Source: Candidatus Obscuribacteraceae bacterium
GTDB taxonomy: Bacteria; Cyanobacteriota; Vampirovibrionia; Obscuribacterales; Obscuribacteraceae
Direction: 5' to 3'
Assembly (NCBI GenBank): GCA_044226015.1
Contig: JBGAHS010000005.1
Span: 576,001-640,000, forward strand
DNA length: 64,000 bases
Part shown: positions 1 to 64,000 of the stretch, one piece after another
How positions within the stretch are numbered: position 1 is the first letter of the stretch
Layout: each line of letters begins with the position of its first letter
Made by a program: the position numbers and the translations under genes
The notes under the pieces: model-generated
What the model was told of the DNA's origin: nothing
Database searches by the model: none
The model's input: the letters and a program-made list of their open reading frames with translations, nothing else

Positions 1-214
1 AATTATTTTGATTGGAACATACTTTCTAATTGGACTTGAATTGATTGCAGAAGACATTGAAGAGCCCTTTGGTAAGGATGGCGACGACTTGCCGCTTGAC
101 ACCATATGCGCTACCATTCGCACTACAGTGACTGACATTTTGAACCTGCAACGTGCGATGAAGTACACCCGCACAATAGATAGCTCTGCATTTGACCCAC
201 TTCGCTTTTCGTAA
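1..214 (+). CDS. Bestrophin/YneE-family channel, C-terminal fragment (gene starts before the window)
   Basis: IAEDIEEPFGKDGDDLPLDTIC matches the bestrophin-family E-x-PFG-x-D-x-x-DLPL motif. Confidence 0.8.
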   Translation, partial: IILIGTYFLIGLELIAEDIEEPFGKDGDDLPLDTICATIRTTVTDILNLQRAMKYTRTIDSSAFDPLRFS

Positions 215-284
215 GCCGTTTATTAAATTTTATCCTGACGTTAAATAGAACAGCTGGAGTGTTTGGGCTGGGTACAAATATTCT

Positions 285-2039
285 GTGGACGGGTTGGAGC
301 TAGAGGTTTTTCAAGTGCGAATCGGAGATTTGTTGCTCAGTTCGGGGTTCATAACTGAGGAAGAACTTAGTGCTGCGCTAAAACAACAGAAGTCGACGAA
401 AAAGACACCAATTGGGCAGCTTTTGAAGTTGCTGAATTATTTGAAGGAAGACGAGCTGGAGTTAGTCCTTCAGGCTCAACGAAAAATTCTCTTTGCCGCA
501 ATGTCCGATAGATTGGCGATTGCTGGTTTGAAGTATGCTCGGGAAAACAGGCTGAATTTTAGTGATGCTGCTGAGAAAGTACTTGCCACATCCAAAGATG
601 ACGAGGGTCAACCTTTCACTGAAGAAGAGTTGGGTCGAAAAGAGTTTAGTTTTGCACCTTCTAGTTCTGGCAAAATATCGCCAAGTCTTGCTCGTCCCAG
701 TGGTTTAGCGAATCCATCTGGTCCCAGATTTGCTGTTGACCCACTCGAACTCATACAGAAAGCCGACAACGCGGCTGCGGAAAAAGATTGGGAATATGCA
801 ACAGCTCTTATGGAGCAGGCTCGTGGTGTTTACGAGAAGGGCAATAACTTTGAAGACGAGGCAATAATTCCTGTCTATTGTAGGCTCGCTGCGTTTTATT
901 CCAAAATTGGGCGCACTCCGAATGCGCAAGAAAATATCACCAAAGCGACTGATTTGATCAACAAAGGAATTCAACTCTCGCCAGGTTCAACAAGCTTATT
1001 GGCAGCAGCAGCGCATCTATGTTCGCGCCAGGGAATGATTGCTGAAGCAAATCGGCTTTATCGCATAGTTATGCCGAAGTGGGCACAACTACTGCCATTT
1101 GAATTGGCTCAGTTCAATCTGTGTTTGCGCGATGCGATTGCTTGTTCGAGTGCTATTAGCCCACCAGGTCGGCACAATATTCGCATCGGAGAGTTGCTTA
1201 CAAACGCTGGTTTGATTGACAAAGAGCAATTTCTTGATTCTCTTCAACTTGCAAAAAGTCAGAGGCTGCCGCTGGGCAGAATTCTTTCAGAGCAGAAGCT
1301 CTTAAATGTCCAAGATTTGAGAAATGCAATGAAGGTTCAGTTGATTTGCCGAGCAGCAGCATTGCCTGTCGACTATGCTGCGATTACCGTCAAAGCTGCA
1401 TCTTATGCAGGTGATTCAATTAGCGACTTCTTTGGCAAGTTGAATATCCCTCTTGAAACTACAAGCAGCGATCCCAAAACTCTTGCTACGTTGATAAGCA
1501 AGATGGATGAACTCTTGCTGCTTGAGGAAAAACGTGGCATTCAAGATCCCAAAGTAGCCAGGCTGGCTGCTGAAGTTGGACAAATATGTTTAGAGCGTGG
1601 TGAGAATGAAGAAGCAGAAGCCATGTTCAGAAGAGCCCATGCTGTCTTTGCTATTGCTGGCGATGAATTCCAGGCTGAACTGGCAGAAGTTTGTCAGTGC
1701 ATAGGCAGGTTAATCATCAAACAAAAGAAATATCCTGAGGCAGAATTACTGTTTCTTCAGGCGATGGATATTAAGAATCGTATGCACGGAGAGAAGCACC
1801 CTACTTTTGGTGAAGCGCTAACAGATGTTGGTTATCTTTATTTCTGTCAGGCAAACTATACTCCTGCTATTGGTTCATTGCGTTCTGCATGGTTGATTCT
1901 AAGCGAAGATGGAACTGCCGAGAAGAAGAGATTCGTTCTGGAGTTGCTAATCAAGTGCTTTGAGCAATCTGGTCAGGAGTCTGAATCGGAAGTCTATAAA
2001 GAGCAGCTTCGCGCAATACGTTTCAAGGACCCCAGCTAG
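285..2039 (+). CDS. Protein with two MshEN (GspE N-terminal, c-di-GMP-binding-type) domains plus TPR repeats
   Basis: RIGDLLLSSGFITEEELSAALKQQ..PIGQLL and RIGELLTNAGLIDKEQFLDSL..PLGRIL fit the MshEN tandem motif; TPR-like helices follow each. The start may be GTG at 315 (GAGG upstream). Confidence 0.7.
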   Translation: MDGLELEVFQVRIGDLLLSSGFITEEELSAALKQQKSTKKTPIGQLLKLLNYLKEDELELVLQAQRKILFAAMSDRLAIAGLKYARENRLNFSDAAEKVLATSKDDEGQPFTEEELGRKEFSFAPSSSGKISPSLARPSGLANPSGPRFAVDPLELIQKADNAAAEKDWEYATALMEQARGVYEKGNNFEDEAIIPVYCRLAAFYSKIGRTPNAQENITKATDLINKGIQLSPGSTSLLAAAAHLCSRQGMIAEANRLYRIVMPKWAQLLPFELAQFNLCLRDAIACSSAISPPGRHNIRIGELLTNAGLIDKEQFLDSLQLAKSQRLPLGRILSEQKLLNVQDLRNAMKVQLICRAAALPVDYAAITVKAASYAGDSISDFFGKLNIPLETTSSDPKTLATLISKMDELLLLEEKRGIQDPKVARLAAEVGQICLERGENEEAEAMFRRAHAVFAIAGDEFQAELAEVCQCIGRLIIKQKKYPEAELLFLQAMDIKNRMHGEKHPTFGEALTDVGYLYFCQANYTPAIGSLRSAWLILSEDGTAEKKRFVLELLIKCFEQSGQESESEVYKEQLRAIRFKDPS

Positions 2040-2056
2040 TTCAACTGGAGATAAAT

Positions 2057-2680
2057 ATGTCATTGCAGAAAGTACAAGAACGGTTCTTCGCTGCACTAAA
2101 AGATCTTGATAATGAAGCTGTCGACGTGGTTCAGAGAGCCTATCAGCTTGCTGAACGAGAGCACGAAGGGCAACTGCGCAAGGAACACAAGGCGCGTCCT
2201 GATGATCGAGATCCATATCTCATTCATCCCTTGCGCGTTTCGTTGATATTAATGAGTGAGTTGAGAATTGCTGATAAAACAGCCATTACATCAGCAGTTT
2301 TGCATGACGTGGTAGAAGACGGCAACAGTCGCCCGACGATTACTGATATCAGAAATGAATTTGGTTCAGAAATTGCCGAGACCGTTGAGTATCTCACTAA
2401 ACCTGATGAGGTAGACGGTATTCCACATACACCTGAGTCGTTGATGCCCTATCACGAGTCATTTCACCATGCGCCTCTTCATGTAAGGCTCGTCAAACTT
2501 TCAGACAGATTGGATAATCTGAGAGAGACATTGCTTGTCGATCGACCCAAGTTTCAGCATCGTTATTTGCGAGAGACGAGAGAAGTATATTTGCCTCTGG
2601 CTGCAAAAACCAGCTTGTATTTTACTGAGCATCTTAATGAGCTCTGTATGCGTTTAGAGAGCATGCTAGTTGCGCCGTAG
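2057..2680 (+). CDS. Stand-alone RelA/SpoT-type HD hydrolase (Mesh1/small alarmone hydrolase-like)
   Basis: H-x-GQ-x-RK, PYLIHPLRV, AVLHDVVED and VKLSDRLDNLR motifs; GGAG SD. Confidence 0.8.
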   Translation: MSLQKVQERFFAALKDLDNEAVDVVQRAYQLAEREHEGQLRKEHKARPDDRDPYLIHPLRVSLILMSELRIADKTAITSAVLHDVVEDGNSRPTITDIRNEFGSEIAETVEYLTKPDEVDGIPHTPESLMPYHESFHHAPLHVRLVKLSDRLDNLRETLLVDRPKFQHRYLRETREVYLPLAAKTSLYFTEHLNELCMRLESMLVAP

Positions 2681-2879
2681 TCCACGACCGGGGAGCGCCG
2701 CCATCCTGGCGGCTTCTATGCAATTACCGGATCCGAACTCTGTTGAGGGATCCCATATGTAGGATCTGGTCTCGCACCATTAGGATCTGGTCGCGTCGTA
2801 GTCCACGAACCTGGGAGCGCTGCCATTCTTGGCGGCTTCTGGGCAATTACCGGATCCGAACCCTGTTGAGGGATCCCAT
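2672..2879. repeat. Two ~85-bp direct copies of a REP-like palindromic element
   Basis: 2672-2756 and 2793-2879 are near-identical; each has a GGGAGC-GCCGCCA-TCC-TGGCGGC-type hairpin (imperfect in copy 2) and GGATCC...GGATCC; TAGGATCTGGTC occurs twice between them. Confidence 0.8.
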
Positions 2880-2880
2880 T

Positions 2881-5085
2881 CTATTTGCGAATTACAACCT
2901 CATCAGATGAAGCGCTAACTTTAACTTCGTTGGTCTGCCTGTTTTTTTCAAACTTAAGTGTCACTCGAGCGTTTCCTGATTTTAGATTTGAAATTTCCAC
3001 TGAGTTTATACTTGACGGTAGCTTCGGCCTATCTACAACCACCTTTCCGTCCTGCAGGTGTATTCCGAGAATTGAGCGAAGCATTTGAAAGAGGCTTCCA
3101 GCGGCCCATGCTTGCGGAACGCACGACACCGCGTATGGTATCGGTGCTTCGTAGGCATCGCGAGGGAAACCGCAGAACAATTCTGGCAGGCGCGCGTCGC
3201 TTGCACCCTTCGCTGATTGAACAAGGTTCTCCAGAACAGTACAAGAAAGGTCTGATCTTCCTATTGCCGACATGCCTTCTACTGTCATGGCATTGTCGTG
3301 GGGCCAGACAGAACCGTCATGGTAGCTCATCGGGTTGTAACGCAATTCTTGCGTTGAAAGAGTACGAATTCCCCAGCCGCTGAACATATCCCCTTTCAGA
3401 AGGCGCTCGGCAACAGCTTGGGCTTCTGATTCGCTGAGGATGCTACTGCTAAGTAGATGTCCAGGGTTTGATGAAACTACCTGGCATGGCGACCCTGTTC
3501 CATCCACTGCAAGAGCGACAAAATTCATGTCAGGCATCCAGAACTTTTTATGGAAGTTCTGCTTTAACAGCTCGTTCTTTTGGCTTAAAGACTTAGCCAA
3601 TGACTCTTTCCCTAATTTCTTAGCGAGCTTCGCCAGGCTATTATAAGCTTCGTATAAATATCCTTGAACCTCACACACCGCAATTGGTGCCTTTGCCAGC
3701 TCGCCATTCTTATGCATGATGGAATCGCCGGAGTCTTTCCATGCTTGATTGGAAAGTGCTGCGCCTGCCTTACCACCATAGTATAAGAAGCCATCGGCTT
3801 GCACCGAGCCCTCAATATATTGCAGCGCTGCTTCTATGTTTGTCCAGAGTTGCTTTGCCAATTCTACGTCACCGGTTGCGTCCACGTATCGCGAGACTAG
3901 CACCAGCCATAGTGGCGTTGCATCTACAGTGCCGTAGTATGGCATGAAGGCGATTTCTTTGTTCTTTGCCATTTCTCCGAGTCGCAGCTCGTGCATGATT
4001 CGCCCGGGAGCTTCTTCAGTGAAAGAATTTACTTTCTTTCCCTGGTAAGCCGCGAGAACCTTGATCAAGTCCTTTGCAAGACCCGGCATGAAAGGAAGTG
4101 TCTGCAACGCAGTGACGCATTGGTCGCGCCCGAATGCTGTAGAGTACCACGGCAACCCTGCTGCCAGACAAGGACCATATGCGGTGTCTTGTCTGAGGAG
4201 GTAAATGTCTGATACCGATTGCGCCACCATGTCATTTAGCTGATCCCAATCAATTTTGAACTCGGGAATCTCTTTTCTCCAGGCTTTGTATTCAGCATCA
4301 GCAATGGATTTCGCCTTGTCGTATGTGAGAGTTGACCGCAGTGATTCGGGTGTGTTAGATGTGTCAACTCGCAGGTCTATGGTTTTGCTTTCTTGTGGTT
4401 TCAAGTCAATTTCGTAGTTGACTATGTCTGTTGCCAATTTTGAAGGCTTGTCGTTAGCGGTGATGTAACTCTGATAGTCGCGCTGGTCAAGACCTTTGTA
4501 GGACGAGCGTATTATCGAGCGATTTGTGGATTCATTATCTAGCCAGTAACCAAGAAACTGACCTGCCTTTTCCCTCTTTTGACCGCGAACCTCGAACATG
4601 TCTTTGAAATCAGTTCCATGGGAAATTGAAACTTTCAAATGATATGGATGATTTGCGAAATTGCTCAGAGTGATGCGTTCGCTCATTCCTTTGTAGAGAA
4701 GCAAATCTCTCTGAATCAACACTTCATCCAGAAGAGAATAAATAAAGCTTCCGTGATAACCACCCTGCGTGAAAGCTGTCACAAGTGTGGGGTCTTTATC
4801 ATCAATTTGAATCTGCCAACGGCTCAAGTATCTCGTGTCGTCTTCAAAGAGTCCATAAGGAGAGCCAAGTCTCGAGTCGATCATTCCATTCTTGTCGATT
4901 ACAAGCAAAGAGTTGCCGTTTTTCAAAACAACTCTGGGGCTTCCGGTGGACAGAATTTGCGCGGGGCTAGCATTAATTGCCGAATTCGTCGGAGGCACAT
5001 TGTCGGCATACACCGGAAATGCTTGTACATATAGAAGTAGCAAGCAAAGCGCATTCAGCAAAGCGATGCGTAAAGAGTTCGACAA
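2881..5085 (-). CDS. Amylo-alpha-1,6-glucosidase / glycogen-debranching-enzyme family, with N-terminal signal peptide
   Basis: AGLPWYSTAFGRD, EEAPGRIMHELR, YYGTVDATPLW, NQAWKDSGD, YHDGSVWPHDN, RLPELFCG, PQAWAAG. Confidence 0.85.
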   Translation of the reverse strand: MSNSLRIALLNALCLLLLYVQAFPVYADNVPPTNSAINASPAQILSTGSPRVVLKNGNSLLVIDKNGMIDSRLGSPYGLFEDDTRYLSRWQIQIDDKDPTLVTAFTQGGYHGSFIYSLLDEVLIQRDLLLYKGMSERITLSNFANHPYHLKVSISHGTDFKDMFEVRGQKREKAGQFLGYWLDNESTNRSIIRSSYKGLDQRDYQSYITANDKPSKLATDIVNYEIDLKPQESKTIDLRVDTSNTPESLRSTLTYDKAKSIADAEYKAWRKEIPEFKIDWDQLNDMVAQSVSDIYLLRQDTAYGPCLAAGLPWYSTAFGRDQCVTALQTLPFMPGLAKDLIKVLAAYQGKKVNSFTEEAPGRIMHELRLGEMAKNKEIAFMPYYGTVDATPLWLVLVSRYVDATGDVELAKQLWTNIEAALQYIEGSVQADGFLYYGGKAGAALSNQAWKDSGDSIMHKNGELAKAPIAVCEVQGYLYEAYNSLAKLAKKLGKESLAKSLSQKNELLKQNFHKKFWMPDMNFVALAVDGTGSPCQVVSSNPGHLLSSSILSESEAQAVAERLLKGDMFSGWGIRTLSTQELRYNPMSYHDGSVWPHDNAMTVEGMSAIGRSDLSCTVLENLVQSAKGASDARLPELFCGFPRDAYEAPIPYAVSCVPQAWAAGSLFQMLRSILGIHLQDGKVVVDRPKLPSSINSVEISNLKSGNARVTLKFEKNRQTNEVKVSASSDEVVIRK

Positions 5086-5124
5086 TGCGAAGTCCTCCAG
5101 ACTATTATGTTGTGCTGCTTGAAA

Positions 5125-6381
5125 CTACGATTCTAGAATTTCAACAAGTTCCAGAGCAAGAATATTCCAGCTCATGAATTGCGGTGCCCACAGAGGCTGA
5201 CCTGTTTCAGCATGATAATTTTCGTGCAAGGTGCCTGTTTTTTCAAGGTCGGCTTGCATGGTATTGAGCATTCGTGTTGAAACTTCTTTCGCTTCCGCTT
5301 TGAACCCTTCTTTTATAAGGCTGCGCACAGCAAGAGCATTTGTCAGAACCCATACCGGGCCTTGCCAATTAGAAACAATCGCTCGTCCATAAAGTCCGCG
5401 CAAAGCATTGTTATAAAGTGGTTCGGATGCCGCGACAGACGATAAACCAGCCGGACGCAGAAAATGTCGTTCATCGATGATGTTGGTCTTGATGACTCGT
5501 TCAATTCTTTCTGGTTTTACAATTCCGAGAATTGCTGGCACCAGACCTGTCCATGCCCTGAAAACCATTTGTGAGTTTGATTTCGGAAAGACGTTGCAGT
5601 ACATGCCGATTGATTCGTTCCAGCAATATTTTTCAATTGCTTCAATTACTTCCCTGGCGCGAATATCGTATTTTTCAGCCAGGGAGTTCTTTCCATACAT
5701 TTTTGAGAGTTCGGAGAAAGCCCGAAATTCAGCAACAAGGTAAGCACTCAAATCAACTGCGCTGAGTTTGCCATCAGGGAATTGGGTAATTGAGTCGTCC
5801 TCATCTTTTGCAGCCTCTCTGGGTGCTATCAATGCTAGATTGTCATCTACTCCGCTTTCCAGGACGTTTCTCCAGCGGAAAAGCCCGTGTTCAGTTTTTC
5901 GATTTCTTTCAAAATACTGCAGATAGCAGTCCAGGTCATCTATGAACTTTGAAAAGTCAGCGCTATGTGGCTTTGACTCTAATCTTGCCTGATGCAGAAT
6001 TGTTTGGCACAGAAACGGTTTGCATTCATCGCCGCTGTCCCAGATTCTCTCTGGCGAAACAGTGCGCGGAACATGACCGTCAGCTTCTTTAAGACTGAGA
6101 AAGTTTGCTACCACATCTGACTGAAGTCCATGAATTCCGACTCTAGAGGCAGCCTGCGCAAAGAAGCAGGAGTCCCAGTCGTACATTTGCAGATAATGGC
6201 CCGTTAACGATCTGTCCGACACATCAGCTAAATCGTCACCTCCTGCGGTGACATCATAACTTGGCGTTACGAATCTGTATTTCAATTTGCCTGCAGGTTG
6301 ATGAACGCAGGTTGGCGCTTTGCTCTGGAAAAACTTTTTTATGCTGCTGAGTGTGGTGTTGTTGATTTTAGTTGTGATCAT
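5125..6381 (-). CDS. GH63/MGH1-like (alpha/alpha)6 glycoside hydrolase
   Basis: YDWDSCF, ESGVDDN, VDLSAYL, NWQGPVW and LHENYH motifs. Confidence 0.75.
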   Translation of the reverse strand: MITTKINNTTLSSIKKFFQSKAPTCVHQPAGKLKYRFVTPSYDVTAGGDDLADVSDRSLTGHYLQMYDWDSCFFAQAASRVGIHGLQSDVVANFLSLKEADGHVPRTVSPERIWDSGDECKPFLCQTILHQARLESKPHSADFSKFIDDLDCYLQYFERNRKTEHGLFRWRNVLESGVDDNLALIAPREAAKDEDDSITQFPDGKLSAVDLSAYLVAEFRAFSELSKMYGKNSLAEKYDIRAREVIEAIEKYCWNESIGMYCNVFPKSNSQMVFRAWTGLVPAILGIVKPERIERVIKTNIIDERHFLRPAGLSSVAASEPLYNNALRGLYGRAIVSNWQGPVWVLTNALAVRSLIKEGFKAEAKEVSTRMLNTMQADLEKTGTLHENYHAETGQPLWAPQFMSWNILALELVEILES

Positions 6382-6511
6382 TTCACTCTGAATTGACTAT
6401 TGTCGGCATGAGGTGGTGACTGGATACTCAACATTTTAACATCACCAGGTAATACTCCTCTGAACAAAGGGAATACTATTGTTTACAGCGACGACAGGCG
6501 ACTAACAGAAA

Positions 6512-7177
6512 ATGACTGATAACAATAATATTCAAGCGGTCAACAATGCTGAATCTTCCTTGGATGAATCAAAAAACACACTGGATGCATGCCCGCATTG
6601 TGGTGCTGCTACCGGCAGTTTTAGTGTTGCTGAGATAGCGGCGCAAGCAGCAGCCTCAGCAGCGGCTGCTGCTACAGCTGCGGCTGCTAGTGCAGCTTTA
6701 ACTCAATCTGGAAGCAGTCCGAAGGTCGCCGATGACCCGCGTCTTGCAGCTTTAGCCAGTTCAAGTGGTACTGTGCCCACGAAGTCTGAGGCAGATACCA
6801 CGCTGACCAAGTGGGAGCAGGATACCTATCGCGATATTCTCAGTAACGTGAATAACACTTTGCGGTTTCAGATTCAGCTTGCAGTGCCGATACTCGCAGG
6901 CTGCGTGACAGCACTAAATATGGTGCCTCCACAAGAGCACCAGGAATTCTTGAACAACTATGATCGCTGGGTCTTTTGTCCCGTTTTGCTGAGTATGGCT
7001 GTTTCTTACTATGGCTTGGAATTGCACTGGGGCATGCAGAAAGGCCGCCCCACCGATGACCATGAGTCATTGACCAGGCTCGTCAGGAAGAAATACGCGT
7101 TAGTTCACAGTGCGATTCTTCTGCAAGCATTAGGCTTGTTGCTTCTCTTCATCTTTGTTCTATTAGAGTACAAATAA
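6512..7177 (+). CDS. Hypothetical membrane protein (CPHC motif, poly-Ala linker, C-terminal hydrophobic helices)
   Basis: 221-aa ORF filling the gap; hydrophobic segments in the C-terminal half. Confidence 0.6.
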   Translation: MTDNNNIQAVNNAESSLDESKNTLDACPHCGAATGSFSVAEIAAQAAASAAAAATAAAASAALTQSGSSPKVADDPRLAALASSSGTVPTKSEADTTLTKWEQDTYRDILSNVNNTLRFQIQLAVPILAGCVTALNMVPPQEHQEFLNNYDRWVFCPVLLSMAVSYYGLELHWGMQKGRPTDDHESLTRLVRKKYALVHSAILLQALGLLLLFIFVLLEYK

Positions 7178-7179
7178 CT

Positions 7180-8013
7180 CTATTTCTTCGCCGAATTCTG
7201 AGTGTTAACCAGTTCTCGTGCTCTTTCTGCTGCTTTCACAACTGCCTTAATTAAGGTAACCCTGAGCTTTCCTTCTTCAAGTTCCATGAGACCGTCGATT
7301 GTGCAACCTGCTGGTGTGGTTACACTGTCTTTCAAGAGAGCCGGGTGCGCTTTAGACTCCAGAACCATGCTTGCAGCACCAAACATGGTTTGCGCTGCCA
7401 GTAATGTAGAAACGTCTCGAGGAATGCCGAGCTTTACTCCAGCCTCAGCTAGTGATTCGACCACCACGTAAAGGTAGGCCGGGCCGCTTGCGGAAAGTGC
7501 TGTGACACCATCCATCAAAGATTCGTCAACAAAAACCGTTTGACCAACACATTTGAAAATGGAGTCTGCCATTTGCTTGTCGGTTTCTTTTGCATATTTT
7601 CCGGTACACAAGCCAGTCATACCCGCATTCATAATGCTCGGAGTGTTTGGCATCGCTCGCACCACGGGAACCTCTTTGCTCAAACGTTGCTGTACAAAAT
7701 CGCTTGTAACAGAGGCGGCAACTGAGACAATCAATTGATTTTCGCTTATTGCGTCGTTGATTTCGCGAACCACAAGATCCATGTTTTGTGGTTTGACGGC
7801 AAGAATTATGATGTCGGCGCCCTTTACGGCAGCAACATTATCGACGCAGACGTTTATGCCAATTCGCTCTTTAACGCGTTCGATTGAAGACTCGTGTCCG
7901 ACACTGCCTGTGATATCAGAGGCTTTCAGATCACCTTGCTTCAGCAAACCTGCGATAAGCGCCTCGCCCAGTTTTCCCACACCAATGACGGCGAGTTTCT
8001 TTCCCTTAAGCAT
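7180..8013 (-). CDS. proC: Pyrroline-5-carboxylate reductase
   Basis: GVGKLG, LAVKPQ, VRAMPNTP, SASGPAY, VTTPAGCT; start placed at ATG 8013 behind GGAGG. Confidence 0.95.
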   Translation of the reverse strand: MLKGKKLAVIGVGKLGEALIAGLLKQGDLKASDITGSVGHESSIERVKERIGINVCVDNVAAVKGADIIILAVKPQNMDLVVREINDAISENQLIVSVAASVTSDFVQQRLSKEVPVVRAMPNTPSIMNAGMTGLCTGKYAKETDKQMADSIFKCVGQTVFVDESLMDGVTALSASGPAYLYVVVESLAEAGVKLGIPRDVSTLLAAQTMFGAASMVLESKAHPALLKDSVTTPAGCTIDGLMELEEGKLRVTLIKAVVKAAERARELVNTQNSAKK

Positions 8014-8160
8014 TGTTCCTCCCACGGTCGTTGGGTTTATGGCATCGACCTGAATCAAACATAGAAGCAGAGTATACACTCCTGACTTCCCAAGAGTTAG
8101 ACAATTGCCGGACTTTGCACGATAATCGTAATTGAGCTAAACGCCGAACAAGGAGTAAAA

Positions 8161-8889
8161 ATGGACAGAAGAGAAGTTCCAGCGACCGCCGATGTTCCAT
8201 TTATTGACCTTATAAAAGATACTTGGGAGCCGTTCCAGGACAATTGGATGGTTGCGACAGTTTCCGCTGCTATCCTGAATTACGTCCCCATGATCGTGGT
8301 CGGAATTCCTGCTTGTATTATCGCGTTTCTTGTGGCCGGTTTTTTCGCCATTGTGAGCAAAGGCAACCAGGGAATGGCTATGATTGCGCTATTCCCCTTA
8401 GGAGTAATAGCTGGGCTTGCGTTTGCGGCTGTATTTAATGGATTGCGCGCCGGCTGGACTAAGATGCTTCTTGACCAGGCGCATGGCAAAACGATCAAAA
8501 TTTCCGATATTAAATGCGGAATGCCATGGTTTGTAGATTTCTTTCTTGCTCTCCTGATGATCGGGGTCGGAACTACATTGCTAAGTCTATGTCTTGTTGT
8601 TCCGGGAATTATTTTTGCGGTAAGAACCTCTTTTGCTCCATTTCTTATCGTTGATCGCAACATGGGCTGTATTGAAGCGCTGAAAATGAGTAATGAGCTT
8701 GTGACTGGCTATTCATGGCAGATTTGCGGCTACTACTTCATCTATTTTTTCGCGAATCTTGTCATTGGCTTTATCCCAATTATTCAATTTGCACTGCTGC
8801 CTGCTGCAATGGGCTTCTTCGATATGGTTTTGACTCGACTATATCTTTACCGAAAAGACGCCGTCGCTGGTCATATTGACGTAAGGTAG
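8161..8889 (+). CDS. Integral membrane protein, DUF975-like
   Basis: Multiple TM segments; L..VPGII...FAPFLIVD...EALKMS..LV.G pattern; AGGAG SD. Confidence 0.6.
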   Translation: MDRREVPATADVPFIDLIKDTWEPFQDNWMVATVSAAILNYVPMIVVGIPACIIAFLVAGFFAIVSKGNQGMAMIALFPLGVIAGLAFAAVFNGLRAGWTKMLLDQAHGKTIKISDIKCGMPWFVDFFLALLMIGVGTTLLSLCLVVPGIIFAVRTSFAPFLIVDRNMGCIEALKMSNELVTGYSWQICGYYFIYFFANLVIGFIPIIQFALLPAAMGFFDMVLTRLYLYRKDAVAGHIDVR

Positions 8890-9766
8890 TTCGTTTTCTC
8901 TGAAGGCTTCAGTTCTAATAGGCTTAGTTTGCAAGTTACTGCTGCTTCGTGTTAGTAACGTTGCGGTTATGCACTCGCATCTACTGTTGTAGTACGCAGT
9001 TCGCTAGCCATCTATATAGATGTGCATAGGGGGATGCGTGACCTAATTAATGGAAAAGTGGACTTAAATCGGTAAGTATTAAGTACAGAGTCAATAGCAT
9101 GAGCTTAGCAGTGCGATTAGTAGAATTGCTGACTTTCAAAATCTTGCCTGTGAGAGCTCACGAAGACGTGATTGTATAAGGGGTTGGCGAAGAACCAGGC
9201 AAGTTTTCGTTGGCATCTTAAATACAATTAGTCTAGTTCTGAAGTATTGTCGTCCAAAAAATTGCGTAGCTGTATATTCTCAGATAAGGAAAGCGAAGCA
9301 AGAGCAATACAAGGTGGTAGCACCTATGGTGGCGGTGGTTAAGATTGCTTTTGAATAAGCCTCGTCAGAGGAAGACGCAATGTAAAATTTAAGGTCTGAT
9401 ACTGCATCTGGTATCAGACCTTTTTGTTTGTCGCTTGCGAAACGAAAGCGAGGACTCCCGGAAAACTCCCTGGGCCGCCATGAATACAAGATTGATGATA
9501 GCTCGCTAATCAAAATCCGTAAATTTGTTTCTCTGTGAAGAAATCTGATGCTGTCTCGGAAAGAATTGCTGTAAGCTTGTTTCTGGGTTCTCTCTGTGAT
9601 TTCTTTGCTCGAACTTTAGAGCGAACTAATTCATTTTTATGAGAAAAATCTGAACTTTGGAACGCTAAAACCCTTGTGGAAAGGACCTTCCGGGTGGGAG
9701 AAGTCCCATTGCTGTGCGTGCCTGTGCACCGTACTCTAGGGTGATAGTCTCTACCTTCCCCACGGT

Positions 9767-12514
9767 ATGGCGCTCGGTATGGTTGATTGGATTGCTGACA
9801 ATACTCGGAAAAATTCCGCTGGCGACGTAACCCCTGCACAAGCAGTGGAAGCGATGGCTTCGCATCGGCTCAGAGACGAGTCTTCGAAAGAATTGCTTAG
9901 CTCATTGGCTGCAGCAAAGATGGACAAGCCCGTAGCAGCAATTGAGCAAGATCCCCATGCGAAGGGCTACTTGCAAACCGGCATCAATTCCGTCACTTCT
10001 CTGGTGATCAAAGACGAGTCAACTCGTGGAAACTTTAATCACTATGGTGCTGAGTTTATCAAGTCTGCGGCACTTTTCACGGGTGGAAAACTAGGTTTTG
10101 TTAGTACAGCTCTGGCGTACGGGTTAGACCAGGCTCGGGTGGACAGCAGCCTCAGCACTCAGGCTGCAGATTTCGCGCTGGGTGCGGCAAAAGGTTCGAC
10201 GATGAAGGGCATGTTCTCTGTCGTTGGCGCAGGCGGACTGAGTGCTCCGATCAAGGGTGCGCTAATGGGCATGGGCTCTGGCGCAGCTGAGGAAGTGTTC
10301 AAGATTGAAACCTTCGCTGACCCGACATCACTCAACGACAGGCTGCGTCGAAATGCATTTAACCCGCAAGCTGTTGTGATGAATGCTGCGCTATTTACGG
10401 CTGGTGAAGGTCTTTACGCTGGTCTCAATAAATTCGCGTACAACGGCAAATTGGTTGAGAATAAAGTACTCTCCGGTATGGTCATGGGTGGTTCGTTCGG
10501 TTTCGTCAATGGAACTGTCGGTGAAGCCTCTCGTGAAATGGCTGAACACGGAAAAATAGATCCAACAAAGGTCATTGTGAAGGGACTTCTGGAAGGCTCA
10601 GTTTCAGCGGCTGGGGCTGGTGTTGGAACCAAAATTTCAGATCCGATCTTTCAACAAAAGGTCAAAGATAACACTCTTGGAGCATTAGATAATCTTGGGC
10701 TTTTGAGTCGCAGCAAGGAATTCATCGTGACCGATGGGTTCAAAGAACTCAATAAATTCAGCAATAATGAAACTAGAGCAGCGCTAACTACCGTACGCGA
10801 AGTGCGAAATATTTTGGGCTGGGAGAAGGTTGGTCCCGAGAAACATCTCTGGCTGCAGCATAATGACAAAACTGCTGAGTCTATTCCGGTTCCGAAACTG
10901 GCTGACCTCTTAGCTAGTTGCAACCCTGATCGCTTAAAGCCATCTCAGCGTGCGGCAAGTCTATTCTCCTATGCAGATGGACCGGTTTTCCTTGAGCGTG
11001 GTGCTGCAAATCGAATTCGAATTTCGCTTGAGACAGCGCCACAGTGGAAAGGTGCCACTGGTGGCAACCGCATCATGCTTGGCACTCCAGATGCCAAGAT
11101 TAATGCGATGGCGCCACTGTTGATTGGCGACCCGGACAATTTAAACTCTGAGTCCAGCAAAAATGCCTTCGACAACTTTGTCAAAGATTTGAAAGTGGCT
11201 AAGAAAGTTGGAGTTGACGGAATTTCCACCGATGTATGGTGGGGACTAATCGAACCAAAAGAAGGACAGTTCAAGTGGAACTACTATGACAAAGTGAGTT
11301 CAACTATTATCGACAATAAGTTGAAATGGGTGCCAATTCTTTCGTTTCATTCAGCCAAAGCTGGTGGCAACGTTGGAGACAACGTGGACGTCCCCGTACC
11401 TTTCTGGGCTTGGAACAAAATCTCCAGTCAGATTCCGGGAAGCTCACCTGACGTTGGAATGTACAAGAGTGAACAAGGAAACAGAAGCGATGAATACATT
11501 CAGCTTTGGGCCGACAAATACGCTGTTCCGCTCTACAAGAATGTAATGACTGCTTTTGCAAATCAGTACGCTCCAAAAGCACCGCATATTTCCGAAATCA
11601 ACATTAGCTTGGGACCAGCTGGTGAAGCCCGCTATCCTTCTTATAATCACCATGATAACAACGTGGCTTACCCAAGTCGTGGCTCATTGCAAGCGTATTC
11701 CGATTTGGCTAAGGAAGATTTCAAATTCTACGTGCTCGGAAAATATGGCAATTGGGCCGGTGTAGAAAAGGCATGGGGCGGAAAGGTAGTAAACATCGAA
11801 CCGCCAGTGAATGTAGATGCATTTTTCAATGACAAAATTCACACCAATACGATGTACGGAAAGGACTTCTTCGATTGGTACAACCAGTCGCTCATCAAAC
11901 ACATTCACAATGTGATGGGGTCAGCGTTTGAAGTCTACAACAACAATGGACCATGGCAGAACACCGATATTGGTATGAAGATTCCAGGTATTCACTGGAG
12001 AATTGGAACCAATGCTGGTGGCAACGTTTACCTTTCAGATCGACTGGCAGAACTAACTGCTGGAATGATTCGCACCAGCGGTAACGATTGGGATAGCGAT
12101 GCTCTTGGACATGGTTATCGTCCACTTCTTTCTGGTATCAAAGAACTCACCAGTCTGCCGGGTGGCAACCGCCTTATGCTTCATTTCACCGCGCTGGAAA
12201 TGGCTGATGGACAGGACGGTCACATGAATGCAAAGGCTATGCCCTATACATTGGCAAATTGGGTAGGCGCTGAAGCTAGAGTTCAAGGCTTGCGTTTGAA
12301 AGGTGAAAACGCCCTAGGTGGCATGCTCCAAGATTCTGCCTCTTGGGACAGAATGGCGTCGCATTTAAGTTTACCTGGACAAGATGGCTACTATCAAGGA
12401 CTGACTCTCTTGAGACTTAACGACTCTCTTGCAAATAATGCGGCCTATTTGTCCAAACTAATTCAAGCAACCAAGCCGCTTCCATCTGACTCTTCGATGA
12501 AATACAAGAAATAA
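9767..12514 (+). CDS. Gly/Ala-rich N-terminal region fused to a C-terminal GH14 beta-amylase
   Basis: DVWWG, ILSFH, GGNVGD, GPAGEARYPSY, KIPGIHW, FTALEM and GENAL are GH14 signatures, including both catalytic Glu. Confidence 0.85.
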   Translation: MALGMVDWIADNTRKNSAGDVTPAQAVEAMASHRLRDESSKELLSSLAAAKMDKPVAAIEQDPHAKGYLQTGINSVTSLVIKDESTRGNFNHYGAEFIKSAALFTGGKLGFVSTALAYGLDQARVDSSLSTQAADFALGAAKGSTMKGMFSVVGAGGLSAPIKGALMGMGSGAAEEVFKIETFADPTSLNDRLRRNAFNPQAVVMNAALFTAGEGLYAGLNKFAYNGKLVENKVLSGMVMGGSFGFVNGTVGEASREMAEHGKIDPTKVIVKGLLEGSVSAAGAGVGTKISDPIFQQKVKDNTLGALDNLGLLSRSKEFIVTDGFKELNKFSNNETRAALTTVREVRNILGWEKVGPEKHLWLQHNDKTAESIPVPKLADLLASCNPDRLKPSQRAASLFSYADGPVFLERGAANRIRISLETAPQWKGATGGNRIMLGTPDAKINAMAPLLIGDPDNLNSESSKNAFDNFVKDLKVAKKVGVDGISTDVWWGLIEPKEGQFKWNYYDKVSSTIIDNKLKWVPILSFHSAKAGGNVGDNVDVPVPFWAWNKISSQIPGSSPDVGMYKSEQGNRSDEYIQLWADKYAVPLYKNVMTAFANQYAPKAPHISEINISLGPAGEARYPSYNHHDNNVAYPSRGSLQAYSDLAKEDFKFYVLGKYGNWAGVEKAWGGKVVNIEPPVNVDAFFNDKIHTNTMYGKDFFDWYNQSLIKHIHNVMGSAFEVYNNNGPWQNTDIGMKIPGIHWRIGTNAGGNVYLSDRLAELTAGMIRTSGNDWDSDALGHGYRPLLSGIKELTSLPGGNRLMLHFTALEMADGQDGHMNAKAMPYTLANWVGAEARVQGLRLKGENALGGMLQDSASWDRMASHLSLPGQDGYYQGLTLLRLNDSLANNAAYLSKLIQATKPLPSDSSMKYKK

Positions 12515-12518
12515 ACTC

Positions 12519-12911
12519 TTAGAAGTAACTTTTGCCTGAGGGCGACTGATTTATCGTGACCACCCTTTGAACCTCTGCGTCATAGACCTTGGAAATAACA
12601 TAAGTTCCGAGAGTGTCCCAGTCGCCGACCTTCCATTTTTGTCCGTTGTTTCGCTTGCGGATCTCCTGGCTCTGAATTAATGCGTGTCCCCAAAAGAGCC
12701 ATTTGCCATTAATATTCTCGACCAGAAACACTCGACAGGGGTCAAGATGAAAGAGGCGAGCATCATCTTTGTGAAAGGAGAAGACTTTTCCTTCAAGTGC
12801 TGAGAAATCGATGCCTTGCTTCGAGTTAGCTGCCAGGTTGAGCACTTCGCATGGAAAGCCCTGTTCTTTAGTCAAACAAAGAGTGTCGTTGATTTCGATA
12901 TTGCTGCCCAT
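12519..12911 (-). CDS. Hypothetical protein
   Basis: 130-aa ORF with AGGAG SD and globular-looking composition. Confidence 0.7.
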   Translation of the reverse strand: MGSNIEINDTLCLTKEQGFPCEVLNLAANSKQGIDFSALEGKVFSFHKDDARLFHLDPCRVFLVENINGKWLFWGHALIQSQEIRKRNNGQKWKVGDWDTLGTYVISKVYDAEVQRVVTINQSPSGKSYF

Positions 12912-13024
12912 AATACTCCTTGACTTTATTTTGAGTTTTCAGAGTATTCTAGCGGCATAATGCAATTAGATTTGCATTCTGCCAGAATAGCGCTTTACTG
13001 GGTGCATTTAAGGGCTGTCAAGGA

Positions 13025-15094
13025 ATGAACGCTCATCGAGATGATGAACAGAATCAGAGAAGGTCGAAAGATGATATTGATGCGCGACTGAACGCGGGGC
13101 TTTCCTATGGCGAAGTAAGTTCAGATGAGCAGCAAGAAGAAGCTCCAGTGGCTGCAGGTCCGGCGCCTGAAATTTTAACGATGCGTGAGCGTATGCTCTA
13201 CCCCTGGCTCGCGCCGGCAAAAAAGATTACGGCAGCGAAAATTATTATTCTGGCAAATGTGCTTGTGTTTGTTGCAATGGCAATTCTCAGTGCTGGTAAA
13301 GGTGCCTACAACCCAGGTAGTTTGCTTCTTCTAGATTGGGGCGCAAATTTCGGTCCGCTCACTTTTGGTGGCGAGTACTGGCGCATCGTAACTTGTACTT
13401 TCGTTCATTCGGGCTTCTTGCATATTGCCATGAACATGGCAGTGTTCAACGATATTTCCAGGGTGGTTGAACGACTTATGGGAAGCACCAAGTTTGTAAT
13501 CATGTATTTTGTTGCTGGAATTGGCGGCTCTCTGCTGAGTTCTCTGGTAAATCCTGCTGGTATTAGTGTTGGTGCTTCTGGTGCCGTATTTGGTGTCTAT
13601 GGTGCCCTTCTGGCGTTTGTACAAATGCACCGCGCTGAGATTCCAAAAGAGGTATTCACTGAAACCTGTAAGGGACTTTTCGCTTTCATTATTTTGAATC
13701 TTGTGATGGGATTTGCCAGTGCACACACTGACAATGCTGCGCACATTGGTGGATTGATTTTTGGCTATCTAGCAGGTCTTGCCCTGTTAAATCGTGCCAA
13801 CTTGAATTTTCCGGCGCTCAGGCAATTCACAATCAAGAATGCCATTGGCACCATAGTCTTGATAGGGTTGCTTTTGGGATTCTTCCGAATTGATGAATTA
13901 GGGCTTTTTGATAAGGATGGAGATCTACTTAAAGCAAGGGTTTCTCAACTTTTAGAGAAAGGGAAGTCTGATCAGGCTATCAGTGTTATTGGCGCCTACA
14001 TTGCTAGTCAGCCGAACAATTCAATTGGTTATGCGCAGCGTGCAATGGTGTACTCATCGGTCGATAAAGATCAAGAAGCTGCAGCAGATGTGAATAAAGC
14101 GATTGAAATAAATCCGCGAGATGTGATGGCACTGCTCATCAGAGCCGAGTTATCCGAAAAGCGAATGGACATGGATGCTGCACTAAAGGATGAGGATAGT
14201 GCTGTTCAAATTGACCCCACAAATCCGAAGCCTTATGTGCGTCGAGCCATCACAAATCGGAAATTCAAAAGATATAGAGAAGCAATAGCTGATTGCGACA
14301 GTGCTATGAATCTGGGGATGAAGTCTGCTCCTATGAAACTTTTGAAAGTTAGCATTCTTGAACAATCCGAGCATCTAGACGAAGCATTGGCGTTGCTGAA
14401 CACAATCACTACAGATCAGGAAGATCTACAGGAAGAGCTTTTGACTGAGCGAATTCGTTTGTTGCGCTTCTCAGGTCAATTTGACAAGCTCTTGATGGTT
14501 CTTGATGATGCGATTAGACGTTACCCGCAAAATGCTGATTTCTATGATTTCAAAGGAACTGCGCTAGTTTCACTTGGTAGATTTGATGAAGCCATGAATG
14601 TGTTTGATAGTGGTTTGAAGATCAAACCGCTTTATAGAATTTACAGAGACAAAGGCATTGCTTACTTGTTGATGAACAAGCCTGAGGCATCTATTTCGCA
14701 ATTTGAAAAGTTTGTGCAGACAGCTGATGTGGAGGAAGGTCAGGGCATCTATGGTGTCATTTTTGAAGCGCTGGCACTTGAACGTCTGAACAAGACTCAA
14801 GCAAAAAATGCGTTGCTACAGAAACAGTTGCAAGTGCAGGTGAGAAGATGGCCATATCCATTGCTTCTTTATTTGAATGGGCAGCTCAGTGAAGCTGTGT
14901 TGGTCCGTTCCATCAAAGACCGTGACGAGATGACCGAAGCTCAGGCCTATGTTGGTTTGCGCTGGCTACTAAATGGTCGCCCGCAGGCGGCGGTTCCGCA
15001 TTTTGAGTGGGTGCTGAAAAATGGAAATGTTGAATTCCTTGAGTACGAACTGGCGCGTGAGATCATGCAAGGTAAGACAGCGCTTTTAAAGTAG
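13025..15094 (+). CDS. Rhomboid intramembrane serine protease fused to TPR repeats
   Basis: WR..T..FVH...HIAMN, VGASGAVFG (catalytic Ser), AHIGG (catalytic His); TPR/NlpI-like C-terminal half. Confidence 0.9.
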   Translation: MNAHRDDEQNQRRSKDDIDARLNAGLSYGEVSSDEQQEEAPVAAGPAPEILTMRERMLYPWLAPAKKITAAKIIILANVLVFVAMAILSAGKGAYNPGSLLLLDWGANFGPLTFGGEYWRIVTCTFVHSGFLHIAMNMAVFNDISRVVERLMGSTKFVIMYFVAGIGGSLLSSLVNPAGISVGASGAVFGVYGALLAFVQMHRAEIPKEVFTETCKGLFAFIILNLVMGFASAHTDNAAHIGGLIFGYLAGLALLNRANLNFPALRQFTIKNAIGTIVLIGLLLGFFRIDELGLFDKDGDLLKARVSQLLEKGKSDQAISVIGAYIASQPNNSIGYAQRAMVYSSVDKDQEAAADVNKAIEINPRDVMALLIRAELSEKRMDMDAALKDEDSAVQIDPTNPKPYVRRAITNRKFKRYREAIADCDSAMNLGMKSAPMKLLKVSILEQSEHLDEALALLNTITTDQEDLQEELLTERIRLLRFSGQFDKLLMVLDDAIRRYPQNADFYDFKGTALVSLGRFDEAMNVFDSGLKIKPLYRIYRDKGIAYLLMNKPEASISQFEKFVQTADVEEGQGIYGVIFEALALERLNKTQAKNALLQKQLQVQVRRWPYPLLLYLNGQLSEAVLVRSIKDRDEMTEAQAYVGLRWLLNGRPQAAVPHFEWVLKNGNVEFLEYELAREIMQGKTALLK

Positions 15095-15129
15095 AGTTTG
15101 AATCGCTTAGATTAAACGAGGTGCTTGGT

Positions 15130-16887
15130 CTAACCCTCTGTATCTTGCAGCCGTTTCAGAATTTCGAGGGCGCTCTGGGTGCGCTTATTGATATCCAAAT
15201 GAGTCGTTTCGGCTATTAACTCATCTATTTCATCGCTTAGATTCAGGGTTAGTTCCTTTGGATGTGACTGTGAAATTGGTTCGGGATCTTCTCCCGTAAG
15301 CAAGAAATATAGTGTCGCACCTAGTGCGTAAACGTCGCTGCGCTCGTCTGCATCACCACGAAACTGCTCCGGTGGAATATAGGCGTGTTTTCCTACTACC
15401 GTAGCGGTTTTGCTTGACTCCATGGTTCGGGCAACGTTGAAATCGATTAAGACCAAGTTTCCATCTTTGCCAAGAATGAGGTTCTCTGGAGTGAAATCTC
15501 GATGAACCACTGGTGGTGCTAATTCATGAAGATAGTGAAGAATTGATGCCATCTGTTTTGCATATTCTCTTACTTCAGCCTCAGACAGGGCACCTTTTTC
15601 TTTTACAAGCTTGCGAAGGGAATCTCCTTCAATATAATCTAGAACCAGATAGCCTCTATGTTCATCAGTGAATGAATCGCGCATTTTTACCACGCTGTCG
15701 TTGTTCAATCGTTTAAGCAAATTGACTTCGAGTTCAAATCTTTCGCGCGCTTTCTTTTTTACTTCCTCGTCAACAAAAACAGGGAAAAGTGTTTCTTTCA
15801 AAACTACCTCAACGTTTTCTTGCTGGTCATGCACCAAGTATGCCGTTCCCTGTCCTCCTACGCCCAGGCGACTGAGAATGACGTAACGATCGTCCTTCAA
15901 CTTATCTCCTGGGAATAGAGGCACTAACTGATTTTCCTTGGGCGCATTTGAAAGTGACTTTAGCCACAAATCCGTATGGCTGTCTGCAATGGCTGGTTCC
16001 CACAATTCTAGAAGTTCTGGGTCGATTGAAACCCAGGGACAATTTTCTTTCAGCATCTCAACCAATTGTCCACTGAGATCAGATATGGCTGTTATTTGTA
16101 CAGTCAGAGGACGAAGTGAGCTTGTGCCAAACCCGACCAGCCATTTTTCAGGAAGCATTGTTTCCTGTGGGCGAAACAAGAACACAGAGGAAATGTCTGT
16201 CCATGCTATTTTTCGTCTAACTTGCGAGCGGAATTTCATGTAAATTCCGTCTTTGTGTACCTCTGCATAATTGGCTTGCGTAGTGCTATTCAACCAGGCT
16301 AGCAATGAAGATAAAAGAAGAACTACCGCAATTGGATAGAGCAGTAGCGATAAGCCGATCGTTTGCAGCAATATGGTTGTAGCAATTATCAGAAATAGTG
16401 AAAGAACATTTGCCAGACCGACTACAATCGTGCTGGCTTGTTGCCAGACAAAAGGCACTAACCAGGCAGAGAAAGCGAGAATAACCAGCATGGTCATCTT
16501 TTCTTTATTGCTTGCCGCGGCGAATCGTCCGGAAATATTCTTTGTTTTCCCGACGGCACCTGCACTGATGCGTGCAAGAAACGCTGCTCTGTCCGAACTT
16601 GAATTTTCAATCAGTTGAGGGTTGTTGACCTTAGTTTTTGTGTCATCTTCATCGAGCCACTTACTCATTGTATGTAGCTCGGGCGAAGCGGCTTTGCCAG
16701 ATGTACTGCCAGTAGCTGCAAGAGTGGAAGATTGCTCGTATTCAACTGGCTGGCTCTGAGCATCAGGTTTCACAGCAGAAGTTTCTTGCGCTAAATCTTT
16801 AGTAGAAGAGTATTCTTCTTCGACGACTTCCGACTCCGTGAGTTCGGTAATTTCCGTTTTGTCCTCTTTCAGTCTATCTGAGTGCAT
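15130..16887 (-). CDS. Membrane-anchored Ser/Thr protein kinase (kinase domain C-terminal)
   Basis: LGVGGQGTAY, VLKE, HRDFTPEN, DFN, YIPPEQ, SDVYALG; TM helices before the kinase domain. Confidence 0.85.
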   Translation of the reverse strand: MHSDRLKEDKTEITELTESEVVEEEYSSTKDLAQETSAVKPDAQSQPVEYEQSSTLAATGSTSGKAASPELHTMSKWLDEDDTKTKVNNPQLIENSSSDRAAFLARISAGAVGKTKNISGRFAAASNKEKMTMLVILAFSAWLVPFVWQQASTIVVGLANVLSLFLIIATTILLQTIGLSLLLYPIAVVLLLSSLLAWLNSTTQANYAEVHKDGIYMKFRSQVRRKIAWTDISSVFLFRPQETMLPEKWLVGFGTSSLRPLTVQITAISDLSGQLVEMLKENCPWVSIDPELLELWEPAIADSHTDLWLKSLSNAPKENQLVPLFPGDKLKDDRYVILSRLGVGGQGTAYLVHDQQENVEVVLKETLFPVFVDEEVKKKARERFELEVNLLKRLNNDSVVKMRDSFTDEHRGYLVLDYIEGDSLRKLVKEKGALSEAEVREYAKQMASILHYLHELAPPVVHRDFTPENLILGKDGNLVLIDFNVARTMESSKTATVVGKHAYIPPEQFRGDADERSDVYALGATLYFLLTGEDPEPISQSHPKELTLNLSDEIDELIAETTHLDINKRTQSALEILKRLQDTEG

Positions 16888-16888
16888 T

Positions 16889-18310
16889 TTATTTCTCGGC
16901 TCTTGCTAATAAGGCTTCTAATGCCGATTTACACTCTGCTGCGTCAGCAAATCTGTCTTCCTTAGAGAGTTGTGTTAGCCTCTCTACTATCTGGTCCATA
17001 GTTTCGCTAACTTTCTCAGATAGTGCTCGTGGCTGACTAGCAGCAAGCGGTACAGGGTCTTTCCCTGTGAGCAAATAATGCAGTGTCCCGCCCAGCGAAT
17101 AGAGATCGCTTTGAATTGAAGCTTTCCCTCTTAACTGCTCAGGAGCCATATAAGCATGTTTTCCCACGAGAGTTCCTGTTGCTGTATGCAAAAACTCGTT
17201 GGCAGCGCCGAAATCGATCATCACAATTTTGCCGGCATCGCTGATTATCAAATTCTCTGGCGTAAGGTCTCTGTGAATCACTGCGGGCGATTGTGAATGA
17301 AGGTACTGCAAAATTTCCGCTATTTGAATACCTATCTGAATAACCTTCGACTCAGGCTGCGGTCCTCGTTCTACAACATATTGCCTCAAATCCTCCCCGT
17401 GCACATACTCGAGCAAAAGGTAATGTCCACGTTCTACAAAATGGTCTTTGACTTTCGCGATTTGAGGATGATTCAAGCTTACTAGAATTTTCGCTTCGCG
17501 CTGAAATTGTTCCTCAGCTTTCTGTTTTAGTTCTGAGTCCACATCTGCTGGAAGAACTGATTCCTTCAAGATCGCAAGGTCTTTTTTATTGATTTGAACC
17601 AGATATATTGCAGAAAGCCCACCAAAACCTAGCTGCCGCAGCACTTTGATTTCGCCATCTTGCAATGTGCTTCCTGGTGCTAGAGGAATGAAAGTTGTTG
17701 AAGCGTAACGGTAACGTAGCTCGTCTTCCCAGAGGTTTGTGTAACTCTTTTTGCCTTCGATGCGAAGTTCAGATTTGAGGGACTTTTTGATTTCGTCGAG
17801 TTCTTCAATACCGTTTGCGGTATTGGCGAATGTCTCAATTCCCATCAGAATTTGTTCGACTTCCTCTGATTTAAATATGCCGAGTGGAAGTGTTACGTGA
17901 CCACCTGAGCGGTATGTCATGCGCAACTTTTTCTTTTTGAGAGGGGCGTCTTTCCTGCCCAGGATGCGAACTGTGTCGAGGTCATACCACGAGCGATTGC
18001 GTCTGCCGAGCAGTGTCATTGAACACAAGAATGGAAAAACTAGACCCTGTCGACTAAGTACGAGTATTTCTCTCTTAAGCATCACCGCGCCGTAGGAAAA
18101 TACAACGAATGCCGCAAAGCAAGCGGTGCCGAAAGCTTGAGCAGCGGCTAGAGACTTTATCGCAGAGGGAACTCCTTGATGGGCAAAGAAGAAAATCAGC
18201 AGGCAAATAATGGGCATTAATAGCCAGAAGGGAGAACTCAGAATCAGCGCCCATGTCAGAGTTCTAGTCAAGGCTGTTTTGTATTTGACTCTGACCTCGA
18301 GGGTTGCCAT
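16889..18310 (-). CDS. Membrane-anchored Ser/Thr protein kinase (paralogue of the adjacent gene)
   Basis: LGFGGLSAIY, ILKE, HRDLTPEN, DFG, YMAPEQ, SDLYSLG; start placed at ATG 18310 (ORF track extends to 18340). Confidence 0.85.
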   Translation of the reverse strand: MATLEVRVKYKTALTRTLTWALILSSPFWLLMPIICLLIFFFAHQGVPSAIKSLAAAQAFGTACFAAFVVFSYGAVMLKREILVLSRQGLVFPFLCSMTLLGRRNRSWYDLDTVRILGRKDAPLKKKKLRMTYRSGGHVTLPLGIFKSEEVEQILMGIETFANTANGIEELDEIKKSLKSELRIEGKKSYTNLWEDELRYRYASTTFIPLAPGSTLQDGEIKVLRQLGFGGLSAIYLVQINKKDLAILKESVLPADVDSELKQKAEEQFQREAKILVSLNHPQIAKVKDHFVERGHYLLLEYVHGEDLRQYVVERGPQPESKVIQIGIQIAEILQYLHSQSPAVIHRDLTPENLIISDAGKIVMIDFGAANEFLHTATGTLVGKHAYMAPEQLRGKASIQSDLYSLGGTLHYLLTGKDPVPLAASQPRALSEKVSETMDQIVERLTQLSKEDRFADAAECKSALEALLARAEK

Positions 18311-18436
18311 GCAGGCTCCGTCTGGATTGCGGGTTGTCAATTAACGCTAACGACAAAAAGCAGCGTCGCTGGAATAAATGTACCCGATTACTGCTAAACT
18401 AACGGGATTCTTGACTTTGGGTTTTCTGGAGGGTGA

Positions 18437-19774
18437 GTGAAGAGACCGCTCAGTTTTTGGCAAATCTGGAACATGAATTTCGGGTTTCTCGGAATTCAGT
18501 TTGGCTGGGGATTGCAACTTGCCAACATGAGTGCAATCTACACGAAGCTGGGTGCAAATCCGGAAAACATACCCATTCTCTGGCTCGCCGGACCAGTGAC
18601 TGGGCTTCTGGTTCAGCCGATAATTGGCGCCATGAGTGACCGAACCTGGACTAAGCTCGGTAGGCGGCGCCCTTATTTTCTTGTTGGCGCGCTTCTGGCT
18701 AGTACTGCTTTGTTTTTTATGCCCGACTCGCCTGCGTTGTGGTTTGCCGCAACCATGCTATGGATCTTGGATGCAAGCATTAATGTGAGTATGGAGCCCT
18801 TTAGAGCCTTTGTATCTGATAAATTGCCTGCTGCGCAATGCACCAAAGGTTTCATCATGCAGAGTTTTCTCATTGGTATTGGCGCTACTATGGCGAACGC
18901 ATTGCCGCGACTTTTCCGCGAAATGGGAATTAATGGTATCGCTGCAAATGGCGTACCTCTCACCGTCCAATATTCTTTTCGTATTGGCGCCGTTATGTTT
19001 CTTTTGTGTGTGCTTTATACGGTGTTCACCACAGATGAATATCCGCCAGAAAACATGGAAGAGTTTGAGAAGAAGCGAGCTGAGAACCCAGGTTTCGGTG
19101 GTTTGCTGAAGGAGGTATTCGCTGAGATTCCAGATGCTGTGAAAGCGATGCCCACTACAATGAAGCAGCTGGCCTGGGTGCAAATTTTTACCTGGCTCGG
19201 GTTGTTTTGTATGTTCATGTATTTCAATCTTGCTGTCGCGCAGCATGTATTCGGTGCCACTGATTCGAAATCTGAACTCTTTGATCGTGGCGTGGAATGG
19301 GCTGGATGGTGTTTCGCGATTTACAATGTGGTCACTTTCATGGTGGCATTTGTTTTGCCCAAAATTGCACAAGCAATAGGGCGGAAAATGGTTCATAGCA
19401 TCGCACTGACGTTGGGCGGTCTCAGCCTTCTTTCCATCTACTTTATTCACGATAAGGACATTTTGACTCTGACCATGATCGGAGTTGGAATTGCATGGGC
19501 ATCTATTTTAGCTGTGCCCTATGCGATTTTATCTGGCGCTGTACCAGCTCAGCGAACAGGAATCTACATGGGAGTCTTCAATTTCTTTATTGTTATTCCA
19601 GAAATCATAGCGTCGCTGACTTTCAAGCCGCTTGTTGGCTCGGTGTTCCACAACAATCCTCTGTATGTCGTGATGATGGGTGGAGCTTCAATGTTGGTGG
19701 CAGCTCTCCTGGTCGCTTTTGTTGACGATAAAGAAGGGAAAGCCGGCATGAGCACCGCCGGTGGTGGTCATTAA
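18437..19774 (+). CDS. MFS sugar transporter (maltose/sucrose, SLC45-like)
   Basis: QIWNMNFGFLGIQFGW, LLVQPIIGAMSDRTW..GRRRPY, MEPFRA, GIYMGVFNFFIVIP; about 12 TM. Confidence 0.85.
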   Translation: MKRPLSFWQIWNMNFGFLGIQFGWGLQLANMSAIYTKLGANPENIPILWLAGPVTGLLVQPIIGAMSDRTWTKLGRRRPYFLVGALLASTALFFMPDSPALWFAATMLWILDASINVSMEPFRAFVSDKLPAAQCTKGFIMQSFLIGIGATMANALPRLFREMGINGIAANGVPLTVQYSFRIGAVMFLLCVLYTVFTTDEYPPENMEEFEKKRAENPGFGGLLKEVFAEIPDAVKAMPTTMKQLAWVQIFTWLGLFCMFMYFNLAVAQHVFGATDSKSELFDRGVEWAGWCFAIYNVVTFMVAFVLPKIAQAIGRKMVHSIALTLGGLSLLSIYFIHDKDILTLTMIGVGIAWASILAVPYAILSGAVPAQRTGIYMGVFNFFIVIPEIIASLTFKPLVGSVFHNNPLYVVMMGGASMLVAALLVAFVDDKEGKAGMSTAGGGH

Positions 19775-20742
19775 GGCTGCATCAGCACCGGGTTTATATC
19801 ACCATTCTTCTTGAAGCTAAGCTTGTCTATGGCAACACTTCGTCCTGTCGGCATCTTTCCGTCTGCTTTGGCGCGGTTCCATCGATGGTAAAAAACTAGC
19901 CAATCTTTCTTGTCTTTACTCTGCATCAAGCAGTGGTGCCCGGGTCCACTGTGAACCTTGTCGGTTGAAAGAATAACGCCTTTGTAAGTCCACTCACCGA
20001 AAAGTGAATCAGCCACCGAATAGCAAACCCGGTAGGAGTCGTCATTGTATCTTCCGTTACTGTAGCTGCAGTAATATTTGCCGTCCAAGTAATTGAAGAA
20101 GACTCCTTCAGTAAAATTCTGTGGTGTCTCTATGGGCATATCATGCTTTATGCTTACTAAGTCAGAGTTCAGTTCAAATGCTTTAAGTTTTGCACCAGCA
20201 CTACCTCCGCAAAACAAGTAGGTCTTGCCAGATTTTGGATCTTTGAAAATCATTGCGTCTATCGCTTCAAATTTATCATTTCCGGTAATCAGTGGCTTGC
20301 CGCTGTCAACGAAGGGACCCTCAGGAGAATTGCTCACGGCTACGCCAATTCGGCTTGGAGTCGGATTTTGCGGTCCTACAGAAAAGTAGAGGTAGTATTT
20401 CTTGTCGTTATGATAGACACCTGGTGCCCACAACTCGTGGTCTTTTGCACCATCGGCATCAATCCAGCTTACGTCACTCATTTGCAGTATTGGACCAGAT
20501 TTCTGCCAGTGAATTAAGTCTTCGCTGCTCTGGACGTATAGTTCCTTCTTTGCGGTATCTTCCGAGGTAAAGTAAACCCAATATTTGCCACGATCTAAAA
20601 TCACATCGGGGTCAGCACCTGCAAATTTTGGATTAGCTGGTGAAGTATTATGTCCTGGCACTTTGCTATGCACCTCAGAGACGTTGAATAAAGAAGTTGC
20701 TAGAGATGCAATGCTAGCCGCTATGAGCAGGCTGTTTTTCAT
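19771..20742 (-). CDS. Secreted GH43 glycoside hydrolase
   Basis: ADPD, WAPGV, AIDA, TEG and GPGHH motifs; signal peptide from MKNSLL (ATG 20742). Confidence 0.85.
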   Translation of the reverse strand: MKNSLLIAASIASLATSLFNVSEVHSKVPGHNTSPANPKFAGADPDVILDRGKYWVYFTSEDTAKKELYVQSSEDLIHWQKSGPILQMSDVSWIDADGAKDHELWAPGVYHNDKKYYLYFSVGPQNPTPSRIGVAVSNSPEGPFVDSGKPLITGNDKFEAIDAMIFKDPKSGKTYLFCGGSAGAKLKAFELNSDLVSIKHDMPIETPQNFTEGVFFNYLDGKYYCSYSNGRYNDDSYRVCYSVADSLFGEWTYKGVILSTDKVHSGPGHHCLMQSKDKKDWLVFYHRWNRAKADGKMPTGRSVAIDKLSFKKNGDINPVLMQP

Positions 20743-20743
20743 T

Positions 20744-21541
20744 TTAGTAACGCCTGCCACGAGAAAGAAAATTGAACTTTTCTTTAGTTGCTTCGAGTCG
20801 TGAATTATCGCCTCTGTCGGAAAGAACCTTGGCATATCGTTGCAAGGCGCGAGCCACATTCGGGTGTTTTTCCCCATAGATGTACTCTAATTTTTGTATT
20901 CCGCACGACATTGTTTCGCAAAAATTTTGATACTCCATTGGCATGCTAATCGCGCAGATGAGATCGGCCTTTATGTAGAGAGGATCTTCCACGCCGACTG
21001 CTGATATCAAAATATCAATTGCAGCGTTTATGTACTTGCTAGCTTCGCTCAACCTTCCCTGTAAGAGGTAAAGGGTTGATATATCGCACATTGTATAAGA
21101 AAGTTGAACGCATGATTCAACTCCTAAACTGGTGAGTATATCGGCTGATTCTAGAAGTTCTTTCTCGGCGACCCGGTAATTTTCTGTCGCAGTAAGTGCA
21201 TCTGCGTGAAATCGAAGTGCCACCGCCAGTAGTTCAGTCATTCTTGGATCAGAGCTGCTACGAAGTGAATCAACCGAGTGTTGCAGTTTGGAAGCTGCTT
21301 TCTTGTAATTGTTCTTTGCCAGTTCTACGGCTCCGAGTCCGATATCTGACGCTGCAATCGCAAAGTCTCGTTCAGGCAATTCATTTGCAAGTTCTCTTGC
21401 TCTGTTTAGAAGTGATTCTGCTTGTCTTGATTCTCCAGCTGAATATGCAAGACGAGCGCTGGCAACTAGCGACTTCCATCGCCTGCTTTTGGGGTCATCT
21501 GTGCTGATCGAATCGACTATTTTTTTCCTAACCATCATCAT
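20744..21541 (-). CDS. TPR-repeat protein
   Basis: Helical repeats and a G..HP.VA..L kinesin-light-chain-like TPR motif. Confidence 0.65.
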   Translation of the reverse strand: MMMVRKKIVDSISTDDPKSRRWKSLVASARLAYSAGESRQAESLLNRARELANELPERDFAIAASDIGLGAVELAKNNYKKAASKLQHSVDSLRSSSDPRMTELLAVALRFHADALTATENYRVAEKELLESADILTSLGVESCVQLSYTMCDISTLYLLQGRLSEASKYINAAIDILISAVGVEDPLYIKADLICAISMPMEYQNFCETMSCGIQKLEYIYGEKHPNVARALQRYAKVLSDRGDNSRLEATKEKFNFLSRGRRY

Positions 21542-21736
21542 GAACTCTCGCAGTCAGAATTATCACGCCTTTACCTGGCAGGTTTTCAATCCTACCATAA
21601 CGGTAATCTTGGAAACACGTCAATAATCAATACAGACTAAACTCATCGCTCTAGTTTCCAAGCCTTTCCTGGAATATAATGCAAGCGTTTGTTCAGATCA
21701 GCTGCCGCGGCAACTGACTTTTTTTGAGAATTACGA

Positions 21737-23143
21737 ATGCGAATCTGTCTTATTTCGAGAGAGCTACCCCCAGACAGCGGCTGGGGAGGCATTGCTACCT
21801 ACACCTACCACCATGCGCACGCACTGAAAGCTCTCGGACATGATGTCGAAATATTTGCGCTTGCGGCCAATGATGCCGGTGCTGATAAATCAGGTCGGCG
21901 CGTCGAAGATGGAATAGTAGTGCATCGTTGCGTTGCTGAGCCATACATGGACGAGCTCGGCATGATGAAACTGTCGACACCATTCACCCATTTTGTACTT
22001 CGCAGTGTCCTTGCTCTTTCGAAAGCGATTTTGACTGAACATCTCAAGAATCCGTTCGATGTTGCAGAGGCTCCTGAGCATCTTGGTGAGGGACTCTGTC
22101 CTGGTCTTGTGAAATTGTTACCTCTTGTGGTTCGTTTGCATACTCCCCAATCGAAATTCATAAAGGAGAGATTTCACAATCTAACTCCTTCATTTGATCA
22201 AGAATTTGTCGCGATGATTGAACGTGTGGCAATGCTGTCGGCTGACGTAATCACCTCTCCAAGTAAAGACATGGCTGATTATGTCGCTGGTGACATGGGT
22301 TATCCGCGAAACAAGATTGAGATTATTCATAACCCCGTAAACGTTGAAAAGTTCTGCCCAGAAGGTGAGAAAGCCCTGCCTTCAGGCGAGAGTTTGAGAG
22401 TACTTTTTGTGGGAAGACTTGAGGAGAGAAAAGGCGTCCATTACTTGATCAAAGCTATTCCTTCCATAGTGTCCAAGTTTCCAAAATCAAAGTTTGTGAT
22501 CATCGGCGCTGACACAAATAATGCAAAAGGGCAAAGGTCTACCCTTTCTGAGTTGCAAGAACTCATGCAGGAAGCGGGCTGCAGTGATCATTTGACGTTT
22601 ATTCCTTATGTGCCACTGGCGCAGATTCCAGAGTATTATCGTTCGGCTGATATATGTGTTGTTCCATCTCTCTATGACAATGCACCGTGCACGGTGCTAG
22701 AGGGTATGGCTAGCGGTAAGCCGGTTGTAACCACCACTGCTGGTGGCAGCAAAGAATATGTTCTAGATGGGCACTCAGGATTTGTAGTGGCTCCAAAAGA
22801 TGCTGAAGCTTTGGCAGATGTCATCACTCGTTTGTTGCTGGACGACAACATGCGACGTACATTTGGTCAAAATGCAAGAACGAGAATTATCGAGTCCTTT
22901 CATCCTAAAAAGCTTGCTGAGGAGACGGTCGATATTTATAAAGTGGCTATTGATCGCTTCAAGCAGAGAAACACTGAACCTATTTATGGACGTGCCGCCG
23001 AAACCTTCATGGCTGATACAGAGAGCCTTCTGGCTGCTTATAACCGTATGCTCTATGATTTCCTTTATGCGAATTCATGGCGCTTTCATCTGCGTCATCG
23101 AGTGCGCAAAGCAATTTCAATTATAAGCAGGAAATTCCAATAA
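21737..23143 (+). CDS. Glycosyltransferase family 4
   Basis: GGIATY, FVGRLEERKG, VVPSLYD..P..VLEGMASGKPVV. Confidence 0.9.
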   Translation: MRICLISRELPPDSGWGGIATYTYHHAHALKALGHDVEIFALAANDAGADKSGRRVEDGIVVHRCVAEPYMDELGMMKLSTPFTHFVLRSVLALSKAILTEHLKNPFDVAEAPEHLGEGLCPGLVKLLPLVVRLHTPQSKFIKERFHNLTPSFDQEFVAMIERVAMLSADVITSPSKDMADYVAGDMGYPRNKIEIIHNPVNVEKFCPEGEKALPSGESLRVLFVGRLEERKGVHYLIKAIPSIVSKFPKSKFVIIGADTNNAKGQRSTLSELQELMQEAGCSDHLTFIPYVPLAQIPEYYRSADICVVPSLYDNAPCTVLEGMASGKPVVTTTAGGSKEYVLDGHSGFVVAPKDAEALADVITRLLLDDNMRRTFGQNARTRIIESFHPKKLAEETVDIYKVAIDRFKQRNTEPIYGRAAETFMADTESLLAAYNRMLYDFLYANSWRFHLRHRVRKAISIISRKFQ

Positions 23144-23169
23144 ATTCTGGTACTAAGTAGAGCAAACCA

Positions 23170-23313
23170 CTTAGCTGATTCTCGCCAATTGGTCTAACTC
23201 TTGTTGCTAACTGACCCGGCTTAGCTTGGTTTCCATCAATTGAATTAGCTCTGGTTGCTATTCTTTGATCTTACTTAGCTTGTTTGGTGTCAATTGAATT
23301 AGCTTCTGCCTCT
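23170..23313. repeat. Three degenerate ~50-bp tandem copies, the last being the 3' end of the 23271..26036 gene
   Basis: CTTAGCT...CAATTG..(T)TA(G/A)CT starts at 23170, 23220 and 23274. Confidence 0.55.
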
Positions 23314-26036
23314 ACTTTAGCAGCTTCATTATCCTTCTTGAGTTTTCGAAGAATATTTGCGTAGTTGTGGTAGGTCGCCAACTTAATGGCTGCGTTTCGA
23401 ATATTGTTTTGTAGTTTCATCGCCTTCTGCAATAGCGTCTCAGCTTCCGTTTCTTTTCCCTTGGTGCTCAATTCGATTGCGTAATTGTTGTAAGCACGGC
23501 TGAGATTTTCCTTCGCGAGATCATAGTTAGGGTCTAACTTCAATGCTGCTTCAAACTTTTCGATCGCCTGGGCATAAGCTTTAGAGGTCATGAGTTCAAC
23601 GCCTGCGTTATTCATTGCGTTCTTGTCGCTTGGGTCGTTGCTCTTAAATTTTGGAGTTAGGGCAATTTGCACATCTGAGGAATAGAGGTGCTTTATTGTT
23701 CCGACGTCGCGTGGTGAAAGTGCGACCTTCTGGTCAGCCGCTGGCATGCTGCAGAACATGATGTCAGTTGACTTAGGACTGTGACCAATTAGACCCATCG
23801 CGTGACCTATTTCGTGCAAGCAAACGGCTTGTACCTGGTTTTGGGTTAATGGCGAATCGGGCGTTGGGTCAGCTGTGAGAATAACTATTTTGACGTGCTC
23901 GATTCCTTTCGGCGACCAAGATACTTGTGCCTCACCACCTTCAGAAGGCGAGCTCACCTGTGAATAGTCGTTTGTCCATACGCAATCTATGTCAGCACCC
24001 TCTGCCTTATTTACAAATTCAAATTTGACTTTGTCTAGAGAAGCTGTGGACCATGCTTTGAAAGCGTCGTTCATAATGCCCTGGTATTCAGGTCTGAATC
24101 CAGGAACACGAGTGCCCGTTGCGACGTAGACCTTGAGAGGCAGTTTTGCATCAGCCCATTTCACTGTGCCACTAACTGTGGTGAACGCAAAATAGTCTGC
24201 CCCAGACGAGCTGTCCTTTCCGGAGGCAATAGATTGTTCAACAGCCGCCTGCTCTGCTGTTTCTGTTTCAAGATGCTTCACCAGGTCTTTTGCTTTGAGG
24301 GCTAGAGCGTCGTCGGGGAATCGTTTCAAATACTCTTTATAAGTTTGGACGCATTCCTTTAGCTTACCTGTTGTCTGAAAACTGGAAGCTAGATTAACCC
24401 ACGGAGCTGAACGGCTGGGGTCAATTGAAATAGATAGGCGGAGATGTTCGATTGCTTGGTCTGGCTGACCAAGTCTTGATAGTGCTAGCCCCAGGTTTGT
24501 ATGGGCAGAAGCCAACTCCGGATAGATATCGAGTGCTTTGGTCAAAATATCTGCTGCCATGCGGAATTTTTCCTGCCGCATCGCCTCATAGGCTTCATTA
24601 GCTAACAGCAATGCTTTGTATTCCTCTGCGGAAATGAGCCTGCCCTCTGCAAGATAACGAACCTTTCCCCATTGCTTGTCAGCGCCGGCTTTCTTTGCCG
24701 GTCTTTCGATGTACCAGGGTTTGCCAACGTCATTTGCGTTCGAAGCAATCTCGGTGGAAGTCTTGCTTGAGCCCTGTTGCGATGTTTGTTGAGCTGTTTG
24801 CTCTGCTTTCTTCTGTTGTTCTTGATTGAAAGCTAGCTGTTTTGCTTCAGCTTCTTGCTTTTGTTTCTCTGCTAGCTGTGCCTGCTTTTCGGCTGCGAGT
24901 CTGGTTTTCTCCGCTGCTTTCGCTTGCTCAGAGGCTATTCTGGCTTGCTCGGCCGCTTTGGCTTGTTCTTTCGCTAATCTTGCTTGTTCAGCAGCAGCAG
25001 CTTTTTCTGCTGCAACTTTGAGTTGCTCCTCTTGCTTTTTGGCTAGCTCAGCAGCTCTTTTTGATTCCTCTTCTTGTTTCTTTGCATTTTCTGCAGCGAG
25101 CTTTTCTTCTTCAACCTTCTTTTTCGCTTCAGCAACTTCCTTCTGATGCTCTAACTTGCGGCGATTCTCTTCCTCTTTTGAAGCCTTGTCCGCTTCGGCT
25201 TTCGCTAGTTTTTCAGCTTCTTTGTTTTTATCAGATTCTGCTTTGTTATCACCGCTGGCAATGGCTTCTTTGCCGCCTAGTTTTTTCTTGATGATATCGA
25301 GGTTATCTTGCGCACTGTCTATCGCGATGGAAGAGTCTGATGACTTTTTCAGCATTTCAACAGCGCGGCTTGCATAATCTTTTGCTTCCGAAAACTTGCC
25401 TTCGTTTCCTAAGACAGTGGCAAGCAAGTTCATGTATGTGCCCATTTCTTGCTGGTCGCCCTTCTGCTGGGCTATTTCAACTAGCTGTCTGTAATAAGAC
25501 TCTGCGGTTTCGAGGTTATTTTTCATTGACGCATAGCTTGCCATAGAAGGCAGAATGCTAATGAGTTTGGGATCTCTCGCTCCGAGTTTCTTCTTCCAAA
25601 TCTCGTCTACTCGACGCAAGAAAATTTCCGCTGCCATATGGTCGCCGAGCTGTTGGTTACACAGTGCGATTCCATAAAGTGACTCCGCAGCTTCCAGGCT
25701 TTCTGCTCCTAAAATGCGCTGCTGAACCGCCAAGGCCCTTTCATAATATTCTTTTGCAAGTGTGTAATTTTGCAAGCGAATATTAAGCTGTCCCATTTCG
25801 TAGAATGTTGAGCCAAGGCGAACGTCATCATCCTTGAACTTTGCCGTGTCGGTCATAGCCTGTTTTAGGAAGCTATTCGCTGTTTCGAAATCTCCCATTC
25901 GCAATGCATTTCGACCAGATTCGATGTGGTCTTCCCAGGGGCCTTTGCCTTTGGCGAGCACGCTCACTTGGCTGCTGAGCATGACACTCAAAACAGTTGC
26001 GGCGATAACACGATTAAGATAACTATGCTTTCGCAT
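23271..26036 (-). CDS. Secreted TPR protein with TolA-like charged linker and matrixin-type (metzincin) zinc protease domain
   Basis: Signal peptide; TPRs; AEK/AEQ-rich coil; HEIGHAMGLIGHS plus DIMF Met-turn. Confidence 0.8.
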   Translation of the reverse strand: MRKHSYLNRVIAATVLSVMLSSQVSVLAKGKGPWEDHIESGRNALRMGDFETANSFLKQAMTDTAKFKDDDVRLGSTFYEMGQLNIRLQNYTLAKEYYERALAVQQRILGAESLEAAESLYGIALCNQQLGDHMAAEIFLRRVDEIWKKKLGARDPKLISILPSMASYASMKNNLETAESYYRQLVEIAQQKGDQQEMGTYMNLLATVLGNEGKFSEAKDYASRAVEMLKKSSDSSIAIDSAQDNLDIIKKKLGGKEAIASGDNKAESDKNKEAEKLAKAEADKASKEEENRRKLEHQKEVAEAKKKVEEEKLAAENAKKQEEESKRAAELAKKQEEQLKVAAEKAAAAEQARLAKEQAKAAEQARIASEQAKAAEKTRLAAEKQAQLAEKQKQEAEAKQLAFNQEQQKKAEQTAQQTSQQGSSKTSTEIASNANDVGKPWYIERPAKKAGADKQWGKVRYLAEGRLISAEEYKALLLANEAYEAMRQEKFRMAADILTKALDIYPELASAHTNLGLALSRLGQPDQAIEHLRLSISIDPSRSAPWVNLASSFQTTGKLKECVQTYKEYLKRFPDDALALKAKDLVKHLETETAEQAAVEQSIASGKDSSSGADYFAFTTVSGTVKWADAKLPLKVYVATGTRVPGFRPEYQGIMNDAFKAWSTASLDKVKFEFVNKAEGADIDCVWTNDYSQVSSPSEGGEAQVSWSPKGIEHVKIVILTADPTPDSPLTQNQVQAVCLHEIGHAMGLIGHSPKSTDIMFCSMPAADQKVALSPRDVGTIKHLYSSDVQIALTPKFKSNDPSDKNAMNNAGVELMTSKAYAQAIEKFEAALKLDPNYDLAKENLSRAYNNYAIELSTKGKETEAETLLQKAMKLQNNIRNAAIKLATYHNYANILRKLKKDNEAAKVEAEANSIDTKQAK

Positions 26037-26077
26037 TTAGCCCTCCAAGAGCATTCAATTAGACTGACTTTTAGAAC

Positions 26078-26539
26078 TTACTTTGTCGAATACTTATTTT
26101 CGATAGCGAGAACCTTGTTTAGTCTGCGCTGATGACGCTCGGCTCCACTGAATTTCGCTTTGACAAAACTTTCCAGAACCTCCATCGCCAGATTTGGTCC
26201 AATAACGCGAGCGCCCATGCAAAGCACATTGGTGTCGTCATCTTCTCGACCCTGATGAGCTGAGAAGGTGTCATGGCAAAGTCCAGCTCTCACCCCTTTC
26301 ACTTTGTTTGCTGCTACGCAGGCACCAACTCCGCTACCACAGAGAACAACACCGATGTCGGCCTTCCCTGTACTTACGGCTTCGCCGACTGCTTCTGCAA
26401 AGTCTGGATAATCAACGGCTTGTTCGCTATTTGTTCCCAGGTCTAAAACCTCATGACCATTTTTCTTTAGATACTCAATAACTTGAGCTTTTAGGGGGAA
26501 ACCAGCATGGTCGCAGCCAATTGCTACTTTTTCAGGCAT
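26078..26539 (-). CDS. rpiB: Ribose-5-phosphate isomerase B
   Basis: GCDHAG, VDYPD, CGSGVG..ANKVKGVRA, NVLCMGARV, RHQRR. Confidence 0.95.
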   Translation of the reverse strand: MPEKVAIGCDHAGFPLKAQVIEYLKKNGHEVLDLGTNSEQAVDYPDFAEAVGEAVSTGKADIGVVLCGSGVGACVAANKVKGVRAGLCHDTFSAHQGREDDDTNVLCMGARVIGPNLAMEVLESFVKAKFSGAERHQRRLNKVLAIENKYSTK

Positions 26540-26857
26540 GAGAAATTGCTCCTGAGCGGAAAGTGTGGATAGGGGCTATTCTAATATATGTAGGTTTTTC
26601 CAAGGGCTTTTCGGCTGCAGCTTTCACAAAACGCATTCAGCTTGCTTTGTGATTTTGTGCTAAGGAGGCAGCGGTTTGACAACTATGTTGCGGTTCCTTA
26701 AACGGCGATAAAAGGGACCATCTGGAAAGACTTGCGGCACAAAGGTCTCCTGTGTCGCCAATGCGATGCCTCCAGTTTTGTTTCCAGTTAAAGCACGCCT
26801 AAAGTGACCTGTTGATATACTGTTCTCGGGTCGACAGGCAAAGATTAAGCCGAGCAC

Positions 26858-27925
26858 ATGAGCCGTACCGGAATACTGCAAAATAGATATCGAATCGAGT
26901 CCATGCTCGGTCAGGGTGGCATGGGCACCGTCTATCTTGCTAAAGACACGCGTCTTGACGATCGTCTCTGCGTAGTGAAAGAACTTCGAGATGATTTTTA
27001 TCGCGATGAGGACAAGCAGCGCGCTCTAAGTTTCTTCGATCGAGAAGCGCGAATGTTGGCTCGATTGAAACAACGAAACATCGTCCAAGTTAGTGATTAC
27101 TTCAGTGAGGAAGGAAAGTACTTCCTCGTGATGGAGTATGTTGATGGCGAAAATTTGCATAGCATTATGCAAAAGCGCGAAGGCGACCCGTTTGAGGAAG
27201 CACAAGTCTTGCACTGGGCAAAAGAAATTTGCGACGTGCTTTCTTACCTTCATGCTCAAGAGCCTCCGGTAATATATCGAGATTTGAAGCCGAGCAATAT
27301 CATGATCAATTCCGATGGGCAATTGAAACTGGTTGATTTCGGCATTGCAAGAAAAATAGAACAAGAAGACGAAAACACGCGCGTTGTTTCGGCGGGTTAT
27401 TCACCACCAGAACAGTATTGGGGTCAGGCAAATATTCAGTCTGATATTTACTCGCTTGGCGCAACGATGTATTTTCTCCTGAGTGGAAGAGACCCTGAAC
27501 CGTTGAAGTCAAATTCGCCACGCGAAATCAACCCCGAGGTGTCGGAATATCTAGATGAGCTCATACAGAAGTGCATGGCTCAAGATGTGAATCAGCGTTA
27601 CACCAATACAAGAGAATTGCATGAGGCACTTCTATACGCTGATTATGAGGAAGAGCCCAATAATCCGAAGGGCTGGTTTACCCGCAATGTTGCAGGTGTG
27701 ATTTTTATTGTGGTTCTTGCGCTTGTGTTTATCGGTTGGGAGCCAATAGTAAATTCTTTCAAGAATGAACCAGTGAAGAAGACGAACGCGCCGCTTGCCT
27801 CGCCGACGAATAAATCCTCAGATGACCCGACTTATGTCGATCCCCTACTTAGAGGGGCTGCACCGCAAAAGAATTTTGCACTTCAGGTGACTGATGAGAA
27901 GAGCCTTACCGATCCCGGCAATTGA
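26858..27925 (+). CDS. Ser/Thr protein kinase with C-terminal TM helix
   Basis: LGQGGMGTVY, VVKE, YRDLKPSN, DFG, YSPPEQ, SDIYSLG. Confidence 0.9.
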   Translation: MSRTGILQNRYRIESMLGQGGMGTVYLAKDTRLDDRLCVVKELRDDFYRDEDKQRALSFFDREARMLARLKQRNIVQVSDYFSEEGKYFLVMEYVDGENLHSIMQKREGDPFEEAQVLHWAKEICDVLSYLHAQEPPVIYRDLKPSNIMINSDGQLKLVDFGIARKIEQEDENTRVVSAGYSPPEQYWGQANIQSDIYSLGATMYFLLSGRDPEPLKSNSPREINPEVSEYLDELIQKCMAQDVNQRYTNTRELHEALLYADYEEEPNNPKGWFTRNVAGVIFIVVLALVFIGWEPIVNSFKNEPVKKTNAPLASPTNKSSDDPTYVDPLLRGAAPQKNFALQVTDEKSLTDPGN

Positions 27926-28428
27926 TCACTTACGCATGTTTTGAAGTTCTCAAATGTTTTCAAAACACAATAGCGATGTCTGAGTGAAACCCAAATCACA
28001 GTTAAAGCGTGCAGTTGAGATCGAGCTGCAATGGCACGTGTTTTTCGACTACATGCTGTGGAATTCTTGTTGCTGTAGACATTCAAACTTCGGTCTTGAA
28101 ATGCTGCAACAGCGCTCGCGCAAGATGCGTACAGTTGAGCATGCTTGCGTGTCGGTGACTTAGCTTTTGTGCTAACTGATCTTGTATGGCTCACCATATC
28201 TGGTGGCGATGGCAACACTCTTGTGTGATGGCGCCTATGGTGGCAGAATTAGCCAAATTTACGGAACAAGAAGCTATGACTTTGAATTAGTTTCTATCTA
28301 CACTCACTTGTCTTTCTGCCCTTTTGGCGCACAGCGCAAGCTTGCTTGGGTACGCGGTGAAAAAGCAGTTCATTTGAAGTGTTGGCAAATTGATGACAGT
28401 GTCACAATATTTGGGATAATGATGTTAA

Positions 28429-30969
28429 TTGGTTAGAGGCTGTTCTTTGAGCAAGGGAAAGTACACGCCCTGGATTATTTTTAAAGGACTAGCAATAGTC
28501 CTTATTCCTTTCGTTCTGGGAACTTTTATCATCTTGGCTCTAAACTCCCTCTGGGTCTCAAGTCAGAAGATTTTGAATGAAGAGAACAAGGAATGCTACG
28601 TTGTTCGAATTCTAAACGACGCGCTTCTTTGCTGGTCAACTGCCAGTGCCGCGGTTGTTGATGACCGTCTGGTCAATAAGGAAATCCCAACGCAAAGAAA
28701 GGCAACAAGAATTGAGTGGTTCTTCTTCAACTTGAAATTGCGAACCTTGAACGATCCCCACACGCGGAGCTACGTCAACAAGCTGGAGTGGTTGTATTTG
28801 AAGGAGGCGAAAGCTTTCTCAGAACTGCCTGACTTGACTACCAGCGAGATCGGTTTGGAAACAGTTCAGAAGATGCCCAAGGTACTCGCTCGCGTTTATA
28901 AACTGCGAACTGAACTTGGTTCGCTACTGAAAACGGAGTTGGAAAGTTTAAATCGAACGAGACAGCGCACCGATAAGGCAATGAATGAAATTAAGCGCAA
29001 TGTGCTGATTTACTTCTTGATAAATGTCGGCTTGGCTTTGGTGCTGGTGGTTATCTTCACAAGGCAAATTTCTGGACGCTTTTTCCAATTGATGAACAAC
29101 GCCAGCTGCTTGCCTGTGATGCTCGATTTTCCTGAAAAATTGGCTGGAAATGACGAGTTGTCTTACCTCAATTCTATATTGAATGAAACGCTTGTCCGCT
29201 TACGTGAAGCCGCTGAACACCGGAAATCTATCGTTGGTATGGTCGCTCACGATATGCGTTCTCCTTTGATGGCTTCCTTGACTTCTCTTCAACTTTTTGA
29301 GGAGTGCGACTACGAATTTACTGAAACAGAGTATGCAAAGTTTGATGGTGCATATAAAAAAATTGAGGGGATTCTTGAGCATGTCAAAGCAATTCTAACG
29401 ACTCAAAAAACTGATGGCAGCGATGCTATGCAAACAAGCAGTGCGCAACGAGCACTTATTGTTCCTCAAAATTCTGCTTCGTTATTAGTGGCGCTTCGCA
29501 AATTTTTTCTTGAGCCCAAAGTTTTCCAAAAAGGACTTCTTCTCGTTCTGTTACCGTTGGCTTTGCAGTCAGCTATTCTCGCTTATCTCAGTCAAGAAAT
29601 TGACGAAAATATCAGTGCTTCCAAAGTAGCGCGGCAACTCAGTGACTCTCTGAGCAATCAGCAATTGGGTCAGTTGAATCTTGTTCGTGGTGCTGTCGCT
29701 CACGCTATATACGTATTTAGTGGTAACGAATCAGCAGACAAATTAGCGCTGAAAATTTTTGATCAGTTGGATACAGACATGCAGTCTCAACTTGAACATG
29801 CAAAATCCGACCCGTCGGAACTTAAGACTTTGCAGGAGAGCTTTGCTCTTACCAAGAAACAGATTGCCACCATAATGTCAGTGAAACCATCTGACCCGCC
29901 AGATCGTATTGCCAGCGTGTTTGAGCAGGTAAGTGAGGTTAATGAAAAAAATCCTGAGGCATATAGGTTGCGTCAAGAGAGAAGGCGAAAATTTGAGGAC
30001 GAAGCGGTAAAGTTGCAAGGGCTTGAGTTGAAACGGGCTCAGATGGCTGAATTACTCACTCAGTCGTTTCATACAGTGCTAGCCTTCAATTTACTTTTTT
30101 CTGTTGGCTTATTTTTGATATTCATGTTTGATTTCACCAGAAGACTTGATGTTCTTATTAGAAATGCCACTCGTCTCGGACGACGCGAAAGACTGGTTGA
30201 AAAGGTCAAGGGTATTGATGAACTCGCATACTTGGACCTTGCACTTCACAAGGCAGGTATCAACCTTGACGTAGCAGCGGAAGAGCGAAAGGAGCTGATG
30301 AATTCGCTAGCAAACGAAATGCGGCGACCTCTGCAGTTTGCATACAAAGAATTGACTGAGTTCAATGAAATGGGTTCGTCCCGTTCCGACCGCGAGAAGA
30401 ATTTGATCACGAAGTCGACAAAAAACATTGATCGCGTGTTGGGCTTAATAAGCAACTTGCTTACGATGGAAGATCTTCATGCCGGAACTGTTCATCTTGA
30501 AGTTGAGCCCTGTGACATAAAAGAGTTGATTGATGAAGCGCTGCAAACTGTGGCTCCTCTGGCTGGTGTCAAGAACATTAGTCTGAAGAATGAGAGTAGC
30601 GGTTGCCTAATTCAAGCGGATAAGGAAAAGATTGTGCAAGTCATGATCAACCTTCTATCTAATGCGATCAAGTTCTCCGGCAACAATACAATGATTACTG
30701 TTAAGTCCATCGCAAGTTCAGAAAAGGTTCGGGTTGAGGTTATCGACCAGGGACCGGGCATGGACGAGGAAACTTGCAACAAAGTATTCGAGAAGTTTTT
30801 CCAGGCAAAAACAGAGCAGAAGTCACAAGGCTTCGGTCTTGGTCTTGCAATTTGCAAACTGATTGTCGAGTCCCATCATGGTGTTATGAATTTATCCAGC
30901 AAGGTTGGAGTGGGCAGTACATTCTTCTTCGAAATTCCGAAGAAGCACAATGGTCCCTTAAAAAGGTAG
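28429..30969 (+). CDS. Sensor histidine kinase with two tandem TM-sensor-TM-HAMP-DHp modules and one HATPase domain
   Basis: H-box VAHDMRSPL in module 1 and His-less LANEMRRPL in module 2; N/G1/F/G2 boxes NLLSNAIKF, DQGPGM, GFGLGLAIC. The start may be TTG 28447. Confidence 0.85.
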   Translation: MVRGCSLSKGKYTPWIIFKGLAIVLIPFVLGTFIILALNSLWVSSQKILNEENKECYVVRILNDALLCWSTASAAVVDDRLVNKEIPTQRKATRIEWFFFNLKLRTLNDPHTRSYVNKLEWLYLKEAKAFSELPDLTTSEIGLETVQKMPKVLARVYKLRTELGSLLKTELESLNRTRQRTDKAMNEIKRNVLIYFLINVGLALVLVVIFTRQISGRFFQLMNNASCLPVMLDFPEKLAGNDELSYLNSILNETLVRLREAAEHRKSIVGMVAHDMRSPLMASLTSLQLFEECDYEFTETEYAKFDGAYKKIEGILEHVKAILTTQKTDGSDAMQTSSAQRALIVPQNSASLLVALRKFFLEPKVFQKGLLLVLLPLALQSAILAYLSQEIDENISASKVARQLSDSLSNQQLGQLNLVRGAVAHAIYVFSGNESADKLALKIFDQLDTDMQSQLEHAKSDPSELKTLQESFALTKKQIATIMSVKPSDPPDRIASVFEQVSEVNEKNPEAYRLRQERRRKFEDEAVKLQGLELKRAQMAELLTQSFHTVLAFNLLFSVGLFLIFMFDFTRRLDVLIRNATRLGRRERLVEKVKGIDELAYLDLALHKAGINLDVAAEERKELMNSLANEMRRPLQFAYKELTEFNEMGSSRSDREKNLITKSTKNIDRVLGLISNLLTMEDLHAGTVHLEVEPCDIKELIDEALQTVAPLAGVKNISLKNESSGCLIQADKEKIVQVMINLLSNAIKFSGNNTMITVKSIASSEKVRVEVIDQGPGMDEETCNKVFEKFFQAKTEQKSQGFGLGLAICKLIVESHHGVMNLSSKVGVGSTFFFEIPKKHNGPLKR

Positions 30970-30979
30970 AAGATTTTCT

Positions 30980-31011
30980 TCACTCAGATTTCACGCGAAC
31001 CAATAGAGAAT
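30980..31011 (+). promoter_or_regulatory. TCAC-N7-TCAC box with weak -10 (GAGAAT)
   Basis: TCAC-TCAGATT-TCAC-N11-GAGAAT upstream of ORF 31042. Confidence 0.55.
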
Positions 31012-31041
31012 CCTTCTATCGGAACAACGAATTGGTGAGAT

Positions 31042-31443
31042 ATGGAAAACTTCAATGAGAATGCCAACCTCTGCCGCAAGGTCAATATGAGTGATGGAGA
31101 GGTTCATACTAAAGTTTTTGATGAGTTGCACAATGTTCTTGCAGCTCGAAACACGAGCATCGGATCACTGTTTCATGTTGATGTTCGAACCGACTTTCCA
31201 TTGAAACAAGATGATGGCACGAACAAATGGTATGAAGAGTTTCCGACGCACACAAACTTGAAGACGGGCAAATCTGATCGTCTGGACACCGACCTGTATG
31301 AATACGACCCTGCTTCCGATAAAAGAGGGCGTCAGCTAGCTAAAGACTCGGAAGAGTACAAAGCAGCGCATGATGCACTTTGGGTTCTCCGTGATAGGTT
31401 CACTCCGAAAGTGCTACTGAATCTCCCGCGCTGCAAATATTGA
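31042..31443 (+). CDS. Hypothetical protein
   Basis: 133-aa ORF with GGTGA SD, preceded by a TCAC box and followed by a terminator. Confidence 0.7.
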   Translation: MENFNENANLCRKVNMSDGEVHTKVFDELHNVLAARNTSIGSLFHVDVRTDFPLKQDDGTNKWYEEFPTHTNLKTGKSDRLDTDLYEYDPASDKRGRQLAKDSEEYKAAHDALWVLRDRFTPKVLLNLPRCKY

Positions 31444-31469
31444 TTTTACCTGCGTTCCCAAACCAAACC

Positions 31470-31506
31470 AACGACAAAGCAGACCACAAGTCTGTTTTGT
31501 CGTTTT
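31470..31506 (+). terminator. Intrinsic terminator hairpin between convergent genes
   Basis: AACGACAAAGCAGAC-CACAA-GTCTGTTTTGTCGTT then TT. Confidence 0.75.
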
Positions 31507-31566
31507 AAATTTTGCACTATGGGCGCTGGATTGAGCAGCGACTCGGATTCAGTGACTCGGATTCAG

Positions 31567-32244
31567 CTACTCTGGGTCGCCAACAATATAGCCTGAACCA
31601 GGAATAGTTTTGACTATACATTCCTGTCCTTCCAAACTTATTTTTCGGCGCAGGTTCTTCATGCAGGCACGAACCGTGTCTTCTGAGCTTTCGGAATCCG
31701 AAGGCCAGACAGCATCCATTACTGCCTTTGCAGAAAACACCTGACCTTTGTGACGCATCAAAAACTCTAATAGAGCATATTCCTTATTTGTAAGACGAGC
31801 AGCCTTATTGTCTACAAGCACTCGTTTGTACTCGGAATCTAGAAGCACATTTCCAACAATAATTTTCTGAGGTACTAACCCACGAGGACGTCGTAAACGC
31901 GAACGCACTCGTGCTGACAACTCCCTCATGTCGAAGGGTTTTGTTAAGTAATCGTCTGCACCACCATCGAGTCCAAACTCTTTACTATCAATGTCATCTC
32001 TTCCTGTGAGGAAAATGACTGGAGTTTGATTTCCAAGACCCCTTATCGTACGCAAGACGTCATAGCCGCTGATATTTGGAAGTCCCCAGTCAAGCAATAT
32101 CAAATCAAATTGAAATTGCTCTATCAGCTGAAGACCATCTTCTCCAGAATTTGCAACTTCAACTGTGTGTTGTTCTAGCCTTAACCAATTGACAATGGAA
32201 TCAGCTAGTTCCTGGTCGTCATCCACTACGAGTATCTTCGCCAT
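31567..32244 (-). CDS. OmpR/PhoB-family response regulator
   Basis: Receiver VVDDD..LLDWGLP..FLT..GADDYLTKPF; winged helix LTNKEYALLEFL..NLRRK..TIPGSGY. Confidence 0.95.
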   Translation of the reverse strand: MAKILVVDDDQELADSIVNWLRLEQHTVEVANSGEDGLQLIEQFQFDLILLDWGLPNISGYDVLRTIRGLGNQTPVIFLTGRDDIDSKEFGLDGGADDYLTKPFDMRELSARVRSRLRRPRGLVPQKIIVGNVLLDSEYKRVLVDNKAARLTNKEYALLEFLMRHKGQVFSAKAVMDAVWPSDSESSEDTVRACMKNLRRKISLEGQECIVKTIPGSGYIVGDPE

Positions 32245-32360
32245 GATGCCCTGCGAGGTGAGATGGTGACATTATAGCGAAATTTCACGCAATGGACTGC
32301 ATTAGGTTCCTGATGTCATTCGAAAATTTCGATTTCGTTCTCTTGAAAACTGCAACGAAA

Positions 32361-32392
32361 TCACGTGATTTTCACAATGGTGAAATTACGAT
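32361..32392 (+). promoter_or_regulatory. TCAC-N7-TCAC-N11-TACGAT promoter box
   Basis: Same geometry as the array promoters; upstream of ORF 32440 and divergent from the response regulator. Confidence 0.7.
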
Positions 32393-32439
32393 GTTTTCCA
32401 TAAACATCCTCCGCGAATTTCGAGGATAGAGGAGTCCAA

Positions 32440-33189
32440 ATGACAGCAGATAGAACACACCCGAATGACTTCAATAAAATTTCCGAGAAGCATGGAAAAG
32501 CAGAAGGTGAATCGGTACATCAAAAATTACTAGCTGATTCCACACCAAACCCAAATCAATTTACTAAAGGCCAAGAAAATAGAAATGATGCGAATGCCGC
32601 TGTGAAAGCGCAGGGATTTCCAGATTTGCAATTGCATGATTCATCAAAAAATAGTGACGCTAAGAAAGATCATCCAAAGGATGGTCATACCGATCCTAAA
32701 GACAGTGCGACCACGCCGAAGGATAGCGCTGGGAACGGCGGTAAAGATTCCGCTGCTAATGGACAATCGCACAAGGGCAGTGAATCCACTCGTAATCAGG
32801 AATCAATAAAAAACGCCCCGGAAGCGAAGGGTGGTAATGAGCGTATAAAAAACGCACCTCACTCAGATAATTCAAAGGCTGAATTTGAGCAGAGTCCAAA
32901 GGATTCAAATGGAAATCAGCATAAAGACTCTGGCAAATCTGGCGATAAGCTGATGGGAGCCAGCCAGACTCCAGCTGCCGGAGTAACAACCAATCTCGAT
33001 GGAAGTACAAGTGTGGTTGGAAAGGATTCACCAAACTCCTCTCAGACAGCGCCTGGCGAGAACAAACCTGATTTTGGGCAAGCACAGCAAAAGGAAAAGC
33101 CAAATCAAACCAACAACTCTGATGCTGCACATGGTGGCAAAACAGACAGCTCAGCTGATCGACATGGATTAGCAAAGGGCAAAGACTAA
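32440..33189 (+). CDS. Hydrophilic low-complexity (probably disordered) protein
   Basis: GAGGAG SD; K/D/S/N/G-rich with recurring KDS; followed by a long hairpin. Confidence 0.7.
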   Translation: MTADRTHPNDFNKISEKHGKAEGESVHQKLLADSTPNPNQFTKGQENRNDANAAVKAQGFPDLQLHDSSKNSDAKKDHPKDGHTDPKDSATTPKDSAGNGGKDSAANGQSHKGSESTRNQESIKNAPEAKGGNERIKNAPHSDNSKAEFEQSPKDSNGNQHKDSGKSGDKLMGASQTPAAGVTTNLDGSTSVVGKDSPNSSQTAPGENKPDFGQAQQKEKPNQTNNSDAAHGGKTDSSADRHGLAKGKD

Positions 33190-33216
33190 ACAGAAAGTTT
33201 AACCGGGTCGCTGGTA

Positions 33217-33277
33217 TCAGAGGGCACGCTAGAGGAATGGACAGATTCCTTTTGCTTTGCCCTCTGAGCGCTTTTTC
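33217..33277 (+). terminator. Long hairpin, probable terminator of ORF 32440
   Basis: TCAGAGGGCA..GAGGAAT / ATTCCTT..TGCCCTCTGA followed by GCGCTTTTT. Confidence 0.5.
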
Positions 33278-33415
33278 AGGAGCCAATTCAATATTTCTAT
33301 TCTTATAGAGAATGCTTGGTCTGAACGATTCTGCTTCGATATCAGTTTTAAGGGGACGGTTTGATGATAGCGATACACGATTATGTCTGGAGCCTCAGGC
33401 TGAAGGACTATGTTC

Positions 33416-33498
33416 GCAAGAGCAGGGCTGCAAGAGAAGGTTGGAAGTGCAGGGTTGTAAGATCAACGTTGCAAGAACTGGGTTGCAAGAGCAGGGCT
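33416..33498. repeat. Six degenerate ~14-bp tandem units (GCAAGAGCAGGGCT)
   Basis: First and last copies identical; inner copies diverged. Confidence 0.6.
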
Positions 33499-33576
33499 GG
33501 GTGATCAAGTCAGTAATTTGGATCGTATATACAGATTGTCACGGTCTTTTCATTCGAAGCTTAGTATTCTAGCTTG

Positions 33577-33694
33577 TGTTGAACGACAAGAACGCATCAG
33601 TCCGAACTGAGCCTAAGTTCAAAAAGATTTTCCTCAAGCAACCAACCAACACCTCATAGAGACAGACTTCTGCCAAGTCTGTCTTTATGATTTT
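33577..33694 (+). ncRNA. Putative sibling sRNA, unit 1
   Basis: Promoter TCAC-GGTCTTT-TCAT-N11-TATTCT (33539-33570); 5' GTTGAAC..GTTCAA; core CCTCAAGCAACCAACCAA; hairpin TCATAGAGACAGAC/GTCTGTCTTTATGA plus TTTT. Ends inferred. Confidence 0.6.
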
Positions 33695-33777
33695 GTGCAT
33701 GACAATAGAGTAAGAATGCAGAATTGAACATGCCAAAACTCACGCATTTTTCACCTAGCCAAAACTACTCTATAAAC

Positions 33778-33935
33778 ACAATCCCTTCCAAAACAAATTC
33801 CCCAAGAATGACTTTTGAATGATTCCTTCAGCCAGGAGGCGAGCCACATAATCCAAATCCCTTAACTTTTACCTCAAGCAACCAACCAAAAACTTCATAA
33901 GGACAGATCACTGCCAGGTCTGTCCTTTTGAATTT
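33778..33935 (+). ncRNA. Putative sibling sRNA, unit 2
   Basis: Promoter TCAC-GCATTTT-TCAC-N11-TACTCT (33740-33771); TCCC motifs; TAATCCAAATCCCTTAACTTTTA plus core; hairpin AAGGACAGAT/GTCTGTCCTT. Ends inferred. Confidence 0.6.
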
Positions 33936-34030
33936 GGTTTTCTCGATTGTTTGAACTGTTTTGAAAGACTGTGTTGTAATACATATGTTTGTTCACGCCG
34001 TTTTCACACCCAAATGACTATTCTGTTTTT

Positions 34031-34184
34031 GTTGATAGTTTTTCTGGTTCACCGGAAGAGCGCTGCGGAAAACCAAATACGGTGCAAGACGCGGACGCTC
34101 AACTTCAACAAGATTTTTCCTCAAGCAACCAACCAAACCAACAGCATAGGGACAGACTCTGCCAGGTCTGTCCCTATGTTTGTT
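34031..34184 (+). ncRNA. Putative sibling sRNA, unit 3
   Basis: Promoter TCAC-GCCGTTT-TCAC-N11-TATTCT (33993-34024); 5' GTTGA..TCAAC; core; hairpin AGCATAGGGACAGAC/GTCTGTCCCTATGTT. Ends inferred. Confidence 0.6.
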
Positions 34185-34226
34185 ATACCTGTGGTCCTTA
34201 TTTCTGCGTCTGATGAATCTCCATCC

Positions 34227-34362
34227 GTCGGATTCGCGTCTGTCGGATTCGCGTCTGTCGGATTCGCGTCTGTCGGATTCGCGTCTGCCGGATTCGCGTC
34301 TGTCGGTTGGCGTCTGTCGGTTGGCGTCTGTCGGATTGGCATTTGTCGGATTGGCGTCTGTT
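34227..34362. repeat. Tandem 15-bp minisatellite (GTCGGATTCGCGTCT) x5 followed by about 4 shorter degenerate copies
   Basis: Read directly; lies between units 3 and 4. Confidence 0.9.
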
Positions 34363-34522
34363 GAATCTGCGCTTTTATCCTGGAGCGCAAGCTTCTATCT
34401 GTAGTTGGTCAAACACATTTTCTGAATGCACAGAGATCTGCTTGAATCTAGAATAAGAAACTGTGCGAATCCACTGCTGGTGAGTCACGGCTTTTTCACA
34501 GCGAGTTGATTAGTCTATAACT

Positions 34523-34695
34523 GTTGAACGTTTCCCCTGTTCAATACCAATGCTCTCCCTTAACGAACCTAAGCCTAATCCAATTCACAAGCACCCTCGG
34601 AGGCTCTGAACCGTAATCCAAATCCTTTAACTTTTACCTCAAGCAACCAACCAAACTCAAAGGACAGACTCTGCCAGGTCTGTCCTTTTGATTTT
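34523..34695 (+). ncRNA. Putative sibling sRNA, unit 4
   Basis: Promoter TCAC-GGCTTTT-TCAC-N11-TAGTCT (34485-34516); 5' hairpin TTGAAC-GTTTCCCCT-GTTCAA; core; terminator AAAGGACAGAC/GTCTGTCCTTTT. Confidence 0.65.
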
Positions 34696-34742
34696 GCTGC
34701 GACCCTCTTGCTGTCGCTTGCTTATACTCTAAGGGTAAGACC

Positions 34743-34774
34743 TCTTCTTCTTCTTCTTCTTCTTCTTCTTCTTC
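34743..34774. repeat. (CTT)n trinucleotide microsatellite, about 10 units
   Basis: tcttcttc... run between units 4 and 5. Confidence 0.9.
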
Positions 34775-34988
34775 TCTTTCTATTTCTACGCTGTTCTGTT
34801 TTGGCGGCTTAAGAGGGTTTTGGATACATCGTAATCGGAAGCTATCGGGAATTGTAAGAGAGATAGTGCCATATATGGTATCACTGTATATATGATTTGG
34901 TTGGGGATTTGGTTTCTGAGAAAACACTGTGTGAATCCACTGCTGGTGAGTCACGGCTTTTTCACAGCGAGTTGATTAGTCTATAACT

Positions 34989-35157
34989 GTTGAACGTTTC
35001 CCCTGTTCAATATCAATGCTCTCCCTTAACGAACCTAAGCCTAATCCAATTCACAAGCACTCGGAGGCTCTGAACCATAATCCAAATCCTTTAACTTTTA
35101 CCTCAAGCAACCAACCAAACTCAAAGGACAGACTCTGCCAGGTCTGTCCTTTTGATT
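34989..35157 (+). ncRNA. Putative sibling sRNA, unit 5 (recent duplicate of unit 4)
   Basis: 34927-35157 is nearly identical to 34461-34693 (few substitutions, one 2-nt indel); promoter at 34951-34982. Confidence 0.65.
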
Positions 35158-35269
35158 GGTATGAAGGTCGCTGTAGCACTGGTTTTGTGATCATTAGCTG
35201 CATGCAACTGTAGGAATCTACCGATGTAGAATCACAGTTATTTCACAGCAGGCGGACTACTATAATCTC

Positions 35270-35438
35270 AATTGAACTATCCCCTGTTCAATCCTAAAGC
35301 TCTCCCTTAACAATTTGAGCTATTCCGAGATAAATACCTACTTTGGAGGTCTCTGCTTATAACCTAACCCTAATCCAAATCCCTTAACTTTAACTCAATC
35401 AAGGATGGACTTCTGCAGAGTCCGTCCTTTTTTGATTG
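35270..35438 (+). ncRNA. Putative sibling sRNA, unit 6 (diverged; lacks the AAGCAACCAACCAA core)
   Basis: Promoter TCAC-AGTTATT-TCAC-N11-TACTAT (35232-35263); hairpin ATTGAAC-TATCCCCT-GTTCAAT; GCTCTCCCTTAAC; TAATCCAAATCCCTTAACTTT; terminator AAGGATGGACT/AGTCCGTCCTT plus T-run. Confidence 0.6.
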
Positions 35439-35572
35439 TGAGCGATCTCAGGTCACATTGCGAAAAGACGTTGAGTGATCTGCTTAAGGACTGGCTTCTC
35501 AGGCGTCGATTGAAAGGTCTACAAAAATGTGCTCGATTGCAGATGAAACTGCACTATTCCACCCTAGAGGTG

Positions 35573-35604
35573 TCACAGCGTTTTCACCCCAGAAGAATTA
35601 GTTT
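35573..35604 (+). promoter_or_regulatory. TCAC-N7-TCAC-N11-TAGTTT promoter box
   Basis: Same geometry; upstream of ORF 35673. Confidence 0.65.
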
Positions 35605-35672
35605 ATTAGCATAAACATCATCGCTTTCTATTCATTTGTTTCACGCAACCCCATATATAGGTCCAAACTGTC

Positions 35673-36137
35673 ATGTTCAAACCAGCCATAGATATCGACC
35701 CAGTTGCGCTGAGAAGCGTCAACATCGCCGCTGCGCCACTACCACCAGTGGCAACAGTTCCACCAGCAAATATTCAATCCAAAGTCCAGGAAAAAGAACT
35801 CGCAAGACAGCTCACTGAGAGACTAGTCGAAGAACTGAAGGATGAACTCATCAATGCTTCAATTGGTGAATCCATTCAGATTCATATTCCGCCCCTGGAT
35901 AACAACTTCGGTTGCCTCACTAAGGTCAAATTTATAGGACGTGCCAACGCTTCTAAATCTGACATGACTACACTTCCAGATTTGAAGAAATTTCAGGATG
36001 AGATTCTCTATCCTGATATCTGTATGGCCCGTTCCGGTAGCGTCATTCCTGAGTGGAAATCTCTCAAATTTTTGATTGGAACCGAAAAGTATGCCGTTGT
36101 GATGATGTGCTTTGTTGGAATTAAGCGCTCAGCTTAG
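35673..36137 (+). CDS. Hypothetical protein
   Basis: 154-aa ORF convergent with the lipid operon; no recognisable motif. Confidence 0.6.
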   Translation: MFKPAIDIDPVALRSVNIAAAPLPPVATVPPANIQSKVQEKELARQLTERLVEELKDELINASIGESIQIHIPPLDNNFGCLTKVKFIGRANASKSDMTTLPDLKKFQDEILYPDICMARSGSVIPEWKSLKFLIGTEKYAVVMMCFVGIKRSA

Positions 36138-37222
36138 TTTCGTGCTTGCTTGAATAAGTAGTGCGATACAATCCATTCTTCACCTTGTCTGTAGCCCCAG
36201 AGTTCAGCGCATGCCAGAAAGAACAAGCGCCAATATATCCACCAACGTTTTGCCTGAGCCTCGCCATAAGTGTCAGCTAGAATGGGAAGAATTCGTTCCC
36301 TGTTAGAACTCATGTTCTCAAGCCAGGCTTCTGCGGTTTTCTGATAATGCTTGCCGTTAACTTTCCAATCCTTTTCGATTTTCAAGTCCTTGTTGAAGTG
36401 AGATAACAGATCATGTGATGGCATGGTTCCGCCCGTGAAAAAGTACTTCGTGAGCCAGTCGTTCTGGTCAGAGCTGTCGAAATGGTATGGATGTTCCACG
36501 TGTGTAAAAATATGCACAAATAGCTTGCCATCAGCTTTGAGCCAGCATGAAAGTGTTTGCAATAGTCTCTCGTAGTTTTTCATGTGTTCGAACATTTCGA
36601 CCGATACTATTCTGTCGAAGCGTTCATTTTCCCCGAAGAATGACTCGGTAAGCTCGGCGACGTTCCTGGTTAGTACGGTCAGGTTCCTTATTCCTCTTAA
36701 TTCAGCTCGACGCATGATACTTTCACGCTGGCTGTTTGAATTGGAAATCGCTATAAAAGTCGAACCAGGGTATTTGGCAGCAGCGAAGAGTGAGAAAGCT
36801 CCCCAACCGCACCCGAGGTCGAGCACCCGTTGTCCGTCGTTAATTTGGGCACGCTCACACGTCTCGGCAAGCATTCTGTTTTCAGCTGAATCTAAACTGT
36901 CGTTGTCTTGCCAAAGTGCACAGCTGTATTTCATGTTAGAGCCGAGTATCATTTCATAGAAGGAAGCTGGCACCTCGTAGTGTTGTTTATTTGCTGAATC
37001 GGTAGACACTGCCACTGGTGAATGTCTCAGTTCTTCAACAAAGTCTCTTTTCCTTTGTGCCGGGTTACCGCTACCGAGTTCACGCGTCTTTTGTGCCAGC
37101 ATGTTTCGAATGCCAAGTCTCACGACGAATTCTGGCACCAAGCCTGTCGCAATAAAGTCATAGAGGGCAATATTGCTTTTTGAGTCTTCACAGTATTTTC
37201 TGTTCAATGTGCTGCTGGTCAT
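36134..37222 (-). CDS. CFA-synthase-like SAM-dependent methyltransferase (coclaurine N-methyltransferase-like clade)
   Basis: ANKQHYEVP, MKYSC, LDLGCGWG, SNSNSQR, DRIVSVEMFEHMKNY, FFTGGTMPS, WRLFFLACAELWG. Confidence 0.9.
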   Translation of the reverse strand: MTSSTLNRKYCEDSKSNIALYDFIATGLVPEFVVRLGIRNMLAQKTRELGSGNPAQRKRDFVEELRHSPVAVSTDSANKQHYEVPASFYEMILGSNMKYSCALWQDNDSLDSAENRMLAETCERAQINDGQRVLDLGCGWGAFSLFAAAKYPGSTFIAISNSNSQRESIMRRAELRGIRNLTVLTRNVAELTESFFGENERFDRIVSVEMFEHMKNYERLLQTLSCWLKADGKLFVHIFTHVEHPYHFDSSDQNDWLTKYFFTGGTMPSHDLLSHFNKDLKIEKDWKVNGKHYQKTAEAWLENMSSNRERILPILADTYGEAQAKRWWIYWRLFFLACAELWGYRQGEEWIVSHYLFKQARN

Positions 37223-38007
37223 GTTGTTCTCCTGAACCAGGGAATGAATACCGAGGTTCTTTTTTGATAGTCTGCATAATCTGATCGCGTTTTAACTGAA
37301 TGTTCTTCGGAGGGTTTAACGCCTGTTACGTTGAAGAGCAAATGTAAGAGTGTTAGAGACGAGCTCACTGAGAGGACGCCCCACGGCGAACCGAGCGCGT
37401 AAATAGTGAACGAGCTCGCAGCTAACCATTCAAAAAAGTAGTTTGGATGGCGCGAGTAGTACCATAATCCTGTTTGGCATGTTTTACCTTTGTTGGCTGT
37501 GTTTTTCGAAAATTCGGCTAATTGCTGATCTGAAATTGCTTCACACGTCATTGAAATGAGCCAGATGGATGCAGCGATCCAGTGAAGAGCATCAATTGCT
37601 TGTTCATGGTCAGTCACTACAAATGCAAATGGTGCAGACATAAGGCATAGAATGAGTCCCTGCCAGAGGAATATGACTAGCAGCTTTATGCCATTCTTGT
37701 CTTCGCCCATCTGCCTCTTCAACTCGGTGTATCTTGCGTCTTCTTCAGGATAATGGCGCAAAAATCTGTTAGTGAGATGCCAGGTGAGGCGAAGACTAGA
37801 AACTACAACCATTGTTGCCAGTAGCAGTTGCCGCCCACCAGTGTTTCCTGAACAAAGCAAGTAAAGCACAACGAGAATTGTTGACCCGAACGCCCACGAT
37901 AAATCAACGATTCCCGCATTTCGAATTCGCTGTGCAATAAACCATGTGAGAGTCATGAAACCCGCACTGCAGCCTAATCCTATTGCCAGTATCAAGAATG
38001 CATTCAT
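37219..38007 (-). CDS. DUF1295 family membrane protein (steroid 5-alpha-reductase-like)
   Basis: NAGIVDLSW, EDARY, E.ISDQQL..F, GLWYYSRHPNYFFEW, YQKRTSVFIPW. Confidence 0.9.
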   Translation of the reverse strand: MNAFLILAIGLGCSAGFMTLTWFIAQRIRNAGIVDLSWAFGSTILVVLYLLCSGNTGGRQLLLATMVVVSSLRLTWHLTNRFLRHYPEEDARYTELKRQMGEDKNGIKLLVIFLWQGLILCLMSAPFAFVVTDHEQAIDALHWIAASIWLISMTCEAISDQQLAEFSKNTANKGKTCQTGLWYYSRHPNYFFEWLAASSFTIYALGSPWGVLSVSSSLTLLHLLFNVTGVKPSEEHSVKTRSDYADYQKRTSVFIPWFRRTT

Positions 38008-39311
38008 TCAACCAGTTCCGAACTCAGCTCATAATTATTGGGACGCGAGTACAAAGACTGAACTACTGAGATGTTTCGCATATGAAAAGCTGCCTGGCAA
38101 TATTCGAAGTAATAATTCCATTTGCGCTTGAATTTGTCATCGAAGCCCATCGCTTTGATATGTTGCCACTCACGATTGAAATTTCTATCCCACAGCTTTA
38201 GAGTGGCTACATACGAGTCAGTCATGTCAAAAACATCAATTGGGAACAGGTCTCCACACTTTTGCATAGCACCTGAGACGCGGCGTAGCGAAGGAAGTAG
38301 TGAACCCGGAAAAATATGTTTTTGAATAAAGTCGACGTTGCGCTTCAAAGTTTCGTATCGCGAATCTGGGCAGGTGATCATCTGCAGGAGTACCAGACCA
38401 TGGGGTTTAAGAACTGAATCGATTGTGGAGATGTACTTGTCCATATACTCGTCACCAACAGCTTCGATCATTTCTATGGATACGACTTTATCAAAGCTAC
38501 CTTTGAGGTCTCGGTAATCGAGTAATTTCAGGTCGATGCGGTCTTCTAGCCCTGCGGCTCTCACTCTGCGTTGGGCATATTCGAGTTGCGCTTCTGATAT
38601 TGTTATTCCGGTGATACGGCACCCATATTTAGACGCTGCATGAACTGCAAATGCGCCCCATCCGCAGCCAATCTCAAGGACGTGATCCTTTGAGTTGAGC
38701 CGCAACTTCTTGCAAATGCGATCGAATTTGGCGTATTGAGCTGTTTCCAAATCCTGATTTCCTGATTCGAATAGGGCTGAGGAATAGGTCATCGAAGGGT
38801 CTAATATTTTGTTGAAAAAATTGTTTCCCAGGTCGTAGTGCTCGTATATGTTAATGCGACTGTTTTTGACTGAGTTATTTCTAGCCACGTGAGCCAGGCG
38901 ATTAAATGCACCTAGTAAATTGAATGCGATTCCAGATTTCTTTGACTCGGTCATAACAGGTGAGTTGTCTGTGTTTATGAGAAACCAGGAGATGACGTCC
39001 CTGATGCTACTAATCTGGCATAGTCCGTCCAGATAAGATTCTGCTAGCCCTAAATCTGCATAAAGCAAGCAGCGTTCAAAGAACTCATCGTTGAAAATTT
39101 CAATTGTTGGCGTTTCTTTGAATATAGATTCTGACGGTTGGGCTTGCCCAAAGACAAGTGACTCACCATCTGGAGTGATGATTCGCAGCCGATCGCGCCT
39201 TAATTGTCTTAAGAGCGAAATGATGATGCTTTTTGCCTGGCGTCTAATAAAGCTGGAAAATGCGCTTCCTGGCTGTGTCGGAATTGTGTGGTTCAGGTTT
39301 GATATCATCAT
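38004..39311 (-). CDS. Cyclopropane-fatty-acyl-phospholipid synthase family methyltransferase
   Basis: NI..HYDLGN.FF, MTYSSA, VLEIGCGWG, SIEMIEAVG, FIQKHIFPGS.LPS, W.YYFEYC.AAF. Confidence 0.9.
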   Translation of the reverse strand: MMISNLNHTIPTQPGSAFSSFIRRQAKSIIISLLRQLRRDRLRIITPDGESLVFGQAQPSESIFKETPTIEIFNDEFFERCLLYADLGLAESYLDGLCQISSIRDVISWFLINTDNSPVMTESKKSGIAFNLLGAFNRLAHVARNNSVKNSRINIYEHYDLGNNFFNKILDPSMTYSSALFESGNQDLETAQYAKFDRICKKLRLNSKDHVLEIGCGWGAFAVHAASKYGCRITGITISEAQLEYAQRRVRAAGLEDRIDLKLLDYRDLKGSFDKVVSIEMIEAVGDEYMDKYISTIDSVLKPHGLVLLQMITCPDSRYETLKRNVDFIQKHIFPGSLLPSLRRVSGAMQKCGDLFPIDVFDMTDSYVATLKLWDRNFNREWQHIKAMGFDDKFKRKWNYYFEYCQAAFHMRNISVVQSLYSRPNNYELSSELVE

Positions 39312-40349
39312 TTACTCGCTTTGAATTGGTCTTGGATTTAGAACATTCGTTTGTAATTCTGGATGCTCTTCTTTTCTATGAAAAGGTATGCGCTTAAGCC
39401 ATAAAATCGCTGCATGAAGGTGGATCAAAAAAATGACATTTATTGTGCAGAGAGGATTAGCCAGTGCAAGTTTTAAGATACTTTTATCGCTGAATTCGTG
39501 TCGCTCTCCTGCGATGTAGCCAGCCATGATGAGCTTTTGAGCGTCATCAGCTAGCTCTGTGGTGCTTATTTGAATAGCTAAGTGCTTGCCGGGAATGCCG
39601 ACCTTGAAGTCGAAGAATTGGTCCAATTCCGTAAATGGAGAGACGTAGAAATACTTTTTCTGTACATCGCAAAAGAAGTCAGCTTTTAAGTCGCGAAGAA
39701 GATACATTTTTCTCTCATGGAATGTATTCTCTACTTCGACGATGCAGCAAATTAGCTTTTGATGAGAGTCAAAGCAATAAAAGCAAGAGATGGGATTGAA
39801 CACATAGTTAAAGTTTCGAACATTGCATAGCAGAGCCACTCTTTCAATTTGCTCCTCAACTCCCTGGTCTTGCAAATAACCCCGCACTCTTTCAAGTAAG
39901 GAGCTTGGTGCCTCCTGGCTGTTTTGCCAGTCTAGGTTCTCGCTATTGCTGTTGGCTGAGACTTGGAGCTTCTCTCTGTCAATGCGATTGGCCGCTGGTT
40001 TGTTTTTACTAAGCGCTACAGGGCAGCTTTTGCCTGAGTCATTGTCGTCGTTTCGTTCTGTATTTTTTTGTTCTGTATTGTGTGGTTCTTTATTGTTTTG
40101 ATCTCTCAAGGGAAAATGATCTGATTCCAGGAAGCGAAAAATCCTTTGCTGCTCAGTGCCAAATAATGAAGTGGCTAACTCTAATTCCGACAGTTCATCC
40201 AACCAGAGGTAGAACATGAAATGAGAGAGTGAAAATTCATGCTTTTTCGGGGTGAAGCGTCGGTGTTTAATAGAACATTTGTACAGGCAGGAGTCAAATC
40301 GCCTTACCTTGTTCCTATTCCTCTCTGCTGCTGTTAAAGCCTGAATCAT
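39312..40349 (-). CDS. DUF1365 family protein
   Basis: HRRFTPKKHEF, YVFNPISCFYC, EVENTFHER, K.FYVSPF, IHLHA..LWLK. Confidence 0.85.
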   Translation of the reverse strand: MIQALTAAERNRNKVRRFDSCLYKCSIKHRRFTPKKHEFSLSHFMFYLWLDELSELELATSLFGTEQQRIFRFLESDHFPLRDQNNKEPHNTEQKNTERNDDNDSGKSCPVALSKNKPAANRIDREKLQVSANSNSENLDWQNSQEAPSSLLERVRGYLQDQGVEEQIERVALLCNVRNFNYVFNPISCFYCFDSHQKLICCIVEVENTFHERKMYLLRDLKADFFCDVQKKYFYVSPFTELDQFFDFKVGIPGKHLAIQISTTELADDAQKLIMAGYIAGERHEFSDKSILKLALANPLCTINVIFLIHLHAAILWLKRIPFHRKEEHPELQTNVLNPRPIQSE

Positions 40350-41611
40350 ACTAAAATACCAGTTTTACTCAGAATTCTAGTCACAGCTAGCGAGGAATTG
40401 AGAGCGTCTTCGTGAAAACCATAGGTGAAGTAGCTTCCGCAAAAATAGATGTTTCCACTGTTCTCATTGAGCTTATGCAGTGACTTTTGGGCTTCGACAG
40501 CTTCCAGGGTGAAGATTGGATGATGGAAGTCGAAGCTGTTCAGCACCGCAGATGGAGCAATAATATTCTGACTATTCAGCGAAACAAAATAGTCCTTTTT
40601 CTTTGACACGCCCTGCAGCGAATTCATCCAGTAGTGGGTTGTGGCAGTGTGACCGTCTTGCTCAATACGATAGTTCCATGATGACCAACAACGGTTGCAC
40701 TCAGGCATCACACTAGTGTCTGTGTGGACTATGGCATTGTTTAACTGGTATTTGAATTTTGAAAGCAATGTGTGCTCGATTTCACGTGGCTGGTCTAAAA
40801 TTGAAAGGGCTTCGTCGGCATGGCATGCAAATATCACCTTATCAAATTCAAAGTTATCGCCTTCTTTTGTGCGTATCTGCACCTTGTTGTTGGATGCCCT
40901 GCTAACTCGTTCTACTGCAGAGTGAATCTTTCTGCTGCTGTTCGGCAGTTTGCTTTCGATCTTCTTCACGTACTCGCGTGCGCCACCTTCCACCGTCCAC
41001 CACTGATGCTGAGTCTTCTGACCCAGAAAACCATGATTATGGAAAAAGCGAAGTAGGCTGTTTGCAGGAAAGTCTATGATCTTCGAGGGCGGAGTTGACC
41101 AAACCGCACTACTCATTGGAACGAGATAGAAATCTAGTAAGTCTTGACCATAACCTCTCGAAAGAACGTACTCCCTGAGAGACATCGCTTTGAATGACTC
41201 CGCATCGATGGACGGTACTGCATCTTTATTGAATTGATCAAGCGCAAAGAGCATTTTCCAGAATCGCAAATTCACTAAGTTGCGTCGGTCTGCGAACAGC
41301 CGATTGAAACTTGCGCCTGAATATTCCAGGTTGAAACGCTTTTGCTGAACACTGAAAGACATATCAGTCCTTTTTGTTGCTACATCTAGTTCTGCAAACA
41401 ATTTTGTAAGGTTTGGATATGTGACGTGGTTAAAGACCATAAAGCCTGTGTCTAATGACACAGACTTTCCATCTTCCGCAAAATCGAGAGTCCTGGTGTG
41501 ACCACCGACATAATTGTTCTTTTCGAAAATGGTTATTTCATACTGGTCCCTCAGGTAGTATGCTGCGGAGAGCCCGGCTATCCCACTACCCACTATGGCG
41601 AGTTTCTTCAT
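40346..41611 (-). CDS. FAD-dependent oxidoreductase (COG2907-type)
   Basis: AIVGSGIAGL, GGHT, DTGFMVFN..TYPN, DMSFSV, SSWNY, YWMNSLQ, YGFHEDAL; ATG 41611 overlaps the upstream stop (ATGA). Confidence 0.9.
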   Translation of the reverse strand: MKKLAIVGSGIAGLSAAYYLRDQYEITIFEKNNYVGGHTRTLDFAEDGKSVSLDTGFMVFNHVTYPNLTKLFAELDVATKRTDMSFSVQQKRFNLEYSGASFNRLFADRRNLVNLRFWKMLFALDQFNKDAVPSIDAESFKAMSLREYVLSRGYGQDLLDFYLVPMSSAVWSTPPSKIIDFPANSLLRFFHNHGFLGQKTQHQWWTVEGGAREYVKKIESKLPNSSRKIHSAVERVSRASNNKVQIRTKEGDNFEFDKVIFACHADEALSILDQPREIEHTLLSKFKYQLNNAIVHTDTSVMPECNRCWSSWNYRIEQDGHTATTHYWMNSLQGVSKKKDYFVSLNSQNIIAPSAVLNSFDFHHPIFTLEAVEAQKSLHKLNENSGNIYFCGSYFTYGFHEDALNSSLAVTRILSKTGILV

Positions 41612-42603
41612 GTTCGGTTCCTCGAATATGTCTGAACCGCCTGTGGTGCTAGCTCGGTTTGAGCATTTTCTAAAGCCTTTTGTGGAGCATGTTTGAGATC
41701 CCAAATGATGCCTAGTTTGTTTAATATCACCAGTGCATAGTAAGTAAAATCAATTTCCCACCAGTAAAAGCCCTGTCTCACACTATTTCGGTAGAAGTGA
41801 TGATTGTTGTGCCAGCCTTCACCGAGCGTGATCAAAGCACAGAGAAAATTATTTCGACTGTTGTCATTAGTCTTGTATCTTCGACTTCCCCAGAGGTGGC
41901 AGATGCTGTTGATGCTTGAAGTCGCATGAAACAGAAGAACCGTGCTGATAAAGAAACCCCAGACTAGTAATTGTGGTCCCGAAGTATGCAAGTCGGGGCG
42001 ATAAAGTTGTAGGAGCTGACCAGTCCCGAGCAACCCTACTGCCAGTAACAATGGCATAAGCCAGTCAAACCTATTCAGAAATCGCAGCTCTGGAAATTTC
42101 TCGAAGTCCTTAATCCTTGAGTAGTCGGTAGGCATGTTCTGGGAGGAAGTGATCCATCCTATATGAGCCCAGAGGAAGTCGCGCGAGATGGGGGAATGTA
42201 TATCTCCTTCTTCATCAGATTCGGCATGATGTTTGCGATGATGAGCAGCCCACCACAACGGTCCTCTCTGAACTGAACAGAGTCCAATCACCGCAAATAT
42301 GAATTGAGCGACTCGCGAAGTCTTGAATGTTCTGTGTGAGAAATAGCGATGATAAAAACCTGTGATGGCGAACATGCGCACCAAATATAGTGAAAAGCAA
42401 GTTGCCACGTCGAACCATGATACTGGCATCGCCAGAGCTGCCAGACAACTCAAATGCAAGAAAGCAAATGGTATCCATCTGTCTGGCTCAGGTTCAGGGC
42501 GTACAACCTTCTCCGGAGATTTTTTCTCAGTATCTGAATCAAGCCACGCAAAAAAGGTATTAGCCTTAGTATTCTCAGAGGCAGCTTTCATTTTATACCG
42601 CAT
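41608..42603 (-). CDS. Delta-9-type acyl-CoA/acyl-lipid desaturase
   Basis: His boxes HRYFSH, HRKHH and GEGWHNNHH. Confidence 0.9.
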   Translation of the reverse strand: MRYKMKAASENTKANTFFAWLDSDTEKKSPEKVVRPEPEPDRWIPFAFLHLSCLAALAMPVSWFDVATCFSLYLVRMFAITGFYHRYFSHRTFKTSRVAQFIFAVIGLCSVQRGPLWWAAHHRKHHAESDEEGDIHSPISRDFLWAHIGWITSSQNMPTDYSRIKDFEKFPELRFLNRFDWLMPLLLAVGLLGTGQLLQLYRPDLHTSGPQLLVWGFFISTVLLFHATSSINSICHLWGSRRYKTNDNSRNNFLCALITLGEGWHNNHHFYRNSVRQGFYWWEIDFTYYALVILNKLGIIWDLKHAPQKALENAQTELAPQAVQTYSRNRT

Positions 42604-42639
42604 AAAGGTCTCGACAATGCCAGATCATTCCAACTTTAG

Positions 42640-42731
42640 GTGAACCTTGGGTGAACGGTGTGGATTATACGCAAAGTGCACAAACGCACAGTAAGCGACT
42701 CACGTGTTGTTCACTCAGAATTTTTTACTTT
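42640..42731. promoter_or_regulatory. Back-to-back TCAC-N7-TCAC boxes in a divergent promoter region
   Basis: Plus strand TCAC-GTGTTGT-TCAC-N11-TACTTT (42700-42731) before ORF 42743; minus strand TCAC-CCAAGGT-TCAC (42654-42640) before the desaturase, without a good -10 at N11. Confidence 0.6.
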
Positions 42732-42742
42732 GATCTGAAACC

Positions 42743-44755
42743 ATGGAGACCGACAGAATGATTGATAATCCCGACTCGAGAAGTGTGAATCGCAGTTCTG
42801 CGGAAGAAAGGTTCAGTAGTCTGCACGAGGATGCGTATTCGTCGGAGAAAGGAAACGGCCTTCAATCGTCTCGAAGTGTTAGCACTGGTAAATTGGCTCA
42901 GAATGAACCGGAATTTCAAATTGAAGTTGTGCGGCATCGTCGTCCTGATAACGATGGCGAGAATCACCAGTACCGTAATTACCAGTACCGTAATTACCAG
43001 TACCGTCGTGATGATTATGATGGCGAATATAACCAGTATCGTCATCCTTATGAAAGGAGCGATAGGCATCGATTAAGTAATAGTTATGACTACAGGCAAT
43101 ATGGTGATTTGTCTGCTCCAGTAGAGAAACCTGGCTTCTTTTCAGAGGCATGGCATGCTGGTTTGCGCTCTCTTGTTCAATCACCTCTCGATAATGCTGC
43201 ACAACTTGTCGATAATACTGTGGGCAAGTTTCTTGACACCCATCTTTACGACAAAACAAAAGAATTGATTGTAGCCAACAATAAAGCAGATGTGGAAGTC
43301 GGCTCAGCGGCATGGCACGGAAGAATGGTTGGTGATGTGGTAGGAATGCTTCCGTGGATGCTTCTTGCTAATAAAGTTGTTCGTGGATCATTAGGAAGTT
43401 TCGAGGCAAGCAAAGGGCTGATCTCATCAGGCGAGGCTCTTGGACAGGCTACGTTCCGTCAGTCTTTTACTGAAGGTGCGCTAACTGGAGCCACTTATAC
43501 CGGACTATTTAGCTCTGAATCAGACAACGAGAACTTCTGGTCTTCGAAAGCAAAGCATACGGCATTAGGTGCTGGAATGATGGGAACATTTGGTGCATTC
43601 AATAACGGTATTCTGCAGCGTATGGCCGAGCGCAATTTGAGCGGCACAGCTTCAAGAATGTTTGCTGGTGCTCTGTCTGCTCTTCCGGGTGCTGCTGTTG
43701 AGACTGGGCTGGACCATATGTTGTATGAGCGCAATACTGATCTGGTATCAGATTTCAAAGTTAATCTGTATAAGGACGCTTTGATTGGGGCTGGCTTTAA
43801 TGGACTGTCTCGTTTTGAGAATGCTGCTGATAGAGTGCGCGCGGCAGAAAAAGTTGATCTTAAACCACTAGAGGCACCTACAACAATTGCAGAGATGCCT
43901 GAAGGCTCGGTTGGATGGACCCCAAGTTGGGCTTTGAAGACTGGACCAAAGAATACACTCTGGATTTCATCAGATGCGGTTGCAGGCACTGAATTCAATG
44001 CATCTCCGGCCCTCTCTAATACCCTAAGGGTTATAAGAACAGAGAATGGTGGCATTGCTGTAGATATGGCTAAGATGGCTGATCCATCACATGCAATTAC
44101 GTGGCGAAATTCATCGGACCCCAAGGGAGAAGGATTCTTGCCGGTAGGACTTGCAATGCATCCTAAGGGCGTTTTTCCATTTGAAGGAAACCAGGCTCGT
44201 TTGCCGGCTGGCTATGGTGAAAATATAAAACCGGACCTTACTCCGCGGACCTTCTCTGATTCCAGACCTGCCCCAGCAGACAGAGCCCAAAGCCCAGGTT
44301 CTTCACCGCCCTCTTCAAGTTCTGGCTGGGGACTTTTTGAACATTTTCTGTTCTGGAATTGGATTAGTGGTGGCAGTAGCCACATACATAATCAAACAAC
44401 TTATAACCTGGGCGGTACTGATTCAAGTTTCACCAGCAATTCTGATGTTGCCGGTGCTGCGCCAGGTACTGGGCTCTTCGGTGGATGGGGCGCCGATCGC
44501 AGCTGGGGTGGCGACAACGCCCAGCAAGGTACCGCCGGTGGTGATACCACTGGTCAAGGCTGGGGCGCTACGCTAGGCTGGGGCGACAGCAATGGTGCTC
44601 AAACCTTCGGAGGCGACGATGGTTATCGAAGTGGAGGCGACGATGGCTACCGAGGTGGAGGTGAGCAGCAGTTTGACCAACCTGCATACGACCCGCCAGC
44701 ATATGACCCGCCAGCGTATGATCCCGCACCAGACATCACTAGCTACGACGTCTAG
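42743..44755 (+). CDS. Hypothetical Gly-rich protein with hydrophobic Gly/Ala helices and short peptide repeats
   Basis: 670-aa ORF; YRNYQ repeats, GGDDGYR x2, AYDP x3, Gly/Trp-rich tail. Confidence 0.7.
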   Translation: METDRMIDNPDSRSVNRSSAEERFSSLHEDAYSSEKGNGLQSSRSVSTGKLAQNEPEFQIEVVRHRRPDNDGENHQYRNYQYRNYQYRRDDYDGEYNQYRHPYERSDRHRLSNSYDYRQYGDLSAPVEKPGFFSEAWHAGLRSLVQSPLDNAAQLVDNTVGKFLDTHLYDKTKELIVANNKADVEVGSAAWHGRMVGDVVGMLPWMLLANKVVRGSLGSFEASKGLISSGEALGQATFRQSFTEGALTGATYTGLFSSESDNENFWSSKAKHTALGAGMMGTFGAFNNGILQRMAERNLSGTASRMFAGALSALPGAAVETGLDHMLYERNTDLVSDFKVNLYKDALIGAGFNGLSRFENAADRVRAAEKVDLKPLEAPTTIAEMPEGSVGWTPSWALKTGPKNTLWISSDAVAGTEFNASPALSNTLRVIRTENGGIAVDMAKMADPSHAITWRNSSDPKGEGFLPVGLAMHPKGVFPFEGNQARLPAGYGENIKPDLTPRTFSDSRPAPADRAQSPGSSPPSSSSGWGLFEHFLFWNWISGGSSHIHNQTTYNLGGTDSSFTSNSDVAGAAPGTGLFGGWGADRSWGGDNAQQGTAGGDTTGQGWGATLGWGDSNGAQTFGGDDGYRSGGDDGYRGGGEQQFDQPAYDPPAYDPPAYDPAPDITSYDV

Positions 44756-45219
44756 CGGCAGAAGTTCACGCGGTGCTTTTCATAATATTTCTGATGGTAC
44801 TCTTCGGCTCGCCACCATGTGCCAGCTGGCTCTAAATATGTATGGATTGCCCGTTTGCTTCTGGTTCCGAAATCTTTCAACGCACGCTTCGCCTCTTCCT
44901 CTTGCCCTGGGCCAGAAAAAAGGATAGAAGTGCGATATTGTCCGCCTCTGTAAAAAGGGACTTCAAAACTAGGATTGTGTTGCCTTAAGAACAATAGAAC
45001 GAGTTCGTAATAGCTTGTTTTTTCGGGGTCGTAAATCACTTTTACTCCCTCGGCATGTCCGGTTCTACCTGAGCAGACCTGCTCATATGTCGGGTTTTCT
45101 GTTCTACCGCCTACATATCCAACTTCAGCTGATATGACGCCTGGCAGTTTTCCCAGTTCTTCCTCGACTCCCCAGAATCAACCTGCGGCAAAAATTGCGA
45201 AGTTCTCTGTTTTATCCAT
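44752..45219 (-). CDS. msrA: Peptide-methionine (S)-S-oxide reductase with in-frame TGA at the catalytic residue (probable selenoprotein)
   Basis: From ATG 45219 (GGAGA SD): MDKTENFAIFAAG-TGA-FWGVEE..VGYVGG..NPTYEQVCSGRTGHAE..QYRTSI..AEEYHQKY; TGA at 45180-45178. Confidence 0.85.
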
Positions 45220-45282
45220 GTTGTCTCTCCGGTCGCTTGACCTTTTGCTTTCCTTTTATTCTAGATCGAAATTGGCAGATGA

Positions 45283-46140
45283 TTATTTCAAGATTCCAGA
45301 AAAGGCGATCAGTGCAGCACCAAATATTAGTCTATAGATGACGAACACAAGGGTGGAGTGATTTTTCAAATACTTCAGCATCCAGTGAATCGCAGCAAAG
45401 CTGACAATCGTTGACACAACTAGCCCAACAAGCAGGCTGCTTATAGCCGCGTCACCAAGTCCTTCTTTCACCATGTCTTTTAGCTCAACGAGTCCGCTGA
45501 TGAGAATCGCAGGAATTCCCAACAGAAAACTAAATCTTGCGGCTTCGTCTCTTTTGAATCCAAGAAAAAGAGCAAATGTAAGCGTAGAGCCACTGCGTGA
45601 GCAACCAGGAATCAAAGCCATTGCTTGACCTAGACCGACAATCAACCCATCTTTTCCTGCCACATCATCTACGCTTCGAGAATGCTTTGCAATTTTCTCG
45701 GCTCCTAACAAGAGCAAGCCCATAACAATTGAGGCGATTCCAACTGTCATGATTGAACGAAGTGGACTGTCATTGACTTCGAGTAAGGGCTTAAGAGCAA
45801 GTCCTAATATACAAATTGGTATGGTACCGACTATGATGGCACCTGCCAGTCGGAATTCTTTGCTCCCAAATTCTTTGTCTTGTATTGCTTTGAAGGCTCC
45901 CATTGCTATTTGCAATAGGTCCTTAAAAAAGTAGGTCAAAACAGCAAGAACAGAACCTAGTTGAATAACTGCGGAATAAGCTACTCCCGGGTCGGTATAG
46001 CTCGGGTCCATGAGTCGCATCACTGCTGGTGCCACTCTGAGGTGCGCTGAGCTACTGATCGGCAAAAATTCCGTCAAGCCCTGGACGATGCCTAGAACTA
46101 TTGCTTCGACCATTGGAATTCCGGTTCCGCTCATTGTCAT
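45283..46140 (-). CDS. uppP: Undecaprenyl-diphosphate phosphatase
   Basis: LGIVQGLTEFLPISSSAH, IQLGS, PGCSRSGST, AARFSFLL. Confidence 0.95.
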   Translation of the reverse strand: MTMSGTGIPMVEAIVLGIVQGLTEFLPISSSAHLRVAPAVMRLMDPSYTDPGVAYSAVIQLGSVLAVLTYFFKDLLQIAMGAFKAIQDKEFGSKEFRLAGAIIVGTIPICILGLALKPLLEVNDSPLRSIMTVGIASIVMGLLLLGAEKIAKHSRSVDDVAGKDGLIVGLGQAMALIPGCSRSGSTLTFALFLGFKRDEAARFSFLLGIPAILISGLVELKDMVKEGLGDAAISSLLVGLVVSTIVSFAAIHWMLKYLKNHSTLVFVIYRLIFGAALIAFSGILK

Positions 46141-46190
46141 ACCTTCCTATTACCTCTTAGTATTTTTGGTTTAAAGTTGAAAGCGTATCG

Positions 46191-47060
46191 CTACTGCAAT
46201 TCCACATCTTCTTCATAGTCATTCAAATCTTCGAAGTTTTCATTCGCGTCAGGCTCTTGTGGCTCATTTCCTGAACTTTGCGCACTACTTTTGTTCGCAG
46301 CAGGCGGTGGTCCCTTCACAAAGGAAAGGTTATCGCGACCGGCTTTTACCCACGTGCGCAAAGAGCCCGTGTCGGACATTTGTCCCTTCGTGCCCTGCAA
46401 TTGACTGCCGAGATAGGTAAGCATGTTCTCGATGTTTTCCAGAGTGCTGGTGTCAACATCGACAATCTCGGCACCAATCTCGGTTCGATTTAACAGCCAG
46501 TTAAATCTGCTGTTAACTATGCGAAAACGATTCCTTATGTGCACAGGTCCAATGTCATAGGAAATGAGGATCATTTGATCAAGCACAAAGCGCTCGACGC
46601 ACTCTCCTTGCGCCGCGAAGCCCAAGCCAAATCTTGAGACATTGCGGGTGACAAGTTCCTTATCAAAGTCTTTCCAATCATCGCCTTCAACTTTCAATGG
46701 CACGCTGATGTCTGTACGGACGTGAACGCGTCTTTGATTTGACTGCTCGAATTTGGGAGTTGGCGACTGTAGGCAAGTTCTTCCTTCAATTATCTTGGCT
46801 CCTCTAATCTCGGAGGACCACAGTCCGTTAAATCGGTTGTTAGCTGAGCTTCCGACAAAAGAAATCTTTGCACCGCGCGCAACCTTGGTGCCTTTGCTGC
46901 ATTTGAGCTGAAAATATATGCTATGAGCATCTACCGCAACTATGGTTGCTCTGCCAAACCCATTCTGCGTGGGCGACAACTCAATCTTGGCTTTATAGAT
47001 CTGACCGGGTTTGAACATCTTTAATTCAGCATGGTGCGCCTGAATTATCGCATGTTTCAC
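46191..47060 (-). CDS. PilZ-domain protein
   Basis: QRRVHVR (RxxxR) and NVSRFG (D/NxSxxG) motifs; exact start uncertain. Confidence 0.6.
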   Translation of the reverse strand: MKHAIIQAHHAELKMFKPGQIYKAKIELSPTQNGFGRATIVAVDAHSIYFQLKCSKGTKVARGAKISFVGSSANNRFNGLWSSEIRGAKIIEGRTCLQSPTPKFEQSNQRRVHVRTDISVPLKVEGDDWKDFDKELVTRNVSRFGLGFAAQGECVERFVLDQMILISYDIGPVHIRNRFRIVNSRFNWLLNRTEIGAEIVDVDTSTLENIENMLTYLGSQLQGTKGQMSDTGSLRTWVKAGRDNLSFVKGPPPAANKSSAQSSGNEPQEPDANENFEDLNDYEEDVELQ

Positions 47061-47887
47061 TCTTTTAGCTGAAGACCCAGCTTATAGATATCTGATGAGC
47101 TGCGACCTGACTCATTCGCTATAATTCTTGCCGCATCCTTTAGGCGGGCGCCTGAGGAAAGCAAGTCTTCTAACTTGGTTTGAATCTCTTCATCGGTCCA
47201 AACATTCATCGTCTCGTCTTTTCCCGCAAGAACCAGCACGCATTCACCTTTGAGTTCTCGCTGTTGCGCGATGGCAAGTAGGTCTAATACGTTAGCGCGA
47301 ATATACTCCTCGTGTTTTTTCGTGAGTTCGCGGCAAAGGCAAGCCTTCCTGTTTCCCATGATTTCATTTATTTCAGGAAGGACTTTTTGGATGTCTGTAA
47401 TTGGCAAGAAGAAGACCAGTGTTCTGTCGTCGTTCTTGAGATGTTCAAGTCGTTTTCTTCTGCTTGAGCCTTTCTCTGGCAGGAAGCCTTCGAAGGAGAA
47501 CCGTTCGCATGGAATGCCGCTAGCAACAAGAGCTTGCATTACGGCACTTGGTCCTGGAATGCCTATAACATCGATGCCGAGCGCAATCGCTTTTTGTACA
47601 AATTTATAGCCAGGGTCGGAAATGAGTGGCGTGCCTGCGTCGGAAATCAAGGCGACAGCTTTATTTTCAGCGGCAATTCTCTCCAGTTCTGCTGCGCGTT
47701 TCTCTTCATTGAAGTCATGGCAGCTAACCAGTGACTTGCTTAGCCCGAGGTGGCTCATCAGCTTGATTGACACTCGAGTATCTTCTGCGAAAACGAGATC
47801 AACTTCGCCGAGTATCCTTTTTACACGCGAAGATATGTCTTCCAGGTTCCCGATCGGTGTCCCAACTATATACAACTTGCCAGCCAT
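47057..47887 (-). CDS. rsmI: 16S rRNA (cytidine1402-2'-O)-methyltransferase
   Basis: LYIVGTPIGNLEDI, AEDTR, SDAGTPLISDPG, PGPSA, FEGFLP, RELTKKHEE; start placed at ATG 47887. Confidence 0.95.
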   Translation of the reverse strand: MAGKLYIVGTPIGNLEDISSRVKRILGEVDLVFAEDTRVSIKLMSHLGLSKSLVSCHDFNEEKRAAELERIAAENKAVALISDAGTPLISDPGYKFVQKAIALGIDVIGIPGPSAVMQALVASGIPCERFSFEGFLPEKGSSRRKRLEHLKNDDRTLVFFLPITDIQKVLPEINEIMGNRKACLCRELTKKHEEYIRANVLDLLAIAQQRELKGECVLVLAGKDETMNVWTDEEIQTKLEDLLSSGARLKDAARIIANESGRSSSDIYKLGLQLKE

Positions 47888-47996
47888 GGGTATACCCCAT
47901 ATTAATTCGCAGGGACCGCCCAAGACTTTGAATCTGGGGGCTTTCGGGAGCTTAGCATAAATAAGATGAAACGACTTGGTTCTTGACAAGAAAGAG

Positions 47997-48085
47997 TTAT
48001 CTACAGGCTTATCTACAGCTGTAGATAATTTAATGGCTAAACTGAAGACTAAGGTCTTGCAAAAAAATACGTCTGGTTTTCCACA
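47997..48085. promoter_or_regulatory. Cluster of DnaA-box-like 9-mers
   Basis: TTATCTACA at 47997 and 48009, inverted TGTAGATAA at 48020, TTTTCCACA at 48077. Confidence 0.45.
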
Positions 48086-48174
48086 CCGTTTTGCAATCAA
48101 ACCTGGTTTCGTTCAAAATCGAAATGATGTAAGATTGGCTTGTTCAGCGGAGATCGCTAGAGAGGTTACTCGCG

Positions 48175-50334
48175 ATGCAAGCTCAGAAAGCAAAATCAGC
48201 AAAGAGAATAATCTCTGATTTTCGCTTGGCTGCGGCGTCTGTAATACTCGGTAATGACACTCATACGGCTTGTATATCGAGCGATATGCGGAATACTGAT
48301 CATATTGCAGAGTTATGTGAGCAATATAGCCTGTTTATAGCTTTGCATAGCCTTGGCACCAGATATGGTTTGTCTGTATGTCGGGAATCTATATATTCGT
48401 ACAGCGCTAATGACACCCGGGCGACCCTTATTTCGGCTTCACTAGCTGATCGATATCCATTTCAAATAAGTGACATGGTGCCAATTGTTGGCAAAGACTT
48501 CGAAAACTTACAGAGCCTTTCTCAGCAGCTTATTGAAGAGTCTCTTGAAACGATTGGTGACATCTACCAGCAGACTCTCTCGGCGCCACTTGCGATCAAT
48601 GATCTCAATAAACCATATATCGATTTGAAATCGAATCAACGTGTAAGTGGAGAGTTCTATACTCCATCATGGGTAGCTGATCGCTCTTTCGCGCTCTGGC
48701 TTAACAGCGATTCAGCCAATAAATTGAAACTGCTTAAGCAAGATTTGCGCATAATTGACCCCTCTTGTGGAACAGGAAATTTCTTGTTGGCAGCTATGCG
48801 AATGGCAGATTCGCAGCTGTCTGAGAGTGCTCAAATACTTCGTTTCGCGAAAGAGTGTCTATTCGGACGCGATATTGATGGCAAGGCGATTGAGATTGCT
48901 AAGGTACTTGTTGTGTTTATGGTTGCGCGTTCATTTTTGAAGCGCGATCAGATCTTGTCCATTAAAGAAGTGGATGGTCTTTTAGCTGCACTGGATGAAC
49001 ATTTCCAAGTTAGAGATGGACTCTTGAATTCGATTGCACTTGGTTTAGATATGCGGGGTGGGACAGCCATCGAGACAGTCATTGGAACAGCCATCGAAAC
49101 AGCCGTTTCGCTGGCACATGCATGTGTCGCTGAACCAAAGTTCGACCTGGTGATTACAAATCCGCCGTACATTAGCTTTGGATCGCGCGATCAACAAACA
49201 TTGTCAAAAGAATGGCAGTTGTTTCTGAAAAAGAGGTTTCCCGCCTCAAGCGAGTATAAGGTTCGACTGACTTCTATGTTCCAGGAAATTGGCATTCAGA
49301 TGATTAAGCCTGGAGGACAGTGTATTTTTCTTGTACCCGACGCTTTCTTGACGGGGAGCTATTATCAAAAGATTCGCGAACACATTCTTAATAACGTAGA
49401 GATCGTTCAGTTAACAGAATTGCCGGAAAGCACCATAGGTGATGCTACGGTGGGTCGCTGGTGTTTGGCGCAATACGCAAAGTTTGCTTCTAGTTCGAGC
49501 TCGAAAGAGTTGCTTTCAGCATCTAGTGTCAACCTTCAGAGCCTTTATTTCGATAAGGAAAAGGTTTTGCAAGAATTGAACTTCCGCGTACCTCTTGAGT
49601 CCCTTGTTAGCACTGATAAGAAGCGCTTTCAGCTTTTATTTTCTGATGAGGATCTTCAACTGGTTGAGCTTTGCAAGGATTTCGATTTCCTTAAAGAGGA
49701 ACTTCGAGGGCACACTGGTATTCGCGCACGTAATGGACAGGCTTCGATTGTTGCACGGCGGAAATTGAATAAGTATTTTCATCGTGGTATCACTTCTGGA
49801 GCTGAAGTGACAGCGTATAAGATTGATTGGAATGAGAATTGGATTGAAATTATTGCAGAGAAGCTTTTCGCAGGTGGGTTTGACCCAAATATTATTGAGA
49901 GGGAAAAGGTTCTGGTTCGGCAAACTGGCGACAGATTGGTGGCTGCTGCTGATAAGGGTGGGTTCTATCATCTCAACAATGTACATAGCTTTGTTCCGCA
50001 GAAAACAATTGCTTCTAGGAGCGTTGATTTCTATACCAGTTTGCTTAACTCTAGTTTCTTCCTTTATTACTACAGGTTGAAGACCCGCGAGCATAAGCGC
50101 GCACTCGCTCAGATTGATATTGAGACGGTTGAGCACATGCCACTACCACCGGTTAATCTCAAGTTAGACAAAGATATCGAAAAGCTTGGTGTGCTGTTAG
50201 GTGGACCAGACCCCGAATGCAAGCAAGGTAGAAAGAGAACATCTGCTTTAGCGGAAATCGATGAGTTGGTTTTTGATCTGTTTGGCATAAACCGGAGGCT
50301 TCGTGAGCACATTCTCGCCGGCATTCAAGTTTAG
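48175..50334 (+). CDS. N6-adenine DNA methyltransferase (Eco57I/TaqI-like) with C-terminal target-recognition domain
   Basis: GEFYTP, DPSCGTGNFL, ITNPPY, KVLVRQTGDRLVAA, LLNSS. Confidence 0.85.
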   Translation: MQAQKAKSAKRIISDFRLAAASVILGNDTHTACISSDMRNTDHIAELCEQYSLFIALHSLGTRYGLSVCRESIYSYSANDTRATLISASLADRYPFQISDMVPIVGKDFENLQSLSQQLIEESLETIGDIYQQTLSAPLAINDLNKPYIDLKSNQRVSGEFYTPSWVADRSFALWLNSDSANKLKLLKQDLRIIDPSCGTGNFLLAAMRMADSQLSESAQILRFAKECLFGRDIDGKAIEIAKVLVVFMVARSFLKRDQILSIKEVDGLLAALDEHFQVRDGLLNSIALGLDMRGGTAIETVIGTAIETAVSLAHACVAEPKFDLVITNPPYISFGSRDQQTLSKEWQLFLKKRFPASSEYKVRLTSMFQEIGIQMIKPGGQCIFLVPDAFLTGSYYQKIREHILNNVEIVQLTELPESTIGDATVGRWCLAQYAKFASSSSSKELLSASSVNLQSLYFDKEKVLQELNFRVPLESLVSTDKKRFQLLFSDEDLQLVELCKDFDFLKEELRGHTGIRARNGQASIVARRKLNKYFHRGITSGAEVTAYKIDWNENWIEIIAEKLFAGGFDPNIIEREKVLVRQTGDRLVAAADKGGFYHLNNVHSFVPQKTIASRSVDFYTSLLNSSFFLYYYRLKTREHKRALAQIDIETVEHMPLPPVNLKLDKDIEKLGVLLGGPDPECKQGRKRTSALAEIDELVFDLFGINRRLREHILAGIQV

Positions 50335-50499
50335 GTCCGTGTACTCAGGAAACATTCGATGAACAACTTGAGTCCAATTTAATTGTGCTTGTCCAAGGCT
50401 GCCAAATAAGCGTTTTGTTAGAGATTGTATTATCGAATCATCTGAAAGGTGATGGAAAGGGCGCTAAACTATAGGCAAGTCCGGCAAAAGTACAGGCTC

Positions 50500-51885
50500 A
50501 TGACAACAAAACGAATTCTCACAATAAATCTTGCAGTGCTTTGTGCGCTTTCTTTCACAGGGCTTTCGCCCGCGAATGCTCTAGGCTTGAAAAAACCTGC
50601 AGCGAACACTGAGTCTGAGCCTGAGAAAATGGACATCAGAGACAAATGGGCTCTCGTCGTAGGAATCAACAAGTTTGCTGACCCTGCAATCACCGGGCAG
50701 CGGCTGGCACAAAAGAGCGCTTCTGATGTGGCTCGCGCTTTGAAGGACGCAGACTCTGGCCATTTCGGCCTTGACCATGTCCTCTCGGTGAATGGTGCTG
50801 ATGCCAGTAAAGCTGGAATAGAGCAGGCATTCAATGAGTGGTTGTTCAAGAAAGCTTTGCCCGATGATTTGGTTGTTATCTACATGAATTCAAAGCTTGT
50901 CAAAAACGCTGCTGGTGAAATTTTCCTTTGCGCAAATGATTCAAAGCTTGCTGAGCCCGAGAAAACTGCTATAAACCTTCTCGATTTCCTGAAGAATGTA
51001 CGTCAGCGAATTGGTTCGACTCACATTTTGTGCTTACTCGATACGAACGCAGCTTTGGCCAGTGATGCAAATAAATCAATTCATGATTTGAAATGGTTGG
51101 CATCAAACAGCGGTGTGACAGTTCTGGCCGCATCTGATTTGTTGAAACCATCAGGTGATGACCAAACGAGCTTGCAGACATACTTTGTTCACTACTTTGT
51201 TGAAGCGTTAAAGACTGGTGGAGGCAACTTTCCCCTGGCGATGACCGCTGAGTATGTCTGGCAGAAAGTGCAAGAAGCTACGCAGCAATCAGGTGCTCAG
51301 TCCCCAGTTCTTGCTCTTCCAACTGAAAATTCGCAGACCGTTTCAATTCCTATAGGAATGATGGTAAAGAGCTCGTTGCCGCATCAGGTGGCAATCGGTC
51401 ATCCATTAGATAATCTTGGTATGAGCCGACCAGACATTGTTGCTCCTACTAATACTGCTACCAAACCTGGTATCAAACTTCAGGCAAGAAATCCTGTGCC
51501 GAGCAAAGTTGCGAAGCCTGTTGTTCGTTCTGCGGCCGAAGACGAAGATGATGAGGATTTTGACCCTAAATTAGATTTGCGCCCTTACGTGACTAAAATG
51601 AAGGCTGATATCCAGAAAAGATGGGTAACTCCTAAAGGGTTGGAGAGCAAGCGTGTTACAACCATGTTTTCAATCACCCGTGAAGGCAAAATAGTCAATC
51701 CGGAAATTGTCGAGAGCTCTGGAAGTGAGGAGGTAGACAAGTCTGCCTTGGCTGCTCTTGTCGCTAATGTGGATCCGCTGCCGAAAGGTAGCCCGCGAAC
51801 TGTCGATATAAAGTACGTGTTTGATTGGACTTCGAAACCGGTGACAGGTTCGAATAGTCCTGTGACTCCGACTGCGGCAAAGTAG
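50500..51885 (+). CDS. Secreted caspase-like (C14) domain lacking catalytic residues, fused to a TonB-C-terminal-like domain
   Basis: Signal peptide; KWALVVGINKF..DDLVVIY..LLDT; YVTKMK..IQKRW..F.ITREG..ESSG..VDKSALAAL. ORF track starts at 50449. Confidence 0.7.
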   Translation: MTTKRILTINLAVLCALSFTGLSPANALGLKKPAANTESEPEKMDIRDKWALVVGINKFADPAITGQRLAQKSASDVARALKDADSGHFGLDHVLSVNGADASKAGIEQAFNEWLFKKALPDDLVVIYMNSKLVKNAAGEIFLCANDSKLAEPEKTAINLLDFLKNVRQRIGSTHILCLLDTNAALASDANKSIHDLKWLASNSGVTVLAASDLLKPSGDDQTSLQTYFVHYFVEALKTGGGNFPLAMTAEYVWQKVQEATQQSGAQSPVLALPTENSQTVSIPIGMMVKSSLPHQVAIGHPLDNLGMSRPDIVAPTNTATKPGIKLQARNPVPSKVAKPVVRSAAEDEDDEDFDPKLDLRPYVTKMKADIQKRWVTPKGLESKRVTTMFSITREGKIVNPEIVESSGSEEVDKSALAALVANVDPLPKGSPRTVDIKYVFDWTSKPVTGSNSPVTPTAAK

Positions 51886-52326
51886 CTTTCCTATCCACCC
51901 GCGCAGAAAAAACAGAGAGCTGAAGCGGTACCGTTTGAGTTCTAGGGGAAAACCTTCGCTTTTGGCGGAGCAGAAAAACCTGAGAACTGAAGCGGGGCTT
52001 CCTCTTCATCTGTATGCGCCCTGTAAAGACCTAACGGATCCGCGGTTGCCATGTCGAGGACCGCTCATAAGCCGTGCCGGCCGGCTGGAGCTGTCCACAG
52101 CTGTACCTGCATGGATGTGCTACATGAGGAGCAATAGATTAAACCCCGAAACGCCCGCCCGGTGGTTGCCAAGAGAAAACTTTGCTCATCTTGGCGACCC
52201 TCTACGTAGAAACCACATTGACGATCCAGCTGCGGAAGGTTAAGTTAGAAAAGGTGAGGATGAAAAGCCTCGAAAGAACCAAAAGCTAAAGGGTAGTGGC
52301 GGTCAAGGGAGTAACCAAGGGGAATT

Positions 52327-52761
52327 ATGAGCGGCGATTTTGAAAATATCGGTAAAAAGGCAGATGCGGCAGGTGCAGAGAACGCTGCACAGGAAGCTGC
52401 TTCACCTTTCCACGAGGAGCTGCACGCTATAAAAGGCCCCGAAAAGGTCGAAAATAAAGCTTCTGAAGAAAAGGTAGCTCTCACAGGCAAAGATGGCTTC
52501 AAGGAAGGTTCGGGCGAATCCTATTCGGACTACCTGGCAAGAACAATGTCTCCAGAGCAACTTCTTGATGGACTTCGAAAGCATCTCGAAAATTCGATGA
52601 AGAAGATTTCAATGCTAGAGGAAAATGGCTACGGTGACGAAGCCAGGAAAGTGACCGAAGGTGGAAACTTCCTCGGCGGTTATGTGCAAGACTCATCTCC
52701 GGCAGGTGTTCGTAAGTTCTTAGATACCATTGCCGATGCAGTGAATCAGAAAGGCAACTAA
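52327..52761 (+). CDS. Hypothetical protein
   Basis: 144-aa ORF with AAGGGG SD, followed by a terminator. Confidence 0.65.
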   Translation: MSGDFENIGKKADAAGAENAAQEAASPFHEELHAIKGPEKVENKASEEKVALTGKDGFKEGSGESYSDYLARTMSPEQLLDGLRKHLENSMKKISMLEENGYGDEARKVTEGGNFLGGYVQDSSPAGVRKFLDTIADAVNQKGN

Positions 52762-52783
52762 GTAAGAAGTAAGCCAAAAGTCT

Positions 52784-52818
52784 TGAGGTCCTCGCCCCCG
52801 CGGGGACCTTATTTTTTT
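52784..52818 (+). terminator. Intrinsic terminator
   Basis: AGGTCCTCGC...GCGGGGACCT hairpin then TATTTTTTT. Confidence 0.8.
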
Positions 52819-52950
52819 GTCATTTCTTTACCGCCAACGCTGGCCAGCTTTTCGCGTTAATTTAGTCCGTTACAATGCTGAAGCCTGTTTCCGCCGTTGT
52901 GTTATTATAACTAGCCGTTATTTGCATATATAAATTAGGAATTCCTAGCC

Positions 52951-53220
52951 GTGCCTAGAATTAAATCAGCTATTAAAAGAGTCGATGTCGCAGAACGCAA
53001 CCGCGAAAAGAATCGTACTTGGAAATCGTCAATCAGAACTGCTCGCAACAAAGTAGAAGACAGCTTGAGCAGCGATGACAGCAAAGTCGCCGCAGATGCT
53101 TTGAGCAATGCATTCTCTATCATCGACCGTGCCGTTTCCAAAGGCGTTCTTCACAGGAACACTGCAGCTCGTCGCAAGAGCAGGCTCGTAGCACAAATCA
53201 AAAGATCCAAAGAAGGCTAA
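52951..53220 (+). CDS. rpsT: 30S ribosomal protein S20
   Basis: IKSAIKR..RNR..KS.IRT..IDRAVSKGVLHRNTAARRKSRL. Confidence 0.97.
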   Translation: MPRIKSAIKRVDVAERNREKNRTWKSSIRTARNKVEDSLSSDDSKVAADALSNAFSIIDRAVSKGVLHRNTAARRKSRLVAQIKRSKEG

Positions 53221-53322
53221 ATTCGACCGCGACGAATTTGCCTAGCTTTAACAAGCAGTTAGCAATGGATTGTCCTATCTCGGCTATGCTGAGCTAGGCT
53301 TTAGATTTTTGCGAGGACATCA

Positions 53323-54801
53323 ATGGAAATAGACACATCCCGCCCGGTTGAGCCAGTGACAGGATCAGTTTCTGACAGTAAGCAAAAGGTCGAGCTAGGG
53401 CGAATCGCCGGACCAATTCATTTTATTGGAATCGGCGGAATAGGGATGTCAGCACTCGCATTGCTTTTGCTGGCGAGAGGCGCGAAGGTGTCGGGCTCTG
53501 ACAAAGCGGCGAGCCCAATCACTGAAGAATTGAAAGCTTTGGGCGCGGATATTCACATCGGGCACAAAGCAGAAAACCTTGGAAAAGCAGAAGCTGTTGT
53601 GGTTTCGACAGCAATTACAAGAGAAAATCCTGAGCTGGCACGGGCTCTCGACAATGATATTCCTGTTTACCATCGCTCTGAAGTGCTCGCATTTTTGTCG
53701 TCGAGCAAGAAGTTGGTAGCTGTTTCTGGAACACACGGAAAGACGACTACCACTGGCATGGTCGCCCAAGCATTGATGGACACAGGCAACGATCCATCAG
53801 TTGTCGTCGGCGGCATTTTTGCTTACATGAAGTCCAATGCGCATGCAGGCAAGAGCGAATATTTCGTAGCAGAGGCTGATGAAAGCGATCGTTCACACGA
53901 GACTTTGCCGTCTGAAATTGCTGTCGTTACCAACATAGAACCAGACCATCTAGAAAATTATCCTGGCGGAATGGAACAGATTCTTGCCACCATGGCTAGT
54001 TTCGCAAATAAGGCTCGCAGATGCGTTGTGCTATGCGCAGATGATGCTGGGTGCAGGCAGTTGCAACCTTTGCTGAAAGGCAAAGTTGTCACTTATGGAA
54101 CACGCGACAAGTCTCCATCAGCTGACTACACCCTTGAGCTTGATACCGAAGGCGGTTTCACCATTTACAATGGCAAGACTCAATTAGGCACGATGCGTCT
54201 GGCCGTTCCTGGCATGCACAATAAGATGAATACGCTGGCCGCTATCGCTGTGTGCATGGAGCTTGGAGTGCCATTTGAAGGTGCTGCCCGGGCTCTCGAA
54301 ACCTTCCATGGTGTTGCTCGCCGATTTGAGCACATTGGTGAGTCTTACGATATTTTGGTAGTCGATGATTATGCCCATCACCCAACCGAAGTTCGGGCGA
54401 CATTGGAAGCCGCGCAGCAGTTTAGAAGAACTAACCGCCCAGGCAAAGAATACGGACGCATTGTTGCTGTGTTCCAGCCTCACCAGCCTGGAAGATTGCG
54501 CGACCTCTGGGACGAATTTTGTGGCGCTTTCCCAAATGCTGATCTAGTTTTGCTTGCAGATGTCTATGTTGCAAGAGGTGGACAGATCGAAGGTATTAAC
54601 TCAGAAAAGTTTGCTCAGGCAGTGAAACACGATAACGCACATTATGTGCAAGGTCCTGTTTCGGAACTGCCGGCAAAAGTCAAAGCACACTTGAAGCCTG
54701 GTGACATCGTTTTGACGATTGGTGCCGGCGATATCACAGGGCTAGGAAAACCTCTTCTCGCATTGATTCGCAACGAGGGTTTTGATGGAACTAACAACTA
54801 A
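53323..54801 (+). CDS. murC: UDP-N-acetylmuramate--L-alanine ligase
   Basis: HFIGIGGIGMS, GTHGKTTT, EADESD, TNIEPDHL, DDYAHHPTE, FQPH, GAGDI. Confidence 0.97.
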   Translation: MEIDTSRPVEPVTGSVSDSKQKVELGRIAGPIHFIGIGGIGMSALALLLLARGAKVSGSDKAASPITEELKALGADIHIGHKAENLGKAEAVVVSTAITRENPELARALDNDIPVYHRSEVLAFLSSSKKLVAVSGTHGKTTTTGMVAQALMDTGNDPSVVVGGIFAYMKSNAHAGKSEYFVAEADESDRSHETLPSEIAVVTNIEPDHLENYPGGMEQILATMASFANKARRCVVLCADDAGCRQLQPLLKGKVVTYGTRDKSPSADYTLELDTEGGFTIYNGKTQLGTMRLAVPGMHNKMNTLAAIAVCMELGVPFEGAARALETFHGVARRFEHIGESYDILVVDDYAHHPTEVRATLEAAQQFRRTNRPGKEYGRIVAVFQPHQPGRLRDLWDEFCGAFPNADLVLLADVYVARGGQIEGINSEKFAQAVKHDNAHYVQGPVSELPAKVKAHLKPGDIVLTIGAGDITGLGKPLLALIRNEGFDGTNN

Positions 54802-55693
54802 TATCCCATTATGGCGATTCTCAACCATGAAAGTGGGCGGCGAAGCGCAGCGCTTTTGCCAGCCTCAATCAGCTGAAGAGCTGGTTGAACTCATTGATAA
54901 GTTGAATCGCGATGGTGAGCCATGGCATATTCTGGGTGGTGGCTCGAATACCTTGATTTCATCGGAGGGCGTTGAGGGCTGCGTCATACGCATGACTCAA
55001 ATGACCAAACTTAGTACTCCAGAGCAAGACGTCATTGTTGCTGATGCCGGCACGCGTTTGCCTCATCTAGCAAAATACGCTGCTGGGCTCGGCTTGTCTG
55101 GTCTGGAGTTTGCTGTTGGTATTCCTGGCACCGTTGGTGGTGCTGTGGTGATGAATGCCGGCGCTCATGGCAGTTGCATGGCGAATGTTGTTGAATCAGC
55201 CCTTGTGCTTGATTGCAGGACCTGTGAGATTCGCGAAGTAAGCAAAGACGATCTCAAATTTGTTTATCGCAACTCTGCGATCGACCCAGCTTCTCAGATA
55301 GTACTTTCCGCTAAGTTGCGCATGCTACCTGGCGCTGCCGATGACATTAAGAAGGTTACCGATCACAACGAGGAATATCGCTGGCGCACCCAACCCCTCG
55401 GTTGGCCTAACCTCGGAAGTACTTTCAAGAATCCTGCGCCAGATAAGACGGCGGGTTTCTTGCTTGATAAATCAGGAGCCAAAGAATTTAAAGAAGGGAA
55501 CGCTGCGGTTTCAGCAATCCATGCGAATTTCGTCATCAATTTGGGTGGTGCTTCCACAAAAGAAGTGGTGACATTGTTGCGAAGAATGCAAGACGTTGTG
55601 CAAGAGCGTCACGGGTTGCGCTTGCATCCCGAATGGAAGACTCTGGGAACTTTTTCGGAAAACATATCAGAGATATGGGATGGTGAATCATGA
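54785..55693 (+). CDS. murB: UDP-N-acetylenolpyruvoylglucosamine reductase
   Basis: KVGGEA, GGGSN, GIPGTVGGAVVMNAGA, YRNS, GSTFKNP, HANF. Confidence 0.97.
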   Translation: MELTTNIPLWRFSTMKVGGEAQRFCQPQSAEELVELIDKLNRDGEPWHILGGGSNTLISSEGVEGCVIRMTQMTKLSTPEQDVIVADAGTRLPHLAKYAAGLGLSGLEFAVGIPGTVGGAVVMNAGAHGSCMANVVESALVLDCRTCEIREVSKDDLKFVYRNSAIDPASQIVLSAKLRMLPGAADDIKKVTDHNEEYRWRTQPLGWPNLGSTFKNPAPDKTAGFLLDKSGAKEFKEGNAAVSAIHANFVINLGGASTKEVVTLLRRMQDVVQERHGLRLHPEWKTLGTFSENISEIWDGES

Positions 55694-56673
55694 AACAGTC
55701 GGAAAAAATCACGAAGAAAAGCAAGATAGCAGTATTATGTGGCGGATTGTCGAACGAGCGTGAGGTATCACTTCGTTCTGGAAGCAATTGCTTGGCTGCA
55801 CTCAAGCGTCTCGGTTACGAAAATGCTGAGTCGATAGATGTGAATAAGGATCTGTCGGAACAACTTAAGAAGCATGGCACCGAATTTGCGTTCATGGCAT
55901 TGCATGGTAAATACGGTGAAGACGGCGCAGTTCAAGGCATGCTTGAGCTGCTTGGAATACCCTACACCGGTTCAGGTGTGCTGGCTAGCGCTGTTGCGAT
56001 GAGCAAACCTTTGACCAAGAATTTGTTGGCAGCTAACAATATTCCATACGCACCAACAATAATAATCAGCGAAAGAGAACGAGAAACAGTAGACAGCATT
56101 GTTGCTTCAGTTGATTGGTTGCCCGCGATGGTAAAGCCATTGAATGAGGGCTCTTCGGTCGGTGTTGTGAAAGTTGAGGACAAGTCTGAGATCAAGACAA
56201 AGGTTGTTGAAACTCTAGACCAGTATGGTGGCGTTCTTCTGGAGAAGTACATCAAAGGTCAGGAGATCACTGTAGGTGTGCTGGAAGAGAGCCCAGAAAC
56301 TCGTAATGGTAAGGATATTTGGGCGTTGCCGATTCTCGAGTTGCGTCCAAAATCGAAAGCTGGCTTTTATGACTACGAAGCGAAATACACCAAGGGCATG
56401 ACTGAGTTTATTTTGCCGGCTGAACTATCGCCAGAGTTGACTAAAAAGTGTCAAGAACTCGCTGTGCAAACATTCCGTGCATTGCATTGCAGCGGTTATG
56501 CGCGGGTGGACATGATGGTGAGCGAGGACGGTCAACCTTATGTTCTTGAAGTTAATACACTGCCTGGCATGACTGATACTTCAGATCTACCTGCAATGGC
56601 CCAGGAAACTGGAATGGGATACGACCAATTAGTAGAACGTATTCTATTCAGCTGTGGATTAGATAAGTCGTAG
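55690..56673 (+). CDS. ddl: D-alanine--D-alanine ligase
   Basis: GGLSNEREVSL, LHGKYGEDG, KPLNEGSS, YDYEAKY, EVNTLPGMT. Confidence 0.97.
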   Translation: MKQSEKITKKSKIAVLCGGLSNEREVSLRSGSNCLAALKRLGYENAESIDVNKDLSEQLKKHGTEFAFMALHGKYGEDGAVQGMLELLGIPYTGSGVLASAVAMSKPLTKNLLAANNIPYAPTIIISERERETVDSIVASVDWLPAMVKPLNEGSSVGVVKVEDKSEIKTKVVETLDQYGGVLLEKYIKGQEITVGVLEESPETRNGKDIWALPILELRPKSKAGFYDYEAKYTKGMTEFILPAELSPELTKKCQELAVQTFRALHCSGYARVDMMVSEDGQPYVLEVNTLPGMTDTSDLPAMAQETGMGYDQLVERILFSCGLDKS

Positions 56674-57105
56674 CACTTCGGACTGGATAAGTTCCAATTG
56701 TGGAAAAATTTTGGCATTCCAAAAGCTTGCGGGAAAAATGAATAGCTGACCCTTCCGATGATTGAGCTTCCGATTGAGCATTGCGATCAGCGATCAACTC
56801 GCGATATTGAAAAAGCTGCCGCGTTCTTCATCGTACATTTGAAATTTGAAAGTTATTTGAAAACATTGTGATGGAGTTTAAAGTGGTATCACTTTTATAC
56901 AATCGTATGCCAAAATTTTGCCATATTTCTGAACTAAGCTCAGTAATGTGCCGAATTCTATCGACTTGAAACTGCTGTCATTAGCGGGGTTGCGGAGATT
57001 CGTTCGGTGTTATCAATCACTCTTAAAGTGATATGTGAAATATTGGTACCTCTTTCTGAAAAACCAAGTCAGAAGAATTTCACAATACAAAATAACAGTT
57101 TGCGA

Positions 57106-57294
57106 TCAGCGGCTTCTGATGAGGATCATAGGCTTTAATACGATGCAAAAGAAAAAGATACCCGAGAGAACTATCACATCGAATTTTGGTGGCACTAGCT
57201 TGTTTGTCAAAATTCCAACAACCACTAGAACGATGGAAACCCAGTATAGGACCTCATCCAGGTATTCAATCTTTGCGCGAAAGCGAGTTCTCAT
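57106..57294 (-). CDS. Small two-TM membrane protein
   Basis: 62 aa, GGAGA SD, two hydrophobic helices. Confidence 0.55.
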   Translation of the reverse strand: MRTRFRAKIEYLDEVLYWVSIVLVVVGILTNKLVPPKFDVIVLSGIFFFCIVLKPMILIRSR

Positions 57295-57486
57295 TCAATA
57301 GTCTCCGGTGGATATATGGCCCATTGCCTTCGCCAATCTTCATTGAGTATGTATCGAAAACGAGGAACTTGCAACAGCTTGACATTCGTAATTCTACCTG
57401 TGTGGCGGCAAAGCAGTGGTACAACTACGCACCTTTCACAGCTGCATTTTTCCACATTCATAATCTAGCGATATTGTTAGTTTGGC

Positions 57487-58539
57487 TTAATCAGCGCGTT
57501 TTCCGAGATTGCCAAACCAATTCTTGAATTTATCCACTAATTTGGGCGTGCCACCAGATTCGGTGTCATCGTATTCGTCGTCATCTGCGTCTTCATCGTT
57601 GGAAAATCTACGACGTGAGCGTTTATGAATCTTGTCAATCTCAGCCTCGTATTCAGCCTCGGCATCCATGTTTAAGTCAGGAATTTCGAATTCAGGATGC
57701 AGCTGTTGGTATATGCGGAACAGTTCGAACTGTACAGCCCTCGCGGAAGGCGGGCGGTCATCTTTGTCCTGCGCCGTTAATTCAGTTATTAACGCAGCAA
57801 GATCCGGCATGATCTCCGAGTTGTACTTTCGAGGATCGCACGGCGTTAGTGGTTTAGGCCGCACACCGGTTAGCAAATGATGCATGGTGGCTCCCAATGA
57901 GTAGAGATCGCCGCAGGGTTCTGGTTTACCAAAATATTGCTCGGGTGGTGAGTAACCCGAGGTAACTACTCTTGTCGCAGGACCATCCTTAGGAGTATCA
58001 CGGGCGATACCAAAATCGATGAACACCACCAGTCCATCCGGTTTCAGCATCAAATTGCTTGGTTTGATATCTCGGTAAATAATTGGAGGGTCCGCCGAGT
58101 GTAAATATTCGAGGACATCACAGCACTGAATCGCAATTCGAAGAACCGTATCGGAACTGAGAGTCGACTCGCGTTGAAGTAGCTCTTCAAGATTCTTACC
58201 TTCGATGTATTCCATAACAACGTAGTAACCATTTTCGTTCTCAGAATAATGGTCGGCCAGATATTTGACGATGCCGCGATGATTCAGTTTGTGCAAAAAT
58301 TCGGCTTCACGCTGGCCCATGCGTAGCATTTCAGCTTGTGCCTGCAAGTCACCCTTTTTGTTGTTGAAGATCTTTTTGATTACGCAAGGCGCGTGCCCAT
58401 TCGACTTATCTTCGACAAGATAGACTTCGCCCATGCCACCACTTCCCAGTGGTTGTATAAACTCGAACCGGTCGAACCACGGGTCGGTAAGAAAATCATC
58501 GTCGTCGTCGTCAAGGTCCATTTTCGTCAGCATGTCCAC
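57487..58539 (-). CDS. Cytoplasmic Ser/Thr protein kinase with acidic termini
   Basis: LGSGGMGEVY, VIKK, YRDIKPSN, DFG, YSPPEQ, DLYSLG. Confidence 0.9.
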   Translation of the reverse strand: MDMLTKMDLDDDDDDFLTDPWFDRFEFIQPLGSGGMGEVYLVEDKSNGHAPCVIKKIFNNKKGDLQAQAEMLRMGQREAEFLHKLNHRGIVKYLADHYSENENGYYVVMEYIEGKNLEELLQRESTLSSDTVLRIAIQCCDVLEYLHSADPPIIYRDIKPSNLMLKPDGLVVFIDFGIARDTPKDGPATRVVTSGYSPPEQYFGKPEPCGDLYSLGATMHHLLTGVRPKPLTPCDPRKYNSEIMPDLAALITELTAQDKDDRPPSARAVQFELFRIYQQLHPEFEIPDLNMDAEAEYEAEIDKIHKRSRRRFSNDEDADDDEYDDTESGGTPKLVDKFKNWFGNLGKRAD

Positions 58540-59001
58540 TACATAGTAGCTTTCATATTTAACCCAAAAAACGGCTCAAACTAACTATCTAGCCTGGCAT
58601 TTGCCACATTTTGAAATACGAATTGAAATCGAAAGCGGCTGTATATGCAGTTGCTGTAGTGCAGTACTCCTGTAGTACTCTTCCTGTGCCCAGTAGGCGG
58701 TCGTACTTATCCTGTCTGGCTCAGCGTTATTCAAACTGACTCGCAGTCTTGATTCTTGGAATCGATGCGAATGATTGAGAAGCTACTCGTATGTATGTGT
58801 ACCATACACGCGTTCTTGACAAGTCGGTCCCGCTAATGTTAGTACAGGCGGTCGTTTCAGAAATTTTTCCAGGCGAAAAGAAAATGATTGACATACGGAT
58901 GTATGGGTGTTATCTTTTTCCCATCTCCCCAATTTAACTAACCAATCTAAAGAAGCGGCATCGGGTACGATGCAGCTCCATTTTTGCCGGAGGAATTTAC
59001 A

Positions 59002-59475
59002 ATGAGCATGAGCAATATATCCATAGTGGGGAACCTCGCCAGAGCACCCGAGCAAATCTGTTTCGCGTCAGGCAAAATCAAGACTGTTTTGGTTGTGGCG
59101 GTGGATGGTCAAAAAAGTCCAGATAAAAGCAAAACTGAAACTGATTTCTACAAAGTTGAGACATGGGGAAGGCTTGCTGAACTCGCACAGAAGTATCTCA
59201 ATAAGGGTCAACAAATTGGAATTTCTGGAAGGCTGATTATGGAACATTGGACTGACCGGGAAGGGCAAGAGCGCCTGACACCGGTAGTCTCAGCTACTCA
59301 ACTTTCCTTCCCACAAAGAATGAATAAACCTTCTCTAGTTTCCTCCGGTTCTGAAAAATCGAATGAGGACTACGACGATGGAAGTGAATTGTTTGAAGGA
59401 GCCCGCGCGATAACCGTAGCGGAACCACCCGCATATTACTTTAAAGCCAGACCTCGCCTCCACGCTGTTCGCTAA
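59002..59475 (+). CDS. ssb: Single-stranded DNA-binding protein (atypical C-terminus)
   Basis: IVGNL..PE, ETDFY....WG.LAE....YL.KG......GRL....W.D..G; GGAGG SD before ATG 59002. Confidence 0.85.
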   Translation: MSMSNISIVGNLARAPEQICFASGKIKTVLVVAVDGQKSPDKSKTETDFYKVETWGRLAELAQKYLNKGQQIGISGRLIMEHWTDREGQERLTPVVSATQLSFPQRMNKPSLVSSGSEKSNEDYDDGSELFEGARAITVAEPPAYYFKARPRLHAVR

Positions 59476-59975
59476 TCGCATCCTGCTGCGATCACACACA
59501 CACAGACTTACCTGAACAAAAGGAGTAGAAGGGAATGAGAACCACGACCACAAGGAGGAAAATGCGCTCAGAAATGAATGCTTATTGCCGACCGCCTTAG
59601 GCGGGATCAGGCAGGTCGCATCCAAGCATTGAGTTGATGAGTCGCACTTTTGCTTAAGCCGATTTGGCTCCAATATGATCAAAAAAATGCTTGCTTGCAA
59701 TAACCTGTCTTCAAAGTGGTGGCGCGCGATTGATGTATCGCTGTTATAACCTTCGAGACTTGCATCCTTGCCCTCTCTACATGGTTTCTTGCACAGCATC
59801 CCGCGACATTTCGCGCGCGATCACTTTAAGGACAGGCTTCTTCTCTCCGAGTTCGAATCGCTGTCGGAAGGCTTCGGTATCGAGCCTACTGGACCTCCTC
59901 TTGATGACTGTTTGACGTTAATTCGTTGGGCTTCTAACATAGTAAGCTCCATCAAGCGCAAAGCCATCAGGGTGA

Positions 59976-62294
59976 ATGAATAAGAACGGAATTATTCTTG
60001 CAGCAGTTATTCTGCTCACGTTTGCGATCGTCGCAGCTTTTGTATGTCTCAGAAAAGGCAAAATACCAGATGCATCAATCAGCGTTCCTCAGACTCTGAA
60101 AGTTGAATTCGGTGATGCACTCTTTCATTCTTTGCTGAAGGCATCATCCAAGCTAGACTTGACGGCTTCTGGAGTTTTAGCTGCAGAAAAAGCTAGCATC
60201 GAAAAACGTCAAATTCGAGTGGACGATGGAACAGAATTCAGAATATCTGTTTCTGTCGATGTTGCAGATGATGGAGCGATCAATTTAGAAAAGAGCAGGG
60301 GCTTTTTGAGTTTCTCCAAACCTGTTTTTGTTGACGAAATTCCTATGCCTACGAAAATTGAACTGCAAAACTCCCAGGTGCAGTTTGATATGCTCCTCTA
60401 TTGCAGAAAGCTTGTTGGAAGCGTAGTTCAAAGCGTGATGCAAGCGCCAGTTAGTGAATCGGTTGAAAAAAAGCTGCCTCGTCAATTCATTTCTAAACTA
60501 AGCATCCCTGAACTTAACTTGCAACTAAGAGATGGTAGTGAAATCAGTCGTGACGCTAATCATATCAAGATTGGCGATGCTTGTTCAATTCAATTTAAGG
60601 ACATTGTTTTTGCTGAACCGCAAAACTGGAGTGGTCATCTTCTGAGTAACTTGCACTTGCTGAAGGGGTCGGTATTAAAAGAGCAGAACTTGGAGATCGA
60701 ACCTCATAACGAATCATTCATAACTGCCGCTTTGGATGCAGAATCCAGGAATGGGCAACTTCATATTTCTATTCCGAATGGTACCAAAAGTGATACCGTA
60801 ATCGGACCCTTTGACATAAAGCAAATAAAAGAAAAGCAGAGTATAAAGCTAAGCGAGGTAAAACTCTCACTTTCTAAGCTCGATTGTACTTACAACCCGA
60901 ATAATTCCTCTGCAAAGGGAAACGCTGATGGAACTTTGATGGTTGGCGGAGGCTTAAGTTATAGAGATGGTGAAGTAGAACTTCAGAGCGACCCTGCAAA
61001 AGCAATCAATCTTCCCTTTCAATTAGAGCAAGATAAAGGTATTAGCATTTCTAGTGCTAAAGACTGGATTTTGCCAGCAGCCACACTTTCGGACACAAGT
61101 GCTTCTGGTGCAAAAATTAGCATAAGCACAAACTCACTGACACTTCGACCGTTTGAGTTGTCGGCTGCAGGGGTGCCTTCTGTTGATCTTCAAGGTCTCG
61201 AATTTTCACCTCGTTCAATTTCCTATTTCAACGGAAAAACAACTACGTCTGTTGATCTCACTGACTCTAAAGTTGCTACCAGTTCACCGCTCAGTGTGGT
61301 CAGAGACTCCGAAGTTGCGCGCTTCGCTCCAATAAAATTAGATTTTTCAGGAGCCAAAATTGTGGTTCTGCGAGACGCGAACGAGGCAGTGCGTTTTGAC
61401 AAAATTGCTGGATCCATTGAAGGGCGTTCTGACGGTAAGAGAGCAAATATCGACCTCAAACTTGATGCTATTGCCAGTCCCAAGAAAATTGGCTTTGGAA
61501 ACATCGAACTCAAGATTCGTAAAGCCGCAATATCTGGTAGCGAAAAAGAGCAGTCTCTGGCACTAGACGATTGTGCAATCCTGATCGCTAAGTCTGAACT
61601 CGAAAAAACTATAAGCAAGCTGATTCCAGGCGCGATTTCACATTCCATGGACGCTACTTTCAACAAGGAGATTCCGTTGCGATGGAAAAATCCGACCCTG
61701 AAACAAATCGATATTGAGAATCTAAAAGTAGGTTCTATCGACCTGGTAGATAACGGTGCAAATTTCTCTCTTTCAGCAGATGTGAAATTATCTGGTGTTG
61801 TTGATCGTGGGCGGCCGAATCTCAGCCTTGGAATTGGGGGCGGTAAATTGCATTTGCCGCATCCTCGCGCAGGCGTTTCGTATGAAACCAAGCCCTGGAG
61901 TGCGCTTGCAAAACAAGCTAAATGTGATGTGAAAAGCAAATTTTCGTTTGAGCCCGGAAAAAATCTCAGAGAGAGTTTTCTAAATGTTGTGATTGATGCC
62001 GCTCTGCCAGTGCCAGCTGACGTCACTATTGATTGGTCGCAGGTTGATGGAGTTTCCCGAGTAGAGGACTTTCTGGCTGACAAACTTCTTGAGCTTGCGC
62101 GCAGAAAATTTACCGATGGCATACCCATTCATGTGGAGAAAAAGGTTCCACTTATTGCGAAGAAAAATGGGGAATTATCGTTGCTGGGAACCAATGCAGA
62201 TAAGCGGCTAAGCAATTTGACGATATCAAAGCTAAACATAACCCCAGTTGATTCGAAGATAGAGCTGAAAGTTAGTGGCAAGATGAAACTCTAG
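59976..62294 (+). CDS. Large hypothetical protein with N-terminal membrane anchor and beta-rich body
   Basis: 772-aa ORF; hydrophobic N-terminus; alternating hydrophobic pattern. Confidence 0.7.
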   Translation: MNKNGIILAAVILLTFAIVAAFVCLRKGKIPDASISVPQTLKVEFGDALFHSLLKASSKLDLTASGVLAAEKASIEKRQIRVDDGTEFRISVSVDVADDGAINLEKSRGFLSFSKPVFVDEIPMPTKIELQNSQVQFDMLLYCRKLVGSVVQSVMQAPVSESVEKKLPRQFISKLSIPELNLQLRDGSEISRDANHIKIGDACSIQFKDIVFAEPQNWSGHLLSNLHLLKGSVLKEQNLEIEPHNESFITAALDAESRNGQLHISIPNGTKSDTVIGPFDIKQIKEKQSIKLSEVKLSLSKLDCTYNPNNSSAKGNADGTLMVGGGLSYRDGEVELQSDPAKAINLPFQLEQDKGISISSAKDWILPAATLSDTSASGAKISISTNSLTLRPFELSAAGVPSVDLQGLEFSPRSISYFNGKTTTSVDLTDSKVATSSPLSVVRDSEVARFAPIKLDFSGAKIVVLRDANEAVRFDKIAGSIEGRSDGKRANIDLKLDAIASPKKIGFGNIELKIRKAAISGSEKEQSLALDDCAILIAKSELEKTISKLIPGAISHSMDATFNKEIPLRWKNPTLKQIDIENLKVGSIDLVDNGANFSLSADVKLSGVVDRGRPNLSLGIGGGKLHLPHPRAGVSYETKPWSALAKQAKCDVKSKFSFEPGKNLRESFLNVVIDAALPVPADVTIDWSQVDGVSRVEDFLADKLLELARRKFTDGIPIHVEKKVPLIAKKNGELSLLGTNADKRLSNLTISKLNITPVDSKIELKVSGKMKL

Positions 62295-62526
62295 GCTCTC
62301 ATAAATCCCTCGAGTTTGGGTGCGAGTTATAGAGAACTGAAACCTAAGTTCTCCCAGTCGGCTTCATTTATCTGAGTCAATTGAATGGCGGCTGTGCACT
62401 TTTTCTGTCATTTTGCTGGTTCGTCCGTTTGATTCAACGCAATTCCTAAGATTAAAGCAATTTTGCGCTTAGGAAATTTTGTCTTCGGGAACGCATTACC
62501 TTGTCGACAAGTTCTTGAGGACAAGT

Positions 62527-63978
62527 ATGACCACCGATGAGCAGACCATTAGTTTGTTGACCGATTGGAGTCGCCTTCTAACTAAGGGAGTCTCAATTAA
62601 AGAGCGGCTTGATCAGGGAAAACGCGTTCGCGAGGTTCTATCGAGAAAAGACCATTCGAAGTGGAGCCCATCGAGGCACCGTGAGCCGACGGTTGACCTG
62701 CTTATGAGTCAAGACACTGGGCGAATTGAAGACCTGGTTCCTATCAAATATGGGCGGATGATGGAATCGCCTTTTGCTTTCTTTCGCGGCGCTGCCATAG
62801 TGATGGCGCATGATCTTGCTTCGATGCCTCGCACTGAATTGATGGTACAACTCTGTGGTGATTGTCATCTGTCTAATTTCGGAGTTTTCGCCACACCAGA
62901 GCGCAATGTGATTTTTGATTTGAATGATTTCGACGAGACCCTCCCAGGTTCCTTTGAGTGGGACATAAAGCGGCTTGCTGCCAGCTTTGTGATAGCTGCG
63001 CAGGACAACGGCTTCTCGCGGTCTGTCGCGGAAAAGAGCGTTCAGATTTTGGCTCGGACATATCGTGAAAAGATGGAAGAGTTTTCGGAGATGAGCACTC
63101 TCGACGTCTGGTATCATCGCATTGATTGGAATTATCTTGTTCAGCACTTGCAACGCTCAGGTAAAAAGGGCTTCGCACTTGCTGATTTGGAGAAACTAAA
63201 GGAAAAACGTAGTCATAGAGGCGCGCTTGCAAAACTCACGGAGAAATTCGATGGCGAGCTGCGAATTCGCGATAGCTTGCCACTGATATTTCATCCCGAT
63301 AAAATTACACTTGACGTGATCAAAGCTATTATGAGTTCTTACTCGAAGAGCTTATGGCAATCCAGGCGCCGCTTATTAGAGCGCTATCGTTTTGTTGATG
63401 CTGCTGTCAAAGTCGTTGGCGTTGGAAGCGTCGGTGTACTTGCTGCAGTGATGCTTCTTCATGGTGAAGGTGGCGATGACGATTACATTTTCTTGCAGTT
63501 AAAGCAGGCACTACCATCGGTGTTTGAATGGCACGTCGGTAAAAGCGAATTCTCTCACCCCGGAGAGCGAATCGTATGTGGTCAGCGCATTTTGCAATCC
63601 GCGTCCGATATGTTTCTAGGTTGGGCAAGTGGACCCGTTCGTGATTTCTATGTTCGGCAATTGATGGATGTGAAATCTTCAATTCCTGTGAGCGATCTTG
63701 ATCAACAATCATTTAAGAAGTACGCGGAGATTTGTGCCTACGCGCTGGCTCGGGCGCATGCGCGAACTGGCGACCCGATTCAGTTATATGGTTATCTTGG
63801 GCGCAGCGAGATGTTCGATGAGGCACTTGTGAACTTTGCTTTCGCTTACGCAAAGCAAAATGAAAAAGATTACGAGGCACTTGTGAAAGGAATCAAGGCG
63901 GGGAAGATCCGAGCGGTTCCAGAGGAAGAGCTGAAGCAGCCTACCATTCATTTCGAGAGAGGGCTGGGACAGCATTAA
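62527..63978 (+). CDS. DUF2252 family protein (kinase-like)
   Basis: LVPIKYGRM.ESPFAFFRG, CGDCHLSNFG, FDLNDFDE, KVVGVGSVG, LQLKQA, DFYVRQL, LARAHARTGD; start placed at ATG 62527 behind GAGG. Confidence 0.9.
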   Translation: MTTDEQTISLLTDWSRLLTKGVSIKERLDQGKRVREVLSRKDHSKWSPSRHREPTVDLLMSQDTGRIEDLVPIKYGRMMESPFAFFRGAAIVMAHDLASMPRTELMVQLCGDCHLSNFGVFATPERNVIFDLNDFDETLPGSFEWDIKRLAASFVIAAQDNGFSRSVAEKSVQILARTYREKMEEFSEMSTLDVWYHRIDWNYLVQHLQRSGKKGFALADLEKLKEKRSHRGALAKLTEKFDGELRIRDSLPLIFHPDKITLDVIKAIMSSYSKSLWQSRRRLLERYRFVDAAVKVVGVGSVGVLAAVMLLHGEGGDDDYIFLQLKQALPSVFEWHVGKSEFSHPGERIVCGQRILQSASDMFLGWASGPVRDFYVRQLMDVKSSIPVSDLDQQSFKKYAEICAYALARAHARTGDPIQLYGYLGRSEMFDEALVNFAFAYAKQNEKDYEALVKGIKAGKIRAVPEEELKQPTIHFERGLGQH

Positions 63979-64000
63979 CTGTGGAGAATGGCATTACCAT

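Follow-up and report, generated by a model that had tools for sequence, protein, structure and literature searches.

Two described systems come closest to the locus analysed here. The Listeria RNAs LhrC1-5, four of which lie at one locus, are 111-114 nt long, nearly identical and dependent on LisRK; they carry UCCC seeds, and their C-rich motifs, located in loops and in an unpaired stretch ahead of the terminator, pair with Shine-Dalgarno regions, according to the sections of the source that bear on them (PMC4132741). Streptococcal csRNAs form sets of two to six siblings of 87-151 nt under the CiaRH regulator, and the parts of two papers that deal with them describe anti-RBS and anti-AUG stretches (PMC4507080, PMC4211561). 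Their loci are mostly dispersed, in contrast with the tandem arrangement reported below, and belong to a different phylum. The CiaR box is TTTAAG-N5-TTTAAG; in E. coli, the RNAs OmrA and OmrB are controlled by OmpR. These two RNAs are siblings encoded in tandem, each having targets of its own besides those in common; they differ from our array, as far as their published outline goes, in that there are two copies, which are conserved at both ends (PMC4211561). Cyanobacterial Yfr1 (RF01116, a model of 59 positions) possesses an invariant ACUCCUCACAC and blocks ribosome-binding sites, as the relevant portions of two reports state (PMC2190773, PMC2796815). In tandem boxes of the OmpR/PhoB type, such as the PHO box, the site is a direct repeat and a tandem dimer displaces the -35 contact, according to the corresponding section of a further source (PMC11825685).

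The window (the whole stretch of DNA that was analysed, 64,000 nt) belongs to a genome of the Obscuribacterales (class Vampirovibrionia), in a lineage of non-photosynthetic sisters of cyanobacteria, and contains an array of six units that are very probably real RNA genes. Judging from their sequence, they would constitute a previously unlisted family of sibling sRNAs of a known kind, the transcripts themselves being predicted. The kind that appears to fit is that of regulator-driven sibling sRNAs, with related units, individual promoters and terminators and a shared box tied to one regulator. A literature search, which had most subscription papers and all supplements outside its reach, found no sRNA, regulator box or regulon of this lineage.

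The preliminary description had likened the array to LhrC and the csRNAs, an analogy that holds for the predicted way of working, most similar to both, but not for membership, since the array fails the sequence tests of either family. As in LhrC, the RNAs are multicopy and of similar size, the likeness in C-rich loops and in a C-rich pre-terminator stretch being partial and the two-component control being predicted here, the comparison extending to what the source details (PMC4132741). Unlike LhrC, there are six tandem copies with divergent 5' domains, a CA-rich core and no Rfam match, and UCCC outside the terminator stem is found only in units 2, 4, 5 and 6. Units 2 and 5 resemble csRNAs by their CAU located a few bases from an anti-Shine-Dalgarno UCC(C/U)UU, whereas the absence of an Rfam match and the promoters, which carry TCAC-N7-TCAC instead of the CiaR box, set them apart. 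The array units also display a layout in the style of Yfr1, namely a conserved, unpaired stretch between two hairpins. The likeness to what is described of Yfr1 comprises the 5' hairpin, the unpaired C/A-rich stretch with CCUCA, the terminator and, probably, the phylum. However, the units are devoid of ACUCCUCACAC, whose 7 intergenic matches (with at most one mismatch) all fall outside the array, and RF01116 exceeded its cut-off in 0/5 genomes. A Yfr1-like motif sought family-wide was discarded: it matched 62/401 genomes, about as many as the reversed control, and most matches were coding. As for the promoter, the box of PhoB is spaced 10 nt from the -10 element, unlike the 11 nt observed here, and the regulator encoded next to the array scores below the PhoB cut-off. 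The direct repeat with an 11-bp period in the -35 position nonetheless fits tandem binding of the OmpR/PhoB type as far as the source describes it (PMC11825685).

Table 1. Coordinates of the predicted features of the array and its neighbourhood (positions in the window).
Feature	Position	Strand	Remarks
Membrane histidine kinase, 846 aa	28429..30969	+	Likely partner of the regulator
Box promoter (30980) and 133-aa ORF, no known family	30980..31443	+	Between kinase and regulator
3' UTR and terminator of the 133-aa ORF	31444..31508	+	Resembles array 3' module: 21.8 bits, E 0.01, weak
OmpR/PhoB-type response regulator, 225 aa	31567..32244	-	Likely reader of the box
Box promoter (32361) and 249-aa hydrophilic ORF, no known family	32361..33189	+
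Promoter 1	33539..33570	+	TCAC direct repeat, 11-nt spacer, -10; 23.5 bits
Predicted sRNA 1, 116 nt	33577..33692	+	5' hairpin, core 33632-33649, terminator hairpin 33654-33690
Promoter 2	33740..33771	+	26.2 bits
Predicted sRNA 2, 154 nt	33778..33931	+	Motif A 33852, core 33872-33889, hairpin 33899-33927
Promoter 3	33993..34024	+	25.7 bits
Predicted sRNA 3, 152 nt	34031..34182	+	Branched 5' domain, core 34119-34136, hairpin 34145-34178 with weak plus-strand U tail
Promoter 4	34485..34516	+	25.6 bits
Predicted sRNA 4, 171 nt	34523..34693	+	UCCCCU loop, motif A 34617, core 34637-34654, hairpin 34659-34688
Promoter 5	34951..34982	+	Identical to promoter 4
Predicted sRNA 5, 169 nt	34989..35157	+	Core 35101-35118, hairpin 35123-35152
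Promoter 6	35232..35263	+	23.2 bits
Predicted sRNA 6, 166 nt	35270..35435	+	UCCC loops, motif A 35374, hairpin 35401-35429
Box promoter (35573) and 154-aa ORF, no known family	35573..36137	+	Directly 3' of unit 6

The array (33539-35438) had been described as six units of about 120-170 nt, each with a TCAC-box promoter, and this was borne out in 6/6 cases, the units, all on the same strand, measuring 116-171 nt when the predicted RNA 5' ends are placed 7 nt past the -10 hexamer. All six boxes follow the pattern TCAC-N7-TCA(C/T), with a spacer of exactly 11 nt and then a TAnnnT hexamer, and the promoters reach 23-26 bits on a matrix derived from 52 sites outside the array. Re-examination also recovered other details of the preliminary description: (G/A)TTGA lies 7-8 nt past the -10 in 5/6 units, unit 2 being the exception; the two subfamilies are present, as is a 2-nt indel between units 4 and 5, which share 97-99% identity; and there is no credible ORF, open frames being short or crossing a 15-bp tandem repeat. 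The spacers between units contain simple repeats.

The exact 18-mer CCTCAAGCAACCAACCAA, already noticed as common to units 1-5, forms the core of the family. It is located just 5' of the last hairpin, is predicted to be unpaired (P 0.71-0.96) and consists of NCAA repeats with a 4-nt period; in unit 6 it is cut down to CTCAA. Since the array was not detected in any other genome, the core is conserved among paralogs only. A second unpaired motif, motif A (TCCAAATCC(C/T)TT), is common to units 2, 4, 5 and 6. The TCCCCT loops reported for units 4-6 are indeed present, and unpaired UCCC occurs in units 2, 4, 5 and 6, while unit 1 and the core have none and unit 3 has only a paired one. The hairpin stems vary with their pairing kept, as had been claimed: 70/72 cells pair and 4/12 pairs changed on both sides, a count matched by 4/500 shuffles, although this fraction is not a probability because the array copies are related. 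A simple terminator scan picked up 4/6 hairpins on the plus strand; for units 3 and 5 it made a call on the minus strand only. The fold z-scores of the five units folded range from -2.3 to -6.1.

Rfam returned no match for the array at E up to 2 and none at gathering score over the whole window, in support of the earlier view of a multicopy sRNA family not recognised before. The unit is not a dispersed MITE or REP element either, since the core with up to two mismatches has 8 matches confined to two loci, both box-driven. DNA comparison detected array homologues in 0/40 relatives, and a degenerate core allowing one mismatch gave single matches in 9/400 genomes of the class, without array-like context. 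A model of the 3' module obtained 4 weak matches in 103 family genomes, judged to be generic terminators, and exact array patterns were found at 0 metagenome loci, with 44 single matches in unrelated taxa and 5 single viral ones. Within ~15 kb of the regulator ortholog, the array is absent in the 4/4 genus relatives examined.

The box defines a genome-wide promoter class. In this genome of 8.2 Mb and 92% completeness, in which the RNA polymerase beta-prime gene is split (611 + 1223 aa), we counted 73 box sites of at least 17 bits versus 4 in the reversed genome. Using gene starts from a simple purpose-made gene caller, 74/6629 called genes have a box of at least 13 bits within 150 nt, 3 to 9 being expected by chance from the reversed control. 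A Pfam search with 27 chosen box-driven proteins, mostly long, matched 10 and left 17 without a match; the matches include proteases (S41, M4, trypsin-like, C11 and S8/S53), a GH25 lysozyme, ChaN, a weak LRR, GNAT and an MFS transporter. The set of 27 contained no recognisable phosphate gene. Many box-driven proteins exhibit a D/E/N-rich N-terminal leader without a hydrophobic signal peptide. A profile of this leader matched 45 genes, and a search for a type III or flagellar export gate found none.

The array had also been placed beside a two-component system and regarded as its output. It does share the same neighbourhood, but the 249-aa ORF intervenes and the array starts 1.3 kb from the regulator gene. 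Kinase and regulator genes are convergent, with the 133-aa ORF between them, and a similar kinase adjoins the regulator ortholog in the 4/4 genus relatives examined (by eye, from the N-termini). The 133-aa ORF gene and its box are kept in the relative G006, where the 3' end differs; its 3' UTR and terminator are, on sequence resemblance, a possible local source of the array 3' module. Atlas searches with the 249-aa and 154-aa ORFs yielded no match. The regulator is of OmpR type without a named equivalog: it passed no cut-off among the 25 NCBIfam families listed, with RppA as the best (193/250 bits) and PhoB at 176/296. Regulators that group with it at 90% identity occur in close relatives represented by three short contigs.

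This neighbouring regulator probably drives the box, to which its binding is predicted. An ortholog (E up to 1e-78) is present in 36/103 family genomes, and 35/36 of these have at least four strict boxes, compared with 7/67 of the family genomes lacking it; this co-occurrence, for which 28 candidates were scored per genome, is support and not proof because related genomes are not independent. Five of the seven box-rich genomes without ortholog were checked, and four of them (G017, G013, G019 and G221) have a match in the same clade (support 0.82). Within the genus, ortholog and boxes occur together in G002, G006 and G007 and are both missing from G001, G003 and G005 (0 boxes). Three non-array boxes lie within 10 kb of the regulator, the top value among the 30 OmpR-type genes retrieved; in G007 a box is found immediately 5' of the regulator ortholog, and box-driven genes or RNAs occur near the ortholog in genera g1, g17, g18, g33 and g34. 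Co-occurrence and neighbourhood thus support the RNAs as output of the regulator, but as one output among ~74 box-driven genes.

A second box-driven RNA of ~480 nt (box of 20.7 bits) is encoded on contig C11 at ~44345-44820. It is highly structured (z -10.4) and consists of three repeats of ~100 nt, whose loops each match the array core at 16/18 bases, motif A being located in the first hairpin loop. Genome-wide, the pattern of motif A matches 10 times, with 5 of these matches within the array and the C11 locus, and none of the 65 other box-downstream windows contains the core or motif A. In G007, an ortholog of the C11 RNA adjoins the same methionine gene and has the same promoter, a single repeat and re-paired stems; its loop 1 (motif A) is kept and its loop 2 (core) is changed, still CA-rich. 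Among 25 of 30 loci listed, an RNA of this type follows the methionine gene in G000 and G007 only, and the 32 metagenome loci retrieved with the loop-1 pattern include none fitting the C11 RNA model. Other genera have box-driven RNAs too. In genus g33, a structured RNA of ~280 nt is present in 12/13 genomes, directly behind the regulator ortholog wherever both were located, with a CCAUCCUCCU-type loop, C-rich loops, a CA-rich linker and both sides changed in 6/63 predicted pairs. In genus g18 the box-driven RNA at this place is 90 nt long, and a related RNA of g17 lies 5.8 kb from the regulator ortholog. The six other-genus RNA loci scanned had no Rfam match, and the g33 RNA model did not match the array. 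These RNAs lie near the regulator without sequence match; the RNA arm therefore recurs without shared sequence. A single weak match of the g33 model in the present genome was rejected, as it overlaps the start of an opposite-strand gene.

Concerning the targets, we lean towards an action of the RNAs by base-pairing. Ordinary Shine-Dalgarno sites are used in this genome. GTTGG, the complement of the core repeat unit, is the top 5-mer in the start regions (-35 to -4) of box genes (11/74 vs 178/6503, p 7e-6) and exceeds 500/500 dinucleotide shuffles; TTGG (23/74 vs 856/6503, p 6e-5) is first or second among the 4-mers tested and is equalled by 18/500 shuffles. Four coding windows of the box genes show no enrichment of TTGG, and ~70% of these genes are without it. 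In nine array-less relatives, TTGG was found in 5/100 box-gene start regions vs 15/120 in the background, a count that left out 18 boxes without a called ORF and used a stricter box pattern, with which the present genome has 2/11 (p 0.14). Box mRNAs pair better than other mRNAs (duplex energy p 0.002-0.03), the best-ranked box-gene leaders being those of G000 at C8:568268, C10:447950, C11:1365644 and C11:961096. Nevertheless, class duplex energies did not beat those of shuffled seeds (16 and 9/100; 18 and 15/60; 4, 2 and 3/14), and a further class test was within the range of 25 shuffles; motif A came nearest to beating them (1/60). Shuffled seeds being nearly as good, composition explains most of the energy gap of box mRNAs. 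The tenth-best genome-wide duplex of the core ranks above all 12 and all 18 shuffles, and no single long complementary target was outstanding. Four trypsin-like Pfam matches among 13 predicted targets are no evidence because the targets were hand-picked by their N-termini. We take the RNAs to act through short seeds on numerous targets close to ribosome-binding sites, the regulon supplying the foremost candidates; that the regulator's own regulon is the main target is a tentative proposal.

The results on duplex energies would also suit RNAs acting as protein sponges, whose unpaired NCAA words would bind an RRM, cold-shock or Hfq-like protein and lift or impose its control. The 4-nt period of the core agrees with such a role, as do the frequency of CCAA, the commonest 4-mer in the array and the C11 RNA (18 occurrences in five array units, 12 in the latter RNA), the presence of the loop three times in one C11 transcript, and the five RRM proteins and weak Hfq-like protein (79 aa) encoded in the genome. 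We nonetheless consider it unlikely: a sponge predicts the same word in the regulated mRNAs, but box-gene leaders hold its complement and their CCAA is not raised (6/74 vs 10.7%); the exactly conserved CCUCAA and UCCC loops fit anti-Shine-Dalgarno pairing; and CsrA has 0 matches in the 92% complete genome (control matched in 3/14). It is improbable, in turn, that another of the ~100 OmpR-type regulators or a different factor recognises the box, the neighbouring pair being incidental. The co-occurrence with the ortholog, the shared clade of the matches in ortholog-less genomes and the box-driven genes and RNAs next to the ortholog in five genera all argue against another reader, despite the 102 matches to this regulator in the genome, the lack of a box upstream of both regulator and kinase here, and two discordant genomes, G004, with an ortholog yet one box only, and G216, with 13 boxes and its best match outside the clade.

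The restriction of the array to one genome, the very recent duplication of units 4 and 5, the simple repeats in the spacers and the resemblance of the 3' end of the nearby 133-aa gene to the 3' module are what one would expect from duplication debris made of a box promoter and a 3' UTR/terminator, or from a DNA sink titrating the regulator, with RNA incidental in either case. Neither would account for an exact 18-mer in five copies with diverged flanks and 5' domains, for stems changed on both sides, or for the conservation in G007 of a distinct box-driven RNA that bears these motifs, and we regard debris or a sink as quite improbable. Lastly, the units might be genes for small peptides, or antitoxins to minus-strand toxin mRNAs in a type I toxin-antitoxin array, which appears very improbable. 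A small ORF common to the six units and endowed with a Shine-Dalgarno site was sought on both strands and not found. Read on the minus strand, the core does look like a Shine-Dalgarno region, and units 1-5 contain short ORFs on that strand that possess such a site, but they vary in position and length (14-27 codons), are missing in unit 6 and have no plus-strand equivalent, and the 2-nt indel breaks the frame between the near-identical units 4 and 5.

Our preferred account remains that of sibling sRNAs switched on by the regulator and pairing with ribosome-binding regions, most plausibly those of its own regulon, to which, taken as a whole, we give a probability of roughly one in two. The kinase would phosphorylate the regulator, and a tandem dimer of the latter would bind the repeat of 11-bp period that replaces the -35 element, so that the ~74 genes and the RNAs would be induced together. 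The unpaired CCAAC, CCUCAA and UCCC stretches could then pair with GUUGG, UUGAGG and GGGG near the Shine-Dalgarno sequence and limit translation, shaping the hydrolase programme into a pulse (an incoherent feed-forward loop). Tandem duplication would raise the dose of RNA, and the differing 5' domains would broaden the target range. In a wider and more doubtful version, an Obscuribacterales regulator would drive leader-bearing proteases and lysozymes together with an amplified RNA brake acting via CCAAC/GUUGG, the RNA arm having been reinvented elsewhere and the regulator and box kept.

The second box-driven RNA, the promoter box linked to a regulator, the putative regulon of ~74 genes and the enrichment, ahead of box-gene start codons, of words complementary to the CCAA of the RNAs are new. 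A named regulator, a likely DNA motif, ~74 genes and several RNA families can all be tested in E. coli without culture of the organism. If the GUUGG match is functional, this would be a concise example of an sRNA family that targets the regulon to which it belongs. Stages of sRNA birth and amplification are visible in this material, with a possible 3' UTR source, older divergent copies and a near-identical new pair, and another stage of amplification is provided by the three-repeat C11 RNA compared with its one-repeat ortholog in G007.

Both motifs of the array of six predicted sibling sRNAs, the 18-nt CA-rich core and motif A, are also present in a predicted multi-hairpin RNA encoded elsewhere in the genome of the window (G000); its counterpart in the related genome G007 keeps motif A and has an altered, still CA-rich, core loop. 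In both genomes, the convergent neighbour of this RNA is a bifunctional methionine synthesis gene. Hairpins also lie downstream of other ORF-less boxes (TCAC-N7-TCAC-N11-TAnnnT promoters) in the related genomes G017, G158, G255 and G108. On G000 contig C9, a short terminator hairpin directly follows a box, a possible tiny RNA, and on C11 a weak box precedes a ~37-bp tandem repeat. G007 has eight strict boxes, and seven of them are grouped on one contig, beside the ortholog of the OmpR/PhoB-type regulator, the likely box reader.

Predicted structured RNAs occur in other genera as well. That of genus g33 is present in 12 of 13 genomes, behind the regulator ortholog where both were located, and repeats the regulator's own half-site (TCACGC) in one conserved loop, which might act as a decoy. 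Genera g18 and g17 have a two-hairpin RNA in common. A layout resembling that of Yfr1 is seen in G017 and genus g32, where ACUCCU and CCAACCACAC precede a strong hairpin in short RNAs or 3' UTRs. A cobalamin riboswitch (Rfam RF01482, 65 bits) lies near the G108 regulator ortholog.

Within the window, the array spacers and flank hold short repeats, and the operon-like cluster convergent on the flank encodes a fatty acid desaturase, an FAD oxidoreductase, a DUF1365 protein, two cyclopropane synthases and a DUF1295 protein. Genome-wide, a D/E/N-rich N-terminal leader that ends in a short helix-like motif, A-S-x-x-L-x-x-E-A, is common to at least 45 proteins, among them many proteases and lysozymes. 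These proteins lack a hydrophobic signal peptide. The leader is possibly an export signal of unknown type; a search for a type III or flagellar gate found none. G000 also has a second, divergent rpoB-like ORF (1279 aa), apart from the rpoB-rpoC1-rpoC2 cluster.

Coordinates of the features described (L, extracted loci; C, contigs)
Feature	Location	Remark
Multi-hairpin RNA, box-driven	G000:C11:44312-44820 (= L019:2313-2821)	three tandem repeats
G007 counterpart, box-driven	L088:1500-1790	one repeat
Box with terminator hairpin	G000:C9:40070 (-)	
Weak box	G000:C11:1358398 (-)	
Grouped G007 boxes	G007:C52:15558-37801	
Structured RNA, ~280 nt	L245:1501-1793; L243-L254	g33; unlisted
Two-hairpin RNA, ~90 nt, box-driven	L238:6995-7095; L239:7595-7691; L240:12755-12862	g18, g17
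Short RNA or 3' UTR, box-driven	L343:1936-2033	G017
Short RNAs or 3' UTRs	L079:1501-1591; L078; L415	g32
Cobalamin riboswitch	L238:3400-3546	G108
15-bp tandem repeat, (CTT)n run, 14-bp repeats	window 34203-34386, 34743-34775, 33416-33499	
Operon-like cluster	window 36134-42603	
D/E/N-leader genes	window 32440-33189; 42758-44755	examples
Second rpoB-like ORF	G000:C11:704340-708179
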